In this document: positions 1 to 64,000 of the stretch, piece after piece
Layout: every line of letters begins with the position of its first letter
How positions within the stretch are numbered: position 1 is the stretch's first letter
Origin: Bacteroidales bacterium
Lineage (GTDB): Bacteria; Bacteroidota; Bacteroidia; Bacteroidales; UBA7960
Assembly: GCA_007125585.1 (NCBI GenBank)
Contig: SLCY01000012.1
Location: 9,627 to 73,626, forward strand
Length of the DNA: 64,000 bases
Direction: 5' to 3'
Position numbers and translations under genes: made by a program
The notes under the pieces: generated by a model
What the model was told of the DNA's origin: nothing
Seen by the model: only the letters and a program-made list of their open reading frames with translations
Database searches by the model: none

Positions 1-321
1 GGCCCAATAGGTAATGTCCTGATCAACTCCCCTGAATGCACCCCTGCCAATGAAAGAAATGGCATAATTGGCACCTGCGCGCCCCGCCCTATGACGGGTC
101 ATCAGAATATGGACATCCGCCGTCTCCTTGTCGCGCACATAGTTAACAATGGGGATTTGTTCGCGCACAAAATCCGTGTCAAGCCACCAATGGCCATCAA
201 GGAATACAGAAATACGCCCGTTGTTGTTCATGGGACCCGCTCCACCAGTAACTGGAATGGCTGACAGTGTCAAGCCACTTAAGAAAAACAGCAGATATAT
301 AAATATCCGGTAAAAAGGCAA
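1..321 (-). CDS. hypothetical exported protein, N-terminal part only (gene runs off the left edge)
   Basis: My own reverse translation of 321..1 is stop-free for 107 codons: (TTG)PFYRIFIYLLFFLSGLTLSAIPVTGGAGPMNNNGRISVFLDGHWWLDTDFVREQIPIVNYVRDKETADVHILMTRHRAGRAGANYAISFIGRG... The N-terminus looks like a signal peptide. Absent from the ORF track because there is no stop in the window. The TTG start is assumed. Confidence 0.4.
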   Translation of the reverse strand, partial: MPFYRIFIYLLFFLSGLTLSAIPVTGGAGPMNNNGRISVFLDGHWWLDTDFVREQIPIVNYVRDKETADVHILMTRHRAGRAGANYAISFIGRGAFRGVDQDITYWA

Positions 322-388
322 CCTGTGTTTGGATAATATATTCATTAAGCTGTGTTTATTGATTGACAATTATCGATTTTCAAGGTTG

Positions 389-396
389 CAAAAATA
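389..396 (-). promoter_or_regulatory. candidate Bacteroidetes -7 box TATTTTTG for the 1..321 gene
   Basis: Plus strand reads CAAAAATA, which is TAnnTTTG on the minus strand, 68 nt upstream of the assumed start. Confidence 0.3.
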
Positions 397-535
397 CGAA
401 AAAACAGGCAATTATTTAGTGGGGTACAAGGAAAGGGCACCAATGTTGTTGATGGTTGAGCCCAGGCCAATCCCAAAATGCAACCAGCCAATCACCAAAC
501 CGGCAAATCAGCCACCTCCCATATCCGGTTACTTT

Positions 536-692
536 TCATATATTTCTCCTGTAAAAAAACACCAGCATTTTGTAAAAAAACAATATACAAAATGCTGGTG
601 TACAGGAGGAACCGCTTCGCTTTCACATGATCTTTTTTCATTCGTCTGTGTGTAATTTCGAACGAAAAAAAATCATGTATATTTGTACAACC
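536..692 (+). repeat. intergenic composite repeat, copy 1 (hairpin 546-608 plus 55-nt core 633-688)
   Basis: Hand alignment to 43355-43500 and 48985-49235. Outer stem CTCCTGTA/TACAGGAG, inner 14-bp perfect stem CACCAGCATTTTGT/ACAAAATGCTGGTG, core TTTTTTCATTCGTCTGTGTGTAATTTCGAACGAAAAAAAATCATGTATATTTGTAC. Confidence 0.75.
678..685 (+). promoter_or_regulatory. TAnnTTTG -7 box (TATATTTG) at the 3' end of repeat copy 1
   Basis: Exact match to the Bacteroidetes sigma-A -7 consensus. It lies 234 nt upstream of the 919 start, so it would imply a long leader. Confidence 0.35.
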
Positions 693-845
693 GCTTGTTT
701 GTACATTAAGAGCTTTTTGATGGGAAACGGGTCGGTGCCATTTTTGGGCATACAATTGGATGACCATCGAATGATGATCGCCATGTGACCGAACCATAAA
801 CAACGATCATTATCTCGCATACAACGCCCATAACGAGGTTTTCTG

Positions 846-885
846 AACCCCTTAACCCCTTAACCCCTTAACCCCTTAACCCCTT
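846..885 (+). repeat. perfect tandem octamer (AACCCCTT)x5
   Basis: Read directly: five identical 8-bp units, followed by the degenerate AAACCT. The array ends 33 nt upstream of the ATG at 919. Confidence 0.95.
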
Positions 886-918
886 AAACCTATTTGACAT
901 TTTACAAAAAATAATCAT

Positions 919-2253
919 ATGAAAACACTGGCGTTTTTACTCACCGGAATACTGACCCTTGGATCCTGTGTTTTTGGGGAGAGCAAGGAGGAAGCAGGCA
1001 ACGATCTGGTTTCTTATATTCAATCAAGGGCAAACATCCTGGAAAATGCCGGAGACCTGGATGTGCTGATCTCGGATGCAGGGGAGCGGACGCTGGTGCT
1101 GATGGGTGAGGCGAGCCACGGGACACGCGAATATTATGCCTGGCGCGACACCATAAGCCGCCGTTTGATCGCCGAGCAGGGATATAACTTTATCGCGGTG
1201 GAAGGCGACTGGGCAAGTTTATACGAACTGAACCGGTATGTGAAAGACATGCCGGGTGCAGCGGGAAGTGCCCGTGAAGTATTGAAAGGTCTGGGAAGGT
1301 GGCCGTTATGGATGTGGGGCAATGAGGAGGTCGTGGCACTGGCAGAATGGCTGCGGACCTATAATGATCGGTTGCCTGACGGTGAAAAGGTTGGTTTTTA
1401 CGGAAAGGATGTATATGATGAATGGAACTCGCTGGATCAGGTGCTGGCTTTTTTGGCAGAACACGACGAAGAATTATATGATCGGGTAAAAAACCTGTAT
1501 GACTGCCTTAAACCTTATGGCAGGGACAGCTGGCAATATGCCCGGGATGTTGCTCGCGGGGCTGCTGATTGTGTTCTGCCGCTTGAGGCGGTGGTGGACC
1601 TGATACGGGATGAAGCGGACAGGTTTCGGCACCTGTATGCAAGTGATTATTTTTACCTGAAGCAAAATGCATTGGTGGTGAAACATGCCGAAAAGTTTTA
1701 CCGCAAATCCGTCACCCGACAGGATGCCAGTTCATGGAACAGCCGTGTCAATTATATGAATCTGACCGTCAACCGTCTGCTGGAATTTTATGGCCCTGAT
1801 GCAAAAGGCATTGTATGGGCCCACAACACACATATCGGGGATGCCCGTTTCACAGAAATGTCACAGCGCCGGCAGGAAAATATCGGGCAGCTTGCCAGGG
1901 TGGAACACGGCCCGGAGAATGTCTTCCTGATTGGCTTTGCGACATATGAAGGCACCGTAAAAGCCGGCGCGGCCTGGGGTGAAAGGATGGAGAGGATGCA
2001 GGTTCCTGCGGCACGCCCAAACAGCATTGAAGCACTGTTCAGGCAAACGAACCTGGAAAGCTTTTTCCTTCTGTTTGATGATACAGACCGTACGCACGAA
2101 GAATTCATGGAGGTACGTGGAAATCGTGCCATTGGTGTCGTATATAATCCCCGCCATGACCAGCACCAGTATGTGGCAACCATTGTGCCCCTGCGCTACG
2201 ACGCCGTTCTTTTCTTCAAAGAGACCGAGGCGCTGACCCCCATTGTCAGGTGA
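919..2253 (+). CDS. erythromycin esterase (Ere/PF05139-like) family protein, predicted lipoprotein
   Basis: 444 aa. The segment LVLMGEASHGTREYYAWRDTISRRLIAEQGYNFIAVEGDW and the later WAHNTHIGD are typical of the erythromycin esterase family. The N-terminus MKTLAFLLTGILTLGSC has a lipobox-like LGSC. Confidence 0.7.
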   Translation: MKTLAFLLTGILTLGSCVFGESKEEAGNDLVSYIQSRANILENAGDLDVLISDAGERTLVLMGEASHGTREYYAWRDTISRRLIAEQGYNFIAVEGDWASLYELNRYVKDMPGAAGSAREVLKGLGRWPLWMWGNEEVVALAEWLRTYNDRLPDGEKVGFYGKDVYDEWNSLDQVLAFLAEHDEELYDRVKNLYDCLKPYGRDSWQYARDVARGAADCVLPLEAVVDLIRDEADRFRHLYASDYFYLKQNALVVKHAEKFYRKSVTRQDASSWNSRVNYMNLTVNRLLEFYGPDAKGIVWAHNTHIGDARFTEMSQRRQENIGQLARVEHGPENVFLIGFATYEGTVKAGAAWGERMERMQVPAARPNSIEALFRQTNLESFFLLFDDTDRTHEEFMEVRGNRAIGVVYNPRHDQHQYVATIVPLRYDAVLFFKETEALTPIVR

Positions 2254-2273
2254 CCGATCCTCAATCCATCGCC

Positions 2274-3449
2274 CTACTTTTTCGCAGGACTTAGCGGGCG
2301 GGCAAACTGTTTCACGTCATCGCCGGTGATCTCCTTGTCGCACAAGATGGCCAGCCTTTCCACCACGTTGCGCAACTCGCGGATGTTGCCTGTCCAGTGA
2401 ATCTTCTTCAGTTCATCCAAGGCATCTTCAGTGAAACTCCTGGGGGGCATGTTTTGCTCCTGGAGCACCTCCCGGAGAAAGTGCCCGGCAAGAAGAGGGA
2501 TGTCCTCTTCTCTCTCATTGAGTGAGGGAACCTGGATAAGGATCACGCTGAGCCGGTGGTAAAGGTCTTCCCGGAAGCTCCCCTGTTCTATTTCTTTTTG
2601 GATGTTTTTGTTGGTGGCTGCCACAACACGGACATCAACGACGATCTCTTTTTCACCACCCACCCTTGTGATCTTGTTCTCCTGCAGTGTGCGCAACACC
2701 TTCGCCTGCGCCGCCAGGCTCATGTCGCCGATCTCGTCAAGGAAGATGGTGCCGCCGCTGGCCAACTCAAAATTGCCCTTTTTCTGCTTGATGGCACTGG
2801 TAAACGAACCCTTTTCATGACCAAAAAGCTCACTTTCAATGAGCTCAGACGGTATCGCAGCGCAGTTTACCTCGATGAAAGGCCCGTTGGCACGATTGCT
2901 CAGTTCATGTATCCACCTGGCAACGAGCTCCTTGCCTGTGCCATTTTCCCCCATGATAAATACCCTGGCATCGGTGGGTGCGACCCGCTCAATCATGGCT
3001 TTAATGTTCCGGATGGCTTCCGATTCTCCGACCATGTCATAGGTCTTGTTCACCTTCTGCTTAAGCACCCTGGTTTCTGTTACCAGCTGGGTTTTGTCCA
3101 TGGCATTGCGAATGGTGATCAGCAGCCGGTTAAGGTCCAATGGCTTGGAAATGAAATCAAAAGCACCTTTTTTGATGGCTTCTACCGCCGTGTCGATGGT
3201 GCCATGGCCGGATATCATCACAACGGTAGCGTCAGGATCTTTTTCACTGATCTTTTCAAGCAGTGTTATGCCATCCATCTTTGGCATCTTGATGTCGCAA
3301 AGGATGACATCAAAAGGGCCTTGCACCATTTTTTCCAGTGCCTCAAAGCCATCTTCGGCCAACACAACTTCGAATTTCTCGTACTCCAGAATATCCTTGA
3401 GGGTGTTCCGTATACTCTTTTCATCATCTACGACCAGGATCTTGGGCAT
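2274..3449 (-). CDS. sigma-54-dependent response regulator (receiver + AAA+ domain), no C-terminal HTH
   Basis: 391 aa. Receiver ILVVDDE...VILCDIKMPKMDG, Walker A GENGTGKE, GAFTGA-position loop GSFTSA, Walker B GGTIFLDEIGDM, RVVAATN, GNIRELRN. Only 32 aa follow GNIREL. Confidence 0.85.
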   Translation of the reverse strand: MPKILVVDDEKSIRNTLKDILEYEKFEVVLAEDGFEALEKMVQGPFDVILCDIKMPKMDGITLLEKISEKDPDATVVMISGHGTIDTAVEAIKKGAFDFISKPLDLNRLLITIRNAMDKTQLVTETRVLKQKVNKTYDMVGESEAIRNIKAMIERVAPTDARVFIMGENGTGKELVARWIHELSNRANGPFIEVNCAAIPSELIESELFGHEKGSFTSAIKQKKGNFELASGGTIFLDEIGDMSLAAQAKVLRTLQENKITRVGGEKEIVVDVRVVAATNKNIQKEIEQGSFREDLYHRLSVILIQVPSLNEREEDIPLLAGHFLREVLQEQNMPPRSFTEDALDELKKIHWTGNIRELRNVVERLAILCDKEITGDDVKQFARPLSPAKK

Positions 3450-3465
3450 GTGCTTGTTTTTTTAG

Positions 3466-3473
3466 CAAAGATA
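3466..3473 (-). promoter_or_regulatory. candidate -7 box TATCTTTG upstream of the response regulator gene
   Basis: Plus strand CAAAGATA, 17 nt upstream of the ATG at 3449. Confidence 0.35.
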
Positions 3474-3532
3474 TAAGAAATAAGGGCAAAGGCCCAATGG
3501 GTCGGTCAAACACTGTTTTTGCCGGATGTGAA

Positions 3533-4870
3533 TTACGAATGCCTGATCCATTTCCACAACTCCCCGTAACTGATTTTTTTCCCGTACATCAATATACCAA
3601 TGCGGTATATTCTGGCGGCCAGAAATGTCGTGGCGACAAATCCCAGGATCAGGAGCCCGGCAGACAATGCCAGCTCAATGTAAGGAACGCCAAACGGTAT
3701 TCTTACCATCATGATTACAGGAGATGTGAATGGTATGACCGACAGCCAGAAGGCTACCGGGCCCGAGGGGTTGCTGATCACCATCTGTGCCATGATAATT
3801 GAAAGGAGCAAAGGAACTGTAACGGGCAGCATGAACTGCTGGGTATCTGCTTCGTTATCGACAGCAGAGCCGATGGCGGCAAAAAGGGCAGCATACAGCA
3901 AGTATCCTCCCAAAAAGAAAAAGATAAAAGAGAGGATCATCACAGGGAAATTGATGGCCGATAACCCCTCCACAAGCTGACCGGCTACCGTATCATGCTG
4001 CTGGATGTATTCCATTTGCTTTTCCATCTCATCGGCACTGAGTGCCTGGGTGCTGGTGATGAAAACCTGGTCGTCGGGCGTGAAGCGGAACATCTCGGGC
4101 ATGGCAATCTGAAAGGCACCTACAATGGCAAAAGTAAGCGCAATCCATATGAGGAACTGGGTCAGGCCCACCAATCCCACGCCAATCACCTTGCCAATCA
4201 TCAACTGAAAGGGTCTTACCGACGACACGATGATCTCCACAATGCGACTGGTCTTCTCTTCCAATACGCCCCTGAGCACCTGCGAACCAAAGAGAAAAAT
4301 AAAGATATAGATCAGAAGGCCACTAAAAATTCCCAGTCCCATGCTTATTTCCGGATAGTCGGTGACCAACTCACCATCTTCCTTGATCCGCAATGCCTGA
4401 ATGTTGATGGGGGTATCGATGGAGCGAAGCACTTCTTCGTCAATACCGGCATGGCTCAGCTTGATGCTTTCAAACTCCAGTTTCAGGGTGTTTTCTATCA
4501 GTAGTTTCGCATTGAAGTTCACAGACCGCTCCGAAAACAGTCTCAGACTGGATGGTGCCTGAAAGGCAATTTCGGGAATGTGGAGCACGGCGTCGAAACG
4601 CCCGTCGTGCATCAGCTCCAGGGCATGGTCGATAGTGGTGCCCAAAGGGGTGAAAGAGATGTTCTCCGTACTTTTGAAGCTGTCATGGAAGAGGTCACTG
4701 TCATCCACAATGGCAACAGCATATTCGCTGTCAGAGAGCTGTGCAACCACCACTGGAACAATGATGATGGCTGCCATAAGAATGGGACCCAGGATGGTCA
4801 TTACCAGGAAAGACCGCTTCTTTACCCGGCTCAGAAACTCACGTTTGATGATGGTGGCTGTCTTGCTCAT
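3533..4870 (-). CDS. ABC-2 type transporter permease (NatB-like)
   Basis: 445 aa. One N-terminal TM, a large extracytoplasmic loop, then a C-terminal multi-TM bundle. Lies immediately downstream of an ABC ATPase. Confidence 0.7.
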   Translation of the reverse strand: MSKTATIIKREFLSRVKKRSFLVMTILGPILMAAIIIVPVVVAQLSDSEYAVAIVDDSDLFHDSFKSTENISFTPLGTTIDHALELMHDGRFDAVLHIPEIAFQAPSSLRLFSERSVNFNAKLLIENTLKLEFESIKLSHAGIDEEVLRSIDTPINIQALRIKEDGELVTDYPEISMGLGIFSGLLIYIFIFLFGSQVLRGVLEEKTSRIVEIIVSSVRPFQLMIGKVIGVGLVGLTQFLIWIALTFAIVGAFQIAMPEMFRFTPDDQVFITSTQALSADEMEKQMEYIQQHDTVAGQLVEGLSAINFPVMILSFIFFFLGGYLLYAALFAAIGSAVDNEADTQQFMLPVTVPLLLSIIMAQMVISNPSGPVAFWLSVIPFTSPVIMMVRIPFGVPYIELALSAGLLILGFVATTFLAARIYRIGILMYGKKISYGELWKWIRHS

Positions 4871-4982
4871 CTTTTTATATGCAGGCCGGTTTTGGTTAAA
4901 AGGTTTGTTGCTTCAATTTTTTTTACCGCATCGGACGATCAGCGTTGTCGATTATGGACCATCGTTGCGAACGACGGACAGA

Positions 4983-5948
4983 TCAAGTACCTGCCGAACC
5001 TTGCTTGTTGTTTTCCAACGTTTCAAGGGGAAATTTGCCCGTAACCTTTTTGATGAAAATATCGTTCATGCTTGGTGTTAACTCCTTGAATGAAAGGATA
5101 TTGGCCGCGGGCATCAATTCTTTCATCAGCTCATTGGTCGTGGCGTTCCCCTTTATCTTTACACGGACCGTTACAAAGCCATTCTGCGATTTTGTTCCAA
5201 TGATGCTGAAGTGTTCCCCGGCAAGGCGTTCCACAAGATCTTTGGTCGTTTCAAGTTCAACTTCGTATATCCGGCTTCTGAATTCTTTTTTAATTTCACC
5301 GACATCTCCTTCCAGAATTTTTTCTGAGTTGTTGATCAGTGCGATATGGTCGCATAGTTCTTCAACAGACCCCATGTTGTGTGTGGAAAAGATGATGGTG
5401 GCCCCTTCACGGCGAAGCTTAAGGATCTCTTCTTTCAGCAGGTTCACATTGATGGGGTCGAAGCCACTGAAGGGTTCATCGAAAATCAGGAGTTTGGGGC
5501 GATGGAGTATCGTGATGATGAACTGCACCTTTTGCTGCATGCCTTTTGAGAGCTCCTCCACTTTTTTCTTCCACCAGGGCATCAGGTCAAATTTTTCGAA
5601 CCATCCTTTCAGCAGTTTTCGTGCGTCCTCTCCTTTGAGTCCTTTCAGGCGTGCCAGGTAGAGCGCCTGTTCACCAACTTCCATTTTCTTGTAGAGGCCG
5701 CGTTCTTCAGGGAGGTATCCTATTTGACGCACATGTTTTGGTTTGAGCAACTCGTTGTTAATAAAGATCCTGCCTTGATCGGGTCCGATAATCTGGTTAA
5801 TAATGCGTATGAGGGTTGTCTTGCCGGCACCATTTGGCCCCAGAAGGCCAAAAATACTCTGTTCCGGGACCGCCATGCTCACCTGGTTCAATGCACGGTG
5901 GTTGGTATATACTTTGGTGATGCGCTCTGCGCGTAAGAGGAGGCTCAT
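4983..5948 (-). CDS. ABC transporter ATP-binding protein (NatA-like)
   Basis: 321 aa. Walker A GPNGAGKTT, signature LSKGMQQK, Walker B LLIFDEPFSGFD. Confidence 0.85.
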   Translation of the reverse strand: MSLLLRAERITKVYTNHRALNQVSMAVPEQSIFGLLGPNGAGKTTLIRIINQIIGPDQGRIFINNELLKPKHVRQIGYLPEERGLYKKMEVGEQALYLARLKGLKGEDARKLLKGWFEKFDLMPWWKKKVEELSKGMQQKVQFIITILHRPKLLIFDEPFSGFDPINVNLLKEEILKLRREGATIIFSTHNMGSVEELCDHIALINNSEKILEGDVGEIKKEFRSRIYEVELETTKDLVERLAGEHFSIIGTKSQNGFVTVRVKIKGNATTNELMKELMPAANILSFKELTPSMNDIFIKKVTGKFPLETLENNKQGSAGT

Positions 5949-5961
5949 TTGCTTACAGATC

Positions 5962-7119
5962 CTAGTTAAATACGTCTTTCATCCGTTCAAAAAAGCTTTT
6001 GTCGCCTTTTTTCGGGTTGGGTATAAAATTTTCCGACTGTCGAAGGTTTTTGAGTGCCTCTTTTTCTTCGACACTCAGTTTCTGTGGCGTCCAGATATTG
6101 ATGTTCACCAGCAAATCCCCACGGCCGTAGGCATTTACTGATGGCAATCCTTTTTCTTTAAGCCGCAGCACTTTGCCCGGCTGGGTACCCGGTTCAATCT
6201 TTATGCGTGCTTTCCCCTCCAGGGTGGGTACTTCTATGGCTGTTCCCAGGGCCGCTTGCGGAAAGCTGATGTGGTGGTCATAAAGGAGGTTCATCCCGTC
6301 GCGTATCAATGTGGGATGGGGTTCCACCTCCACCATCACAATAAGGTCGCCCGGTATGCCACCCCTGGGCGCCGCATTGCCTTTCCCGCTCAACGAGAGC
6401 TGCATCCCGCTTTCTACCCCTGCGGGGATGTTGAGACTTATTACCTCCTGGTTTTTAACGATGCCGTTGCCATAACAGGAAGAACATTTGTCTTCAATGG
6501 TCTGGCCCTCACCGCCACAACTTGGACAGGTGGAGGTGGTTTGCATCTGACCCAGGAAAGTGTTGGTAACCCTGGTAACCCTGCCTGCGCCCTTGCACGC
6601 AGAGCAAGTGCGAAAAGCACTTCCGCCTTTTGCACCCGTGCCTTTGCAGGATGAACAGGAAACGTATTTGTTGACCTTTATGCGCTTCTCGGCACCCTTC
6701 AGCACTTCCTCCAGTTTGAGCTTCACCTTGATACGCAGGTTCGAGCCTTTGTTGGCACGTCTGGCAGACTGCCTGCCGGTACTGCCAAACCCTCCAAATC
6801 CACTCCCGAAAGCACCGCCAAAGATGTCGCCAAACTGGCTGAATATATCTTCCATGGACATCCCGCCCCCAAAGCCGGTTCCGCCAAAGTTATTGCCTAC
6901 GCCGGCATGGCCAAACTGATCGTAACGGGATTTTTTCTCCGGGTCCCTGAGTACCTCATAGGCCTCGGCTGCCTCCTTGAACCTGGCTTCGGCCGAGTTG
7001 TCTCCGGGGTTTTTATCGGGATGGTACTTCAATGCCTTTTGCCGGTAGGCTTTCTTGATCTCCTCCGGCTTGGCATCGCGGGAAACACCCAGTATCTCGT
7101 AATAATCTTTTTTAGACAT
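5962..7119 (-). CDS. dnaJ: molecular chaperone DnaJ
   Basis: 385 aa. J domain KDYYEILGV...[11 protein letters not shown]-rich linker, four CxxCxGxG zinc-finger repeats. Confidence 0.96.
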
Positions 7120-7129
7120 GTCTGAACTC

Positions 7130-7756
7130 CTAATTGGCTACAACCACACGGGCGTGGCGTATCACTTTTCCATTGAGTAAATAACCTTTCTGTACCTCCT
7201 CCACCACTTTGCCTTTTTGTTCATCTTCCCCGGCCGGGACATGGTTGATGGCCTCATGATAATCGGTGTTGAAATCAGTACCCTCGCAGGGGATATCTTC
7301 CACACCTTTCTGTCGAAGAATGCTTTTGAACTTATTGTAAATTAATATGACGCCTTCCTCTTCGGCTTCTTTGTCCTGTTTCATGCGGGCAATACTGCTT
7401 GCCCTTTCCAGATCGTCAAGCACGGGCAGTAGGGCGGTGATGATCCCTTCGGCTGCAGTCTTGGACAATTCAATACGCTCTTTTGTGACGCGCTTACGGT
7501 AGTTGTCAAACTCAGAAAACAAACGCAGGAATTTATCATTGGCCTCATCCAGGCTTGCCTGTAACGAATCAATCTTTTCCTGGTATTCCGATATCCCGGC
7601 GGCAGGGTCTTGCCCGTCTGGTTTTTTCGTCTCTTTAACCGTGGCATTATCTGCCTCCCGGCCAGGCTGCCGGTTGCTTTCCCGTTTGTTTTGATCAGCC
7701 GGCTGCGCTTTTTGCCCCTTATGCGTGTCCCTGTCAGTTTTTTTATTTTTTTTCAT
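7130..7756 (-). CDS. grpE: nucleotide exchange factor GrpE
   Basis: 208 aa. Charged disordered N-terminus, then a GrpE core ([18 protein letters not shown]...VLDDLERA). Directly upstream of dnaJ. Confidence 0.9.
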
Positions 7757-7794
7757 TCCGGTGGTCCCAGTTTTGATTTACACACAAAGCTGCT

Positions 7795-7815
7795 CAAAGC
7801 TTATCAAAAGCTTTG
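7795..7815 (-). promoter_or_regulatory. perfect inverted repeat CAAAGCTT-N5-AAGCTTTG upstream of grpE
   Basis: Read directly. A third direct half-site CAAAGCT lies at 7785-7791. The repeat sits 39-59 nt upstream of the grpE ATG. Confidence 0.4.
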
Positions 7816-7847
7816 CCATAAAATGGAAAAAAGCCATTTTGTCAGCT

Positions 7848-9155
7848 TTACACTCTCCGGATATCTGCTCCGAGGTTTTTCAGGCGGGTATCAATGAATT
7901 GATAACCCCTGTCAATTTGTTCAATATTATGGATGGTGCTTTTGCCTTCGGCACTGAGGGCGGCGATCAGCAATGCAACACCGGCGCGGATATCGGGTGA
8001 TGTCATTTCCAGCGGCTTGAGAGGGTATTGCCGGTCAAGGCCGATGACAGTGGCACGATGAGGGTCACACAGTATGATCTGGGCACCCATATCGATGAGC
8101 TTGTCAACAAAGAAAAGCCGGCTCTCAAACATTTTTTGGTGGACAAGGACACTTCCTTTGGCCTGAGTGGCCAATACCAAAACCACACTGAGAAGGTCGG
8201 GTGAAAAGCCCGGCCATGGGGCATCACTAATGGTCAGTATGCTGCCGTCTATATAGGTGTCTGCCTCGTAACGATCCAGGGAGGGAATGAACAAGTCGTC
8301 GTCATTGCGCCTTTCCAGTACCACGCCCAGTTTGCGAAAAACATCGGGGATCATTCCCAGGTGATTATAACCAACATCTTTGATAAGCAGCTCCGAACGC
8401 GTCATGGCCGCCATGGCAATAAAGCTGCCGATCTCTATCATGTCGGGCAGCATGCGATGGCGGCAGCCTTTCAGCCCATCCACACCCTCAATGGTCAGCA
8501 GATTGGATCCAATGCCTGAAATATTGGCACCCATATTGTTGAGCATCCTGCAAAGCTGTTGAATATAAGGCTCACAGGCTGCATTGTACAACGTTGTTTT
8601 GCCTTTGGCCAGGGAAGCCGCCATCACGATGTTTGCAGTTCCTGTAACGGAAGCTTCTTCGAGCAGCATATAGCAGCCATTCAACTCCTTCCCTTCAATA
8701 TGGTAGTATTGATTCTTCTTGTCGTATGTAAATGTGGCACCCAGTTTTTCCAGTCCCAAAAAATGTGTGTCCAGTCTGCGCCGCCCAATTTTATCGCCTC
8801 CGGGCCTGGGAATGGAGGCCTGGCCAAACCTGGCAAGCAGCGGGCCGAGGATCATGACGGATCCCCGCAACTGTGCGACCTTTCGCCTGAAGTGGTCATC
8901 ATACAACAGGTCAAGGTTGAGATCATCTGCACAAAAACTCACAGTGCTTGCGTTGATCCGGGTTACCCTGACACCAAAATCAGACAACAACTCAATGAGT
9001 TTGATCACATCCCGTATTTGTGGAATATTTTCCAGAACCACTTCCTCACCTGTCAGCAGCGTGGCACAGATGATCTGAAGTGCTTCGTTTTTTGCTCCCT
9101 GGGGAATGATCTCTCCACGGAGCTGCTTTCCCCCGATAATTTCAAAAGATCCCAT
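7848..9155 (-). CDS. murA: UDP-N-acetylglucosamine 1-carboxyvinyltransferase
   Basis: 435 aa. FEIIGGKQLRGEIIPQGAKNEALQI... with MurA length and architecture. Confidence 0.95.
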   Translation of the reverse strand: MGSFEIIGGKQLRGEIIPQGAKNEALQIICATLLTGEEVVLENIPQIRDVIKLIELLSDFGVRVTRINASTVSFCADDLNLDLLYDDHFRRKVAQLRGSVMILGPLLARFGQASIPRPGGDKIGRRRLDTHFLGLEKLGATFTYDKKNQYYHIEGKELNGCYMLLEEASVTGTANIVMAASLAKGKTTLYNAACEPYIQQLCRMLNNMGANISGIGSNLLTIEGVDGLKGCRHRMLPDMIEIGSFIAMAAMTRSELLIKDVGYNHLGMIPDVFRKLGVVLERRNDDDLFIPSLDRYEADTYIDGSILTISDAPWPGFSPDLLSVVLVLATQAKGSVLVHQKMFESRLFFVDKLIDMGAQIILCDPHRATVIGLDRQYPLKPLEMTSPDIRAGVALLIAALSAEGKSTIHNIEQIDRGYQFIDTRLKNLGADIRRV

Positions 9156-9257
9156 ATCCTAGATGGTTTAAAATCAACAATAGCAAAATGTGTGTGCGAG
9201 ATGATGCCCTGAATGTCAATGATACAGAAAAACAATCCCTGAAGGGACGGAAAAGGG

Positions 9258-9887
9258 TTATTGGCTTTTCCTGCTTTTGTAGGTGTAGTTCTTACCACCT
9301 GCCTGCTTCCCATGTTGCTTCTTCTTTTTGTTTTTGGAAAGGATATCATTGGTGTCATGCAACTTGACATCGTCTTGCAGGCTGAGTTTCCCGTCTGACA
9401 GTTTGGAAAGATGTTCGGCGATCTCTTCATCTGTCACTGAATCCCTGTTCCATGTCAGGTAAGACTTTTTAAGGTGGTTGGCGATCAATTGGATAAGTGT
9501 GTCTTTCATATGACCCTCTTCCAGTTCACACGCCTTTTCAATGATGCGTTCAATATGTCTTCCGTAATGCTTGAAAGTTACGTTGTTGGTGGCATATTGA
9601 AGGGGCTCGGGCTTCCGGGTGAGCGTCTCGGGCGAAGGAATCGGATAGGGCGAGTCCACATCGAGTTTGAAATCCGACATGATGAAAAGATGATCCCATA
9701 GCTTATGTTTGAAATCATTTACATCGCGCAAGTGGGGGTTCAGCTGTCCCATGACATTGATGGTGGCCCTGGCCAGGTGATTGCGTTTTTCGCGATCCTT
9801 TACAGACATGATGTACTCTATCATCTTCTGGATATTCCGGCCATATTCCGAAATATTCATCCTTGAACGGGTGGAGTTGTATTCCAT
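9258..9887 (-). CDS. DUF4290-like protein
   Basis: 209 aa. Begins MEYNSTRSRMNISEYGRNIQKMIEY. From memory, a DUF4290 gene upstream of murA is common Bacteroidetes synteny. Family assignment not verified. Confidence 0.55.
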   Translation of the reverse strand: MEYNSTRSRMNISEYGRNIQKMIEYIMSVKDREKRNHLARATINVMGQLNPHLRDVNDFKHKLWDHLFIMSDFKLDVDSPYPIPSPETLTRKPEPLQYATNNVTFKHYGRHIERIIEKACELEEGHMKDTLIQLIANHLKKSYLTWNRDSVTDEEIAEHLSKLSDGKLSLQDDVKLHDTNDILSKNKKKKQHGKQAGGKNYTYKSRKSQ

Positions 9888-9988
9888 GTTTGGGTGATAT
9901 TGGTAACAGGTTCGATTGCAGGTCGGCGGTTCTGCGTTTCAATTGATTTTGCAAAGGTAATGAATAAATCAATACAAGATAAGCACCT

Positions 9989-12295
9989 TTATTCCAATAT
10001 TTTCAGCCGGGCATACCTCAATAGCAGCAGTTTTTTCCCGGCACCGGCAAAGGAAACGGTTGCTTTGGCATTTTGTCCTTCTCCTTCCATGGCGATGATC
10101 TTTCCTTTTCCGAAGCGCTGATGGATCACTTCCATATCTACCTGCAATGATCCTGGATCGAGAATGGCATAACCGCTGTGGTCGGTGGGAGGAGGGTCCG
10201 GTGTTTCTGTACGGGATCTGTCGTTGGTTCCTGTTACTTTTGTAAAACGTTGCAGGCTTTCAGAAAAACTTTCCTGTGCCATCCTTCCCGGCGACCTGCG
10301 GCCGGTGGGGGCAAGGTAGTGCAGGAACCCAGGGTCGAGTTCATCAATAAAGCGGCTGGGTTCACAAAGATTGAAACTTCCATACCGGAAGCGGGTTTCG
10401 GCATAGGTGACCGTGGCCTGTTTCATGGCCCTTGTCAGTGCAACATAGAACAACCGTCTTTCTTCTTCCAGCTCAGCCTGGGTGTTTATCGACATCTGCG
10501 ACGGGAACAGGTTTTCTTCCACCCCTGTAATGAACACATAGGGAAACTCAAGCCCTTTGGCGGCATGGATGGTCATGAGCGACACCTTGTTCGTGTCATC
10601 CGGTTTGTCGTTCTGGGTGTCGGCATCTGTAAGCAAGGCAATGTCTTGCATAAACTCATCAAGGGTCCGCATGGCGGGCGACTCTTCTGCCCCCTCCAGG
10701 GTTTCGGTGCTGCTGACAAAATCCTTTAACCCGCTAAGGAGCTCTTCAATGTTGTCGCGCCGGTTTAAACTCTCGGGCGTGCCATCCTCAAAATACAGTT
10801 TCCGGACACCCGATTTGCTGACGATCAGTTCACCCATTTCATAGGCATTGACCTTGTAAAGCCTGGCAGAAAAACGCCTGATCATGGTAATGAACCCTGA
10901 TAGTTTTTTTATGATGCCGCTGTTGAGGCTGACATTGTATGTTGCAGGGTCAGCGGCTACCTCCCACAAGGGCTTGCCCGAATCATTGGCCGCCACCACC
11001 AGCTTGTTGACAGTCGTGGCACCAATGCCCCTTGCCGGGAAATTTATCGTGCGCAGCAGGGCATCCTCATCCATGGGGTTGATCACCAGGCGGAAATATG
11101 ACAGAAGGTCCTTGATCTCCTTCCGCTGATAAAACGACAAACTGCCAAATATCCGGTAAGGAATGTTCAGCCGGCGCAAGGCCTCTTCCATGGCCCGTGA
11201 TTGTGCATTGGTTCGATAAAGTACGGCAAAATCACTGTTGGGCAACTGCTTCTGCTGAATGATCTCAAAAATACGGCCTGCTACCCAGGAGGCCTCATCT
11301 CCCTCATTGGCCGTTTGGAGGATGTGTACCTTTTCGCCTGGCTTGTTGCTGGTCCAGAGATCTTTATAGATCTGGTTCTTGTTGTGTAGGATCAGACTGT
11401 TGGCGGCAGAAACAATATGTTGGGTGGAACGATAGTTCTGCTCCAGCTTAAATAGTTGAAGGTCAGGATAGTCATTTTTAAAATTCAGGATGTTCTGGAT
11501 GTTTGCACCACGAAAAGCATAGATGCTTTGCGCGTCATCACCGACCACACATATGTTCTCATTGTTGGCAGCCAGCTTCTTGATTATCAAATACTGTGAA
11601 AAATTTGTGTCCTGGTATTCGTCTACCAGTATATACCGGAAGCGCTGCTGGTACTTGTACAATACGTCCGGGAAATCCCTCAGCAAAACATTGGTGTTGA
11701 AGAGAAGGTCATCAAAATCCATGGCCGATGCCCTGCGCAATTTCTGTTGATAAATGCTGTATATCAGCCCCAGTTTTGGTTTTTGTGACTGGGCATCGTG
11801 GCTTTGGATCTCAATGTCTTCATTATAGTCTGTTGCTGAGATAAGGTTGTTTTTTGCATTGGAAATACGGTGCAGTACAAAGCCGGGAGCATAGGCCTTG
11901 TCATCAAGGTTTTGTTCTTTCAGGATTTTCCTGATGACACGCTTTGAGTCATCGGTGTCATAAATGGTAAACTGTGACGGATAATCGAGTTTGCTTGCTT
12001 CGGCACGCAGCATGCGTGCGAAAATGCTGTGGAAAGTGCCCATCCAGAGGCTTTTTGCCCTGGAAGGGTCTACAAGCAATGCCACCCTGTTGCGCATCTC
12101 ACGGGCTGCCTTGTTGGTGAATGTCAAAGCCAGAATGTGAAATGGCAGAACTCCCCGGCTCAGCAAATAGGCAACCCGGTAAGTAAGCACACGTGTTTTG
12201 CCACTCCCGGCCCCGGCAATGACCATTACCGGGCCCTCTGTGGCCTGAACAGCCTGCTGCTGCGGTTCGTTTAAATCTTTCAGAAAATCAACCAT
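9989..12295 (-). CDS. ATP-dependent DNA helicase, UvrD/PcrA/Rep family
   Basis: 768 aa. LNEPQQQAV...AGAGSGKTRVLTYR (motif I), ILVDEYQDTN (motif II), NYRST, TIHAAKGLEF. Confidence 0.9.
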   Translation of the reverse strand: MVDFLKDLNEPQQQAVQATEGPVMVIAGAGSGKTRVLTYRVAYLLSRGVLPFHILALTFTNKAAREMRNRVALLVDPSRAKSLWMGTFHSIFARMLRAEASKLDYPSQFTIYDTDDSKRVIRKILKEQNLDDKAYAPGFVLHRISNAKNNLISATDYNEDIEIQSHDAQSQKPKLGLIYSIYQQKLRRASAMDFDDLLFNTNVLLRDFPDVLYKYQQRFRYILVDEYQDTNFSQYLIIKKLAANNENICVVGDDAQSIYAFRGANIQNILNFKNDYPDLQLFKLEQNYRSTQHIVSAANSLILHNKNQIYKDLWTSNKPGEKVHILQTANEGDEASWVAGRIFEIIQQKQLPNSDFAVLYRTNAQSRAMEEALRRLNIPYRIFGSLSFYQRKEIKDLLSYFRLVINPMDEDALLRTINFPARGIGATTVNKLVVAANDSGKPLWEVAADPATYNVSLNSGIIKKLSGFITMIRRFSARLYKVNAYEMGELIVSKSGVRKLYFEDGTPESLNRRDNIEELLSGLKDFVSSTETLEGAEESPAMRTLDEFMQDIALLTDADTQNDKPDDTNKVSLMTIHAAKGLEFPYVFITGVEENLFPSQMSINTQAELEEERRLFYVALTRAMKQATVTYAETRFRYGSFNLCEPSRFIDELDPGFLHYLAPTGRRSPGRMAQESFSESLQRFTKVTGTNDRSRTETPDPPPTDHSGYAILDPGSLQVDMEVIHQRFGKGKIIAMEGEGQNAKATVSFAGAGKKLLLLRYARLKILE

Positions 12296-12351
12296 ATAGG
12301 GTCAGCGATCATTCGTGCCGATATGATTCGGCCAGGACTGTTGCAAATATG

Positions 12352-12359
12352 CAAAGATA
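12352..12359 (-). promoter_or_regulatory. candidate -7 box TATCTTTG for the helicase gene
   Basis: Plus strand CAAAGATA, 57 nt upstream of the ATG at 12295. Confidence 0.35.
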
Positions 12360-12624
12360 GGATTTTTGTGTGGTTTGGATGTATAGGGAAGCCGGCTTTT
12401 GGTTGTTTGCCAGGTGTGAAAGGCCCCGGTGATTATGAACACCTCCCGGGATTGCAACTTCGACAGGAAGTAATTGACATAAAGTGATTGGAGATGATTT
12501 GGGGAGTGAGGCAGCCCGTGAAAATGGCCAGAATATGTGCGGCGGCATCACTTGCAGCAAGGAAAAAACTTTTTATCTTTATCCATTGAAAAAAAGAGTC
12601 TTTTATAAAAAATACCATTTTACC

Positions 12625-13725
12625 ATGAAACCATTATTGCCCAATTTTTTGCCTGCAGTTGTTTTTTGTCTGATGGGTTTTGTTTTTTCGGGCATTTCTG
12701 CCCAGGTCCCCAATGAAAAGCTACTGAAGAACCAGGAAACCTTGCTGGAAGAGATCCGTGACCTGCGTTATCGTTTTGATGTGCTGGAAAAAGCCATTGA
12801 TGATGTGATGTGGCACAAGGTTGTCGGCGACGTTGCCTATATCGATAAGTTGTTTATGGCAGGCCCGCCGCCGCGTGATGCAGAAAAATCGACCACCTTG
12901 CGCGGTTCAAATCCCATCAAGTTCTGGACCTATGTATTTATTCCCAGGGACGTGGACCCCTCAAAGAAATATCCTTTGCTGGTGTTTCCCCACGGCGGCG
13001 TACATGGTGATTTCAACACCTATTATACACATATCATCAGGGAGTTGATGGCCCAGCAATACATTGTGGTAGCGCCTGAATACCGGGGCAGCACAGGTTA
13101 TGGGAAAGGGCTTCATCAGCTGATCGATTATGGAGGCCTTGAAAATGAAGATGTACATGAAAGCATGCTGATGATGCTGGAAAACTATGATATTGTTGAC
13201 CGGAGGAAGGTGGGGCTGATCGGATGGAGCCACGGGGGCATGATCTCGCTGATGAATGCCTTTGAGCACCCCCGTGCCTACCAGGCTGTGTTTGCCGGGG
13301 TGCCCGTGAGCGATCTGGTTGCACGGATGGGCTACAAGCGACCGGCTTATGAGATGGATTGGTTTGCAGCGGAACACCACATCGGACAAGCCGTGCATGA
13401 AAATATTGATGAATACAGGCGCCGTTCACCGGTATATCATGCCCACAAACTGGAGGTACCCCTGCTGATACATACCAATACCATTGATGAGGACGTGCAT
13501 GTGCTGGAGGTGGAAAACCTGATCAATACATTAAAAGCGCACAACAAGACGTTTGAATACCGTATATTTGAAGATATTCCGGGAGGCCATTCGTTCGATC
13601 GAATGGATCACCGCATGGGGCGCGATATCCGGTTCGGGATTTACAAATTCCTTGAACAACACCTGGGTCCGCCCAGGCCGTTTCGTAATGTTAAAGAGAT
13701 GGAACAAGCCGCTTACCGGTATTGA
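12625..13725 (+). CDS. S9 family serine peptidase / alpha-beta hydrolase, exported
   Basis: ORF-track frame 12484..13725. I start at ATG 12625 (MKPLLPNFLPAVVFCLMGFVFSGISAQ, a signal peptide). Nucleophile elbow GWSHGG and the segment APEYRGSTGYG. Confidence 0.75.
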   Translation: MKPLLPNFLPAVVFCLMGFVFSGISAQVPNEKLLKNQETLLEEIRDLRYRFDVLEKAIDDVMWHKVVGDVAYIDKLFMAGPPPRDAEKSTTLRGSNPIKFWTYVFIPRDVDPSKKYPLLVFPHGGVHGDFNTYYTHIIRELMAQQYIVVAPEYRGSTGYGKGLHQLIDYGGLENEDVHESMLMMLENYDIVDRRKVGLIGWSHGGMISLMNAFEHPRAYQAVFAGVPVSDLVARMGYKRPAYEMDWFAAEHHIGQAVHENIDEYRRRSPVYHAHKLEVPLLIHTNTIDEDVHVLEVENLINTLKAHNKTFEYRIFEDIPGGHSFDRMDHRMGRDIRFGIYKFLEQHLGPPRPFRNVKEMEQAAYRY

Positions 13726-13976
13726 CCCCACTGACCCAACCATTTTTCTAACCCGGATCGGTCATCAGAGCTTTGATCCAATCGCTAATTCGGGTTTGGC
13801 ATGATCTTAACCACCACAGGCACTTAATTGGTGGAGTCTGTTCCGGGTTGTATTTCGTTGTCATTTCACTTTTTATTCCCCGAATTGTTCCTGTGCAGAT
13901 TGCCTGTCCCCACATTGAAGGATTTTGGACGGGACAGTTAAAGGCATATTTTCCTTTAAAAAATTAAAAATATTCC

Positions 13977-13984
13977 TACCTTTG
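13977..13984 (+). promoter_or_regulatory. candidate -7 box TACCTTTG (distal, rpsL upstream)
   Basis: Exact TAnnTTTG. Part of a duplicated roughly 35-nt module (13966-14000 versus 14072-14109). Confidence 0.4.
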
Positions 13985-14084
13985 TGCCCCTCAAAAACGG
14001 GGGGATTGTATTTTCGGTGGACAGATATAAACACGGGGAATAAAATAATTTATTCGTGCTTATTGGTTTTCAAAAAATAACTTC

Positions 14085-14092
14085 TACCTTTG
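14085..14092 (+). promoter_or_regulatory. candidate -7 box TACCTTTG (proximal, rpsL upstream)
   Basis: Exact TAnnTTTG, 75 nt upstream of the rpsL ATG. Confidence 0.45.
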
Positions 14093-14166
14093 CACTCCCC
14101 AAAAAACGGAATGAATAGGATTTAACAGAATAGAAACGAAGTTTTTACATTAATTCATATTAGCGT

Positions 14167-14547
14167 ATGCCAACAATTCAGCAACTGGTTCGAAAGGGAC
14201 GTCGTAAGGTGACTTTTAAAAGCAAGTCTCCCGCCCTGGATTCCTGCCCTCAGCGTCGTGGGGTTTGTGTCCGTGTTTATACCACAACACCCAAAAAGCC
14301 TAACTCAGCCATGCGTAAGGTTGCCAGGGTAAGGCTTACCAATGGGAAGGAGGTGAATGCATATATTCCGGGTGAAGGCCACAACCTTCAGGAGCACTCC
14401 ATTGTATTGCTGCGTGGCGGCAGGGTAAAGGACTTGCCGGGTGTGAGGTATCACATCGTCCGGGGGGCATTGGATACCAGTGGTGTGGATGGTCGCAACC
14501 AACGCCGTTCAAAATATGGGACCAAACGGCCGAAGGACAAAAAATAA
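14167..14547 (+). CDS. rpsL: 30S ribosomal protein S12
   Basis: [14 protein letters not shown]...PKKPNSA(M)[11 protein letters not shown]. First gene of the str cluster. Confidence 0.97.
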
Positions 14548-14576
14548 CCTGATCAGGAAAATAAATTTCAGAACCC

Positions 14577-15044
14577 ATGAGAAAGTCGAAACCCAAGAAG
14601 CGCATATTGCTCCCGGACCCCCGGTTTAATGAGCCATTGGTGACCCGCTTTGTCAACAATTTGATGTTGAGGGGCAAAAAAAACCTTGCGTACAAAATAT
14701 TCTATGAAGCCATCGACATTGTTTCGGAAAAAACAAAAGAAGATGGTCTGGAGGTATTCAAGAAAGGGCTTGCAAATGTGACCCCTGCTGTTGAGGTGCG
14801 CAGCCGGCGTATAGGTGGTGCCACTTTCCAGATCCCGTCCGAGATACGGTCCGACAGGAAAATGTCGGTAGGGATCAAGCATCTGATCTCTTTTGCCCGC
14901 AAGCGCAACGAGAAGGGAATGGCTGCCAGGCTGGCAGGTGAGATCATCGCGGCAAGCAAAGAAGAGGGCGGCGCTTTTAAACGGAAGGAAGATACACACC
15001 GTATGGCTGAGGCCAACAAGGCATTCTCCCATTTCAGGTTTTAG
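14577..15044 (+). CDS. rpsG: 30S ribosomal protein S7
   Basis: [30 protein letters not shown]... Position between rpsL and fusA. Confidence 0.97.
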
Positions 15045-15074
15045 AAAGGCAAACAAGCGGTATTATATTAATAG

Positions 15075-17174
15075 ATGGGCAGAGATTTAAAATACACACG
15101 CAATATCGGTATCATGGCACATATCGACGCCGGCAAGACAACCACTACCGAGCGGATATTGTTTTATACCGATGTGATCCATCGCCTGGGCGAGACCCAT
15201 GATGGCGCTGCCACCATGGACTGGATGGTCCAGGAGCAGGAGCGTGGTATCACCATTACCTCTGCTGCTACTACTACCTTTTGGGATTACCAGGACAAAT
15301 CCTACAAGGTAAACATCATCGACACGCCGGGCCATGTGGATTTTACCGTTGAGGTAGAACGCAGCCTGCGGGTACTCGACGGCGCCATCGCACTGTTTTG
15401 TGCTGTTGGTGGAGTGGAACCCCAGTCGGAGACTGTCTGGCGACAGGCCGACAAATACAAGGTGCCCCGCATAAGCTTCATCAATAAGATGGACCGTGCC
15501 GGGGCCGATTTTTTTGGTGTGGTCGACAAGATCAGGGAACGCCTCGGCATGAATGCCGTGCCCCTCCAGATCCCGATAGGATATGAAGAAGACTTTAAAG
15601 GCATTGTTGACCTCATAACCAACAAAGCTTATGTCTGGGAGGACCAGACCCAGGGTGCAAGCTTTGTCGAAGTGCCTGTACCGGAAGACTTGGTGGAAAC
15701 GGTAGCGACCTATCGTACGGTCCTGGTTGAAGGATGTGCAGAAGAAAGCGAAGAGCTGCTTGAAAAATTTATCGACGACCCCGGCTCCATTTCTGAAGAA
15801 GAGATGATCGCCATCATCCGCAAAGCAACGATAGACCTTCGGATAACACCCGTGCTCTGCGGTTCTGCCTTTAAAAATAAAGGAATTCAGGCCCTGCTTG
15901 ACGCAGTGGTTAAATTCCTGCCATCACCCATGGATGTTGAGTCGATCGAGGGAACGAATCCCAAAAACGATAAGACCGAAACACGCAAGGCCGATGCAAA
16001 AGAACCTTTTGCTGCATTGGCCTTTAAAATTGCCACTGACCCCTATGTGGGACGCTTGTGCTTTTTTCGTGTCTATAGCGGCAGCCTGCAGGCAGGGTCT
16101 TATGTGCTGAACGCATCCACAAACAAGAAAGAGCGTATCTCGCGGATATTGCAGATGCACGCAAATAAACAGAACCCGATTGATCGCATAGAGGCGGGCG
16201 ACATTGGGGCGGCTGTTGGGTTCAAGAACATTCAGACAGGCGATTCACTGTGTGACGAGAAACATCCCATCCTGCTTGAGTCCATGTCCTTTCCCGAACC
16301 GGTTATCAGTGTGGCGGTCGAACCAAAGACCCAGGCCGACCTGGATAAGCTGAATGCCGCGTTGACAAAGTTGGCGGAGGAAGACCCCACGTTTGTGGTT
16401 AAGACAGATCCGGACAGTGGACAAACCCTGATCAACGGAATGGGGGAGCTGCACCTGGAGATATTGCTCGACAGGCTTGAACGGGAGTTTAAGGTGGAAG
16501 CTAACCAGGGAGCACCCCAGGTGGCCTATAAGGAGGCCATCACCACCAATGTAAAGCATCGCGAGTTGTATAAGAAACAGACAGGTGGCAAGGGAAAATT
16601 TGCCGACATCATCGTGGAGATAGGCCCCGCAGAAGAAACTGTCAAAGGCCTTCAATTTGTCGATTCAGTAAAAGGAGGCAATATCCCCAGGGAATTCATC
16701 CCCTCGGTAGAAAAAGGCTTCAGGATGGCCATGCAGAATGGAGTCCTGGCCGGTTATCCATTGGAGAGCCTCAAAGTTACCCTTCTTGACGGCTCTTATC
16801 ACAATGTCGATTCTGACGCTTTGTCGTTTGAACTGGCTGCAAAAATGGCTTTTAGAAATGCCTGCAAAAAAGCCAGGTCCGTCTTGCTGGAACCCATTAT
16901 GAAGCTTGAGGTGGTAACCCCCGAGGAATATCTGGGCGACGTGGTGGGCGACATCAACCGCCGCAGAGGTCACCTGAATGGGATATCCACAAGGGTAAAC
17001 CTGCAGGTGGTGGATGCCCAGGTGCCGCTTTCGGAGATGTTCGGTTATGTGACGGCATTGCGCACATTGACAAGCGGCAGGGCCCTTTCGACCATGGAGT
17101 TCTCCCATTTCCAGGAAACGCCAAAAGATATTGCAGATGAAGTGATTGAAAAACTTTATGGTGTAAAATATTGA
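15075..17174 (+). CDS. fusA: elongation factor G
   Basis: 699 aa. [33 protein letters not shown]. Confidence 0.97.
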
Positions 17175-17200
17175 ATTCACCCATTAAAAATTGATAAACC

Positions 17201-17506
17201 GTGAGTCACAAAATTCGAATCAAGTTAAAATCATACGATTACAACCTGGTAGATAAGTCTGCCGAGAAAATCGTCAAGACAGTGAAGACCACCGGTGCAG
17301 TTGTTAACGGACCCATTCCGTTGCCCACAAATAAGAAGAAATTTACCGTGTTGCGTTCACCATTTGTCAATAAGAAGTCCAGGGAACAGTTTCAATTGTG
17401 TTCTTACAAAAGGCTGATGGATATTTATTCGTCTTCCTCAAAAACCGTGGATGCATTGATGAAGCTCGAATTGCCCAGCGGTGTCGAGGTGGAGATCAAG
17501 GTTTAG
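17201..17506 (+). CDS. rpsJ: 30S ribosomal protein S10
   Basis: 101 aa. (GTG)[17 protein letters not shown]...GPIPLPT. GTG start read in the sequence. Confidence 0.95.
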
Positions 17507-17551
17507 GGATAAGAAACAAATCCAGTTGCGCAAAAGTTAAAACGACAAGAG

Positions 17552-18181
17552 ATGTCAGGAATCATTGGAAAAAAAATAGGTATGACCAGCATATTTGATG
17601 CCGGCGGGAAAAACATCCCGTGCACGGTCATTGAGGCTGGTCCATGTGTTGTTACCCAGATAAGGACAAAAGAGAAGGATGGCTACGAAGCTATCCAGCT
17701 GGCTTTCGATGAAAAGCGGGAAAAGCTGTGTTCGAAACCTTTAAAAGGCCATTTTGACAAGGCGAAAACCACACCAAAAAAAGTGGTGGCCGAGTTTACC
17801 CGTTTTGAGTCAGGCCACCAGAAACAATTTGGCGATGTCCTCACAGCAGATATTTTCATTGAAGGGGAGTATATTGATGTGGTAGGTGTCAGCAAGGGAA
17901 AGGGATTTCAGGGCGTTGTGAAACGGCATGGCTTTTCCGGTGTTGGTCAGGCGACCCACGGCCAGCATAACCGCCTTCGTGCCCCCGGCTCCCTTGGAGC
18001 CTCTTCATGGCCTTCCAGGGTCTTTAAAGGCATGCGGATGGGTGGCCGTACCGGAGGCAACAGGGTAAAAATGATCAACCTTCAGATCATGAAGCTGATC
18101 CCCGAAAAAAACATCGTTGTTGTTAAAGGCTCTGTGCCAGGGCCCATTGGATCATATTTAATTCTGGAAAGATGGAGTTAG
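17552..18181 (+). CDS. rplC: 50S ribosomal protein L3
   Basis: [16 protein letters not shown]...[13 protein letters not shown]. Confidence 0.96.
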
Positions 18182-18825
18182 CAGTATATAATATTGACGG
18201 AAGCAAGACAGCGAAAACCGTTGATTTGAATGAGGCTGTCTTTGGGATCAAACCCAATGACCACGCCATATACCTTGATGTAAAACATCATATGGCGAAA
18301 CGTCGGCAGGGAACCCACAAAACCAAAGAGCGTGGTGAGGTAAAAGGGAGCACCAGGAAGATGCGCCGGCAGAAAGGAACAGGCGCTGCCAGGGTGGGTG
18401 ATATCAAATCGCCGATACTGCGTGGTGGCGGTGTTACCTTTGGCCCCAGGCCAAGGGATTACAGCTTCAAGCTCAACAAGAAACTCAAAATCCTTGCCCG
18501 AAAATCTGCCCTTTCATACAAGGTAAAAGATGATAAGCTTCTGGTATTGGAAGATTTCGCCATGCAAGAGCCCAAGACAAAAAAATACCTGGAGATCCTG
18601 AAGCGCTTTGACCTGGACGATAAAAAATCCCTTTTGGTATTGCCTGAGTATGATCGAATGATTCAGCTATCATCCAGGAATATTCCCAGGGCCATTGTTG
18701 CCAAAGCTTCCCAGTTGAACACCTACATGATCTTGAATGCAGACAGGTTGTTGGTGCTGGAAAGTTCCATCAGGGAAATAGAGAATGTATTACTGAAAAA
18801 TAACGATCCCGTAAATAACAAGTAA
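18172..18825 (+). CDS. rplD: 50S ribosomal protein L4
   Basis: 217 aa. [29 protein letters not shown]. 10-nt overlap with rplC. Confidence 0.95.
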
Positions 18826-18826
18826 A

Positions 18827-19120
18827 ATGGAAGTTCTTATCAAGCCACTAATTACTGAGAAGATGACGGCGGTTACTGAGAAGTACCCCAATCGCTACGG
18901 CTTTATCGTTGACCGGCGGGCTTCAAAATCGCAGATCAAGGCAGCGGTTGAAGAGATGTACGATGTAACGGTAGCTTCTGTCAATACCATGGTATATCTT
19001 GGCAAGCGTCAGATGCGATATACCCGTACCGGTTTCCAGTCAGGCAGAAAAAATAGTTTTAAAAAGGCCATCGTCACGTTAAACGAAGGCCAGACAATTG
19101 ATTTTTACAGCAATATATAA
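18827..19120 (+). CDS. rplW: 50S ribosomal protein L23
   Basis: 97 aa. Canonical position between rplD and rplB. LIKPLITEK... Confidence 0.95.
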   Translation: MEVLIKPLITEKMTAVTEKYPNRYGFIVDRRASKSQIKAAVEEMYDVTVASVNTMVYLGKRQMRYTRTGFQSGRKNSFKKAIVTLNEGQTIDFYSNI

Positions 19121-19126
19121 CGATTC

Positions 19127-19954
19127 ATGGCTTTAAAAAAGTTTAAACCCACGACCCCCGGACAGCGCAATAAAATGATCAGCGCTTTTGATGACATTAC
19201 GGCCGCCAAACCTGTAAAAAGCCTGGTAAAAGGCAAGAGCAAATCGGGCGGCAGGAACAACAGGGGCAAGATGACCTTGCGTTATATTGGCGGCGGTCAT
19301 AAGAGAAGGTATCGTATCATCGACTTCAAACGCGATAAGGACGGGATACCAGCAACCGTAAAGAGCATTGAGTACGATCCGAACCGGTCTGCACGAATTG
19401 CCTTGTTGAGCTATGCTGATGGGGCAAAGCGTTATATCATTGCTCCTGTCGGCTTGCAGGTAGGCCAGACCCTTATGTCGGGCGAGAAAGCTACGCCTGA
19501 CATTGGCAATGCCCTGTTTTTGCGCAATGTGCCCCTGGGCAGCATTGTTCATAATATTGAGCTGCAACCAGGCCAGGGTGGCAAGATGGCGCGCAGTGCC
19601 GGGACTTATGCGCAGTTGACATCCCGGGAGGGTAAATATGCTACACTGAAGCTCCCTTCGGGTGAGATCCGCATGGTGCTTGTAACGTGTAAGGCGACCA
19701 TTGGCAGCACCTCTAATCCTGACCATATGCACGAAATGTCGGGCAAGGCAGGCCGGAGCCGGTGGTTAGGCCGCCGGCCGCGTACCCGCCCGGTGGTGAT
19801 GAACCCGGTCGACCATCCCATGGGCGGTGGCGAAGGCCGTGCCTCAGGAGGCCATCCGCGAAGCCGCAAAGGGCTGCCCGCAAAGGGATACAAAACACGC
19901 AACAGGAAAAAAGCATCCAACAGGCTCATTTTAGAGAGGAGAAAAATCAAATAG
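19127..19954 (+). CDS. rplB: 50S ribosomal protein L2
   Basis: 275 aa. [16 protein letters not shown]...GGGHKRRYR...[12 protein letters not shown]. Confidence 0.97.
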
Positions 19955-19980
19955 TCACTAACAGAAAATAATAAAAACAC

Positions 19981-20247
19981 ATGAGTCGATCATTAAAAAA
20001 AGGACCCTATATCCATCACAAACTGGAGAAGAAGGTCCTGACCATGGCCGGCAGCAACAAAAAGTCTGTTATCAAGACCTGGTCGAGGGCTTCAATGATC
20101 TCGCCCGAATTTGTCGGATTGACCATCGCAGTGCACAACGGCAACAAATTTATTCCGGTATATATTACCGAAAACATGGTAGGACATAAGTTGGGTGAAT
20201 TTGCGCCCACCCGCATCTTCCGTGGTCATGGTGGAAAAAAACGATAA
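19981..20247 (+). CDS. rpsS: 30S ribosomal protein S19
   Basis: [11 protein letters not shown]...[30 protein letters not shown]. Confidence 0.97.
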
Positions 20248-20268
20248 AAAAACAAACAATATTTCACA

Positions 20269-20673
20269 ATGGGACTAAGAAAACATATCAGGGCTGAGAA
20301 ACTCAGGGAGGAGAGGAAGTCTCAGTATTTTGCCAGGCTGAGAAACTGCCCCACCTCCCCCAGGAAAATGCGACTGGTGGCGGATATGATACGGGGACAG
20401 GAAGTGAACAAGGCCCTTGCAATTTTACGCTATACCAAGAAAGAAGCCGCGCAGCGTCTGGAAAAGCTATTATTGTCAGCCATCGCCAACTGGCAAAACA
20501 AAAACGAAGGGGTGCGCATAGAAGACAGTAACCTGTATATTAAAGCCATCTATGTGGATAGCGCAAGAATGTTGAAGCGTTTGCGGCCTGCCCCCCAGGG
20601 GAGGGCTCACCGTATCAGGAAGCGCTCCAACCATGTAACCCTTTTTGTTGACAGTAAAAATACAAACGAATAA
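20269..20673 (+). CDS. rplV: 50S ribosomal protein L22
   Basis: 134 aa. [24 protein letters not shown]. Confidence 0.95.
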
Positions 20674-20684
20674 ATATTTCACAG

Positions 20685-21392
20685 ATGGGACAAAAGACGA
20701 ATCCAATCGGCCTCAGGCTTGGTATTATTAAAGGATGGGACTCCAACTGGTACGGCGGAAAAAAATATGCGGCCAAACTGGTTGAAGACGATAAGATACG
20801 CAAGTACCTTTACGTGCGACTGTCCAAAGCGGGGGTTTCAAAGATCTTTATTGAACGGACATTAAAACTGGTGACCGTGAACATTAACACGGCACGTCCC
20901 GGCATCATTATCGGTAAAGGAGGCCAGGAAGTTGACAAGCTGAAAGAAGAGCTGAAAAAAATCACCAACAAAGAGATACAGATCAACATCAGCGAAATAA
21001 AACGGCCGGAGCTTGACGCCTTTCTTGTGGCACAGAATGTCGCAAAGCAGATCGAAGGACGGATATCTTTTCGCCGGGCTGTGAAAACTGCCATTTCTTC
21101 CACCATGCGCCTGGGTGCGGAAGGCATTAAGGTGATGGTAAGCGGCAGACTTGGAGGGGCAGAGATGGCCCGTAATGAAACGTACAAGGAGGGCAGGATC
21201 CCCCTGCACACACTCCGTGCCGATATTGATTATGCCTGTGTGGAAGCCCATACAACATACGGTCGCATCGGCATTAAAGTATGGATTTGCAAGGGAGAGG
21301 TCTTTGGCAAGCCTGAGCTGACTCCCTTCATTGAGGAACAGTCGAAAGGGAGACAGGCAGGCGGCAGGTTTGGCGGCAGAAGGAAAAAGTAA
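20685..21392 (+). CDS. rpsC: 30S ribosomal protein S3
   Basis: [23 protein letters not shown]... KH domain. Confidence 0.97.
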
Positions 21393-21433
21393 CCCATCGC
21401 TATCAAAGCGTCATTAAAGAAAATTGTTGAATC

Positions 21434-21853
21434 ATGTTACAGCCTAAGAAAACCAAGTACAGAAAGATGCAAAAGGGCCGTATGAAAGGCAATACGAAGC
21501 GTGGTGCTGAGTTGGCCTTTGGTTCTTTTGGCATGAAGTCACTCGACACCAGCTGGGTGACAGGACGTCAGATCGAGGCTGCGCGTCAGGCCATTACACG
21601 TCGTATGAAGCGTGAGGGACAGCTCTGGATCAGGATCTTCCCCGACAAACCCATCACCAAGAAACCCGCAGAGGTGCGTATGGGTAAAGGGAAGGGTGCG
21701 CCCGAGTATTTTGTCGCCAGGGTGTGTCCGGGCAGGATCATTTTTGAAGCAGACGGGGTTCATCTGGAAACAGCACGCGAAGCCATGCGCCTTGGTGCAC
21801 AAAAGCTTCCGGTAACCACAAAATTTGTCGTCAGAAGAGATTATGTTTATTGA
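21434..21853 (+). CDS. rplP: 50S ribosomal protein L16
   Basis: [19 protein letters not shown]...RMGKGKG. Confidence 0.97.
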
Positions 21854-21881
21854 TATTGACCCTTTATTTGGAAAAAAATTG

Positions 21882-21889
21882 TAACTTTG
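21882..21889 (+). promoter_or_regulatory. candidate internal -7 box TAACTTTG in the rplP-rpmC spacer
   Basis: Exact TAnnTTTG inside an atypical 136-nt spacer. Confidence 0.3.
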
Positions 21890-21989
21890 CAGCCTTTTTA
21901 CAGGGGCCCGATAACCATCACAGGCCTGGCCTGTCCGGATTTGCGCCCTGGTGGCGGAAGCGCTGTGAAACAATTAAATTCACGCAAAA

Positions 21990-22190
21990 ATGAAGCAGAG
22001 TGTAATACATGAAATGTCAACCGGCGAGCTCAACGAGCGCCTGGAAGAAGAAAGGAAACAGCTGCGCAAGTTGAAGATGAACCATGCGGTATCGCCGCTG
22101 GAGAATCCAATGAAGATCAAGGACTATCGCAGGACCGTTGCCCGGATCATGACAGAGCTCCGGAAAAGGGAACCAGAAGAAACCAAATAA
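21990..22190 (+). CDS. rpmC: 50S ribosomal protein L29
   Basis: 66 aa. ELNERLEEERKQLRKLKMNHAVSPLENP. Confidence 0.93.
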   Translation: MKQSVIHEMSTGELNERLEEERKQLRKLKMNHAVSPLENPMKIKDYRRTVARIMTELRKREPEETK

Positions 22191-22202
22191 AGAATCTGTA
22201 AC

Positions 22203-22460
22203 ATGGAAACCAGAAATCCAAGAAAAGAGAGAACAGGCCTTGTGGTCAGCAACAAGATGGATAAATCTGTCGTAGTAGAGGTTTTGCGTCGGGTAAGGCA
22301 TCCCAAGTATGGTAAGTTTATCAAGCGATCAACCCGCTTTATGGCACATGATGATAAGAATGAATGCAATATTGGCGATACGGTTCGTATCATGGAAACA
22401 AGGCCCTTGAGCAAGAACAAATGTTGGAGACTAGTTGAAATCCTTGAAAGAGCGAAGTAA
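22203..22460 (+). CDS. rpsQ: 30S ribosomal protein S17
   Basis: 85 aa. [21 protein letters not shown]...HPKYGK. Confidence 0.95.
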
Positions 22461-22462
22461 TT

Positions 22463-22831
22463 ATGATACAGCAAGAGTCCAGACTATCGGTAGCGGATAA
22501 CAGTGGGGCGAAGGAGGTGCTTTGCATCAGGGTCCTTGGAGGCACACGCCGCAGATATGCCGGCATCGGCGATAAGATTATCGTTACGGTGAAACATGCC
22601 CTGCCTTCAGGTAACGTCAAAAAAGGCACAGTCTCAAAAGCCGTAGTGGTTCGCACCAAAAAACATGTCAGACGGCCCGATGGCAGTTACATCAAATTTG
22701 ATGACAATGCTGTGGTGCTGCTGACAGCCACGGAAGAGATGCGTGGAACACGTATCTTTGGACCCGTCGCCAGGGAATTGCGAGAAAAACAATTTATGAA
22801 AATCGTCTCATTGGCACCCGAGGTGCTGTAA
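22463..22831 (+). CDS. rplN: 50S ribosomal protein L14
   Basis: [27 protein letters not shown]. Confidence 0.97.
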
Positions 22832-22845
22832 ATGAACAAATAATT

Positions 22846-23166
22846 ATGCAATCCAAGATCCATATAAAAAAAGGGGACACTGTGAAGGTCATTGCAGGCA
22901 ACGAAAAAGGTGCCACAGGTAAAGTCCTTATGGTAGATGTCAAAAAGCGCAGGGCGTTTGTTGAAGGGATCAACATGGTATCCAAACATACCAAGCCCAA
23001 TGCTGCAAACCCCCAGGGCGGAATAGTGAAGAAAGAATCCAGCATTCACCTTTCAAACCTTATGCTGACAGATGCCAAAGGCAATGCCACGCGCATAGGC
23101 AGAAGGTTAAACGACGACAACCGATTGGTAAGGTATTCCAAAAAGACAGGGGAGGAAATCAAGTAA
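22846..23166 (+). CDS. rplX: 50S ribosomal protein L24
   Basis: 106 aa. [16 protein letters not shown] (KOW motif). Confidence 0.95.
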
Positions 23167-23723
23167 TGAATTATACACCAAGACTTAAGGAAAGGTTCGC
23201 CAAAGAAATCGTTCCTGCACTGATGAAGGAGTTTGGTTATACCAACCCTTTGCAGGTGCCCAGGATGGTCAAGATCAGCCTGAACCAGGGCGTTGGTGAA
23301 GCCATTACAGATAAAAAGATCATCGACAATGCCGTTGAGGAAATGACATTGGTCGCCGGCCAGAAAGCCGTGTCCACCAAATCGAGAAAGGACATTTCCA
23401 ACTTTAAACTAAGAAGGGGCATGCCTGTCGGTGTCAGGGTGACTTTGCGTGGCAACCGGATGTATGAGTTCCTCGACAGGCTGGTAGCAGTATCCCTGCC
23501 GCGTATACGCGACTTCAGGGGTGTTAATGAGAAAGGATTTGACGGAAGGGGCAACTATTCTATGGGCGTACCTGAACAGATCATATTTCCCGAGATCAAT
23601 ATCGACAAAGTAAATAAAATCAACGGGATGGATATAAGCTTCGTTACAACAGCCAATACCGACCGTGAAGCTTTTGCTTTGTTGCGTGAATTCGGAATTC
23701 CATTTAAGAACCAGAATAAATAG
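23166..23723 (+). CDS. rplE: 50S ribosomal protein L5
   Basis: 185 aa. [27 protein letters not shown]. Confidence 0.96.
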
Positions 23724-23730
23724 ACACATC

Positions 23731-24000
23731 ATGGCAAAAGAATCCATGAAGGCCAGAGAGCTAAAAAGAGCAAAGCTTGTTAAAAAATATGCTGCCAAGA
23801 GGGCGGAATTAAAGGCCAAGGGCGACTGGGAAGGCTTACAAAAGCTACCCAGGAACGCTTCACCGGTAAGGCTGCACAACCGCTGCCAGTTGACAGGCAG
23901 ACCCAAAGGCTACATGCGCCAATTCGGGGTGTCCCGTATCAACTTCAGGGAAATGGCCAATAAAGGGCTGATCCCTGGCATAACCAAAGCAAGCTGGTAA
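23731..24000 (+). CDS. rpsN: 30S ribosomal protein S14 (long, non-zinc form)
   Basis: Frame 23665..24000 trimmed to ATG 23731: [20 protein letters not shown]...[11 protein letters not shown]...KASW. 89 aa. Confidence 0.93.
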
Positions 24001-24031
24001 GATTTTTTTAGTCACTTTTTATTTACAAACA

Positions 24032-24430
24032 ATGATAGCTGATCCAATTGCAGATTATCTTACGAGAATAAGGAATGCCATCAAGGCCAATCACAGGGTT
24101 GTAGAAATTCCTGCTTCGAACCTCAAAAAGGGGATCACAAAAATCCTGTTTGAGAAGGGGTATGTTCTCAATTATAAATTTGAGGATGACAAGATGCCCA
24201 AAACGATCAAGATAGCCCTTAAATACCATCCGGTGACAAAACTCCCCGCCATTAATGAGATAAAGCGGGTCAGTCGCCCGGGACTCCGCCGGTACGAAAA
24301 CAGCAAGGATCTGCCGCGTGTTTTGAACGGATTGGGCATTGCCGTTGTTTCGACTTCCAAAGGCCTTATGACCGACAAGGAGGCCCGGAATTTGAACGTA
24401 GGTGGAGAAATCATTTGTTACGTCAGTTAA
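24032..24430 (+). CDS. rpsH: 30S ribosomal protein S8
   Basis: MIADPIADYLTRIRNAIKANH. Confidence 0.96.
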   Translation: MIADPIADYLTRIRNAIKANHRVVEIPASNLKKGITKILFEKGYVLNYKFEDDKMPKTIKIALKYHPVTKLPAINEIKRVSRPGLRRYENSKDLPRVLNGLGIAVVSTSKGLMTDKEARNLNVGGEIICYVS

Positions 24431-24440
24431 AAGATTACAT

Positions 24441-24998
24441 ATGTCACGAATAGGAAATACCCCGGTAAATATCCCAGAAGGCGTCGCCGTGACCGTCTCG
24501 AAAGACAATGTGGTTACGGTGAAAGGCCCCAGGGGTGAACTTTCACAGGCCGTCGATCAGGCAATAAAGGTCAATGTGGAAGGCAATGAAGTGAAGCTTG
24601 AGCGGACCGGTGAACAGCGGAGTCAAAAAGCCCTGCACGGATTGTACCGCGCATTGATCAACAATATGGTCGTTGGCGTATCAGAAGGCTACAAGATCAT
24701 TCAGGAACTTGTTGGTGTTGGGTACAAAGCGTCTCACAACGGACAAGTCCTGGAACTGGCCCTTGGATACTCCCACAATATTTTTTTCGAGATCCCAAAA
24801 GAGGTGAAGCTGGAAACCGTCACCGAAAGGGGTAAGAACCCTGCCATCGTTCTCGAATCACATGACAAACAGCTGATAGGCCAGGTAGCGGCCAAAATCC
24901 GTTCATTGCGCAAGCCTGAACCCTACAAAGGCAAGGGTGTGATCTACAGAGGGGAAGTGATCCGCAAAAAAGCAGGTAAAGCTGCTGCTGCCAAATAA
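24441..24998 (+). CDS. rplF: 50S ribosomal protein L6
   Basis: Frame 24402..24998 trimmed to ATG 24441: MSRIGNTPVNIPEGVAVTV. Confidence 0.94.
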   Translation: MSRIGNTPVNIPEGVAVTVSKDNVVTVKGPRGELSQAVDQAIKVNVEGNEVKLERTGEQRSQKALHGLYRALINNMVVGVSEGYKIIQELVGVGYKASHNGQVLELALGYSHNIFFEIPKEVKLETVTERGKNPAIVLESHDKQLIGQVAAKIRSLRKPEPYKGKGVIYRGEVIRKKAGKAAAAK

Positions 24999-25028
24999 TC
25001 ATAATCTATTTTTAATTCCTTTATCAGG

Positions 25029-25388
25029 ATGGCAACAAGAAAGAAACTCGACAGAAGGACAAAGATAAAATACCGCGTGAGAAAACGTGTGCGCGGTACG
25101 GCAGATAAGCCCCGGTTGTCTGTATTCAGAAGCAACAAGGCCATATATGCCCAGGTGATAGATGACCTGGCAGGTAAAACCCTTGCCGCTGCTTCATCAA
25201 AAGTAAAAGAGATCGGTGAAAAAAAGATGACCAAGACAGAAGCTGCCCGGGAAGTAGGCAAGGTGATCGCCGAACGTGCAAAAGAAGCCGGTATTGAAAC
25301 CATTGTGTTTGATCGTAACGGTTATCTTTACCACGGCAGAGTTAAATCATTGGCAGAAGGTGCCCGGGAAGGAGGCTTAAAATTTTAA
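25029..25388 (+). CDS. rplR: 50S ribosomal protein L18
   Basis: 119 aa. [18 protein letters not shown]...[24 protein letters not shown]. Confidence 0.95.
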
Positions 25389-25391
25389 ATC

Positions 25392-25910
25392 ATGGCAAAC
25401 GTAAACATCAAAAAAGTTAAGTCGAGCGAGATTGAATTCAAGGACAGGCTTGTAAGCATCCAGCGTGTTACAAAAGTGACCAAAGGTGGCAGAACGTTCA
25501 GCTTTTCTGCCATCGTTGTTGTTGGCAATGAGAATGGTGTGGTTGGTTTTGGCCTGGGAAAGGCCAAGGAGGTGACCACAGCCATCAGCAAAGGCATTGA
25601 CGACGCCAAAAAACATTTGATCAAGGTCCCGGTGTACAAAGGAACGATCCCGCATGAACAGGAAGGAAAGTACAGTGGAGCCCGGGTATTGATCAAGCCT
25701 GCTGCCCACGGTACCGGGGTCATTGCAGGTGGCGCAATGCGTGCCGTGCTCGAAAGCGTCGGAGTAACTGACGTTCTGGCAAAATCAAAGGGTTCATCAA
25801 ACCCGCATAGTGTTGTAAAGGCGACCATCGATGCGCTGATCAAGCTTCGGGATCCCTTTGCCGTTGCCCAGCAACGTGGCGTGAGCCTTGACAAAGTGTT
25901 TAACGGGTAA
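25392..25910 (+). CDS. rpsE: 30S ribosomal protein S5
   Basis: 172 aa. [32 protein letters not shown]. Confidence 0.96.
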
Positions 25911-26013
25911 TTTGTTATCATGAACCGGGCCATAACCTTATCATTCGGCACGCAAATGAATGATCGGCGCATGGCGGGCCCCATGTTGACCGCAATATAA
26001 AAAATGGAAACAG

Positions 26014-26199
26014 ATGAAGAAATATAAAATCGTCCAGGTAAGAAGCAGAATCGGAAGGCCTGCAACCCAGAAAAATACCCTGGATGCATTGGGTGTCAGG
26101 CGCATGAACCGGCCGGTCATTGTTAACGGCACACCGCAGGTGGAGGGGATGATCCATAAAGTGAAACATCTTCTTTCAGTGGAAGAGATAAAAGAATAA
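26014..26199 (+). CDS. rpmD: 50S ribosomal protein L30
   Basis: 61 aa. KIVQVRSRIGRPATQKNTLDALGV. Confidence 0.92.
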   Translation: MKKYKIVQVRSRIGRPATQKNTLDALGVRRMNRPVIVNGTPQVEGMIHKVKHLLSVEEIKE

Positions 26200-26237
26200 T
26201 GTCGTTTAGTTCAATATCTTTAAATTTGTAATATACA

Positions 26238-26684
26238 ATGGATTTAAGCAATCTTAAACCAGCAAAGGGGTCGGTCAGGCGCAAGAAACGCATTGGCAGG
26301 GGAGAAGGTTCAGGAGCAGGAGATACAGCGACCCGTGGACATAAAGGGGCTAAATCGCGCTCAGGTTACAGCAAAAAAGCCGGCTTTGAAGGAGGGCAGA
26401 TGCCTCTGGGCAGACGTGTCCCGAAGTATGGTTTCAAAAACCGTAACCGCGTTGAATACAGGGGCGTTAACCTGGATGTCCTTCAAAAACTTGCTGAAAA
26501 CAAAGGCCTGGATACCGTGAACCCGGATGTGTTGATCAGCAATGGCCTCGCATCAAAGAATGACCTGGTGAAGGTCCTTGGAAGGGGAAAGCTGACGGCC
26601 AAACTAAATATCACCGCCCACGCTTTTTCAGCAACTGCTGCAAAAGCCATTGAAGACACTGGTGGAACTGTTAACCGGATATAA
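26238..26684 (+). CDS. rplO: 50S ribosomal protein L15
   Basis: 148 aa. LSNLKPAKGS...RIGRGEGSG.G.TATRGHKG. Confidence 0.95.
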   Translation: MDLSNLKPAKGSVRRKKRIGRGEGSGAGDTATRGHKGAKSRSGYSKKAGFEGGQMPLGRRVPKYGFKNRNRVEYRGVNLDVLQKLAENKGLDTVNPDVLISNGLASKNDLVKVLGRGKLTAKLNITAHAFSATAAKAIEDTGGTVNRI

Positions 26685-26693
26685 ACCTCAGGA

Positions 26694-28055
26694 ATGAAAC
26701 GTTTTATTCAAACATTGATCAACATTTACAATATTGAGGATCTGCGGATCAGGATCATCAACACCTTGGGTATTATCCTGATATACCGCCTGGGGTCTTA
26801 CGTTGTGCTGCCGGGGGTCGATCCCGAACAACTGCAGGCTCTGCAGGCGCAGACCCAGGAAGGCCTTCTCGGGCTGTTGAATATGTTCTCGGGAGGAGCC
26901 TTTTCCAATGCCTCAATATTTGCATTGGGGATCATGCCCTATATCAGCGCTTCCATTGTGATCCAGTTGATGAGTGTTGCTGTTCCTTATTTTCAAAGAC
27001 TTCAGAAAGAGGGGGAAAGCGGACGCAAAAAAATCAACCAGATCACCCGCTATCTGACCGTGTTTATCACTGCAGCCCAGGCACCTGCCTATCTTGCCAA
27101 CCTGGTGGCCCAGCTGCCGGCTGAGGCAATATCACCATTTGACCCTGCCGCCGCAGGCCCGTCGCTCTATTTTATGGTCTCATCGGTGATTATCCTGATA
27201 TCAGGAACCATGTTTGTGATGTGGCTTGGTGAACGAATTACCGAACGGGGGATCGGGAATGGGATATCCCTGATCATTATGATAGGGATCATCGCCCAGC
27301 TGCCCTTCGCCCTTTTTGCTGAATTTATTGCAAGGATAGAAGAAGCGGGAGGTGGAGGACCGGTTGTCTTTCTGGTTGAGCTGATCATTTTGATGAGTGT
27401 CGTTGTACTGGTCATACTTTTGGTCCAGGGCCAGCGGAGGATCCCCGTGCAGTTCGCCAAACGTGTCGTGGGCAACAGGCAATACGGAGGTGTGCGTCAG
27501 TACATACCGCTGAAAGTAAATGCGGCTGGAGTAATGCCTATCATTTTTGCGCAGGCCATCATGTTTATTCCAATCACACTGGCCGGTTTTTCCGACGCTT
27601 TGGGTGGGTTTGCAGCCACCATGTCCAACTTTACGGGGTTCTGGTATAACTTTACCTTCGCCATCCTGATCATACTGTTCACCTATTTCTACACGGCGAT
27701 AACGGTGAACCCAAATCAGATGGCCGAAGATATGAAGAAGAATGGCGGTTTTATACCGGGTGTAAAACCGGGAAAACGTACAGCCGAGTTCATCGATAAT
27801 GTAATGTCACGGATCACCCTGCCGGGATCATTGTTCCTGGCATTTGTGGCAATCATGCCTGCCCTGGTGAGCCTGATGGGGGTAACCGGGCAATTTGCCC
27901 AATTTTTCGGTGGCACGTCGCTGCTGATCATGGTAGGTGTTGTGCTGGACACATTGCAGCAGATCGAAAGCCACTTGCTGATGCGCCACTATGACGGTCT
28001 TACGAAATCGGGCCGGATCAAGGGACGTTCATCACCCATTGGCATGACCGGATAA
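26694..28055 (+). CDS. secY: preprotein translocase subunit SecY
   Basis: 453 aa, 10-TM profile. LFALGIMPYISASI, and position after rplO. Confidence 0.96.
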   Translation: MKRFIQTLINIYNIEDLRIRIINTLGIILIYRLGSYVVLPGVDPEQLQALQAQTQEGLLGLLNMFSGGAFSNASIFALGIMPYISASIVIQLMSVAVPYFQRLQKEGESGRKKINQITRYLTVFITAAQAPAYLANLVAQLPAEAISPFDPAAAGPSLYFMVSSVIILISGTMFVMWLGERITERGIGNGISLIIMIGIIAQLPFALFAEFIARIEEAGGGGPVVFLVELIILMSVVVLVILLVQGQRRIPVQFAKRVVGNRQYGGVRQYIPLKVNAAGVMPIIFAQAIMFIPITLAGFSDALGGFAATMSNFTGFWYNFTFAILIILFTYFYTAITVNPNQMAEDMKKNGGFIPGVKPGKRTAEFIDNVMSRITLPGSLFLAFVAIMPALVSLMGVTGQFAQFFGGTSLLIMVGVVLDTLQQIESHLLMRHYDGLTKSGRIKGRSSPIGMTG

Positions 28056-28067
28056 ATCTTGTTGAGA

Positions 28068-28868
28068 ATGATTCAATACAAGACCACCGAAGAAATTGAA
28101 TTAATACGCGAAAGTTCTTTACTTGTTGCCAAGACCCATGCAGAGCTGGCCAAACATTTGCGGCCCGGTATTTGCTCTATGGACCTTGACCGTATCGCCG
28201 AGTCCTTTATAAGGGACCATGGTGGAGCACCGGGCTTTAAAGGGTATCATGGATTCCCGTACACGTTATGTGTTTCACCCAATGAAGTGGTGGTGCACGG
28301 TTTTCCAAACAAAGAACCCCTGAAGGAGGGTGACATCCTCTCTGTCGATTGCGGGGTCCTGAAGAATGGATATTACGGCGATTCAGCTTATACCTTTGCT
28401 GTTGGTGAGATCAGTGATGAAAAAAAAAGGTTGCTCAAGATCACGTATCGATGTTTAATGGAGGGGATAGAGCAAATGGTGGAAGGCAATACCCTGGGGG
28501 ATGTTTCATGGACGATCCAGAACCGGGCGGAGAAAGCCGGTTATTCAGTGGTCAGAGAGTTGGTGGGCCATGGTGTGGGAAAGAGTCTGCATGAGCCCCC
28601 GGAACTGCCAAATTTTGGAAAAAAGGGCAGGGGGCCAAAAATTAAAAATGGCCTGGTAGTTGCGGTAGAACCCATGATAAATATGGGAAATCGCTTTATT
28701 GTCCAGGAGAAAGACGGATGGACAATCCGCACGGCAGACAGAAAGCCATCAGGACATTATGAGCATACAGTGGCCGTGATTAACGGAAAGGCTGAAATGC
28801 TCTCAACATTTGCGTTTATTGAGGAAGCATTAAAAGAAAATATAAACAATTTGGTTATCATTCGTTAG
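28068..28868 (+). CDS. map: type I methionine aminopeptidase
   Basis: Frame 28059..28868. I prefer ATG 28068 ([16 protein letters not shown]). Metal ligands in [24 protein letters not shown]. Confidence 0.93.
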
Positions 28869-28873
28869 ATCAT

Positions 28874-29092
28874 ATGGCAAAGCAGGCATCTATACAGCAA
28901 GACGGAACCGTCACCGAATCATTGGGAAATGCTATGTTTCGGGTTGAGCTGGAAAACGGGCATATAATCACGGCCCATATTTCCGGGAAAATGCGCATGC
29001 ATTACATCAAAATATTGCCTGGTGACAAGGTAAAAGTAGAAATGTCGCCCTATGATCTTACAAAAGGTCGCATCACATTCAGATATAAATAA
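28874..29092 (+). CDS. infA: translation initiation factor IF-1
   Basis: 72 aa. [51 protein letters not shown]. Confidence 0.97.
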
Positions 29093-29117
29093 CGGCAACA
29101 ATATAAACCACGGAGAA

Positions 29118-29234
29118 ATGAAAGTCAGAGTGTCGGTTAAGAAAAGAAGTTCCGATTGCAAAATAGTGCGAAGGAAAGGAAAAATTTACGTCATCAACAA
29201 AAAAAACCCCAAGTTTAAACAACGTCAGGGATAA
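29118..29234 (+). CDS. rpmJ: 50S ribosomal protein L36
   Basis: 38 aa inside track ORF 29052..29234: [38 protein letters not shown]. Confidence 0.93.
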
Positions 29235-29261
29235 TATTTTTAACATTAGAAAGCAATTCAT

Positions 29262-29639
29262 ATGGCACGTATAGCTGGAGTTGATATTCCAAGAAACAAG
29301 AGGGGTGTGATCAGCCTCACCTACATTTATGGTATTGGTCAGAGCAATGCCCGCAAAATACTGGAAACCGCCGGTGTTGATCCGGAAAAAAAAGTGGAGG
29401 ATTGGGATGACCAGCAGTTGACGAAGGTTCGTAATGTCATCAACGAAGATTTCAAGGTGGAGGGTTCACTGCGCTCGGAGGTTCAGATGAACATCAAGCG
29501 ATTGATGGATATCGGTTGCTACCGCGGCATTCGTCATCGTATCGGACTGCCTTTGCGTGGACAGAAAACCAAAAACAATGCCCGTACCAGAAAGGGTAAA
29601 AAGAAAACTGTTGCCAATAAGAAGAAGGCAACCAAATAG
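29262..29639 (+). CDS. rpsM: 30S ribosomal protein S13
   Basis: [14 protein letters not shown]...GIG...A..I. Confidence 0.97.
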
Positions 29640-29703
29640 TTGTGGATAGAATTCAGACGGTTGGTTCATCAACCCTTGATCAGAAGAAAAACAGATAAAT
29701 ATT

Positions 29704-30102
29704 ATGGCAAAAACAACCAAAGGTACCAGGGGTGCCAGGAAAAGAGTCGTAAAGGTGGAGCCTCTGGGTCAGGCCCATATTTTTGCTTCTTTCAACAACA
29801 TTATTGTTACCATTGCCAATCAGCATGGTCAGGTGATTTCCTGGTCTTCGGCCGGTAAGATGGGCTTTAGGGGTTCCAAGAAGAATACCCCTTATGCCGG
29901 CCAGATGGCTGCGGGCGATGCTGCAAAAACAGCCTATGACCTTGGCATGCGAAAGATCAAAGTTTTTGTAAAGGGCCCCGGGTCGGGCAGGGAATCTGCG
30001 ATTCGCACACTGCATTCAGCAGGGCTGGAGGTGACAGAGATTATGGATGTTACCCCGCTGCCCCATAACGGATGCCGCCCACCCAAAAGAAGACGCGTGT
30101 AA
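29704..30102 (+). CDS. rpsK: 30S ribosomal protein S11
   Basis: 132 aa. [16 protein letters not shown].....V..WSSAG..GF.GS.K.TPYA. Confidence 0.97.
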
Positions 30103-30148
30103 CCGCTTTACAGTATTATGACAAACACTTTAGAATCAGTATAATAAT

Positions 30149-30754
30149 ATGGCACGATATACAGGTCCAACAACCAAGATTGCCCGCAAGTTTGGAGATC
30201 CCATTTTCGGCGCAGACAGAGCATTTGAGAAGAAAAATTATCCGCCGGGCCAGCACGGCCAGATGAAGAAAAGAAGGAAAAAGTCTGAATATGGTGTTCA
30301 GCTGCTCGAAAAACAAAAAGCCAAATATACTTATGGCTTGCTCGAAAAACAGTTTGCCAACACCTTTAAGAAGGCCGTGCGCCAAAAGGGTATCACCGGT
30401 GAAATACTGTTGCAGCTTCTTGAAGCACGACTTGACAATACAGTCTTCAGACTGGGTATTGCCCCCACACGCAGGGCAGCCCGCCAGCTGGTAGGCCACA
30501 GACATATTACCGTCAATGACAAAGTGGTAAACATCCCTTCCTATACATTGCGACCTGGCGATATCATCGGGGTGCGTGAGAAATCAAAAAGCCTGGAGAT
30601 AATCGTTGACTCCCTTGCCTCTCGTTCTGCAAACTATAGCTGGCTCGAGTGGGACCAGGATATGCGCAAAGGGAAGTTTCTCAACTACCCCGAAAGGGAT
30701 CTGATTCCCGAGAATATCAAAGAACAACTTATTGTGGAATTGTATTCCAAGTAA
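30149..30754 (+). CDS. rpsD: 30S ribosomal protein S4
   Basis: [16 protein letters not shown]...LE.RLDN.VFRLG.A.TR..ARQLV.H. Confidence 0.97.
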
Positions 30755-30791
30755 TGTCTGTTTTCCATTTCAACTCAAAAACAAAAAACCA

Positions 30792-31784
30792 ATGGCAATT
30801 TTAGCTTTTCAAAAACCGGATAAGGTCATCATGCTTGAATCTGACGAACGCCTGGGAAAATTTGAATTCCGGCCGTTGGAACCAGGTTACGGTATTACAA
30901 TTGGCAATGCGCTCAGAAGGATCCTGCTCTCGTCGCTGGAAGGTTTTGCCATTACTTCAGTCAAATTGGAGGGGGTGGACCATGAGTTTTCAACCATCAA
31001 AGGCGTGGTTGAAGATGTTACCGAAATCATCTTGAACCTTAAACAGATACGTTTTAAGAGCCAGGTGGAAGATGCCGAGATGGAAAAGTTTACTGTCAAA
31101 ATAAGCGGACAGGAACAGTTCAAAGCCGGCGATCTGAATAAGGCACTTGCTGACTTTCAGGTGCTTAATCCCGACGTGGTGATCTGTAATTTGGAACCCG
31201 ATGTGCAGCTCTCGATGGAATTCACCCTTGAGAAAGGCCGTGGATATGTTCCTGCAGAAGAGAACAAAGGGTTGAACCCTGTCATCGGACTGATTGCCGT
31301 TGACTCCATTTTCACACCCATCAAGAATGTGACCTTTCAGGTAGATGACTATCGTGTGGAACAAAAGACGGATTACGAAAAATTGACCATCGAAATTCTG
31401 ACCGATGGCTCCATCACCCCTAAAGAAGCACTCAAAGAGGCCGCCCGGATCCTCATCATGCACTTCATGCTGTTCTCCAATGAGAAGATCACCATCGATA
31501 CTGAAGAGAAAGCAACCAGCGAGGAATTTGATGAAAATTCATTGCATATGCGCCAGCTGTTAAAAACCAAACTGGTGGACCTCGATCTTTCGGTCAGGGC
31601 CCTGAATTGCCTGAAAGCCGCTGATGTGGAAACCCTCGCAGACCTGGTGGCTTTGAACAAACATGATCTGTTGAAATTCAGAAATTTCGGAAAAAAATCG
31701 CTTACAGAACTGGAAGAACTGATCAAGTCAAAGAACCTCAGCTTTGGAATGAACCTTTCGAAGTACAAATTAGATAAGGAATAA
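30792..31784 (+). CDS. rpoA: DNA-directed RNA polymerase subunit alpha
   Basis: Frame 30732..31784 trimmed to ATG 30792 ([12 protein letters not shown]). [21 protein letters not shown]-terminal domain [22 protein letters not shown]. Confidence 0.96.
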
Positions 31785-31789
31785 CTTAA

Positions 31790-32605
31790 ATGAGACACAG
31801 GAAGAAAATCAATAGCTTAGGCAGGAAAGCAGCCCACCGGAAGGAAACTTTGTCGAGTTTGGCCACTGCGTTGATCCTTAACAAACGCATTAATACCACC
31901 GTGGCTAAAGCCAAAGCACTTCGCGTATATGTGGAACCTTTGATCACGCGGTCAAAAGTCGACTCCACCCATTCGCGCCGCACGGTGTTTTCGTATTTGA
32001 AGAACAAACATGCCGTCAGCGAACTTTTTCGTGAAGTCGCCCAGAAAGTCGCAGACCGCCCGGGAGGATATACAAGGATCCTGAAAACCGGTTTCCGTAA
32101 AGGAGATGCTGCTGAAATGTGTTTTATTGAATTGGTGGATTACAATACCGCCATGCTGACAACCGAAGAAGAAACACAGCAGAAGCGTACCAGACGAGGA
32201 AGACGCCGCGGTAAAAAAACAGCGGAGCAGGAAGCAAAAACCCCCGGACAACAACCTGCAGATCAACCGGTGGAAACCACTGTCAAAGAAGCAAGCGAAC
32301 CACCCGCTCCGGAAAAGGATAAAGAAGACCCCATGACGGAAGATACCGCCGAACATAAAACGGAGGCTGGGGATAAGTCCCAGGGTGAAAGCAAAGAAGT
32401 TCCTGCGGCAGAAAAGGAAGAAGAAACCCCTGCAGCTGAAAAGGAAAAAGAAACCCCTGCAGCTGAAAAGGAAAAAGAAACCCCTGCGGCCGAAAAGAAA
32501 GATGAAAGTGCCAAAGAAGGAAAAAAGGAGAAACCTTCTCAGGAAAAACAAAAGGGAAAGACGGAAGAAGATAGCACTGAACAAGGGGACCCGGAATCAA
32601 AATAA
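31790..32605 (+). CDS. rplQ: 50S ribosomal protein L17 with a roughly 150-aa acidic/lysine-rich C-terminal extension
   Basis: 271 aa. Residues 1-118 are a normal L17 ([19 protein letters not shown]...GGYTRILK...ELVDY). The remainder is low-complexity E/K/P/A/T. Confidence 0.93.
32402..32509 (+). repeat. in-frame 27-bp tandem repeat x4 inside the rplQ tail (PAAEKEKET units)
   Basis: Units at 32402, 32429, 32456 and 32483. Units 2 and 3 are identical at 27/27 nt. Confidence 0.95.
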
Positions 32606-32630
32606 CATTTCGATCCATATTCCCATCGTG

Positions 32631-32668
32631 AAGGATAAAGTGCCGACATCTGCTTTATCCTTTTTTAT
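32631..32668 (+). terminator. rho-independent terminator after rplQ
   Basis: AAGGATAAAG / CTTTATCCTT 10-bp stem, 12-nt loop, then TTTTTTATTT. Confidence 0.75.
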
Positions 32669-32729
32669 TTGACTGGCTATATGTATCTTTATCAAAAAGT
32701 ATATTGTCTTCAAAAACTTAAAAACTTAG

Positions 32730-34022
<1,293 letters not shown>

Positions 34023-34043
34023 CCTATCATCACCACCGGCCAG

Positions 34044-34077
34044 CACCTTTCATGACCATTTGCTTTCATGAAAGGTG
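34044..34077 (+). terminator. 12-bp perfect hairpin after eno (no clean T-run)
   Basis: CACCTTTCATGA-N10-TCATGAAAGGTG read directly, followed by TTGGTG. Confidence 0.4.
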
Positions 34078-34089
34078 TTGGTGTAAATC

Positions 34090-35382
34090 ATGTCCGGAAA
34101 AAAAATCCTTCTTCTTGTACTGGTCTTGACCCTGGGTAAGCTTGTTTGCGCTGCCCCCCGCGACACCCTGTCGGTCATGGTCTACAATCTGCTGTTCTAC
34201 GGACATTATACCTCCTTTTGCACACCAGTGAACAACAACACTGACGATAAGGACCAATACCTGAAAACCATCATCGATCACACCCTGCCCGATATTCTTG
34301 CCGTAAATGAGATGGGTCCTGACCCTGCCCTTGCAGGGCGTATCCTGGACAATGTGATGAACACGGGAGGAAGGACGGCTTACAGCCACGCAACATATAC
34401 CAATACCGCGAACTCCGGCCTGGTGAACATGCTGTTTTTCAATACAGAGAAAGTAGGCCTGCATGATGAGGCAGTAGTGGCAAGTTTGCTTCGCGACATC
34501 AACCTCTATTCACTCTATTATAATGACCCGCAATTGGCCCATGGCGCAGATACAATATTCATGCACATGATGGTAGCCCACCTGAAGGCCGGCAGTTCCA
34601 GTGCAGACCAGCAGTTACGCCTTCAGGAAACACAGTCGGTAATGAACTATATTCAGCAGAACGACCTTACCGGCAATGTTTTCTTCATGGGCGATTTTAA
34701 TATGAACTCTTCTTTTGATCAGGCCTACCAGGAATTAACCTATCATGTGAACGAATCCATCCGGTTCCATGACCCCATCAACAAGCCGGGGGTATGGTAC
34801 AATAACCCTGATATGGCTTTCTACCACACCCAAAGCACGCGAACGGGCGATCATGAGTGTTTTGTAACCGGCGGACTGGATGACCGGTATGATCAGATAC
34901 TGGCCACGCTGGATGTCATGGAGGGCTTCCGGGGCCTTTTCTACATCGAAGACACCTACAAAACGGTTGGCCAGGACGGGTACCGCTTTAATCAATCGTT
35001 GATCAACCCGCCCAACCACAGTGAACCCCCTGATGTGATCAACGCTTTGTACAACATGTCGGATCATCTGCCGGTAAAGCTGCGGCTGGGTGTGACAGAC
35101 ATCATCAGCGAACTGCCTGAAGCACCCGTTGCTGCACCGAACATCCGGCCCATCATTGTTCCGGGGCAAAGAATGGAACTCATGGTGGAAGACTACACCG
35201 GCGACATAACCATTGAAGTCGTCACTGTTCAGGGCACCTCCATGCTGTATAAAACTATCGGGATCAATTCCCTGCCATATCAAATCCAGGTCGATATCTC
35301 TGCATTCCCTGCCGGCGTTTATTTTGCAAGGATCCATGCCGGAGGGGGAACCCCCGTGATTAAAAAATTTATTGTCCCTTAG
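34090..35382 (+). CDS. endonuclease/exonuclease/phosphatase (EEP) family protein with T9SS C-terminal sorting domain
   Basis: 430 aa. Signal peptide, EEP hallmarks (VMVYNLL, AVNEMG, SDHLPV). The last roughly 75 aa end ...ISAFPAGVYFARIHAGGGTPVIKKFIVP, typical of a T9SS CTD. Confidence 0.75.
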   Translation: MSGKKILLLVLVLTLGKLVCAAPRDTLSVMVYNLLFYGHYTSFCTPVNNNTDDKDQYLKTIIDHTLPDILAVNEMGPDPALAGRILDNVMNTGGRTAYSHATYTNTANSGLVNMLFFNTEKVGLHDEAVVASLLRDINLYSLYYNDPQLAHGADTIFMHMMVAHLKAGSSSADQQLRLQETQSVMNYIQQNDLTGNVFFMGDFNMNSSFDQAYQELTYHVNESIRFHDPINKPGVWYNNPDMAFYHTQSTRTGDHECFVTGGLDDRYDQILATLDVMEGFRGLFYIEDTYKTVGQDGYRFNQSLINPPNHSEPPDVINALYNMSDHLPVKLRLGVTDIISELPEAPVAAPNIRPIIVPGQRMELMVEDYTGDITIEVVTVQGTSMLYKTIGINSLPYQIQVDISAFPAGVYFARIHAGGGTPVIKKFIVP

Positions 35383-35506
35383 TAAGCATGACTTATTCCC
35401 TGTTTTATTTTTTCTTGTACAGCGGTTACAATGTTGAAAAAAACATGATCTTTGCGGTACATTGATATTTAAAGTTCCATAACTTTGGCCACCAATAGTT
35501 CTTGAG

Positions 35507-37207
35507 ATGGATTTTGATTTTTTTGATTTCCTCACGCTGTTCGGGTCTTTGAGTTTGTTCCTGTTTGGGATGAAGACCATGAGTGAGGGCATTCAAAAGT
35601 TTGCAGGCGACAAGATGCGTTCGATTTTGGCGGTGATGACCTCCAACCGTTTTGCTGGTGTCTTTACCGGCTTTTTGCTGACCACACTTGTGCAATCCTC
35701 TTCGGCATCCACAGTGATGGTGGTAAGTTTTGTCAATGCAGGCCTGATGTCGCTGATACAATCCGTCGGGGTGATCATGGGTGCCAATATCGGGACGACC
35801 ACTACGGCATGGCTCATCTCCCTGCTGGGGTTCCAGCTGAATATTTCCGCTTTATCCATCCCGCTGATAGGGATCAGCTTCCCTTTGTTGCTCAATTCAC
35901 GTGAACGGTTCAACTCCATGGGACAGATTCTGCTTGGCTTCGCCCTCTTGTTTATGGGACTCGATTTTTTAAGGGCTTCGGTACCTGACCTGCATACCAA
36001 TCCGCAGATGTTCAGGTTTATTCAGGATCTTACGGACTATGGGGTTTATAGCACCTTTTTGTTTCTGGGCTTTGGAACCTTGCTGACCGTCGTTCTGCAA
36101 TCGTCAAGCGCCACCATGGCCCTTACCCTGGTTATGTGCAACTACGGCTGGATAGGCTATGAACATGGAGCAGCCATCGTCCTCGGAGAAAATATCGGCA
36201 CCACCATCACGGCAAACCTGGCTGCCCTTGTCGGCAATGTCTATGCCAAACGTACTGCACTGGCGCATACTGTGTTTAACATCATCGGCATCGTATGGAT
36301 GCTGCTGCTGTTCCGCTTCTTCTTGAACCAAATAGACCATCTGATGGTGCGATTTGGCTCAGGATCACCCATGGAAGACCCAACAATGATTCCTATCGGT
36401 CTCTCCATATTCCACACGGTGTTCAATATCACAAACACGCTCCTGTTGATCGGATTCTCCAAATACCTGGTGTTGTTCGTTGAATTCATTCTGCCCTCGA
36501 GAGGTAAGAAGTTTGAACGTCCACAACTGGAATATTTTAGCAGTGGTTTCCTGCATATGGCTGAATTGTCTGTTTTCCAGGCAAAAAAAGAGGTCCGGAA
36601 GTATGCTGAGCTGGCCCACAGGATGTTTAATTTTATCCCGGCCCTGATCATCGAAACGGACAAGAAAGAATTTCAGAACATCCTTGAAAAAGTCAGCAAG
36701 TACGAAGAGATCACAGACAGGGTCGAGGTGGAGATCACCACGTTCCTGATCAAGATATCGCGAAGGCAGCTCAGCAGCCATGCGGCTGAAGAGTTGAGAC
36801 GTATGAGGATCGTCAGCAGTGAGGTGGAAAAGATCGGCGATGTCTGTTTCAAGATGTCATCCGTCCTGGCAGAGAAAAGGAAAGAGAAGATCTATTTTAC
36901 ACCGGCACAGCGAAGTGACCTGTTCGAAATGTTCAAACTGGTGAACAATGCGTTTGAGCTCATGCTGACCAATATGCAGGTGAGTACGCTCGAAGCCCGC
37001 AACAATCTGCAAAAGGCCAATGAATTTGAAAAGAGCATCAACGCATTTCGTGACCAGGTGAGAGATGCAGTGATCATTGACATGGAACAGGACTCCACCC
37101 ACGTCAAGAGTGCTTTCTATTTTAACAAGCTCATCACATCCTGCGAAAAGATCGGCGATACCATACTGAACATCAATGAGGCCATCGCAGGCATCAATAT
37201 TGAGTAG
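35507..37207 (+). CDS. Na/Pi cotransporter family protein with PhoU-like C-terminal domain
   Basis: 566 aa. FLFGMKTMSEGIQKFAGDKMRSIL...QSSSASTVMVVSFVNAG, repeated QSSSATMALTL, helical C-terminal half. Confidence 0.8.
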   Translation: MDFDFFDFLTLFGSLSLFLFGMKTMSEGIQKFAGDKMRSILAVMTSNRFAGVFTGFLLTTLVQSSSASTVMVVSFVNAGLMSLIQSVGVIMGANIGTTTTAWLISLLGFQLNISALSIPLIGISFPLLLNSRERFNSMGQILLGFALLFMGLDFLRASVPDLHTNPQMFRFIQDLTDYGVYSTFLFLGFGTLLTVVLQSSSATMALTLVMCNYGWIGYEHGAAIVLGENIGTTITANLAALVGNVYAKRTALAHTVFNIIGIVWMLLLFRFFLNQIDHLMVRFGSGSPMEDPTMIPIGLSIFHTVFNITNTLLLIGFSKYLVLFVEFILPSRGKKFERPQLEYFSSGFLHMAELSVFQAKKEVRKYAELAHRMFNFIPALIIETDKKEFQNILEKVSKYEEITDRVEVEITTFLIKISRRQLSSHAAEELRRMRIVSSEVEKIGDVCFKMSSVLAEKRKEKIYFTPAQRSDLFEMFKLVNNAFELMLTNMQVSTLEARNNLQKANEFEKSINAFRDQVRDAVIIDMEQDSTHVKSAFYFNKLITSCEKIGDTILNINEAIAGINIE

Positions 37208-37437
37208 TCGAGTGACCCCGGATGGAACACATTAAACATTTTCAGACTAAACGCAGACCATGACCGTTATCCCTTCATGGAGGCACATTGATCCATCTGT
37301 CATTGATCGATGTTATGTCCTGCCTGGGTGACGCCCATTGGCGTATTTGATTGTTTCGGTTGATTTGTTTATCACAAAAAAAAACTATTTTTGTATAATA
37401 CCTTAATTTTGCTCTTTTAAGAAGGGCAAATATTGTA

Positions 37438-39594
37438 TTGATGATCAGGTTTTTTATTATACCCTTGACTTTGTCATGCTTGCTTTTCGCAGGGGAGGTC
37501 ATGGCCGTTGATTTTTTTCAGGAAGAACAAACGGCCCGGGCTGATAGCTTAAGAAAGGTGCTTGAACAGGAAGCCGTCCCTGACTCCCTCAGGATGGATG
37601 CATTGATTCATTTAGGGCGGGAGCTGCGCACCTTCAATCCGACAACAGCACTTGAGCATACACAGGAAGCCCTGGTCATTGCAGAAACCCTTAATTATCC
37701 GGCAATTACAGGCAGGGTTTTGACGGATATCGGCCACCTGTACTGGCGCCTTGGTGAATTCAATACGGCTTATGATTATTTACTCGAAGCACGCTCTATA
37801 TTTCGACGTGAAAACATCCCGGAAGGCTATGCCCGAACCCTAAACCATTTTGGGGTCCTGTTATCCGGGCGGGGCTATTACGATAAAGGACTGGAACACT
37901 ACTACCAGGCGCTGAATATATACGAGGATCTGAATTTATTATCCCGGCAAGCCATCGTAATGAACAATATCGGTATGACCTATCAGCTTCAGGACGACCT
38001 TGACCTGGCGGAAGAATACCATATGCGATCCCTTGCCATTTCAAAAGAAGCCAATAATGAACGAGGCATGGCCTATTCTTTGAACAACCTCGCATCTTTA
38101 AGCTTTGTTAGAGGCAACCATGAAGAGGCCCAGGCATATTTTGAAGCCGCCCTTGAGATCAGGCAAAGATATCCCGATTTTAGGGCACTGGCAGAAACGC
38201 GGAGAGAAATTGGCATTTTCTACAGCGAAACGGCTGACCATAAAAAAGCCCTGGAAGAATTATATCTGGCCAGGGGTCTTTATGATCGCATCAGCGATGA
38301 CCATAATTTGGCCCGTGTTGATAACATTTTGGGAGATGTTTATACTGCCAGGGGCCAACTGTTACAGGCCGAACATTATTTCAATCAGAGCCTCGCGGCC
38401 GCGGAAAGGATCGGGCTCCCATCAACCATATCCAAGAATTACCTCGGTTTAAGCAAATTGATGGCCATGAGAGATGATTATACAAACGCCTATAATTATC
38501 AGGAAAAGTACTTGGCAATCCAGGACAGTATTTATGATGCAAAAAGCAAAAGGCGGGCCCTTGAGTTAAAAATGCTCTATGACAGGAAACGCAAGGAAAG
38601 TGAAATAGCACTGCTCCGGAAAACCAAGCAGATCAACGAACTGAATCTGGAAAAACAACGGTTGTTCCAGAATCTCCTGTTATTGATTATATTAATTATC
38701 CTGATCCTTCTTGTTTTGATCTATTACCGTTATGTTGAAGTACGGAGGACAAACCGGATGCTTGAAGCACAGAAAGAGGAGATTACCCGGAAAAATCAAC
38801 AACTGCATGATCTGAACAACAAACTTTTGCGCCAGAAGAAAGAGTTGGATGAGCTGAACAAAAACCTGAAAAAGTCGGAAAGACACCTGATCTCGGTCAA
38901 CAAGACCAAAGACAGGTTCTTTTCTATCATCTCACATGACCTGCGAAACCCTTTTGCTTCCATTGTCAGTTTTTCACGCATCCTGAAAAGGGACATAAAC
39001 ACACTTACCAAGGAAGAGTTACAGGAACTCACTGTGGAGCTTGACAAGTCAGTGCTTAAAATAAACAGCTTGCTGGAAAACCTGCTGCAATGGTCGCAAA
39101 CGCAAACAGGCAAGATCAAGTATAAACCTGAACTCTTTGTAGTAAAGGACCTTATACGTGACAATGTGAATCTTTTATCCATCAGGGCCCGTGAAAAGAG
39201 CATAGATATAACCGATAAGGTCGTCGATCATTTGGTTGTTTGGGGTGATGTGAACATGACCAATACCATTATCAGGAATCTGCTGTCGAATGCCCTGAAG
39301 TATTCATACCCGGGCGGCCGTGTGACGCTGAACTCCCGCAAGCTGAACGCGATGGTCGAAATCAGCATTGCCGATGACGGGACGGGGATACCTGAAGAGG
39401 ACCAGGAAAAACTTTTCCGCGTTGATTCACTGTATACCACCCTGGGTACGAATGATGAAAAAGGCAGCGGATTGGGCCTGCTGTTGTGTAAAGAATTCGT
39501 AAAAAAACAAGGTGGGGATATTGCCTTTGAGAGCACAAAGGGGAAAGGCTCGGTATTCTCTTTTACCATCCCGCTAAAACCCCCCAAACAATAA
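37438..39594 (+). CDS. TPR-repeat sensor histidine kinase
   Basis: 718 aa. Signal/TM, about 8 TPR-like repeats, TM (LLLLIILIILILLVLIYY), coiled coil, H-box FFSIISHDLRNP, HATPase GSGLGLLLCKEFV. Confidence 0.85.
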   Translation: MMIRFFIIPLTLSCLLFAGEVMAVDFFQEEQTARADSLRKVLEQEAVPDSLRMDALIHLGRELRTFNPTTALEHTQEALVIAETLNYPAITGRVLTDIGHLYWRLGEFNTAYDYLLEARSIFRRENIPEGYARTLNHFGVLLSGRGYYDKGLEHYYQALNIYEDLNLLSRQAIVMNNIGMTYQLQDDLDLAEEYHMRSLAISKEANNERGMAYSLNNLASLSFVRGNHEEAQAYFEAALEIRQRYPDFRALAETRREIGIFYSETADHKKALEELYLARGLYDRISDDHNLARVDNILGDVYTARGQLLQAEHYFNQSLAAAERIGLPSTISKNYLGLSKLMAMRDDYTNAYNYQEKYLAIQDSIYDAKSKRRALELKMLYDRKRKESEIALLRKTKQINELNLEKQRLFQNLLLLIILIILILLVLIYYRYVEVRRTNRMLEAQKEEITRKNQQLHDLNNKLLRQKKELDELNKNLKKSERHLISVNKTKDRFFSIISHDLRNPFASIVSFSRILKRDINTLTKEELQELTVELDKSVLKINSLLENLLQWSQTQTGKIKYKPELFVVKDLIRDNVNLLSIRAREKSIDITDKVVDHLVVWGDVNMTNTIIRNLLSNALKYSYPGGRVTLNSRKLNAMVEISIADDGTGIPEEDQEKLFRVDSLYTTLGTNDEKGSGLGLLLCKEFVKKQGGDIAFESTKGKGSVFSFTIPLKPPKQ

Positions 39595-39712
39595 GCCCAA
39601 ATTAGCCATCTGAAAATCTATCCCGGGCAACACGAAGTTCCAATAACCAACCTGGGGCTAATAAAACAAGGGTTTTGGCCGCGGCGACCTGTGTGGTACC
39701 ACAAAAAAGTGG

Positions 39713-39720
39713 TATATTTG
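39713..39720 (+). promoter_or_regulatory. candidate -7 box TATATTTG for tRNA-Leu
   Basis: Exact TAnnTTTG, 21 nt upstream of the tRNA 5' end. Confidence 0.5.
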
Positions 39721-39740
39721 CATCCGGTTTGGTCACATAT

Positions 39741-39822
39741 GCGGATGTGGCGTAATTGGTAGCCGCGCCAGACTTAGGATCTGGTGCCGCAAGGCGTGGG
39801 GGTTCGAGTCCCTCCATCCGCA
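39741..39822 (+). tRNA. tRNA-Leu (anticodon UAG)
   Basis: Hand-folded cloverleaf: acceptor GCGGATG/CATCCGC, anticodon arm CCAGA-CTTAGGA-TCTGG, long variable arm TGCCGCAAGGCGT, T arm GGGGG-TTCGAGT-CCCTC. Confidence 0.9.
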
Positions 39823-39842
39823 CTTAAACAATATGGTTGATG

Positions 39843-39895
39843 AACCCCGTAAAAGACAATGGTAGAATAGGTCTGACGGGGTTATTTTTATTTTT
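39843..39895 (+). terminator. hairpin plus T-rich tract after tRNA-Leu
   Basis: AACCCCGT / ACGGGGTT 8-bp stem (large 25-nt loop), then ATTTTTATTTTT. Confidence 0.45.
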
Positions 39896-39952
39896 AAACA
39901 CTGTGCAGAATTGCTGTGGTGTGTATTGGTACACTAAAACAAAATAAACCGT

Positions 39953-41359
39953 ATGGATATTATTCAGGAGCAACATGGGCCACAAGAGGCTTTGCTAAAG
40001 GTGAAGCTGTCAGAAGAGGACTATCGTGAACAGGTGGACAAGGAGTTGAAAAGCTTGCAACGGAAAGCACAAATGCCAGGATTCAGGCCGGGGAAAGTAC
40101 CTGCGGGACTGATAAAAAAAATGTATGGGCAAAGCGTGCTGGCCGAAGAGGTGAATAAAATATTGGCCGATGCGGTATACAATTATATCAAAGAGAAGGA
40201 GCTTAATGTGCTGGGCAACCCCATCCCCGATAAGGAACAGGCTGATGAGATAGACTGGGAGACCCAGAGGGAATTTACATTCCAGTACCACCTGGGACTG
40301 GCACCGGAAATAGACCTGGAGCTGACAGGAGATATTGATGTAACATACCATAAGATCACCGTGGAAGATACTATCGTCGACAATTACCTGATGGATGTCA
40401 GGAAGCGCTACGGTAAAATGTTCAATCCGGGTACTGCTGATGCCGATGACGTACTTTTCGGTGAATTTACCGAGATGGAGAACGGGTCTGCTCCCAAGGC
40501 AGAAGGCCATACGCACAAAGCCAATGTTTACATCCGGTATATTAAAGATGAGCAACTGAAAAAACAGCTCATTGGAAGCAAACCAGGTGAGCAGGTGGTC
40601 ATGGATGTTCATAAAGCCGTTGAATCCGAGGCGGAAACTGCTGCCATGATCGGTGTAAAAAAGGAGGATCTGGGAAATTACAACCCGCTGTTTCGCTTTA
40701 CCGTTGAAAGCATCAGCCGTGTTGAACCTGCCGAACTGAATGAAGAACTTTTCAACAAGGCGGCACCCGGCAAAGAGATTAAAACCGAAGATGCATTCAA
40801 AACTTATCTGAAAGAGCAGATCAGCCAACAATACCAGGCCGATGCTGATAAACACTTCAAAAACATGGTCATGGAAAAACTGCTCGACATAACCCAACTC
40901 CCACTGCCGGAGGCATTTTTGAGAAAGTGGCTTCTCGTTACCAACAAGGAAGAATTGACCGAAGAAAAAATTGAAAAGGAATTTGATCAGTTCTCAGATT
41001 CCTTCAGATGGCAACTCCTTGAAAACCACCTTATCAAAGAGAACAAAGTGGAGGTAAAGCCTGAGGAAGTGAACAAATACATTGAACAGTTTGTGAAAGC
41101 CCAGCTTAAACAATACGGCCAGGAAGATGTCCCCCCGGAAATGCTTGATGAGTATGTAAAAAATATTGCCTCCAACAAAGAAGAAGTGAAAAAGGTATAC
41201 GATCAATTGTTTGATCAGAAGCTGATGGCCCTTTTCAAAGAGAAACTTACGCTAAGGGAAGAAAATATCAGCTATGATGCTTTCGTTAAGCTGGTAACAG
41301 AAAAATATAAAAAAGATGAGGACACGCACCACCCGGGTCCGGAAACAGAAAAACAATAA
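39953..41359 (+). CDS. tig: trigger factor
   Basis: 468 aa. ...LQRKAQMPGFRPGKVP.GLIKKMYG... Position upstream of clpP-clpX. Confidence 0.9.
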   Translation: MDIIQEQHGPQEALLKVKLSEEDYREQVDKELKSLQRKAQMPGFRPGKVPAGLIKKMYGQSVLAEEVNKILADAVYNYIKEKELNVLGNPIPDKEQADEIDWETQREFTFQYHLGLAPEIDLELTGDIDVTYHKITVEDTIVDNYLMDVRKRYGKMFNPGTADADDVLFGEFTEMENGSAPKAEGHTHKANVYIRYIKDEQLKKQLIGSKPGEQVVMDVHKAVESEAETAAMIGVKKEDLGNYNPLFRFTVESISRVEPAELNEELFNKAAPGKEIKTEDAFKTYLKEQISQQYQADADKHFKNMVMEKLLDITQLPLPEAFLRKWLLVTNKEELTEEKIEKEFDQFSDSFRWQLLENHLIKENKVEVKPEEVNKYIEQFVKAQLKQYGQEDVPPEMLDEYVKNIASNKEEVKKVYDQLFDQKLMALFKEKLTLREENISYDAFVKLVTEKYKKDEDTHHPGPETEKQ

Positions 41360-41362
41360 ACC

Positions 41363-42052
41363 ATGAGCAAGACAGATGATTTTCACAAGTATGCCACCAG
41401 GCACAGGGGTATCAGCAGCATGACAATGCATGAGTATACTTCCGTTTACGGCAATTACATCAGTCCGACCATCATCGAGGAACGACAATTGAACATTGCC
41501 ACCATGGATGTCTTTAGCCGTTTGATGATGGACAGGATCATCTTTTTGGGCGTCCCCATCAACGATTATGTGGCCAATATCATTCAGGCCCAGTTGTTGT
41601 ACATGGAGTCGGTAGACCCCAAGAAGGATATCCAGATCTATCTGAACACACCCGGAGGTGCCGTTTATGCTGGGCTGGGCATTTATGATACCATGCAGTA
41701 TATTGCACCTGATGTGGCCACGATTTGCACAGGGATGGCTGCATCCATGGGGGCTGTGTTGCTCAGCGCGGGACAGACCGGCAAACGAACGGCACTGAAG
41801 CATAGCCGCATATTGATCCACCAACCCATGGGCGGGGCCGAAGGGCAGGCTTCCGATATCGAGATCACCGCAAGGGAGATCCAAAAGATCAAAAAAGAAC
41901 TGTACCAGATCATCGCAAAACATTCCAACCAGGAGTATGAGAAGATATGGAAAGATGCCGACAGGGATTACTGGATGACCTCAGATGAGGCCAAAGAATA
42001 CGGCATGATAGATGAAGTCCTGAAAACAAATAAAAAGTCAGCAAGCAAATAG
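41363..42052 (+). CDS. clpP: ATP-dependent Clp protease proteolytic subunit
   Basis: 229 aa. DRIIFLG..I.D..AN.I.AQLL.., catalytic-region GMAASMGAVLL, and HQP.GG..GQA. Confidence 0.95.
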   Translation: MSKTDDFHKYATRHRGISSMTMHEYTSVYGNYISPTIIEERQLNIATMDVFSRLMMDRIIFLGVPINDYVANIIQAQLLYMESVDPKKDIQIYLNTPGGAVYAGLGIYDTMQYIAPDVATICTGMAASMGAVLLSAGQTGKRTALKHSRILIHQPMGGAEGQASDIEITAREIQKIKKELYQIIAKHSNQEYEKIWKDADRDYWMTSDEAKEYGMIDEVLKTNKKSASK

Positions 42053-42083
42053 CCGTTGACGTCATTGGTTAAAGTGCTACATC

Positions 42084-43328
42084 ATGGCAAAAGAGAAAAA
42101 AAAATGTGCGTTTTGCGGCCGGGACTCCGAAGATGTTGAGCTATTGATCTCAGGAATAGATGCACACATCTGCGAACGGTGTGTCGGCCAGGCCAAGTCG
42201 ATCGTTGACGAGGAAAAAGAGCTGGAGGAAAAGAAGAAGATACCCTCGTTCAAGCTTTTTAAGCCTGCTGAGATCAAGAACCATCTCGACCAGTATGTTA
42301 TTGGCCAGGAAGACGCGAAAAAGGTTTTGTCGGTTGCTGTTTACAATCATTACAAACGGATAAACTACGCTTCACCGAAGGATGATGATGTGGATGGTGT
42401 TGAACTGGAAAAATCCAATATAGTGATGGTTGGAGAAACAGGCACGGGGAAAACCCTCATGGCGCGAACCATTGCGAGGAAGATGAAGGTTCCTTTTTGT
42501 ATTGCTGACGCCACCGTGTTGACAGAGGCGGGTTATGTGGGAGAGGATGTGGAGAGCATACTGGTGCGTTTGCTGCAGGTGGCCGATTACAATGTATCTG
42601 CTGCGGAACGGGGAATCGTTTTTATCGATGAGCTGGATAAGATCGCAAGGAAATCGGATAACCCTTCAATCACCCGCGATGTTTCCGGTGAGGGTGTTCA
42701 GCAAGCGTTGTTAAAGCTGCTTGAAGGGGCCGTGGTCAATGTGCCGCCACAGGGCGGACGCAAGCACCCGGAACAGAAAATGATACAGGTCAATACCCAG
42801 AAGATATTGTTTATCTGCGGAGGAGCCTTCGATGGGATAGAAAAAAGGATCATGTCGCGGATGCAGGCCAACGCCATTGGATATGGTGCCAGCAAAAATG
42901 CCCGCATCGACAGGGACAATGTCCTGCAATACGTGGCACCACAGGATCTGAAAAGCTATGGGCTGATACCGGAGCTGGTAGGCCGCCTGCCGGTTTTGTC
43001 CTATCTTGACCCGCTTGACCGGGAGGCGTTGCGGCAAATATTGACAGAACCCAAAAACTCTCTTGTCAAACAATATACGAAGCTGTTTGAGATGGACAGC
43101 AGAAAGCTGGTTATCGATGACCCTGTCCTCGACTATATCGTAGACAAAGCCATTGAGTTTAAGCTGGGAGCCAGGGGGCTGCGTTCAATCTGTGAGGTCA
43201 TCATGCTGGATGCCATGTATGAAATACCCTCCTCAACAGATCATACCGAACACTTCCATATTACAATTGATTATGCCCGACGGCGACTGGAGAAATCGAA
43301 GATCGGACGGCTGAGAGCAGCCTCCTGA
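42084..43328 (+). CDS. clpX: ATP-dependent Clp protease ATP-binding subunit ClpX
   Basis: 414 aa. Zinc finger CAFCGR...CERC, Walker [19 protein letters not shown]. Confidence 0.96.
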
Positions 43329-43354
43329 TCGTTCGATTTCCCGGAAAACTTTTA

Positions 43355-43500
43355 TAGACCCCTCCTGTAAAATCCAAGAGTATTTTGTTTTGTAAAATTC
43401 AAAATGTGAATGTACAGGAGGAGACGCTTCGCTTTCATCAATAATTCATTCATTCATTCGTCTGTGTGAAATATCGAACAAAAAATTTCGTGTATATTTT
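43355..43500 (+). repeat. intergenic composite repeat, copy 2
   Basis: CCTCCTGTA(43361-69)/TACAGGAGG(43413-21), GGAGACGCTTCGCTTTCA, (ATTC)x4 at 43444-43459, core CATTCGTCTGTGTGAAATATCGAACAAAAAATTTCGTGTATATTTT. Confidence 0.7.
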
Positions 43501-43532
43501 AGCGTTCATTAATCAGATGAGCGCTTTTTTTT
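43501..43532 (+). terminator. rho-independent terminator (clpX transcription unit)
   Basis: AGCGTTCAT / ATGAGCGCT stem (one G-U pair), 7-nt loop, T8 run. It ends 3 nt before the next ATG. Confidence 0.65.
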
Positions 43533-43535
43533 AAG

Positions 43536-44144
43536 ATGATGCATAGGACTTTCTGTTTCGGTTTGTTATTGATTCTGTTAGCCATTCTTCAATCTGCACA
43601 TGCGGGTGCGCAGGAAAGTGAGGACATGGAAGGGGTAACGGTTGCTGCACGCGTGACGGATGGTGACACCCTCATCATCATAGAGTTGGAGCCAGTGAAC
43701 ATACTGGCGCGCAGGGAGTTCAGGAACAGGTTTGCAGCTTATCGCTACGACAGGACCGTGCGCAATGTAAAAAAGGTTTATCCCTATGCCCGTCTGGCAG
43801 GGGCCATGTTCAGGGAATATAGCGAACAGCTTCTGGAGATGGATGGCGAAAGGGAGCGAAGGCAATTCATTCGGAATGCTGAAGAAGAATTGCTCGATGA
43901 GTTTGAGGACGAGCTGAAACGGCTTACCTTCTCACAGGGGTTGATACTCATAAAACTGATAGACAGGGAAACAAAACATACTTCATACCAGATAGTAAGG
44001 GAGTTCCGCGGGGTTTTTTCCGCAGTTTTCTGGCAGTCCTTCGGACGCCTTTTCGGATACAACCTTAAAACAGAATATGACCCTTTCGGCGAAGATCAAA
44101 GGATCGAAGAGATCGTTCAGCTGATCGAGGATGGCTTGCTGTAA
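43536..44144 (+). CDS. exported hypothetical protein, DUF4294-like
   Basis: 202 aa. Signal peptide MMHRTFCFGLLLILLAILQSAHA. KKVYPYARLA and LTFSQGLILIKLIDRETKHTSY match my recollection of DUF4294, unverified. Confidence 0.5.
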   Translation: MMHRTFCFGLLLILLAILQSAHAGAQESEDMEGVTVAARVTDGDTLIIIELEPVNILARREFRNRFAAYRYDRTVRNVKKVYPYARLAGAMFREYSEQLLEMDGERERRQFIRNAEEELLDEFEDELKRLTFSQGLILIKLIDRETKHTSYQIVREFRGVFSAVFWQSFGRLFGYNLKTEYDPFGEDQRIEEIVQLIEDGLL

Positions 44145-44148
44145 AGAA

Positions 44149-45573
44149 TCATTTGCCCCGCCCCTGCACGATGATCAGGACAGTGTATATCAGGATTTTA
44201 AAATCCACTGCCAGCGACATGTTTTCAAGGTATAGCAGGTCGTACCTCAGACGTTCTATCATCTCATCCACATTCTCTGCATAGCCGTACTTTACCTGCC
44301 CCCAGCTGGTTACGCCAGGTTTTATCTTTCGAAGCAGTTTATACTCCGGAGCCTTCTCAACAATCTTGTCAATATAGTATTGCCTTTCCGGCCGGGGCCC
44401 CACGAGTGACATATACCCGCGGAGGACATTATAGAATTGGGGGATCTCATCCAGCCTTACCTTGCGCATGAACTTCCCGAATGGTGTAATGCGGGGGTCA
44501 TCCTTGCACGAAAGCTGGGGGCCGTCCTTTTCCGCATCCACATACATCGACCTGAATTTATGCATCATGAAGGGTTTGCCATGCATGCCAATGCGTTCAT
44601 GTTTATAAAATACCGGGCCCCTGGATGTCAGCTTAACAATGATGGCAGTTACCAGGAACACAGGCGACAATAAAACCAGGCAGCATACGGAAATGACTAT
44701 ATCGATAAAACGTTTGATGGATTGCTGCCAGGCGGGGAGCAACCCGGACTGTATCTCAATGAGCGGCGTACCGAAAATAGAAGTCATCTTTACCGAACCC
44801 AGCAAAATATCATGCATTTCGGGAATGATCTTAACCACGACATCTGTCGAATAAAGATCGGTGAGTATGTGGCTGAGCTTTTTGTGTTCCCGCGACTCCA
44901 TGGCAATGATGACTTCTTCCACATTGTGTTCCTCAATGATCTCTTTAACCCGGTCAAAACTGCCCAGCCTGGGCAGGTGATCCTCCATGGGGTAATCATC
45001 ATGCTCGCTTACATTGACAAATCCGATCAGCTTATTGCCGGCTGACCTTTTTTGTGACTTCAACTCCTTAGTAATCTCTATGGCCCTTTTCTGGCTCCCT
45101 ACAATGATGGTGTTGAAGCCAATGACCCTGTTATGGATTCGCCGAATGATTCGCGTGGACAGGATAAAACGGAATGTGGCGGTAAAGAACAGGTGAAGGA
45201 CAAAATACAACACCAGCGACTGGTAATACCCTTTGCTGGCAGTCACTGCCTGATCAAGCAATATCACAAAATAGATCACCAGCACCCCGATCACGGAGAT
45301 GAAAATGGTCTGTCCAAACTGGCCGAGGCGGGAACGTCTGAAAATATTCTTGTAAGAGCCGCTCAGATAATATAACAACAACCAGAAAAAAGGGATGATG
45401 ATCAGGCCCAGCAACAGGTTTTCCTCAATGAAAAAATGGTCTTTGAACTTGTTGAGTGCAAAGCCATTGTTGGCGGTCAATATGTTAATGAAAAGGATCC
45501 ACGCCAAAGCGGCCGCCAGGAAATCAAGAACAATGAACTTTGTGATCTGGATCTTTTGTAGCCGTTTATCCAT
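44149..45573 (-). CDS. polyprenyl-phosphate sugar phosphotransferase (bacterial sugar transferase, WbaP/WcaJ-like)
   Basis: 474 aa. 4-5 N-terminal TMs. C-terminal domain DEIPQFYNVLRGYMSLVGPRPE...PGVTSWGQV. Confidence 0.85.
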   Translation of the reverse strand: MDKRLQKIQITKFIVLDFLAAALAWILFINILTANNGFALNKFKDHFFIEENLLLGLIIIPFFWLLLYYLSGSYKNIFRRSRLGQFGQTIFISVIGVLVIYFVILLDQAVTASKGYYQSLVLYFVLHLFFTATFRFILSTRIIRRIHNRVIGFNTIIVGSQKRAIEITKELKSQKRSAGNKLIGFVNVSEHDDYPMEDHLPRLGSFDRVKEIIEEHNVEEVIIAMESREHKKLSHILTDLYSTDVVVKIIPEMHDILLGSVKMTSIFGTPLIEIQSGLLPAWQQSIKRFIDIVISVCCLVLLSPVFLVTAIIVKLTSRGPVFYKHERIGMHGKPFMMHKFRSMYVDAEKDGPQLSCKDDPRITPFGKFMRKVRLDEIPQFYNVLRGYMSLVGPRPERQYYIDKIVEKAPEYKLLRKIKPGVTSWGQVKYGYAENVDEMIERLRYDLLYLENMSLAVDFKILIYTVLIIVQGRGK

Positions 45574-45761
45574 TAAGTTGAGTCATTTTACGGTATCCTG
45601 AAGCAGCATTTGCGGGGAGGGGGCGCATCTCTGCAAATTGTTAAAAAAAATAAAAAAAACAGGGAATTATAAAGAGATAACGACGCCTCCTGGTACATAT
45701 TGTATGACGTTTGGAAAGAAAATGCATATGAATGTGGAACGATGAAATGAGATGCCGGGGT

Positions 45762-46751
45762 TCATGTCAGCTTCTGCAAATTGTCTTCAATTTTTTCCAT
45801 GATTTGATAGGCCAGCTCCAGTGATGCATAGCCATCCTGAATACTGACAAGGGGCTCAGTATTGTTCACGATGGAATCGCAGAATGTTTCCAGTTCGGTT
45901 TTTATCGCATTGATGGATTTGATCTCCGGTTTTTCCACCCAGATCTGTTTCTGGTTCTTTTCGGGACCCAGGTCGATCACCATGGCCATGGGGTCAGGAC
46001 TGGCTATGACGTCTTTCATCCGGATGATCTGGGCTTCCTTCGACAAGAAGTCAACGGCAATATATCCTTCATGCTGAAAAAAACGAGTTTTTCGCATGTT
46101 TTTCATGGATATTCTGCTGGCGGTAAGGTTGGCAACACAGCCATTGTTGAACTCCACCCTGGCATTTCCAATGTCGGGGGTGTCGGAAACCACCGAAACC
46201 CCGCTGGCGGAAATCTTTTTTACGCCGGCGTTTACAACATTGAGCATGATGTCAATGTCATGTATCATCAGGTCAAGGATGACAGGCACATCTGTTCCCC
46301 TTGGATTAAACTGCCCGAGGCGGTGAGCTTCAATAAACATCGGATTGTTCAGATAGGGCTTTGCTGCAATAAAAGCAGGATTAAAACGCTCTACATGGCC
46401 TACCTGGACGTTTACACCTGCTTCCTCTGCCAGGTCGATTAGCTTCCGTGCTTCAAAAAGTGTTGTTGTCAGGGGCTTTTCAATGAAAACATGCCTGGCA
46501 TGCTTCAGTGCCTTTGAAGCACAATTAAAATGGGAAACAGTAGGTGTCACAATGTCGACGATCTCCGAAGCCTTGATGAGGGCATCTTCTGATCTGAAAC
46601 GATGAATGCCGAACGATTGTGCCACGGCCTTCGCCGTTTCAGGATCCGGGTCGTAAAAGCCCACCAGGTTGAAACGGTCGGATGCCAGAATGCATTTTAT
46701 ATGGATCTTTCCCAGGTGTCCCACGCCCAATACGCCGATTTTCTTAGCCAT
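45762..46751 (-). CDS. Gfo/Idh/MocA family NAD-dependent oxidoreductase
   Basis: 329 aa. Rossmann N-terminus KIGVLGVGHLGKIH, and EKPL motif (FIEKPLT). Confidence 0.85.
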   Translation of the reverse strand: MAKKIGVLGVGHLGKIHIKCILASDRFNLVGFYDPDPETAKAVAQSFGIHRFRSEDALIKASEIVDIVTPTVSHFNCASKALKHARHVFIEKPLTTTLFEARKLIDLAEEAGVNVQVGHVERFNPAFIAAKPYLNNPMFIEAHRLGQFNPRGTDVPVILDLMIHDIDIMLNVVNAGVKKISASGVSVVSDTPDIGNARVEFNNGCVANLTASRISMKNMRKTRFFQHEGYIAVDFLSKEAQIIRMKDVIASPDPMAMVIDLGPEKNQKQIWVEKPEIKSINAIKTELETFCDSIVNNTEPLVSIQDGYASLELAYQIMEKIEDNLQKLT

Positions 46752-46785
46752 TATAACTTCCTGTTGGTGGTTGATTCATTTTTCA

Positions 46786-46793
46786 CAAAAGTA
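46786..46793 (-). promoter_or_regulatory. candidate -7 box TACTTTTG for the oxidoreductase gene
   Basis: Plus strand CAAAAGTA, 35 nt upstream of the ATG at 46751. Confidence 0.4.
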
Positions 46794-46943
46794 TAATTTT
46801 TTGTGGTGCCTGAAATGTTTAATTTCGTAGTCTGATCAAAATCCATCTGCAATGTCCTCCCACTATGTTGTCCTCGTCAGCGATCTTTGCACGACTGGGT
46901 TTGGATTAACGGACAGGATCAGGGTACAAAATATTTCTGTGTT

Positions 46944-47597
46944 ATGACAAAAATGAACGATTCATACCGCCACAAGGGGCTTCGAAAGAAGCTTGTGGAG
47001 GAGGTCCGGTCCAAAGGCATCCGCGACGAGAATGTGTTGGCAGCCCTGGAGGCTGTACCCCGCCATTTCTTTTTGGATTCTTCTTTTCTGGAGATCGCTT
47101 ATCAGGACAAACCTTTTCCCATCGGTGCCGGCCAGACCATCAGTCAGCCGTACACGGTGGCCTATCAAACCGAATTGCTGAAAGTTGAAAAGGGGTTGAA
47201 AGTCCTGGAGGTGGGAACGGGTAGTGGCTATCAGGCCTGTATACTGGAAGAAATGGGGGCACGCGTCTTCAGCATAGAACGTCACCATTCATTGTATCGG
47301 AAAACAAAGCTGCTTCTGGCCGCCATGAACTACAGGGCCAAGCTGTTCTATGGCGACGGGTACAAGGGCTTGCCTGCCTATGCACCGTTCGACAGGATAT
47401 TGGTGACCGCGGCAGCACCTTTTGTCCCCGATGCATTCCTGGATCAGCTGAAGCCCGGAGGCATCCTTGTGATCCCTGTCGGAGTGGGCGACACCCAGGT
47501 AATGAAGCGTATCACCAAAGTTGATGAAGAGAATACGGAAGAGGAACGTTTCGGCTATTTCCGTTTTGTCCCTTTGCTCGGACATAAATCCCGCTGA
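46944..47597 (+). CDS. pcm: protein-L-isoaspartate O-methyltransferase
   Basis: Frame 46887 (TTG)..47597 trimmed to ATG 46944. GAGQTISQPYTVA, VLEVGTGSGYQA. Confidence 0.9.
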   Translation: MTKMNDSYRHKGLRKKLVEEVRSKGIRDENVLAALEAVPRHFFLDSSFLEIAYQDKPFPIGAGQTISQPYTVAYQTELLKVEKGLKVLEVGTGSGYQACILEEMGARVFSIERHHSLYRKTKLLLAAMNYRAKLFYGDGYKGLPAYAPFDRILVTAAAPFVPDAFLDQLKPGGILVIPVGVGDTQVMKRITKVDEENTEEERFGYFRFVPLLGHKSR

Positions 47598-47610
47598 TGG
47601 CATCATCAGA

Positions 47611-48864
47611 TCAGTCCCTGGCACTCCGGTCGAAGGCATCGCGCAAACCGTTGCCCAACAGCATAAAAGAGAGTACAAGCAACATGATGGCTATGCCTGG
47701 CAGAAAGGCCAGGTACCCTTTGTCAAGAATGATAAACCCGTAATGTTCCCTGATCATCGTGCCCCAGGAAGGCATGGGGGGCTGTACGCCAATACCGAGG
47801 AAGCTCAGCCCCGCTTCAATCAGGATGGCGGAGGCGAAATTTGCGGCAGAGATAACGATCACAGGCCCCATGATCACCGGCAATATATGTCGCCGGATAA
47901 TACGAAAGCTGCCAAGTCCCAGGGCCCTCGCTGACTCAACAAACTCCCTTTCCCTGACACTGATAACCTGGCCCCTGACCAGCCTGGCTACCTCTACCCA
48001 CATGGTAAGCCCCACTGCAACGAAGACCTGCCAGAAACCTTTGCCCAGGGCAAAAGTGATGGCAATGGCCAAGAGCAAGGTTGGGATGGACCATACGATA
48101 TTGATGAGCCATACGATCAGCTGATCCAGCCAACCCCTGAAAAACCCGGCCAGGCTGCCCAGTGTCATGCCGATGACCAGGGAGATAAACACCGCAATGA
48201 AGCCTACAGACAACGAAACACGTGTGCCGATCACAAGCTGGCTGACCATGTCCCTGCCAAAACGGTCTGTGCCCAGTAAAAAGATGCGCTCCCTGATATG
48301 TTCCTTTTCAACCTCTTGCTGCATTGCCGAAATACTTTGCCGATGGGTAACCCCGTAAATGTCGTCAAAGACAAGGCTGTCTGCAGCGAAGCGTTCAGGT
48401 TCCACCGCCGGGTCAATGGCGTACAATATGTCAGGCAATGAGAAAAATCCCTCCGGCCCGGGATATCCTGGCTGACCCGCATACGTCTCGTAATGCAGTT
48501 CCCCGTCCGCAAACCAATAATCCTGCACCGGGATCGTGGTGAATGGACTGGGGTTGCCACTTATCATCTTCTGAAAAAAGGATGGCGCAGAATAATCATG
48601 GTTCTTTCTCACGTAAAGCATCTCCATCCTGGTGCCAGGCACATGTCTGGATATTTCCAGTTGCTGATGGTTGGCAAAAGGGGTGGCGTCGGGGGTTACA
48701 AGATATCCAAGCAGGGCCAGGATGGTGGAGAACAATATCCAGGACAGCCCCGCCATGGCCGTGGGGATGCGACGGAAACGCCGCCAGGTGATCCTGCCGG
48801 GCGATGCTGCTGGAGTGGTGGGACGTCTGAAAAACACCATGCCGTCATATAACTTGATCGTCAA
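47611..48864 (-). CDS. ABC transporter permease, OppC/DppC-like, with long N-terminal extracytoplasmic segment
   Basis: 417 aa. The EAA-loop region ESARALGLGSFRIIRRHILP is typical of peptide/nickel-type permeases. No partner subunits in the window. Confidence 0.75.
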   Translation of the reverse strand: MTIKLYDGMVFFRRPTTPAASPGRITWRRFRRIPTAMAGLSWILFSTILALLGYLVTPDATPFANHQQLEISRHVPGTRMEMLYVRKNHDYSAPSFFQKMISGNPSPFTTIPVQDYWFADGELHYETYAGQPGYPGPEGFFSLPDILYAIDPAVEPERFAADSLVFDDIYGVTHRQSISAMQQEVEKEHIRERIFLLGTDRFGRDMVSQLVIGTRVSLSVGFIAVFISLVIGMTLGSLAGFFRGWLDQLIVWLINIVWSIPTLLLAIAITFALGKGFWQVFVAVGLTMWVEVARLVRGQVISVREREFVESARALGLGSFRIIRRHILPVIMGPVIVISAANFASAILIEAGLSFLGIGVQPPMPSWGTMIREHYGFIILDKGYLAFLPGIAIMLLVLSFMLLGNGLRDAFDRSARD

Positions 48865-49033
48865 CCTTTTGTTTGTTCTCTGCTATTGGAAGGCCGGGTT
48901 CAGGGTTGTCTCAGACCTTCAAAAAAACAAAAATAACAAACAATATGTTTGTCTGATGTGTTTTACCACATAAACATTGGTTAATGTACATTTCTCCTGT
49001 AAGAAAACACCACCATTTGGTGTGCTGACGGAA

Positions 49034-49122
49034 GAACGATGGAACGATAGAACGAAGCTTTTGGCTTTTGGCTGTTAGCTATTGGCTTTTAAACCATTAA
49101 ACCCTTAAACCTCTTTAACCTT
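49034..49122 (+). repeat. three abutting short-period tandem arrays (8-mer x3, 7-mer x4.7, 8-mer x4)
   Basis: GAACGATG GAACGATA GAACGAAG (49034-57); CTTTTGG CTTTTGG CTGTTAG CTATTGG CTTTT (49058-90); AAACCATT AAACCCTT AAACCTCT TTAACCTT (49091-122). Confidence 0.85.
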
Positions 49123-49224
49123 TTGACAAATGATAAACATAAATAAACAAGCAACGACCGGGTGAAAGACCTTGAGCGGTTTTTCATTCGTCTGTATGTA
49201 ATTTCACATGAAAAAAAAATCATG

Positions 49225-49232
49225 TACTTTTG
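49225..49232 (+). promoter_or_regulatory. TAnnTTTG -7 box (TACTTTTG) at the 3' end of repeat copy 3
   Basis: Exact consensus, 39 nt upstream of the ATG at 49271. Confidence 0.45.
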
Positions 49233-49270
49233 AAACACTAAATTTGCAATGCATAATTAAAACAGACTGT

Positions 49271-49825
49271 ATGATGAAATGTAACTGGCTGAGCAATATT
49301 TTACTGGCAATGGCTTTTCTTTTTGCCTTCAATGCCACTGCCGCTAACCCGGAAAAAGGCGTAAACTGGCTGACAATTGAAGAGGTCCAGGAGTTGTTGA
49401 AAGAGGAACCGCGGAAAATTTTTGTGGATATATATACCGACTGGTGTGGTTGGTGCCGGCGTATGACAAGGGAGACCTATGCGCATCCTGTGATCGCTGA
49501 TTACCTGAACACCCATTTTTATCCTGTCAAGTTAAATGCCGAGCAGGAGGATCCCATCACATTCCAGGGAACCATCTTTGAGAACGAGAACATAGGCCAG
49601 CGACGGGCCACACATAGCTTTGCGATTGCACTGCTCCAGGGCAGGATGAGTTATCCTTCCGTGGCTTTTTTCAATGAACAGTTACAACTTATGACTGCAA
49701 TACCCGGATTCAGGCCGCCGAAGCGCATGGAAGCGCTTCTGGCTTTCTTCAATACCGGGGCCTATCTGGAAGGCTATGATCTTGATGCTTTTATTGCAGA
49801 CTTTGAGGGGACGATTGAAGACTAG
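49271..49825 (+). CDS. exported thioredoxin-fold protein (WCGWC active site)
   Basis: Frame 49208..49825 trimmed to ATG 49271 (MMKCNWLSNILLAMAFLFAFNATAA, a signal peptide), because 49208-49270 lies in the non-coding repeat core. DIYTDWCGWCRRM. Confidence 0.75.
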   Translation: MMKCNWLSNILLAMAFLFAFNATAANPEKGVNWLTIEEVQELLKEEPRKIFVDIYTDWCGWCRRMTRETYAHPVIADYLNTHFYPVKLNAEQEDPITFQGTIFENENIGQRRATHSFAIALLQGRMSYPSVAFFNEQLQLMTAIPGFRPPKRMEALLAFFNTGAYLEGYDLDAFIADFEGTIED

Positions 49826-49913
49826 CTGTTGACGTGACAATGGTCTCCCCAGTCGAAAAGATATCGTCTGTTTTCCCGTAATCCATGGTTCCCTGTAACC
49901 TTGCAACGCCAAT

Positions 49914-51215
49914 ATGCCTTTTTCACCATTTAAAAAGCAGTTTGCTGACCCCTGGTCATGGCGTAAATCTGAATTTGTCCGAAGCATGTCTACCCTGGTT
50001 GGGGGCATGGGCATGGCACAGATCATCCCTTTGGTGCTCTCGCCGGTTATTGCACGTCTGTATTTCCCGGAAGACTATGCAGTGCTGGCCGCTTATACTT
50101 CAATCACCGTACTGCTGTCTATCGTGGCCACGGGCATGTACAGCAGCGCATTGATGATAGACAAATCAGAGGAGAAGGCTGTTAACACTGCCATGGCTGC
50201 CTTCATTGTGACCCTTGGCACGGCGCTCCTTTCGCTTTTTGCCGTCTTCTTTTTCCGGCATGCACTTGCCTCCCTCACCGGAAACCGGTATGTGCTTTTC
50301 TGGCTCTTTTTCCTGCCGTTCACGGTATTGTTTTCCGGCGGGACCCAGACCCTCATGGTTTGGAATAACCGCAAAAAACGTTACAGGCGCCTGGCCGGCA
50401 ATCGTATCATACAGGCGGTCACAGTGACGTCTGCCACACTGGCCCTGGGCTTTATGGGTTACCACCGCAGCGGGCTTTTGGTGAGCCTGCTGATGGCACA
50501 GGCACTGGCCTTCATGGTGTTGCTGATTCAAACATGGCGAAGCGAACGAGTGATCCTTCAGTCAATACGGCGGCCAGCCATCGCCCAATCTTTCCGTACC
50601 CATATCGATTTCCCGAAATACAATATGCCACAGGGCTTCCTCGACGGTTTCCGGGAAAGCAGCATCCTCATCATTCTGTCAAACTTTTTCGGGGCTGCAG
50701 CGCTTGGCTCATTCTCCTTTGCCATGTCAATACTGAATAAACCCCTCCAGCTTATCGGCCATCCGGTAAACCAGGTGTTTTACCAGCAAGCCGCCTCCAT
50801 CGACCGCGAAGGACAATCTTTTGCACCCCTTACCTTGAAAACACTGCTCATGCTGTTGGCCCTCTTTGTACCACTTTTAATTCTTTTTGTGGGGTGGGGC
50901 GAGAAAGTGTTTGCCTTCGCCTTTGGCCAAAACTGGATTGAAGCAGGACGGTTTGCCCAAATCCTGATCGTCTGGATGCTTTTCAGGTTCCTGAACTCCC
51001 CACTATCGAGCATTCCGCTGATCTACAACAAGCAGCGGGTGTTTTTTTATTTTGGTGCGGTAAATAACATCAGCCTCCCCCTGGCACTCTTTTTATGCGG
51101 CAGGGGAGGGCAGTCACCGGAAACAGGGCTCATCGCACTGACGATACTTGGCAGCCTCAACATGCTGGCACAAATGGTCTGGATCCTTAACCTCAGGAAG
51201 CACCACAGGAAATGA
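49914..51215 (+). CDS. oligosaccharide/polysaccharide flippase (Wzx, MOP superfamily)
   Basis: 433 aa, about 12 predicted TM segments. N-terminal ..GMAQIIPLVLSPVIARLYFPEDYAVLA is typical of Wzx. Confidence 0.75.
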   Translation: MPFSPFKKQFADPWSWRKSEFVRSMSTLVGGMGMAQIIPLVLSPVIARLYFPEDYAVLAAYTSITVLLSIVATGMYSSALMIDKSEEKAVNTAMAAFIVTLGTALLSLFAVFFFRHALASLTGNRYVLFWLFFLPFTVLFSGGTQTLMVWNNRKKRYRRLAGNRIIQAVTVTSATLALGFMGYHRSGLLVSLLMAQALAFMVLLIQTWRSERVILQSIRRPAIAQSFRTHIDFPKYNMPQGFLDGFRESSILIILSNFFGAAALGSFSFAMSILNKPLQLIGHPVNQVFYQQAASIDREGQSFAPLTLKTLLMLLALFVPLLILFVGWGEKVFAFAFGQNWIEAGRFAQILIVWMLFRFLNSPLSSIPLIYNKQRVFFYFGAVNNISLPLALFLCGRGGQSPETGLIALTILGSLNMLAQMVWILNLRKHHRK

Positions 51216-52147
51216 AAACAAAAAGAGTCTTCTTTGCCGGCAACGACACCTTCAAAATGCATGTGAAGCCTTTTTTTGAAGGTGCAAAACTGGAAGAGAC
51301 CACGAACAAGCGACGGGCCGATATCATCTATGTTACCTATGGGGGTCATTTTGGCCCAGTGGTTAACCTGTTTTACTGGCTGTGCGGCAAATCATTGGTC
51401 TTTCACTGGATTGGTTCTGATGTGCTGCGATGGAAAGAAGGCCTTTATTCTAAAAACCCCCTGACACGTCTGTATTTCCGCTTCTGGCGCTATATGTTGC
51501 TGGCAAAACACCGCCGGCGACAACTGGTCAGCATGGCAGTGACCGAACACCTTCAGGACAAACTCCGGGAGATCGGTATCCCTGCCACCCTATTTCCCAT
51601 CACTTCGATCAACAATGAGACCATAGGATTGTCCCGTCAGCTGCGGAAGCCCGACCGGTCGACCGACTTCATCGCTTATGTCCCTTTTGACAGGTTCGTC
51701 TTCTATGGTGGGCCGCTGTTCATCGAAACAGCTGCCATGCTGCCCCACCGGAGCTTCCTGATGGTGGTCCCTGACCGCCTGTCATCAGATGCCGGCATTG
51801 ACGACAGCTTCCCAGCCAACGTAAAACTATTGCCGGAGGTTGGGTTCGGCGAAATGCAGCAATTGCTCTCCGACAGCAGATACCTGTTGCGATTTACCGC
51901 CCACGATGGCCTGTCCCTGATGGTCCTTGAAGCCCTGCTTGCAGGGATGCAGGTAGTGTGGACGCGCCCCTTCCCACATACACACCAGGTCAACCCCGGC
52001 GAGCTTACCCCGGAAAAATGCAGCCGCCTGCTCGATGGGCTGATAGCAAACTGGCAGGAAAATACCCTGGGGCGCCAACATGTCATAGAAAGATACAGTG
52101 TAGGCAGCCTGCAGGAAACATTCAACAATATTTTTCAAAGGGGTTGA
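51212..52147 (+). CDS. putative glycosyltransferase (GT-B, GT4-like C-terminal half)
   Basis: 311 aa. 4-nt overlap with wzx. DGLSLMVLEALLAGMQVV resembles the E(x7)E region of GT4 enzymes. N-terminal half not recognisable. Confidence 0.5.
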   Translation: MKTKRVFFAGNDTFKMHVKPFFEGAKLEETTNKRRADIIYVTYGGHFGPVVNLFYWLCGKSLVFHWIGSDVLRWKEGLYSKNPLTRLYFRFWRYMLLAKHRRRQLVSMAVTEHLQDKLREIGIPATLFPITSINNETIGLSRQLRKPDRSTDFIAYVPFDRFVFYGGPLFIETAAMLPHRSFLMVVPDRLSSDAGIDDSFPANVKLLPEVGFGEMQQLLSDSRYLLRFTAHDGLSLMVLEALLAGMQVVWTRPFPHTHQVNPGELTPEKCSRLLDGLIANWQENTLGRQHVIERYSVGSLQETFNNIFQRG

Positions 52148-52258
52148 CCGCTCGCCGGGGAAGGTTGGGTAAGCTATACTACCCTGTGAAAAAGGCAACC
52201 AAGATACCAGGGTATAAAAATTTCAACCAGCTGTAGCCCCCGTTTGGTAAAAAAAATG

Positions 52259-52266
52259 TATATTTG
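52259..52266 (+). promoter_or_regulatory. candidate -7 box TATATTTG for tRNA-His
   Basis: Exact TAnnTTTG, 15 nt upstream of the tRNA. Confidence 0.5.
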
Positions 52267-52280
52267 CACCGCAATAAGAC

Positions 52281-52355
52281 GGTGGCTGTAGCTCAGCTGG
52301 TTAGAGCACCAGATTGTGGTTCTGGGGGTCGTGGGTTCAAATCCCATTAGCCACC
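52281..52355 (+). tRNA. tRNA-His (anticodon GUG) with encoded G-1
   Basis: Hand fold: G-1, acceptor GTGGCTG/TAGCCAC, D arm GCTC-AGCTGGTTA-GAGC, anticodon arm CCAGA-TTGTGGT-TCTGG, T arm GTGGG-TTCAAAT-CCCAT, C73. Confidence 0.9.
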
Positions 52356-52359
52356 CTCT

Positions 52360-52389
52360 AGGCCCCTCCTGAAGGAGGGGCTTTTCTTT
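52360..52389 (+). terminator. rho-independent terminator after tRNA-His
   Basis: AGGCCCCTCC-TGAA-GGAGGGGCTT, then TTTCTTT. Confidence 0.7.
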
Positions 52390-52549
52390 ATCAACCAATA
52401 TGTGCGGTGGTTTGATGCTTCTGAAGCCGTTTATGATGAATTGCTTCCTCTGGATGGTATAAACCCACAGAAACAATTCCCCTTTTCGTGGCCAACCGAA
52501 TGGGGTTCATTCAACACCCACTGTTATGTTGTAATCGGTCAAAATGATT

Positions 52550-52557
52550 TATTTTTG
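52550..52557 (+). promoter_or_regulatory. candidate -7 box TATTTTTG for the ccm cluster
   Basis: Exact TAnnTTTG, 26 nt upstream of the ATG at 52583. Confidence 0.4.
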
Positions 52558-52582
52558 CCTGAGCAATACAACTTTTCCCGAT

Positions 52583-53242
52583 ATGCAACCATCAAAGGTA
52601 ATGGCTCTGGTCAGAAAGGAATTCCTCCTCGAGTGGCGGCAGAAATTTGCCATGGGAGGGGTGCTGCTCTACCTGGTGTCTACCGTCTTTATTGCGTACC
52701 TGGCCTTTGACGGGACCATCGCTTTGCAGACGTGGAACGCCCTCTTTTGGCTCATCATGCTCTTTGCAGCCATGAATGTCATCCTGAAAAGCTTTATGCA
52801 GGAACACGAAAACCGGCAGCTGTATTATTATACCCTGGTGAGCGCCAGGGAGCTTATCAGCGCCAAAGTATTGTATAACGCCATGCTGATGGTGGCTCTG
52901 AGCCTGGCAGGCTTTGCTGTTTTCGCGGTTTTTATGGGAAACCCACTGGAGTCACCCTTGCTGTTCATGGTAAACATGTTGCTGGGCATGCTTGGTTTTG
53001 CTTCGGTGCTGACCCTGATCTCAGCAATTGCCTCCAGGGCGAAAAACAACTTCACCCTGATGGCAGTGTTGGGCTTTCCCCTTGTGCTTCCCCTGCTGCT
53101 CCTGCTTATCAGGGTGTCTTCAAAGACCATTGCCGGAACGGTTGTTGATAACGTTGCCCCGGACATGTTCATCATCGTATTGCTTATCTTTATTGCGCTG
53201 GCCCTCTCTATGCTTTTATTTCCGTATATTTGGAGAGACTAA
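52583..53242 (+). CDS. ccmB: heme exporter protein B (CcmB-like permease)
   Basis: Frame 52544..53242 trimmed to ATG 52583. About 219 aa, 6 TM segments, directly upstream of ccmC/D/E. Confidence 0.65.
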   Translation: MQPSKVMALVRKEFLLEWRQKFAMGGVLLYLVSTVFIAYLAFDGTIALQTWNALFWLIMLFAAMNVILKSFMQEHENRQLYYYTLVSARELISAKVLYNAMLMVALSLAGFAVFAVFMGNPLESPLLFMVNMLLGMLGFASVLTLISAIASRAKNNFTLMAVLGFPLVLPLLLLLIRVSSKTIAGTVVDNVAPDMFIIVLLIFIALALSMLLFPYIWRD

Positions 53243-53244
53243 AC

Positions 53245-53270
53245 GAACCTGAAACCCTGAACCCTGAACC
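53245..53270 (+). repeat. GAACCCT-type heptamer array x4 filling the ccmB-ccmC spacer
   Basis: GAACCT GAAACCCT GAACCCT GAACCGT, then ATG. Confidence 0.8.
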
Positions 53271-53272
53271 GT

Positions 53273-53977
53273 ATGCAGGCCGTTAAACAACATTGGTGGA
53301 AAATATTGGGGGTCCTGCTGCTCATCTACGTGATCGTGGGCGGACTGCTGTTTGAGGTGCCTGACCTCCCGGTGATAAGACAAAGCATCCGCAATATCTA
53401 TTTTCATGTGGGGATGTGGTTTGGCATGATATTCATCCTCTTTGCCGGTATGGTTTTCAGCGTCAGATACTTGCTGACAAACCGGCCGTACGAAGACATG
53501 AAAGCGCTTGCTGCGGTCAAGACTGGCTTGTTGTTTGGAGTCCTGGGGCTGATTACCGGGATGGTATGGGCGCAATTTACCTGGGGCAGCTTTTGGGTCA
53601 ATGATCCCAAGTTGAATGGTGCCGTGGTGGGGGTATTGATCTACTGCGCTTATATTGTTTTGCGCTCATCGGTGGAGGACAGGGACAAAAGGGCACGGCT
53701 TGCTGCTGTTTACAACGTATTTGCCTTTGTGCTTTTCTTTGTCTTCATCATGATAGTGCCCCGCACAGCCGCCCACTCAATTCATCCGGGGGTGGACGGA
53801 AACCCGGCCCTTGCAACCGGCGACCTTGCACCAGAGATGCGAATTGTCTTCTATCCTGCCATTGCCGGCTGGTTCATTATGACGTGGTGGCTTTATACAC
53901 TGTTGTTCAGGGCAGGAAAACTGGAGGCCGGCATTGATGAATGTATTGAAAACCTAAATGAAATAAAAAATGGGTGA
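53273..53977 (+). CDS. ccmC: cytochrome c biogenesis protein CcmC
   Basis: 234 aa. Trp-rich periplasmic motif WAQFTWGSFWVNDPKLNG, multiple TMs. Confidence 0.8.
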   Translation: MQAVKQHWWKILGVLLLIYVIVGGLLFEVPDLPVIRQSIRNIYFHVGMWFGMIFILFAGMVFSVRYLLTNRPYEDMKALAAVKTGLLFGVLGLITGMVWAQFTWGSFWVNDPKLNGAVVGVLIYCAYIVLRSSVEDRDKRARLAAVYNVFAFVLFFVFIMIVPRTAAHSIHPGVDGNPALATGDLAPEMRIVFYPAIAGWFIMTWWLYTLLFRAGKLEAGIDECIENLNEIKNG

Positions 53978-54125
53978 GACAAAAATTCTGGTGGTCGCCT
54001 TGCTGCTGGTGATCATATTTTTGGGGATTTCCACTTTCCTGTTCTATCTGGAGAAAAGGATATCAGCCTCTGAAAGGAAACTGAAAAAGCTGGAAGAACG
54101 CAGTTTAAAAGAGAAGGATCTGTGA
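53970..54125 (+). CDS. CcmD-like small membrane protein (51 aa, not in the ORF track)
   Basis: My translation: MGETKILVVALLLVIIFLGISTFLFYLEKRISASERKLKKLEERSLKEKDL. One TM plus a charged tail. The ATG overlaps the ccmC stop, and its TGA overlaps the ccmE ATG (ATGA-style coupling at both ends). Confidence 0.55.
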   Translation: MGETKILVVALLLVIIFLGISTFLFYLEKRISASERKLKKLEERSLKEKDL

Positions 54126-54538
54126 TGAAGAAAACGCATATTGCCGGACTGATCTTTATTGTCGCTGTCATCGGTGCCATTGTCAGTATCGTATACAATG
54201 CCGACACTTATGCTGGTTTTGCCGAGGCCCGCGCAAATCCAGGCCGGGAGTTCCATATCCTTGGCGAGCTGATGCGGGACAAGCCCATAGAAGAAAAGGT
54301 GGTAAGCAACACCCTGACCCTGTCTTTCCACATGCAAGATGGCCATGGCGAAACTGCTCAAGTGCTTTACTTCGGAGCCAAACCCAGAGATTTTGAACTG
54401 TCGGATGAAGTGGTGCTGATCGGCAAATACGAAGGTCCACGTTTCGTGGCCAGCAGCTTGTTGTTGAAATGTCCGTCGAAATACAGACCAGAAGAGATCG
54501 GTAAAACAGAATACACCTTTTCACCCGCTGCCAATTAA
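54125..54538 (+). CDS. ccmE: cytochrome c maturation heme chaperone CcmE, CxxxY variant
   Basis: 137 aa from ATG 54125 (the track starts at GTG 54122). N-terminal TM, OB-fold-like body. LLLKCPSKYRPEE aligns to E. coli VLAKHDENYTPPE. Confidence 0.75.
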   Translation: MKKTHIAGLIFIVAVIGAIVSIVYNADTYAGFAEARANPGREFHILGELMRDKPIEEKVVSNTLTLSFHMQDGHGETAQVLYFGAKPRDFELSDEVVLIGKYEGPRFVASSLLLKCPSKYRPEEIGKTEYTFSPAAN

Positions 54539-54574
54539 CAGAAAGCAAACGCCAGGGACAAAAACGTAAAACGC

Positions 54575-55507
54575 TTACAACCTCTCTATGATCTCCGGCA
54601 ACCGCTTCATCATGGCCAGCTCCTTCATTTTCTCTTTCGCTTCCTTGACAGGCGATCCGAAATAGGTCTTATTCCCATCCAGCGATTTGGCAATGCCTGA
54701 TTGCCCCAGCACCACGGCACCTTTGCCGATGGTGAGGTCTTTCTGTACACCCACCTGGCCCCAAAGGATCACATCATCTTCGATGTTCACACATCCGGCA
54801 ACGCCCACCTGGGCAGCAAAAAGACAATTTTTACCGATGATGGTATCATGTCCGACCTGTATCAGGTTGTCTAGCTTGGTCCCCGCTCCAATAACGGTAT
54901 CACCTGATACCCCTTTATCGATGGTGGTGTTGGCACCAATCTCCACATTGTCTTCAATGACCACCCTGCCACAAGACGCCAGTTTGTCGTAATGGTCAGT
55001 GCGGCGCTTAAAATAGAAGGCATCGGCACCAATGACGGCACCCGAGTGGATCACCACATGGTCACCAATAACACAATTGTCGTAGATGGTTACATTGGGA
55101 TGGATCAGGCAGTTCTTTCCGATGCTGACATGGTTGCCGATGAATACTCCCGGTTGCAGAATGCTATGCTTGCCAATGGTTGCGCTTGGACTGATCATGC
55201 TTTCGGCCGATTGGAAAGGACTGAATTTCTTGACAAGGGAAACAAAATCACGGAAAGGGTCATCGGAAAATATAAGGGCCTTTCCGTTGGGAAAAGCCAT
55301 TTTTTTATTGATGATGATGGTGGATGCTGCTGAAGAAAGCGCTTTTTTGTAATATTTGGGATGGTCTACAAATGTAATGTCCCCCTTTTTAACCCTGTGA
55401 ATCTCATTGAGCCCACTGACGATCATTTCGGGGTCGCCGTCATATTCTGCACGAATGATCGCAGCGATCTCTTTTATTGTTTTTGGTGTTTTGAGTTGCA
55501 TGGGCAA
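54575..55507 (-). CDS. lpxD: UDP-3-O-acylglucosamine N-acyltransferase, short paralog
   Basis: 310 aa. N-terminal LpxD domain (IKEIAAIIRAEYDGDPE...) plus left-handed beta-helix hexapeptide repeats. Confidence 0.8.
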   Translation of the reverse strand: MPMQLKTPKTIKEIAAIIRAEYDGDPEMIVSGLNEIHRVKKGDITFVDHPKYYKKALSSAASTIIINKKMAFPNGKALIFSDDPFRDFVSLVKKFSPFQSAESMISPSATIGKHSILQPGVFIGNHVSIGKNCLIHPNVTIYDNCVIGDHVVIHSGAVIGADAFYFKRRTDHYDKLASCGRVVIEDNVEIGANTTIDKGVSGDTVIGAGTKLDNLIQVGHDTIIGKNCLFAAQVGVAGCVNIEDDVILWGQVGVQKDLTIGKGAVVLGQSGIAKSLDGNKTYFGSPVKEAKEKMKELAMMKRLPEIIERL

Positions 55508-55510
55508 GGG

Positions 55511-56074
55511 TTATTTTACTCTTTCTGCATAAGACTTGGTACGTGTATCTACTTTGATCTTCTCGCCAGTATTGATGAATAAAGGAACATTGACCACGGC
55601 GCCGGTTTCCGTTGTGGCAGCTTTCAGCGTGTTGGTGGCGGTATCCCCTTTTACACCCGGCTCGGTATAGGTAACCTCCAGCTCTACAAAAGGAGGCAAT
55701 TCGCAATTCAGTGGAGTTTCTGAATCAACATGATATATGATCTCTACGTCTTGTCCCTCTTTCAGGTATTCGGGGGCATTGATCAGGTACTCTTCGATAC
55801 TCATCTGTTCAAAAGTGGATGTGTGCATGAAGTGATAACCCATGTCGTCCTTATACAGGAACTGGTAAGGACGTCTTTCCACCCTTGCCACGTTCACTTT
55901 GTGTCCGGCATTGAAGGTATGCTGCAGCACTTTCCCTGTCTTCAGATTTTTTAGCTTTGTGCGCACGAAGGCACCCCCCTTCCCCGGTTTTACATGCTGG
56001 AACTCGACGATGGTGTATAGTTCATTGTTCAACTCCAGGCAAAGCCCGTTCCGAAAATCAGCTGTTGTTGCCAT
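55511..56074 (-). CDS. efp: elongation factor P
   Basis: 187 aa. [38 protein letters not shown]. Confidence 0.95.
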
Positions 56075-56113
56075 AAAATACTATTGGTCATTGGTTTTAA
56101 TGAAAAATCGGCA

Positions 56114-56121
56114 CAAAAGTA
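56114..56121 (-). promoter_or_regulatory. candidate -7 box TACTTTTG for efp
   Basis: Plus strand CAAAAGTA, 40 nt upstream of the ATG at 56074. Confidence 0.4.
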
Positions 56122-56233
56122 ATAAAAAAATCTGCATTTACGTCCATATGCAATCTGCTTTTGGCTTCCCGATGGCACAGGTCAGCGTGACCGGGGTACG
56201 GTTCTTGTGAGCTTGCGGTGTGCCGGGGAATGT

Positions 56234-56845
56234 TTACAGGTTGATGGCGATAAAATCGTTGGTGTATTCTTCGGGGTTATGATTGGAAGCCACAACCACC
56301 GTCTTTCCTGCACCGTATTCCTCCAATAGCAGCTTGTACCAGGCTCTGGATTCCTTGTCCAGGTTGGTACAGGGTTCATCGAGCAGAAGAAGTTTGGTTT
56401 CCGGAAGGATCGCCAAAACAAGCTTAACCCTTTGTTTCATCCCGGAGGAGTATTCTTTGATGCTTTTGCCGTTGAAGTCCTGGAGGCCTGAGTACCGGAC
56501 CACGTCACTGGTGGTAAGGTTGCCGGGAAACGCTTTGAATTGCTTGTGAAAGTTGATAATCTCAGGAAAACTGAACTCTTCCGGCAGCTCAAGGGAGGGG
56601 CTTGTGAGTGACACCCGGGCATATACGCTGTCAGGCTCTGCAATGCGCCCCTTGTCGTACCATTCGATCCTTCCACAGGTAGGGGTGAGGTATCCGGCGG
56701 CCATCCTGAGCAGGGTGGACTTGCCACTGCCGTTTTTCCCCAGAATGACATATCGCTGACCTGGGTCAAAAGAGAGGTCCAGGCCTTTAAAGACCCACTT
56801 TTTCCTGAACCTCTTTCCGGCTGCTTGAAATAAGACCTGTATCAT
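56234..56845 (-). CDS. stand-alone ABC transporter ATP-binding protein
   Basis: 203 aa. Walker A GKNGSGKST, signature YSSGMKQR, Walker B LLLLDEP. No permease adjacent. Confidence 0.8.
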   Translation of the reverse strand: MIQVLFQAAGKRFRKKWVFKGLDLSFDPGQRYVILGKNGSGKSTLLRMAAGYLTPTCGRIEWYDKGRIAEPDSVYARVSLTSPSLELPEEFSFPEIINFHKQFKAFPGNLTTSDVVRYSGLQDFNGKSIKEYSSGMKQRVKLVLAILPETKLLLLDEPCTNLDKESRAWYKLLLEEYGAGKTVVVASNHNPEEYTNDFIAINL

Positions 56846-56855
56846 TCAGGCGGCT

Positions 56856-57644
56856 TTATTTTTCGTGGTATGAGTACCCCTTCATGATGCCCCTGCTCGA
56901 CCTTGAGATAAAGCTGAGGATCTCATCCCGTTCAGGTGTGGCATGCATCTCTGTTTCAATATAGGCAATCGCCTGGCTGACATTCATGTTCTTCAGATAG
57001 ATGACACGGTAGATGTCCTGTACCTGATTGATTTTTTCACTGCTGAACCCCCTTCTGCGCAATCCGATGGAGTTGATGCCGACAAACGAAAGGGGGTCCC
57101 TGGCTGCCTTGGTAAAGGGTGGCACATCTTTTCTGACAAGGGAGCCGCCGGAAATCATCACATGTGCACCGATGTTTACAAATTGATGTACTGCCGACAG
57201 TCCGCCGAGGATGGCATAGTCGTCAATAACAATATGTCCGGCAAGGGTTGCGGCGTTGGCCAGGATACAGTTGTTCCCGATGATACAGTCGTGGGCAACA
57301 TGCACATAGGCCATCAAAAGGCAATTGTTGCCAATGACTGTTTTGTTGCTTGCCCGGGTACCCCTGTTGATGGTCACAAACTCACGGATGGTGGTGTTGT
57401 CGCCAACCTCTACCGTGGTTTCCTCCCCGGCAAACTTCAGGTCCTGGGGGATGGCACTGATGACAGCCCCCGGAAAGATCCTGCAGTTTTTGCCGATCTT
57501 GGCACCCTCCATGATGGTCACATTGGAACCTATCCAGGTTCCTTCACCAACCTCTACATCTTTATTGATGGTTACGAAGGGTTCAATAACGACGTTTCTG
57601 GCTATTTTCGCCTGCGGATGTACGTATGCTAATGGTTGATTCAT
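56856..57644 (-). CDS. lpxA: acyl-ACP--UDP-N-acetylglucosamine O-acyltransferase
   Basis: Frame ..57737 trimmed to ATG 57644 (MNQPLAYVHPQAKIARNVVIEPF). Hexapeptide repeats plus LpxA C-terminal helical domain. Confidence 0.92.
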   Translation of the reverse strand: MNQPLAYVHPQAKIARNVVIEPFVTINKDVEVGEGTWIGSNVTIMEGAKIGKNCRIFPGAVISAIPQDLKFAGEETTVEVGDNTTIREFVTINRGTRASNKTVIGNNCLLMAYVHVAHDCIIGNNCILANAATLAGHIVIDDYAILGGLSAVHQFVNIGAHVMISGGSLVRKDVPPFTKAARDPLSFVGINSIGLRRRGFSSEKINQVQDIYRVIYLKNMNVSQAIAYIETEMHATPERDEILSFISRSSRGIMKGYSYHEK

Positions 57645-57652
57645 TGCAATGA

Positions 57653-59047
57653 TTATTCTTTTTTTGCTATCTGCGCCATCATTTCGGCTTCCATGACAAC
57701 TTTGTTTCCGACATATGCAATGCCGCGCATGTGACATATGCCTCTTCTGACCGGTGTTACCAGATTCATTTTGAAAACAAGGGTGTCACCGGGCACCACT
57801 TTCTGCTTGAAGCGGACGTTATCTATTTTAAGAAAATAGGTGTTATAGTTTTCGGGGTCATCCACGGTAGATAATACCAGGATGCCGCCCGCCTGGGCCA
57901 TGGCTTCTACCTGAAGCACCCCGGGCATGATGGGCTCGTTTGGGAAATGCCCGGCGAAGAAGGGTTCATTCATGCTGACATTCTTCACTGCCACCACCGA
58001 AGCATCGGTTACCTCGATGATCTTGTCTACCAGGAGAAAAGGGGGCCGGTGCGGAAGCATGCGTTTGATATCGTTGATATCGTAAACGGGCTCAATGCCG
58101 GGATCGTATACTGGGATTTGTTCCTGGTCGACCCTTTCTTTGATATGTTTTTGCAGATGTTTGGCAAACAGCACATTGGACGCATGTCCCGGTTTGGATG
58201 CGATGATATGCCCTTTGATGCGTTTCCCGGCAAGGGTCAGGTCTCCCACGATATCCAACAGCTTATGACGCGCCGGTTCATTATGGAAAGCCAGCTCAAG
58301 ATTGTTCAGGATGCCCTCTTGCCTGACCGCAACGGTTGGTTTGTCAAGTACCTTTGCCAGGCGGTCGAGTTCCTGCTGGCTCACCGGCCTGTCTACAAAG
58401 ACGATGGCGTTATTCAGGTCTCCTCCCTTGATGAGGTTCTTGGAGAGGAGGTATTCCAGTTCATGAAGGAAGACAAAGGTGCGGCACCCGGCAATCTCAT
58501 CCCTGAACTCGCGGATGTGGTCCATGCGGGCGTGCTGGTGCCCGAGCACATTTGAATGGAAATCGATCAGACAGGTGATTCGGTAGTGATCATCAGGCAA
58601 TGCGATGATCTCACAATCTTTTTCTTCGTGATAGAACCGGATGGACTCCCTGATCTCAAAATAATCTCTGAAGGCGTTCTGCTCTACCGTCCCCGCCTTA
58701 TCAATGGCCTCGACATAAAACTTACTGCTTCCATCCAGGATGGGGGTCTCCGGACAATCTACCTCGATGATGGCATTGTCAATATCCATGCCTGTAATGG
58801 CTGATAAAACATGCTCTGCCGTGGCAATACGCATGCCATTTTTCTCCAGCGTGGTCCCCCGTGACGTATCGGACACCAGCCTTGCATCAGCTTCAACAAA
58901 AGCATCTTCACCAATATCTTTCCGAAGAAAGCGAATGCCGGTGTTCTCCGGTGAGGGTTTAATGGTGAGCGTTACTTTTTTTCCCCTATGCAGCCCATGC
59001 CCCATAAGGGTCACAGGAGTCTTGATTGTCTTTTGCTTTTCGTCCAT
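57653..59047 (-). CDS. lpxC: bifunctional UDP-3-O-acyl-GlcNAc deacetylase / 3-hydroxyacyl-ACP dehydratase (LpxC-FabZ fusion)
   Basis: 464 aa. LpxC N-terminal part (QKTIKTPVTLMGHGLHRGKKVTLTIKP). FabZ C-terminal part (LPHRPPFLLVDKI...FFAGHFP..PIMPGVL). Confidence 0.95.
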   Translation of the reverse strand: MDEKQKTIKTPVTLMGHGLHRGKKVTLTIKPSPENTGIRFLRKDIGEDAFVEADARLVSDTSRGTTLEKNGMRIATAEHVLSAITGMDIDNAIIEVDCPETPILDGSSKFYVEAIDKAGTVEQNAFRDYFEIRESIRFYHEEKDCEIIALPDDHYRITCLIDFHSNVLGHQHARMDHIREFRDEIAGCRTFVFLHELEYLLSKNLIKGGDLNNAIVFVDRPVSQQELDRLAKVLDKPTVAVRQEGILNNLELAFHNEPARHKLLDIVGDLTLAGKRIKGHIIASKPGHASNVLFAKHLQKHIKERVDQEQIPVYDPGIEPVYDINDIKRMLPHRPPFLLVDKIIEVTDASVVAVKNVSMNEPFFAGHFPNEPIMPGVLQVEAMAQAGGILVLSTVDDPENYNTYFLKIDNVRFKQKVVPGDTLVFKMNLVTPVRRGICHMRGIAYVGNKVVMEAEMMAQIAKKE

Positions 59048-59062
59048 AACCTGTCAATTGGT

Positions 59063-60097
59063 TCATCCCCCTTTTAACCTTGTCACTTCCTTTTCCAGCT
59101 CATCAATACGTTTGACAAGCTTTTCGAAATTCCGGAAATAAACAAAGGCTTTCCTGTATTGTGATGCTTCCATTGAAGGAGAGCCCATGATGATCTGTCC
59201 GTCTTTGATATTGGATGGAACGCCTGCCTGAGCCGCCATTTTTACATCATCACCAATGGTAAGGTGGCCGCTGATACCCACCTGCCCTCCTATCATACAA
59301 TTTTTTCCGATCTTCGATGAGCCTGCCACCCCACATTGGGCAGCCATCACGGTATTTTCACCAATCACCACATTGTGCCCTACCTGGATCAGATTATCCA
59401 GCTTGACACCTTTCCTGATAACTGTTGAGCCAAGCGTCGCCCTGTCAATGGTTGTCCCGGCACCGATCTCCACATTGTCTTCGATGATCACATTGCCGAT
59501 CTGGGCTACCTTTTTGTAATTATTGTCGGTTTGCGGGGCAAAACCAAAACCATCGGCACCGATCACCGCATTGGAGTGCAAGGTGCAACTGGCACCTATA
59601 CGTGTGTTTTCATAAATCCTCACACCACTGTAAAGTACCGTGTGGTCACCAATCTGAACATTGTCTCCAATGTAGGCATGCGGATGGATCTTAACATTGC
59701 TGCCCAGCGATACATTTTCACCGATATAGGCAAACTCACCGATATAGGTGTTCTCACCATGGCTGGCAGTGGGGGAAATAAAAGCCAGCTCCGAGATGCC
59801 TGTCTTCTCAGGAAGATTGCTCCTGTATAACTCCAGCAAACGCGCCAGCGCACCATAAGGATCATCGACCCGTACCAAAGTGCCCCGGACCGGTTTCTCA
59901 GGCTTAAAATCTTGTCTGACAAGGACAATGGATGCTTCTGTTGAATAAATGTAGGATGTATAGGCCGGATTGGCCAAAAACGTCATCGTACCCTTCGTTG
60001 CTTCTTCAATCTTGGCAATTTGAGATATCTTTATTTCCGGATCTCCCTCAAGCGTACCATTTAGGAAGTCGGCAATTTGTCTGGCTGAAAATTCCAT
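59063..60097 (-). CDS. lpxD: UDP-3-O-acylglucosamine N-acyltransferase
   Basis: 344 aa. [21 protein letters not shown]..., hexapeptide repeats, C-terminal coiled helix. Confidence 0.92.
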
Positions 60098-60242
60098 TCA
60101 GTTGAAGGTTCGGTTAAATGTGGCCGCAAGTTACCAATATTTGTACTGATAGGCAAGAAGATTTTCATTCATGTCTGGTTTCTGAGGGTTTATATTTCTG
60201 TTTTTTTAGGAAAAGACCCGGGCTTTTTTCGCCTTTTTTGGT

Positions 60243-60250
60243 TAAATTTG
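60243..60250 (+). promoter_or_regulatory. candidate -7 box TAAATTTG for porX
   Basis: Exact TAnnTTTG, 27 nt upstream of the ATG at 60277. Confidence 0.4.
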
Positions 60251-60276
60251 TTGATAACCGCTAATTTTAATACAAT

Positions 60277-61827
60277 ATGAATGCAAAAATTCTATGGGCA
60301 GATGATGAAATTGATCTTTTGAAGCCACATATATTATTTCTTCGGGAAAAGGGCTATGATGTGCTGACCACGAATAGCGGGTCCGAAGCCCTTGACATGA
60401 TCGAAGACCATGGTTTTGACATCATTTTTCTTGATGAGAACATGCCCGGGTTGTCAGGTGTTGAGACGCTGGAACGGATCAAGGGCAAATATCCCGGTTT
60501 GCCTGTGGTGATGATCACAAAGAGCGAGGAAGAGGCGATCATGAATGAGGCCATCGGAAGCAATATCTCTGATTACCTTATCAAGCCGGTAAATCCCAAC
60601 CAGATATTGCTGGCCTTAAAGAAGAACCTGGACAACCGCAAGCTGGTAAGTGAAAAGACCGCTATGGCCTATCAGCAGCAGTTCAGGCAGATCGGCATGA
60701 GTTTATCGGTGTCGCTTGACTTTGATGAGTGGGCAGATATTTACCGGCAACTGGTTTACTGGGAGCTGGAACTTGCAAAATCGCAGGATGAAAACCTCAG
60801 GGAGATCTTTTTGATGCAAAAGGCGGAAGCAAACAATGTTTTTTGCCGCTTCATTGAAGAAAAATATATAGACTGGGTGAATGGGCGCGCCGAGAATAAA
60901 CCCGTACTATCACATACAGCCTTTCGTGAAAAGTGCCTTCCCATCATCAAGGAAGAGAAAAACGCCTTCCTGATCCTTGTTGATAACCTGCGATTCGACC
61001 AGTGGAAGGTGATACAGCCCAGGCTGGAAGAATCGTATCGCGTGGCACAGGAGGAGGTGTACTGCAGTATATTGCCCACTGCCACCCAGTACGCGCGCAA
61101 TGCCTTTTTCGCCGGATTGATGCCCGGAGAGATCCAGAAAAAATATCCGCAGTACTGGATCCGGGAACAGGATGAAGGTACCAGGAACCAGTATGAAGCC
61201 GAACTGCTGGCCGAACAACTCAAACGACTCGGTGGCGGCGTTCCATTCAATTATCATAAAATACTGAACCTTACTGCCGGAAAAAAATTCCTCGGCAACC
61301 TGAGTGACCACCTGGGGCAGAAACTGAATGTGCTGGTCTATAACTTCGTCGACATGCTCTCACATTCACGTACGGAGATGGAGGTGATCAAAGAACTCGC
61401 AGAAACAGAAGCCGCCTATCGCTCAATCACCATGAGCTGGTTTGAACATTCCCCGTTGTGGGAAATCATCCGTAATCTGGGAGCAAAGAAAATCCCCGTC
61501 ATCATTACCACAGACCATGGGGCAATCCGGGTAAACCATCCGACGAAAGTGGTGGGAGACAAAAACACCAATACCAACCTTCGTTACAAGACAGGAAAAA
61601 ATCTGCAGTATGACCCCCGGGAGGTGTTCGAGGTGAAGAACCCGAATGATGCCTTCCTGCCCAGGGACAATGTGAGTGCAAACTTTATTTTTGCCAGGGA
61701 AGACCACTTTTTTGTCTATCCCAATAATTACAATTACTTTGTGAATTATTATAAAAACACCTTTCAGCATGGCGGGGTGTCACTTGAAGAAATGCTGATA
61801 CCATTTATTTATCTGAAACCAAGGTAG
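60277..61827 (+). CDS. porX: response regulator with PglZ/alkaline-phosphatase-superfamily effector domain (PorX-type T9SS regulator)
   Basis: 516 aa. Receiver ILWADDEIDLLKPHILFLREKGY...IIFLDENMPGLSG, then a roughly 380-aa PglZ-like domain (LVDNLRFDQW..., TTDHG). Architecture and length match PorX as I recall it. Confidence 0.7.
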   Translation: MNAKILWADDEIDLLKPHILFLREKGYDVLTTNSGSEALDMIEDHGFDIIFLDENMPGLSGVETLERIKGKYPGLPVVMITKSEEEAIMNEAIGSNISDYLIKPVNPNQILLALKKNLDNRKLVSEKTAMAYQQQFRQIGMSLSVSLDFDEWADIYRQLVYWELELAKSQDENLREIFLMQKAEANNVFCRFIEEKYIDWVNGRAENKPVLSHTAFREKCLPIIKEEKNAFLILVDNLRFDQWKVIQPRLEESYRVAQEEVYCSILPTATQYARNAFFAGLMPGEIQKKYPQYWIREQDEGTRNQYEAELLAEQLKRLGGGVPFNYHKILNLTAGKKFLGNLSDHLGQKLNVLVYNFVDMLSHSRTEMEVIKELAETEAAYRSITMSWFEHSPLWEIIRNLGAKKIPVIITTDHGAIRVNHPTKVVGDKNTNTNLRYKTGKNLQYDPREVFEVKNPNDAFLPRDNVSANFIFAREDHFFVYPNNYNYFVNYYKNTFQHGGVSLEEMLIPFIYLKPR

Positions 61828-61905
61828 CAGCAGGGTTGCTCAAAGTTGGGCAGTCCCCGGCTATAAGCGTTTGAAGGCTGCAAAACCAAAACAAAACACC
61901 CTAAC

Positions 61906-62352
61906 ATGCAAGTGGACAGAACGCTGGCGGTGATCTTGCAACAAAAGGAATATCGTGTGGATCATATTGACGCACTTGAAGGTGCGTCAAAGGCTTTACT
62001 GGCCGCCCATCCCGGTGCACGTGTTTTTGCTGTTTATGGGACCATGGGTGTGGGCAAAACGGTTTTTATAAAGGCACTGTGCAAAACACTCGGTGTATCA
62101 GACATGGTGAGCAGCCCAAGCTTTCCCATTGTGAACCATTACGTTTCAGAAAAGGGGGAAAGCCTGTACCATTTCGATTTTTACAGGATCAAAGCCCTGG
62201 AAGAGGTATACGATCTGGGTTATGAAGACTATTTCTATTCAGGGAACCATTGTTTTATTGAATGGCCGGAAAAGGTAGAAACATTGTTGCCGGAGGATAC
62301 GGTCAGGGTTTTTATGGAAGAGGACCATGGTGTCCGGATCATTCGCTTTTGA
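61906..62352 (+). CDS. tsaE: tRNA t6A37 biosynthesis ATPase TsaE
   Basis: 148 aa. P-loop YGTMGVGKT, SPSFPIVNHY, HFDFYR. Confidence 0.88.
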   Translation: MQVDRTLAVILQQKEYRVDHIDALEGASKALLAAHPGARVFAVYGTMGVGKTVFIKALCKTLGVSDMVSSPSFPIVNHYVSEKGESLYHFDFYRIKALEEVYDLGYEDYFYSGNHCFIEWPEKVETLLPEDTVRVFMEEDHGVRIIRF

Positions 62353-62393
62353 GGGTTCATTCAGTAATCCAGCGAATTTGTTTCGCATTAAAC

Positions 62394-63623
62394 ATGACGA
62401 GCATGGAACAATCAGGCAGTGATTATGTAAAGTTCTCCAAATCGTGGCACTTCAGTCCCCAGGAGGAGACGCTGGAAGTGAAGAAAAAAAAAAATAACCT
62501 TGTTATTGGCATACCGGTGGAGACCACTTACGATGAGAATCGTGTTGCACTGGCCCCGGAAGCTGCAGCCCTCCTGACACAGAACGGACATACCCTGTTG
62601 ATCCAGTCCCGGGCCGGAGAGAATGCTTTTTTTCCCGATCAGGCATATGCCGAAGCAGGTTGTCAGCTGGTGTATTCTGCAAAAGAGGTGTTTCAGGCCG
62701 ATATTATTCTAAAAGTAGCACCTTTGAGCGACAAAGAGTTGAAATATGTGCGCCCCGGTCAGATCATTTTTTCCACAGTGGCCTTGCCAATGCAGCAAGA
62801 AGCCTATTTTAAGGCGTTGATGTCGAAAAAGGTAACGGCCGTCGCCTTTGAGTTCATCAGGGACAAAGCCAACACTTTTCCTTTGGTCCGCAGCATGAGC
62901 GAGATAGCCGGCAACACATCCGTTCTGATCGCTTCGGAATATTTGAGTGACAAGGAATACGGAAAGGGGCGGATGTTTGGAGGCCTGTCGGGGATCACAC
63001 CCACCGAGGTGGTTATCCTGGGGGCTGGCACGGTAGGGGAATATGCCGTGCGGGCAGCCATGGGCCTTGGTGCACTGGTGAAAGTGTTTGACGCTTCGAT
63101 ATACAGGCTGCGCCGCCTGCAAAATAACCTGAGTACCCGCATATTTACCTCAATCATCCAACCTAAAATGCTTCTGAAGGCCCTGAAAACAGCCGATGTG
63201 GCCATCGGGGCGGTTCACTCCCCATGGGGGCGAACACCCGTCGTCGTCAACGAAGAAATGGTGAGCCGGATGAAAAATGGCAGCATCATCGTGGATGTGA
63301 GCATTGACCAGGGCGGCTGCTTTGAGACCAGCGCCATCACCACACACTCCGATCCGGTATTCAAAAAATACGGCGTGACCCATTACTGTGTCCCCAACAT
63401 CGCCTCACGTGTGCCCAACACAGCCTCATATGCTTTCAGCAACTTCTTTGCCCCTGTTATGCTGGCAATAGGGGAAGAAGGCGGTGCCGAGAACATGCTT
63501 AAACGCGACCCCGGCGTAAGACAAGGGGTGTATATGTTCAACGGAACACTCACCAACCGGAATATCGGGGAATTCTTCCGCCTGCCCTATCAGGATATTG
63601 ACCTGCTGATGGCTGCATTTTAA
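62394..63623 (+). CDS. alanine dehydrogenase / PNT family NAD-binding protein
   Basis: Frame 62262..63623 trimmed to ATG 62394 (the upstream part overlaps tsaE). IGIPVETTYDENRVALAPEAA, VVILGAGTVGEYA, VDVSIDQGGC. Confidence 0.8.
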   Translation: MTSMEQSGSDYVKFSKSWHFSPQEETLEVKKKKNNLVIGIPVETTYDENRVALAPEAAALLTQNGHTLLIQSRAGENAFFPDQAYAEAGCQLVYSAKEVFQADIILKVAPLSDKELKYVRPGQIIFSTVALPMQQEAYFKALMSKKVTAVAFEFIRDKANTFPLVRSMSEIAGNTSVLIASEYLSDKEYGKGRMFGGLSGITPTEVVILGAGTVGEYAVRAAMGLGALVKVFDASIYRLRRLQNNLSTRIFTSIIQPKMLLKALKTADVAIGAVHSPWGRTPVVVNEEMVSRMKNGSIIVDVSIDQGGCFETSAITTHSDPVFKKYGVTHYCVPNIASRVPNTASYAFSNFFAPVMLAIGEEGGAENMLKRDPGVRQGVYMFNGTLTNRNIGEFFRLPYQDIDLLMAAF

Positions 63624-63691
63624 TGGGTCTTTCCCCACTCCGTGAAAACAATTATCTTTGTAACATCATATATGCATACAATGTTTTTATA

Positions 63692-64000
63692 ATGAAAAAG
63701 TCTGTTCTGCTGATCAACCTGTTGATTGCCCTTGTTTTTATTCTTGTACAGAATTTGTCCTACACTGGATGGGTGCATGCGAATAAAAATACACTTGAGA
63801 TCCTACATCAGGAAGGAACCCCTGAGCCTTCACCGGACAAGGTTCCGCTAATTGCACCACATTACACTGTTGAAAAAGGGCATGATGCGGATGTGGCTTT
63901 GCACTTCTTTGAACAACGCTTGCTGGTTAGTCGTTTCGCGAAAATACAATTGAATGATGCCATGAAAGGGACGGATATCCTTGACAAAGGGGATCAGATC
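63692..64000 (+). CDS. hypothetical membrane-anchored/exported protein, N-terminal part only
   Basis: My translation from ATG 63692 is open to the window edge (103 codons): MKKSVLLINLLIALVFILVQNLSYTGWVHANKNTLEILHQEGTPEPSPDK... Confidence 0.45.
   Translation, partial: MKKSVLLINLLIALVFILVQNLSYTGWVHANKNTLEILHQEGTPEPSPDKVPLIAPHYTVEKGHDADVALHFFEQRLLVSRFAKIQLNDAMKGTDILDKGDQI

Follow-up and report, generated by a model that had tools for sequence, protein, structure and literature searches.

In Neisseria, the small repeats known as Correia elements form promoters at their termini and alter the expression of neighboring genes. They have terminal inverted repeats and duplicate TA, and their host phylum is a different one, in which promoters are of the sigma-70 type. 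Integron cassettes are small non-autonomous units moved in trans, with an attC hairpin whose stem is conserved at its base and which also has unpaired bases and an inner part that varies; the cassettes bear genes and enter arrays at a single attI site. IS200/IS605-derived elements and the REP, REPIN, and BIME repeats are intergenic, multi-copy, and hairpin-based and have no terminal inverted repeats. BIMEs are mosaic, a short word lies directly 5' of inserted IS200/IS605 elements, and IS608 has an internal guide sequence. REPINs are also mentioned in PMC8049555. In Porphyromonas gingivalis, the BrickBuilt MITE is present in ~19 copies, each with a leader, a tail, and an internal minisatellite (PMC4596501). 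Matus-Garcia et al. (2012, PMC3488235) described putative mobile promoters, highly similar 50-100-nt upstream regions before non-homologous genes, in families of up to 93 members, and interpreted them as promoters that had been propagated. The CTnDOT element uses the integrase IntDOT, for which core sites B and D read GTANNTTT (PMC5812530, PMC4145004) and, within TTTGC, the top-strand cut falls between T and G (PMC2034462). The Flavo-1 RNA motif RF01705 has hits sense or antisense to transcripts (PMC9723704). Promoters of the Bacteroidota have the -7 box consensus TAnnTTTG, and the -33 motif is weak or absent in some members (PMC7366714).

We analyzed a 64,000-nt stretch of a Bacteroidales genome (contig SLCY01000012.1; the window) that contains three copies of an intergenic repeat, at 546-684 (copy 1), 43362-43499 (copy 2), and 48994-49231 (copy 3). 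With a probability of roughly 0.7, we consider these repeats to be members of a large family of small, gene-less, mosaic insertion elements of the Bacteroidales, about 75-240 nt in length. On the best reading, the elements are non-autonomous and site-specific, inserting into -7 boxes and then rebuilding them. The elements are multi-copy, gene-less, and present or absent between relatives, as MITEs are; the MITE-like label of the first-pass annotation holds to this extent, although they are not classical MITEs because terminal inverted repeats are absent. A repeat search of 530-700 returned only two internal hairpins and left the ends unpaired.

Among the described systems, BrickBuilt is similar in being a gene-less intergenic repeat of the Bacteroidales with promoter elements and, as in one type of the present elements, minisatellites (PMC4596501). 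By its description it is nevertheless distinct, with small inverted-repeat ends, 23-nt units, and bidirectional promoter activity, whereas the elements here have no terminal inverted repeats, 7-8-nt units, one outward predicted promoter at the exact 3' edge, and a defined site, TAnnTTT^. The core of the elements fits the operational definition of mobile promoters (50-100 nt, at least 80% identity, before non-homologous genes; PMC3488235). That work is a similarity catalogue that gives neither a mechanism nor a target site, whereas for the present family the insertion point, the ends, and the empty sites are resolved. If our reading is correct, it would provide a concrete mechanism and target site for the mobile promoter phenomenon, so far known only as that catalogue. 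Correia elements are likewise small repeats with a promoter at the element end, the latter being predicted in the present family. Unlike integron cassettes, the elements carry a predicted promoter and are scattered over many promoter boxes, and they differ from IS200/IS605 elements and REPINs in having a predicted promoter at a fixed edge and in targeting the -7 box.

Copy 1 (type A, 139 nt) consists of two hairpins joined by a linker, and as single-stranded DNA it folds with -33.9 kcal/mol (z = -9.2). Hairpin 1 (546-608) has an outer stem CTCCTGTA/TACAGGAG (546-553/601-608), a one-sided A run (554-559), and a perfect 14-bp inner stem (560-573/587-600) around a loop at 574-586, and reading the sequence confirmed this fold as first annotated. 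The linker GAACCGCTTCGCTTTC (609-624) is nearly invariant among the type-A copies of several genomes. An inverted repeat had been noticed in the core at 637-644 and 659-666; it is longer than this and forms hairpin 2 (625-678), with 20-nt arms (625-644 and 659-678) that are 90% complementary and enclose an invariant 14-nt loop TCTGTGTGTAATTT (645-658). The order of hairpin, linker, and core and the -7 box TATATTTG at 678-685 stood as annotated. TATATTT occurs on both sides of copy 1 (539-545 and 678-684). The left heptamer is the old -7 box of the promoter of an erythromycin-esterase-like gene, now followed by C, and the right one is the conserved end of every element, which together with a host G makes up the rebuilt box.

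Copy 3 (type B, 238 nt) has the same first 25 nt (48994-49018), continues with a module (49022-49176) made up of short tandem repeats and a conserved block of 66 nt, and ends in the core (49177-49231). The claim that all three copies share the hairpin therefore held only in part, since copy 3 has the 5' arm alone followed by a different middle module of ~160 nt, and hence no hairpin 1. The host heptamer TACATTT was read at its left junction (48987-48993), and its -7 box TACTTTTG (49225-49232) lies 38 nt before the ATG of a thioredoxin-like gene (49271). Copy 2 (type A, 138 nt) is more diverged, and a T follows its terminal TATATTT. The clpX stop codon (43328) precedes this copy, a conserved hairpin with T8 (43501-43533) comes after it, and its left junction, TATAGACCC, does not keep the heptamer. 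Between copy 1 and the ATG at 919 we also detected a solo fragment of the type-B module (831-920, + strand; nhmmer with a B-module profile, E = 8e-9), comprising (AACCCCTT)5 at 846-887 and AAACCTATTTGACATTT... directly before the ATG. The octamer repeat was also found by TRF and varies from 2 to 10 units between assemblies of the same species; all of these assemblies carry copies 1 and 3, with no strain-level polymorphism of either and only the octamer number differing.

Profile HMMs of the family found exactly three copies in the window, with cores at 631-690, 43449-43504, and 49177-49236, and the 23-mer TTCATTCGTCTGTRTGWAATWTC occurs at 637, 43453, and 49183, where shuffled sequences predict 0; all are on the + strand, as first reported. 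The copy count beyond the window that the annotation had proposed gave 32 contigs of the soda-lake metagenome containing the window genome, one of them (L020) identical to the copy 1 region, and 6 near-identical copies in the Lentimicrobiaceae MAG CAYYRE01, several located at contig ends. Shorter relatives, which lack hairpin 1, are present in other Bacteroidales, and tandem composites occur among the copies. The elements extend from CTCCTGTA... at the 5' side (consensus C(T/C)CCTGTA, with the initial 7 nt, CTCCTGT, invariant) to ...CATGTATATTT at the 3' side (CATGTAnnTTT). Types A and B agree over 25-30 nt at the start and 55 nt at the end, and the middle is variable, being either hairpin and linker (type A) or a minisatellite module (type B). 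Core identity between copies is 88-100% over 53 nt; the copies were all retrieved with an exact 18-20-mer, so that conservation of this word is partly by construction. Searches of 72,556 plasmids, 50,697 phages, and 2.9 million viral contigs gave no match to the element. In the literature, a full-text search with the core sequence matched only fish qPCR primers, and a search for a repeat targeting the -7 box found nothing relevant.

The insertion sites were resolved by comparison with a sister species, GCA_036681025.1, of ~85% nucleotide identity to the window and with outgroups at 70-75%, in which the empty sites are clean. The insertions of copy 1 (139 nt) and copy 2 (138 nt) are precise and lie directly after ATATATTT. 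The copy 1 site is uninterrupted in the sister species, TTTCATATATTT^GTACAACCGC (insertion point TTTCATATATTT^GTACAA), and is also empty in the outgroup L088, TTTTTATATTT^GTAGAAAGG. The empty site of copy 2 in the sister species reads TTTTTTATATATTT^TAGCGTTCATT (insertion point TTTTATATATTT^TAGCG), and this copy is also absent from the outgroups, where the spacer is 37 nt. At the copy 3 locus, the window and the sister species carry elements at different TAnnTTT^G sites, the sister's own lying 15 nt downstream; each keeps the other's site empty, and the outgroup has a plain promoter. The two species differ at all three loci examined (3/3), which, if our reading is correct, points to recent activity. 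Polarization with outgroups left only four independent insertion sites, where the host reads ATATATTT^, ATATATTT^, GTACATTT^, and GTACGTTT^ before the cut point, followed by GT, TA, GA, and GT, and the junction is exact at TTT^ in 4/4. More broadly, the element lies directly 3' of a host TAnnTTT heptamer, in the context (G/A/T)TAnnTTT^ and always in the same orientation; TAnnTTT forms the left junction of 16/19 element starts, and in 7 of these the box that received the insertion belongs to an earlier copy.

The same comparison bears on the improbable alternative that the repeat has no dedicated mobility and that recombination, gene conversion, or slippage between promoters with a common -7 box spreads it, with selection keeping useful expression. 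Such events would explain a recombinant, L061, in which the A-tract of a core is fused to a 5'-end A-tract, as well as the swapped middle modules and a 146-nt indel that begins inside a core, and the variable 5' truncation with an intact 3' core in three loci (L009, L012, and L024) fits selection on the promoter part. Each precise 138-139-nt insertion, however, would need two crossovers in 7-nt homologies, and the TTT^ junctions are exact at all four polarized sites. Copy 2 and the sister's copy, moreover, lie at TAnnTTT words that are not obviously promoters, and promoter selection therefore does not explain the choice of site.

The position of the element boundary suggests an effect on transcription. 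Among 32 copies, information content falls to zero right after the G of TAnnTTTG, where similarity ends, and the box is at a fixed offset in about 40 copies. The first-pass annotation had the core ending in TAnnTTTG; this is the case for copies 1 and 3, while copy 2 deviates and reads TATATTTT. Given this box, and the hairpin and T8 that directly follow before the ATG, copy 2 may not drive its gene. A same-strand ATG is located no more than 50 nt after the element in 27/42 copies. In one relative, at locus L057, metK is preceded by a SAM-II riboswitch (61 bits; gathering score, 44) that starts 7 nt after the -7 box of a core, and a terminator lies upstream of this core. The same A-tract and TATATTTG also occur in the tRNA promoters of the window. 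The -33 region is poor by comparison with TTTG about 19-21 nt upstream of the -7 box: cores of the 21-nt type offer TTTC at N18 or ATTT at N19 at best, and those of the 14-nt type have TGTG. The distance from the invariant 20-mer to the box is 21 nt in some genomes and 14-15 nt in others; such variable spacing agrees poorly with an activator or UP element of fixed geometry. A sigma-70 promoter scan returned no site, sigma-70 not being relevant in Bacteroidota.

Judging from its position, with the predicted promoter half at the 3' edge and inside the -7 box, the element may replace the promoter of the downstream gene. At its 3' side the element itself again reads (G)TAnnTTT, and insertion would join this end to the host G and start region, so that a complete -7 box would be rebuilt. 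Upstream of the box there would now be only element DNA, namely an A-tract like that of the tRNA promoters, the 20-bp hairpin or inverted repeat, and the invariant loop, and the element would therefore act as a portable promoter head. This head would swap the upstream half of a resident promoter, or stack onto an earlier copy, and read into any downstream gene, and the upstream hairpin, linker, and minisatellite modules could be exchangeable cargo or cis-acting sites. The suggestion of a mobile regulatory cassette with a promoter is accordingly the part of the first-pass annotation best borne out, by copy number, mosaic make-up, empty and filled sites, and a -7 box at the 3' boundary. If correct, the family would be a natural means of rewiring transcription through exchange of the upstream promoter half, and could offer a compact portable promoter for uncultured Bacteroidales.

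The annotation had also proposed a small regulon, in which a transcription factor on the inverted repeat TTCATTCG-N14-CGAAYGAA would co-regulate exported proteins. The three downstream genes in the window do encode secreted or lipoprotein-like proteins, and the inverted repeat overlaps the -33 region. This context does not extend to the family, as the genes after its 40-odd copies are unrelated housekeeping genes (among others tpiA, frr, ferredoxin, glmM, metK, ddl, pepD, and response regulators). The copies moreover have 140-240 nt in common, which is more than a site, the half-sites change compensatorily within one metagenome in a way that a single protein would not tolerate, and orthologous genes in relatives are without the element. 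A shared operator is thus the least probable of the explanations considered here.

Both hairpins covary. For hairpin 1, the check for compensatory change proposed in the annotation showed that 87.6% of cells pair among 19 copies, with 7 compensatory pairs versus 1.9 in shuffles. For hairpin 2 (22 copies), 90.5% of cells pair, and its compensatory changes (3 pairs and 9 cells) were reached by 0/500 shuffles; stem variants include CATGTG/CACATG, TATGTG/TACATA, and CATCTT/AAGCTG. As with attC, structure rather than sequence is kept in hairpin 1. This covariation would also be expected of a structured RNA, either a minus-strand sRNA ending at hairpin 1 and U7 or a cis-regulatory leader, and the hairpin 1 inner stem is indeed followed by T7 on the minus strand. 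On this T7 the annotation had based a minus-strand terminator, yet a terminator scan did not flag hairpin 1 because its loop is 13 nt, and on the + strand the soda-lake type has no T run; we rejected hairpin 1 as an intrinsic terminator.

Rfam over the window at the gathering threshold identified 2 tRNAs only, and for the window copies and 18 related loci, at permissive and gathering thresholds, no family reached its gathering score. Recurrent microRNA and snoRNA matches were set aside as generic hairpin matches. The best match was Flavo-1, an A/T-rich hairpin motif of the Bacteroidota, at 22.1-22.4 bits versus a gathering score of 42. It came from two Lentimicrobiaceae-type copies (L006 and L050), on either strand including the minus strand, with no match in the window copies, and its alignment to the core and linker is weak. 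Against an RNA, there is no minus-strand -7 box inside the element and nothing conserved to its right, type B has no hairpin 1, the start site predicted for the element lies beyond its 3' end, and polymorphism between empty and filled promoter boxes is unexpected for an sRNA gene. We therefore regard a structured RNA, which the annotation had listed among its options, as very improbable; a role at the DNA level fits the covarying hairpins better.

Because the element encodes nothing, it must be moved in trans. As the least certain part of our reading, we tentatively propose a site-specific recombinase that would recognize (G)TAnnTTT and the folded end hairpin, the likeliest candidate being a tyrosine recombinase of the IntDOT kind of CTnDOT. 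CTnDOT is from the same phylum, and at the level of sequence alone the elements, which end in GTATATTT^G, match its core-type site GTANNTTT, cut by IntDOT after TTT. CTnDOT differs in that it is 65 kb with its own integrase and needs GC after the cut and 5 heterologous bases, whereas the present element is 139 nt without a gene, host G or T followed by any base stands after the cut, and the first 7 nt are fixed as CTCCTGT. As a candidate for the second core site in inverted orientation, AAAAAAAC is no more than an A run and is not convincing. Pfam on the unassigned ORFs of the window returned housekeeping families only, with no integrase or transposase, and a tblastn search for XerD in 580 kb of loci, a weak test, found none. 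If an IntDOT-like mover is correct, the Bacteroidota -7 box would be linked to the target sequence of Bacteroides integrases.

A close second as mover, though itself somewhat unlikely, is an HUH/Y1 transposase. The element and its promoter effect would be the same, but it would move as a single strand, as a non-autonomous IS200/IS605-like palindrome-associated element or a RAYT-moved REPIN. Consistent with this are the subterminal hairpins at each end, conserved in structure with stem sequences that change freely, the asymmetric ends without terminal inverted repeats, an element end that resembles the target, and insertion in a fixed orientation 3' of a short specific word with no clear duplication. 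Hairpin 1, however, begins at the very boundary and leaves no space for an internal guide sequence such as that of IS608, the two free positions of TAnnTTT suggest protein recognition over base-pairing, and the short relatives are without hairpin 1. A tblastn search of 580 kb, a fraction of the genome, with IS200 TnpA and RAYT queries gave nothing below E = 0.1, which is weak evidence.

Returning to a recombinase acting in trans, a more speculative and rather doubtful extension is a promoter cassette system, in which a host- or ICE-encoded recombinase would excise and integrate gene-less circles of 75-240 nt, with the -7 box (G)TAnnTTT^G as attachment site and an attC-like hairpin, so that Bacteroidales could shuffle promoter heads. 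The circular form would carry the junction GTATATTT-CTCCTGTAAAA, with the element 3' end joined to the CTCCTGT start. If true, promoter cassettes would be the regulatory counterpart of integron gene cassettes, and CTnDOT-type integrases, in their known preference for GTANNTTT, would in effect be choosing promoter boxes.

The family also affects assembly and annotation. It breaks metagenome assemblies, with many of its copies located at contig ends. Gene callers are misled into calling ORFs through the element; in the window, the ORFs at 329-655 (+) and 492-803 (-) cross copy 1 and were rejected as spurious because the stems vary freely and the element is missing at orthologous loci, in agreement with the earlier view that the similarity is at the nucleotide rather than the peptide level.

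The three-copy intergenic repeat picked out in the first-pass annotation is real and is part of a wider family. Copy 1 (546-684) reads as described there, with a hairpin, a linker, a core and a -7 box. In hairpin 1 (546-608), the outer stem CTCCTGTA/TACAGGAG (546-553/601-608) is followed by a one-sided A run (554-559) and a perfect 14-bp inner stem (560-573/587-600); the linker GAACCGCTTCGCTTTC (609-624) leads into the core, whose 3′ end is TATATTTG (678-685). The core 23-mer occurs at 637, 43453 and 49183, always on the + strand, with none expected in shuffled sequence, and profile HMMs made from the family found exactly three cores in the window. The hairpin had been assigned to all three copies. 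It is present in copies 1 and 2 (43362-43499, with the 3′ end TATATTTT), but in copy 3 (48994-49231) it is reduced to the 5′ arm, after which another kind of middle, ~160 nt long, begins. The inverted repeat reported within the core is also present, but is longer than had been noted, forming a 20-nt stem (625-644/659-678) whose 3′ foot abuts the -7 box in copy 1. Gene calls run through the element, which thus gives rise to annotation artefacts, among them mechanical ORFs at 329-655 (+) and 492-803 (-) of the window and a public gene call at 8410-9894 of the sister-species locus L084. A permease call of 494 aa in the sister species corresponds to an ORF of 417 aa in the window.

Members of the family are mosaics, with ends that are constant and a middle that is exchangeable. 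The 5′ end reads CTCCTGTAAAAAA(A/C)CACCAnCATTTTGT, and the 55-nt core, TTTTTTCATTCG-TCTGTGTGTAATTT-CGAAYGAAAAAAA-WTCATG-TATATTT, makes up the 3′ end. Between these ends, type A elements (copies 1 and 2) complete hairpin 1 and add the linker, and type B elements (copy 3) carry the short tandem repeats GAACGAWG, GCTTTTG and TTAAACCY with a conserved 66-nt block. A third module of ~95 nt, CCGAGCCA...GAGCTCAATCT...TCAATCATT...AGATTAAT, occurs in L016 (4344-4437), one of the related loci from other genomes and metagenomes that carry L numbers, and in L084 (9865-9960); it precedes the core in one and sits within it in the other. Copies at L009, L012 and L024 are truncated at the 5′ end and retain the core. 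In metagenomes from termite gut and other sources, relatives of ~75 nt retain CCYCTG..., the TTTCATTCGTCTGTGTGTAAT-type 20-mer and the box but not hairpin 1, with a spacing to the box of 14-15 nt rather than 21 nt. In a recombinant at L061 (5273-5338), the core A-tract is joined directly to the 5′-end A-tract (…CACATGAAAAAAACACCAGCATTTTGT…), suggesting module exchange at A runs. One locus seen in two samples, L006 (1331-1477) and L014, differs by a 146-nt indel that starts within the core after CGAATGAAAAAAT and encloses a palindrome whose arms are 19 nt long, perhaps a further small element.

Syntenic loci were reached through homologues of the three downstream proteins in a sister species (GCA_036681025.1, ~85% nucleotide identity) and in outgroups at 70-75% protein identity. 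The copy 1 site is empty in the sister, where TTTCATATATTT^GTACAACCGC is uninterrupted, and in an outgroup (TTTTTATATTT^GTAGAAAGG); the window has the sister's flanks with 139 nt (546-684) between them. The copy 2 site in the sister is TTTTTTATATATTT^TAGCGTTCATT, at which point the window holds 138 additional bases, and the outgroups have a 37-nt spacer at this locus. Around copy 3, the flanks of window and sister are colinear once the elements are removed. The target in the window is GTACATTT^GAAACAC, the sister's own 226-nt element lies 15 nt beyond it at GTACGTTT^GTAATC, and each genome is empty at the other's site (TATATTT^GTGAAACAG and TAAATTT^GCAATG); the outgroup has a plain promoter, TTTG-N17-TAATTTTG. 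The four independent polarised events all lie directly 3′ of TAnnTTT and in the same orientation. TAnnTTT also precedes 16 of 19 element starts, seven of them inside the box of a pre-existing copy (CATGTATATTT|CTCCTG), and insertion into such boxes accounts for tandem composites such as B-core-A-core in L037-L039. Two target sites are not evident promoters, that of copy 2 lying between the clpX stop and a terminator and that of the sister's element in a leader, so site choice looks enzymatic rather than selected. A hairpin (AGCGTTCAT...ATGAGCGCT) with T8, probably the clpX terminator, stands directly before the DUF4294 ATG in the window (43501-43533) and in locus L080 (1443-1473), and is kept in the sister species. 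Since copy 2 inserted 5′ of it, the putative promoter of this copy would run straight into a terminator.

This is a gene-less, multi-copy element whose presence or absence reflects insertion, or precise loss, at defined TAnnTTT^ sites, and its own 3′ end is (G)TAnnTTT. We favour, at a probability of about 70% and from a small number of polarised insertion events (n=4), a small non-autonomous mobile element that is set apart by landing in promoter boxes and rebuilding them. Because the element ends in (G)TAnnTTT and inserts at TAnnTTT^, insertion at TAnnTTT^G turns the left box into a dead TAnnTTTC and completes a fresh box at the right-hand junction, which runs on into the start region that the host already had. 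All sequence 5′ of the rebuilt box is then element-derived. The primary sigma factor probably uses this box, so that the element would replace the promoter's upstream half.

Across 32 distinct copies, information content stays high as far as the G of TATATTTG and drops to zero one base later. The Bacteroidota -7 box consensus is TAnnTTTG (PMC7366714), and the drop therefore places the element's end exactly at this box. In 27 of 42 copies, a same-strand ATG that opens an ORF lies no more than 50 nt beyond the box. The genes 3′ of the copies are unrelated, and include tpiA, frr, a ferredoxin, glmM, metK, ddl and pepD as well as kinases, response regulators and secreted proteins. In L057, a termite-gut metagenome contig, the upstream gene's intrinsic terminator comes first, then the core, a SAM-II riboswitch (896-968; 61 bits, gathering score 44) and metK. 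The riboswitch starts 7 nt past the box TATCTTTG and the terminator precedes the core, so the metK promoter must lie in the core. Throughout, we infer promoter activity of the element from position. Both tRNA genes of the window have an A-tract and TATATTTG on their 5′ side (39690-39710 and 52249-52266), in the layout of the core's 3′ part, and one of these upstream regions matches the core profile HMM weakly. After the tRNA at 52282-52355, the window (52356-52542) has ~139 extra bases relative to the sister (L084 13216-13263), with no similarity to the element family.

Folding gave one shape for all nine hairpin 1 variants, five of which have unrelated inner stems, with z-scores of -2.7 to -10.7 as RNA and -2.5 to -13.6 as DNA. 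When 19 copies were aligned by sequence, 87.6% of hairpin 1 cells were paired. Compensatory change, proposed earlier as a check on this stem, was found: both partners have changed in seven pairs, whereas shuffles gave 1.9 and 0 of 500 came up to the observed level. The core stem has 90.5% of cells paired and three compensatory pairs (nine cells; 0 of 500 shuffles reach this). Its variants include CATGTG/CACATG, TATGTG/TACATA and CATCTT/AAGCTG besides CATTCG/CGAATG, and the 14-nt loop is constant while the stems change. Many soda-lake copies have one or two mismatches (CGAACG, or mixed CATTCG/CACATG), so the stems are imperfect. A search of Rfam, Flavo-1 included, did not place the element in any family.

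As single-stranded DNA, full copy 1 folds at -33.9 kcal/mol (z = -9.2). Mobilisation by a single-strand HUH/Y1 transposase fits an element that bears a hairpin at each end, lacks terminal inverted repeats and inserts 3′ of a short target motif, although hairpin 1 leaves no space where an internal guide sequence could lie. The slightly preferred candidate, at well below even odds, is an IntDOT-type tyrosine recombinase. IntDOT core sites are GTANNTTT, with the top strand cut between T and G of TTTGC; this position agrees with the element junctions, but the GC after the cut and the second inverted core site are not seen there. Integron attC sites are folded recombination sites; hairpin 1 is reminiscent of them, as the base of its stem is conserved, its bulge is one-sided and its inner stem varies. 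No recombinase or transposase gene was found in the window by ORF and gene-table check, or by tblastn, a weak test, in 580 kb of loci.

Within the order, the nearest published parallel is the BrickBuilt MITE of P. gingivalis, which is likewise gene-less and intergenic, with an internal minisatellite and promoter activity, but has inverted-repeat ends and no defined promoter-box target (PMC4596501). The cores agree with the operational definition of putative mobile promoters (PMC3488235), which is silent on how they move. BIME/REP/REPIN repeats, IS200/IS605 derivatives, Correia elements and integron cassettes each overlap in part of their features. A literature search of incomplete coverage found no published account of the element sequence or of a -7-box-targeting element.

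A scan of one genome per species found nine loci with the core word, six of them near-identical and spread over separate contigs of a single Lentimicrobiaceae MAG, where several lie at the end of a contig, with single copies in Tannerella, Rikenellaceae and Bacteroidales MAGs. The metagenome scan gave 63 loci, of which 32 are contigs of one soda-lake sediment sample, SL_3KL_010, and ~19 of the matches are chance occurrences inside genes. Database scans of viral contigs, plasmids and phages returned no copies. Retrieval of copies relied on an exact match to an 18-20-mer, which in part guarantees that this word is invariant; extra copies that BLAST and fuzzy matching picked up inside the retrieved loci do show variation. 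One locus from SL_3KL_010 (L020) is identical to the copy 1 region, and the window's organism therefore lives in this sample. The window was assigned to contig SKLH01000156.1 of MAG GCA_007123355.1.

Between the putative copy 1 promoter and the ATG at 919 lies an octamer minisatellite, (AACCCCTT)n (846-887), related to the octamers of the type B module. Same-species assemblies from different samples (the window and L090-L096) have 2, 3, 5, 6 or 10 units, and the esterase protein is identical among assemblies that differ in octamer number. The minisatellite is missing from the sister species and has G4 runs on its minus strand. It looks like a hypervariable, contingency-type tract.
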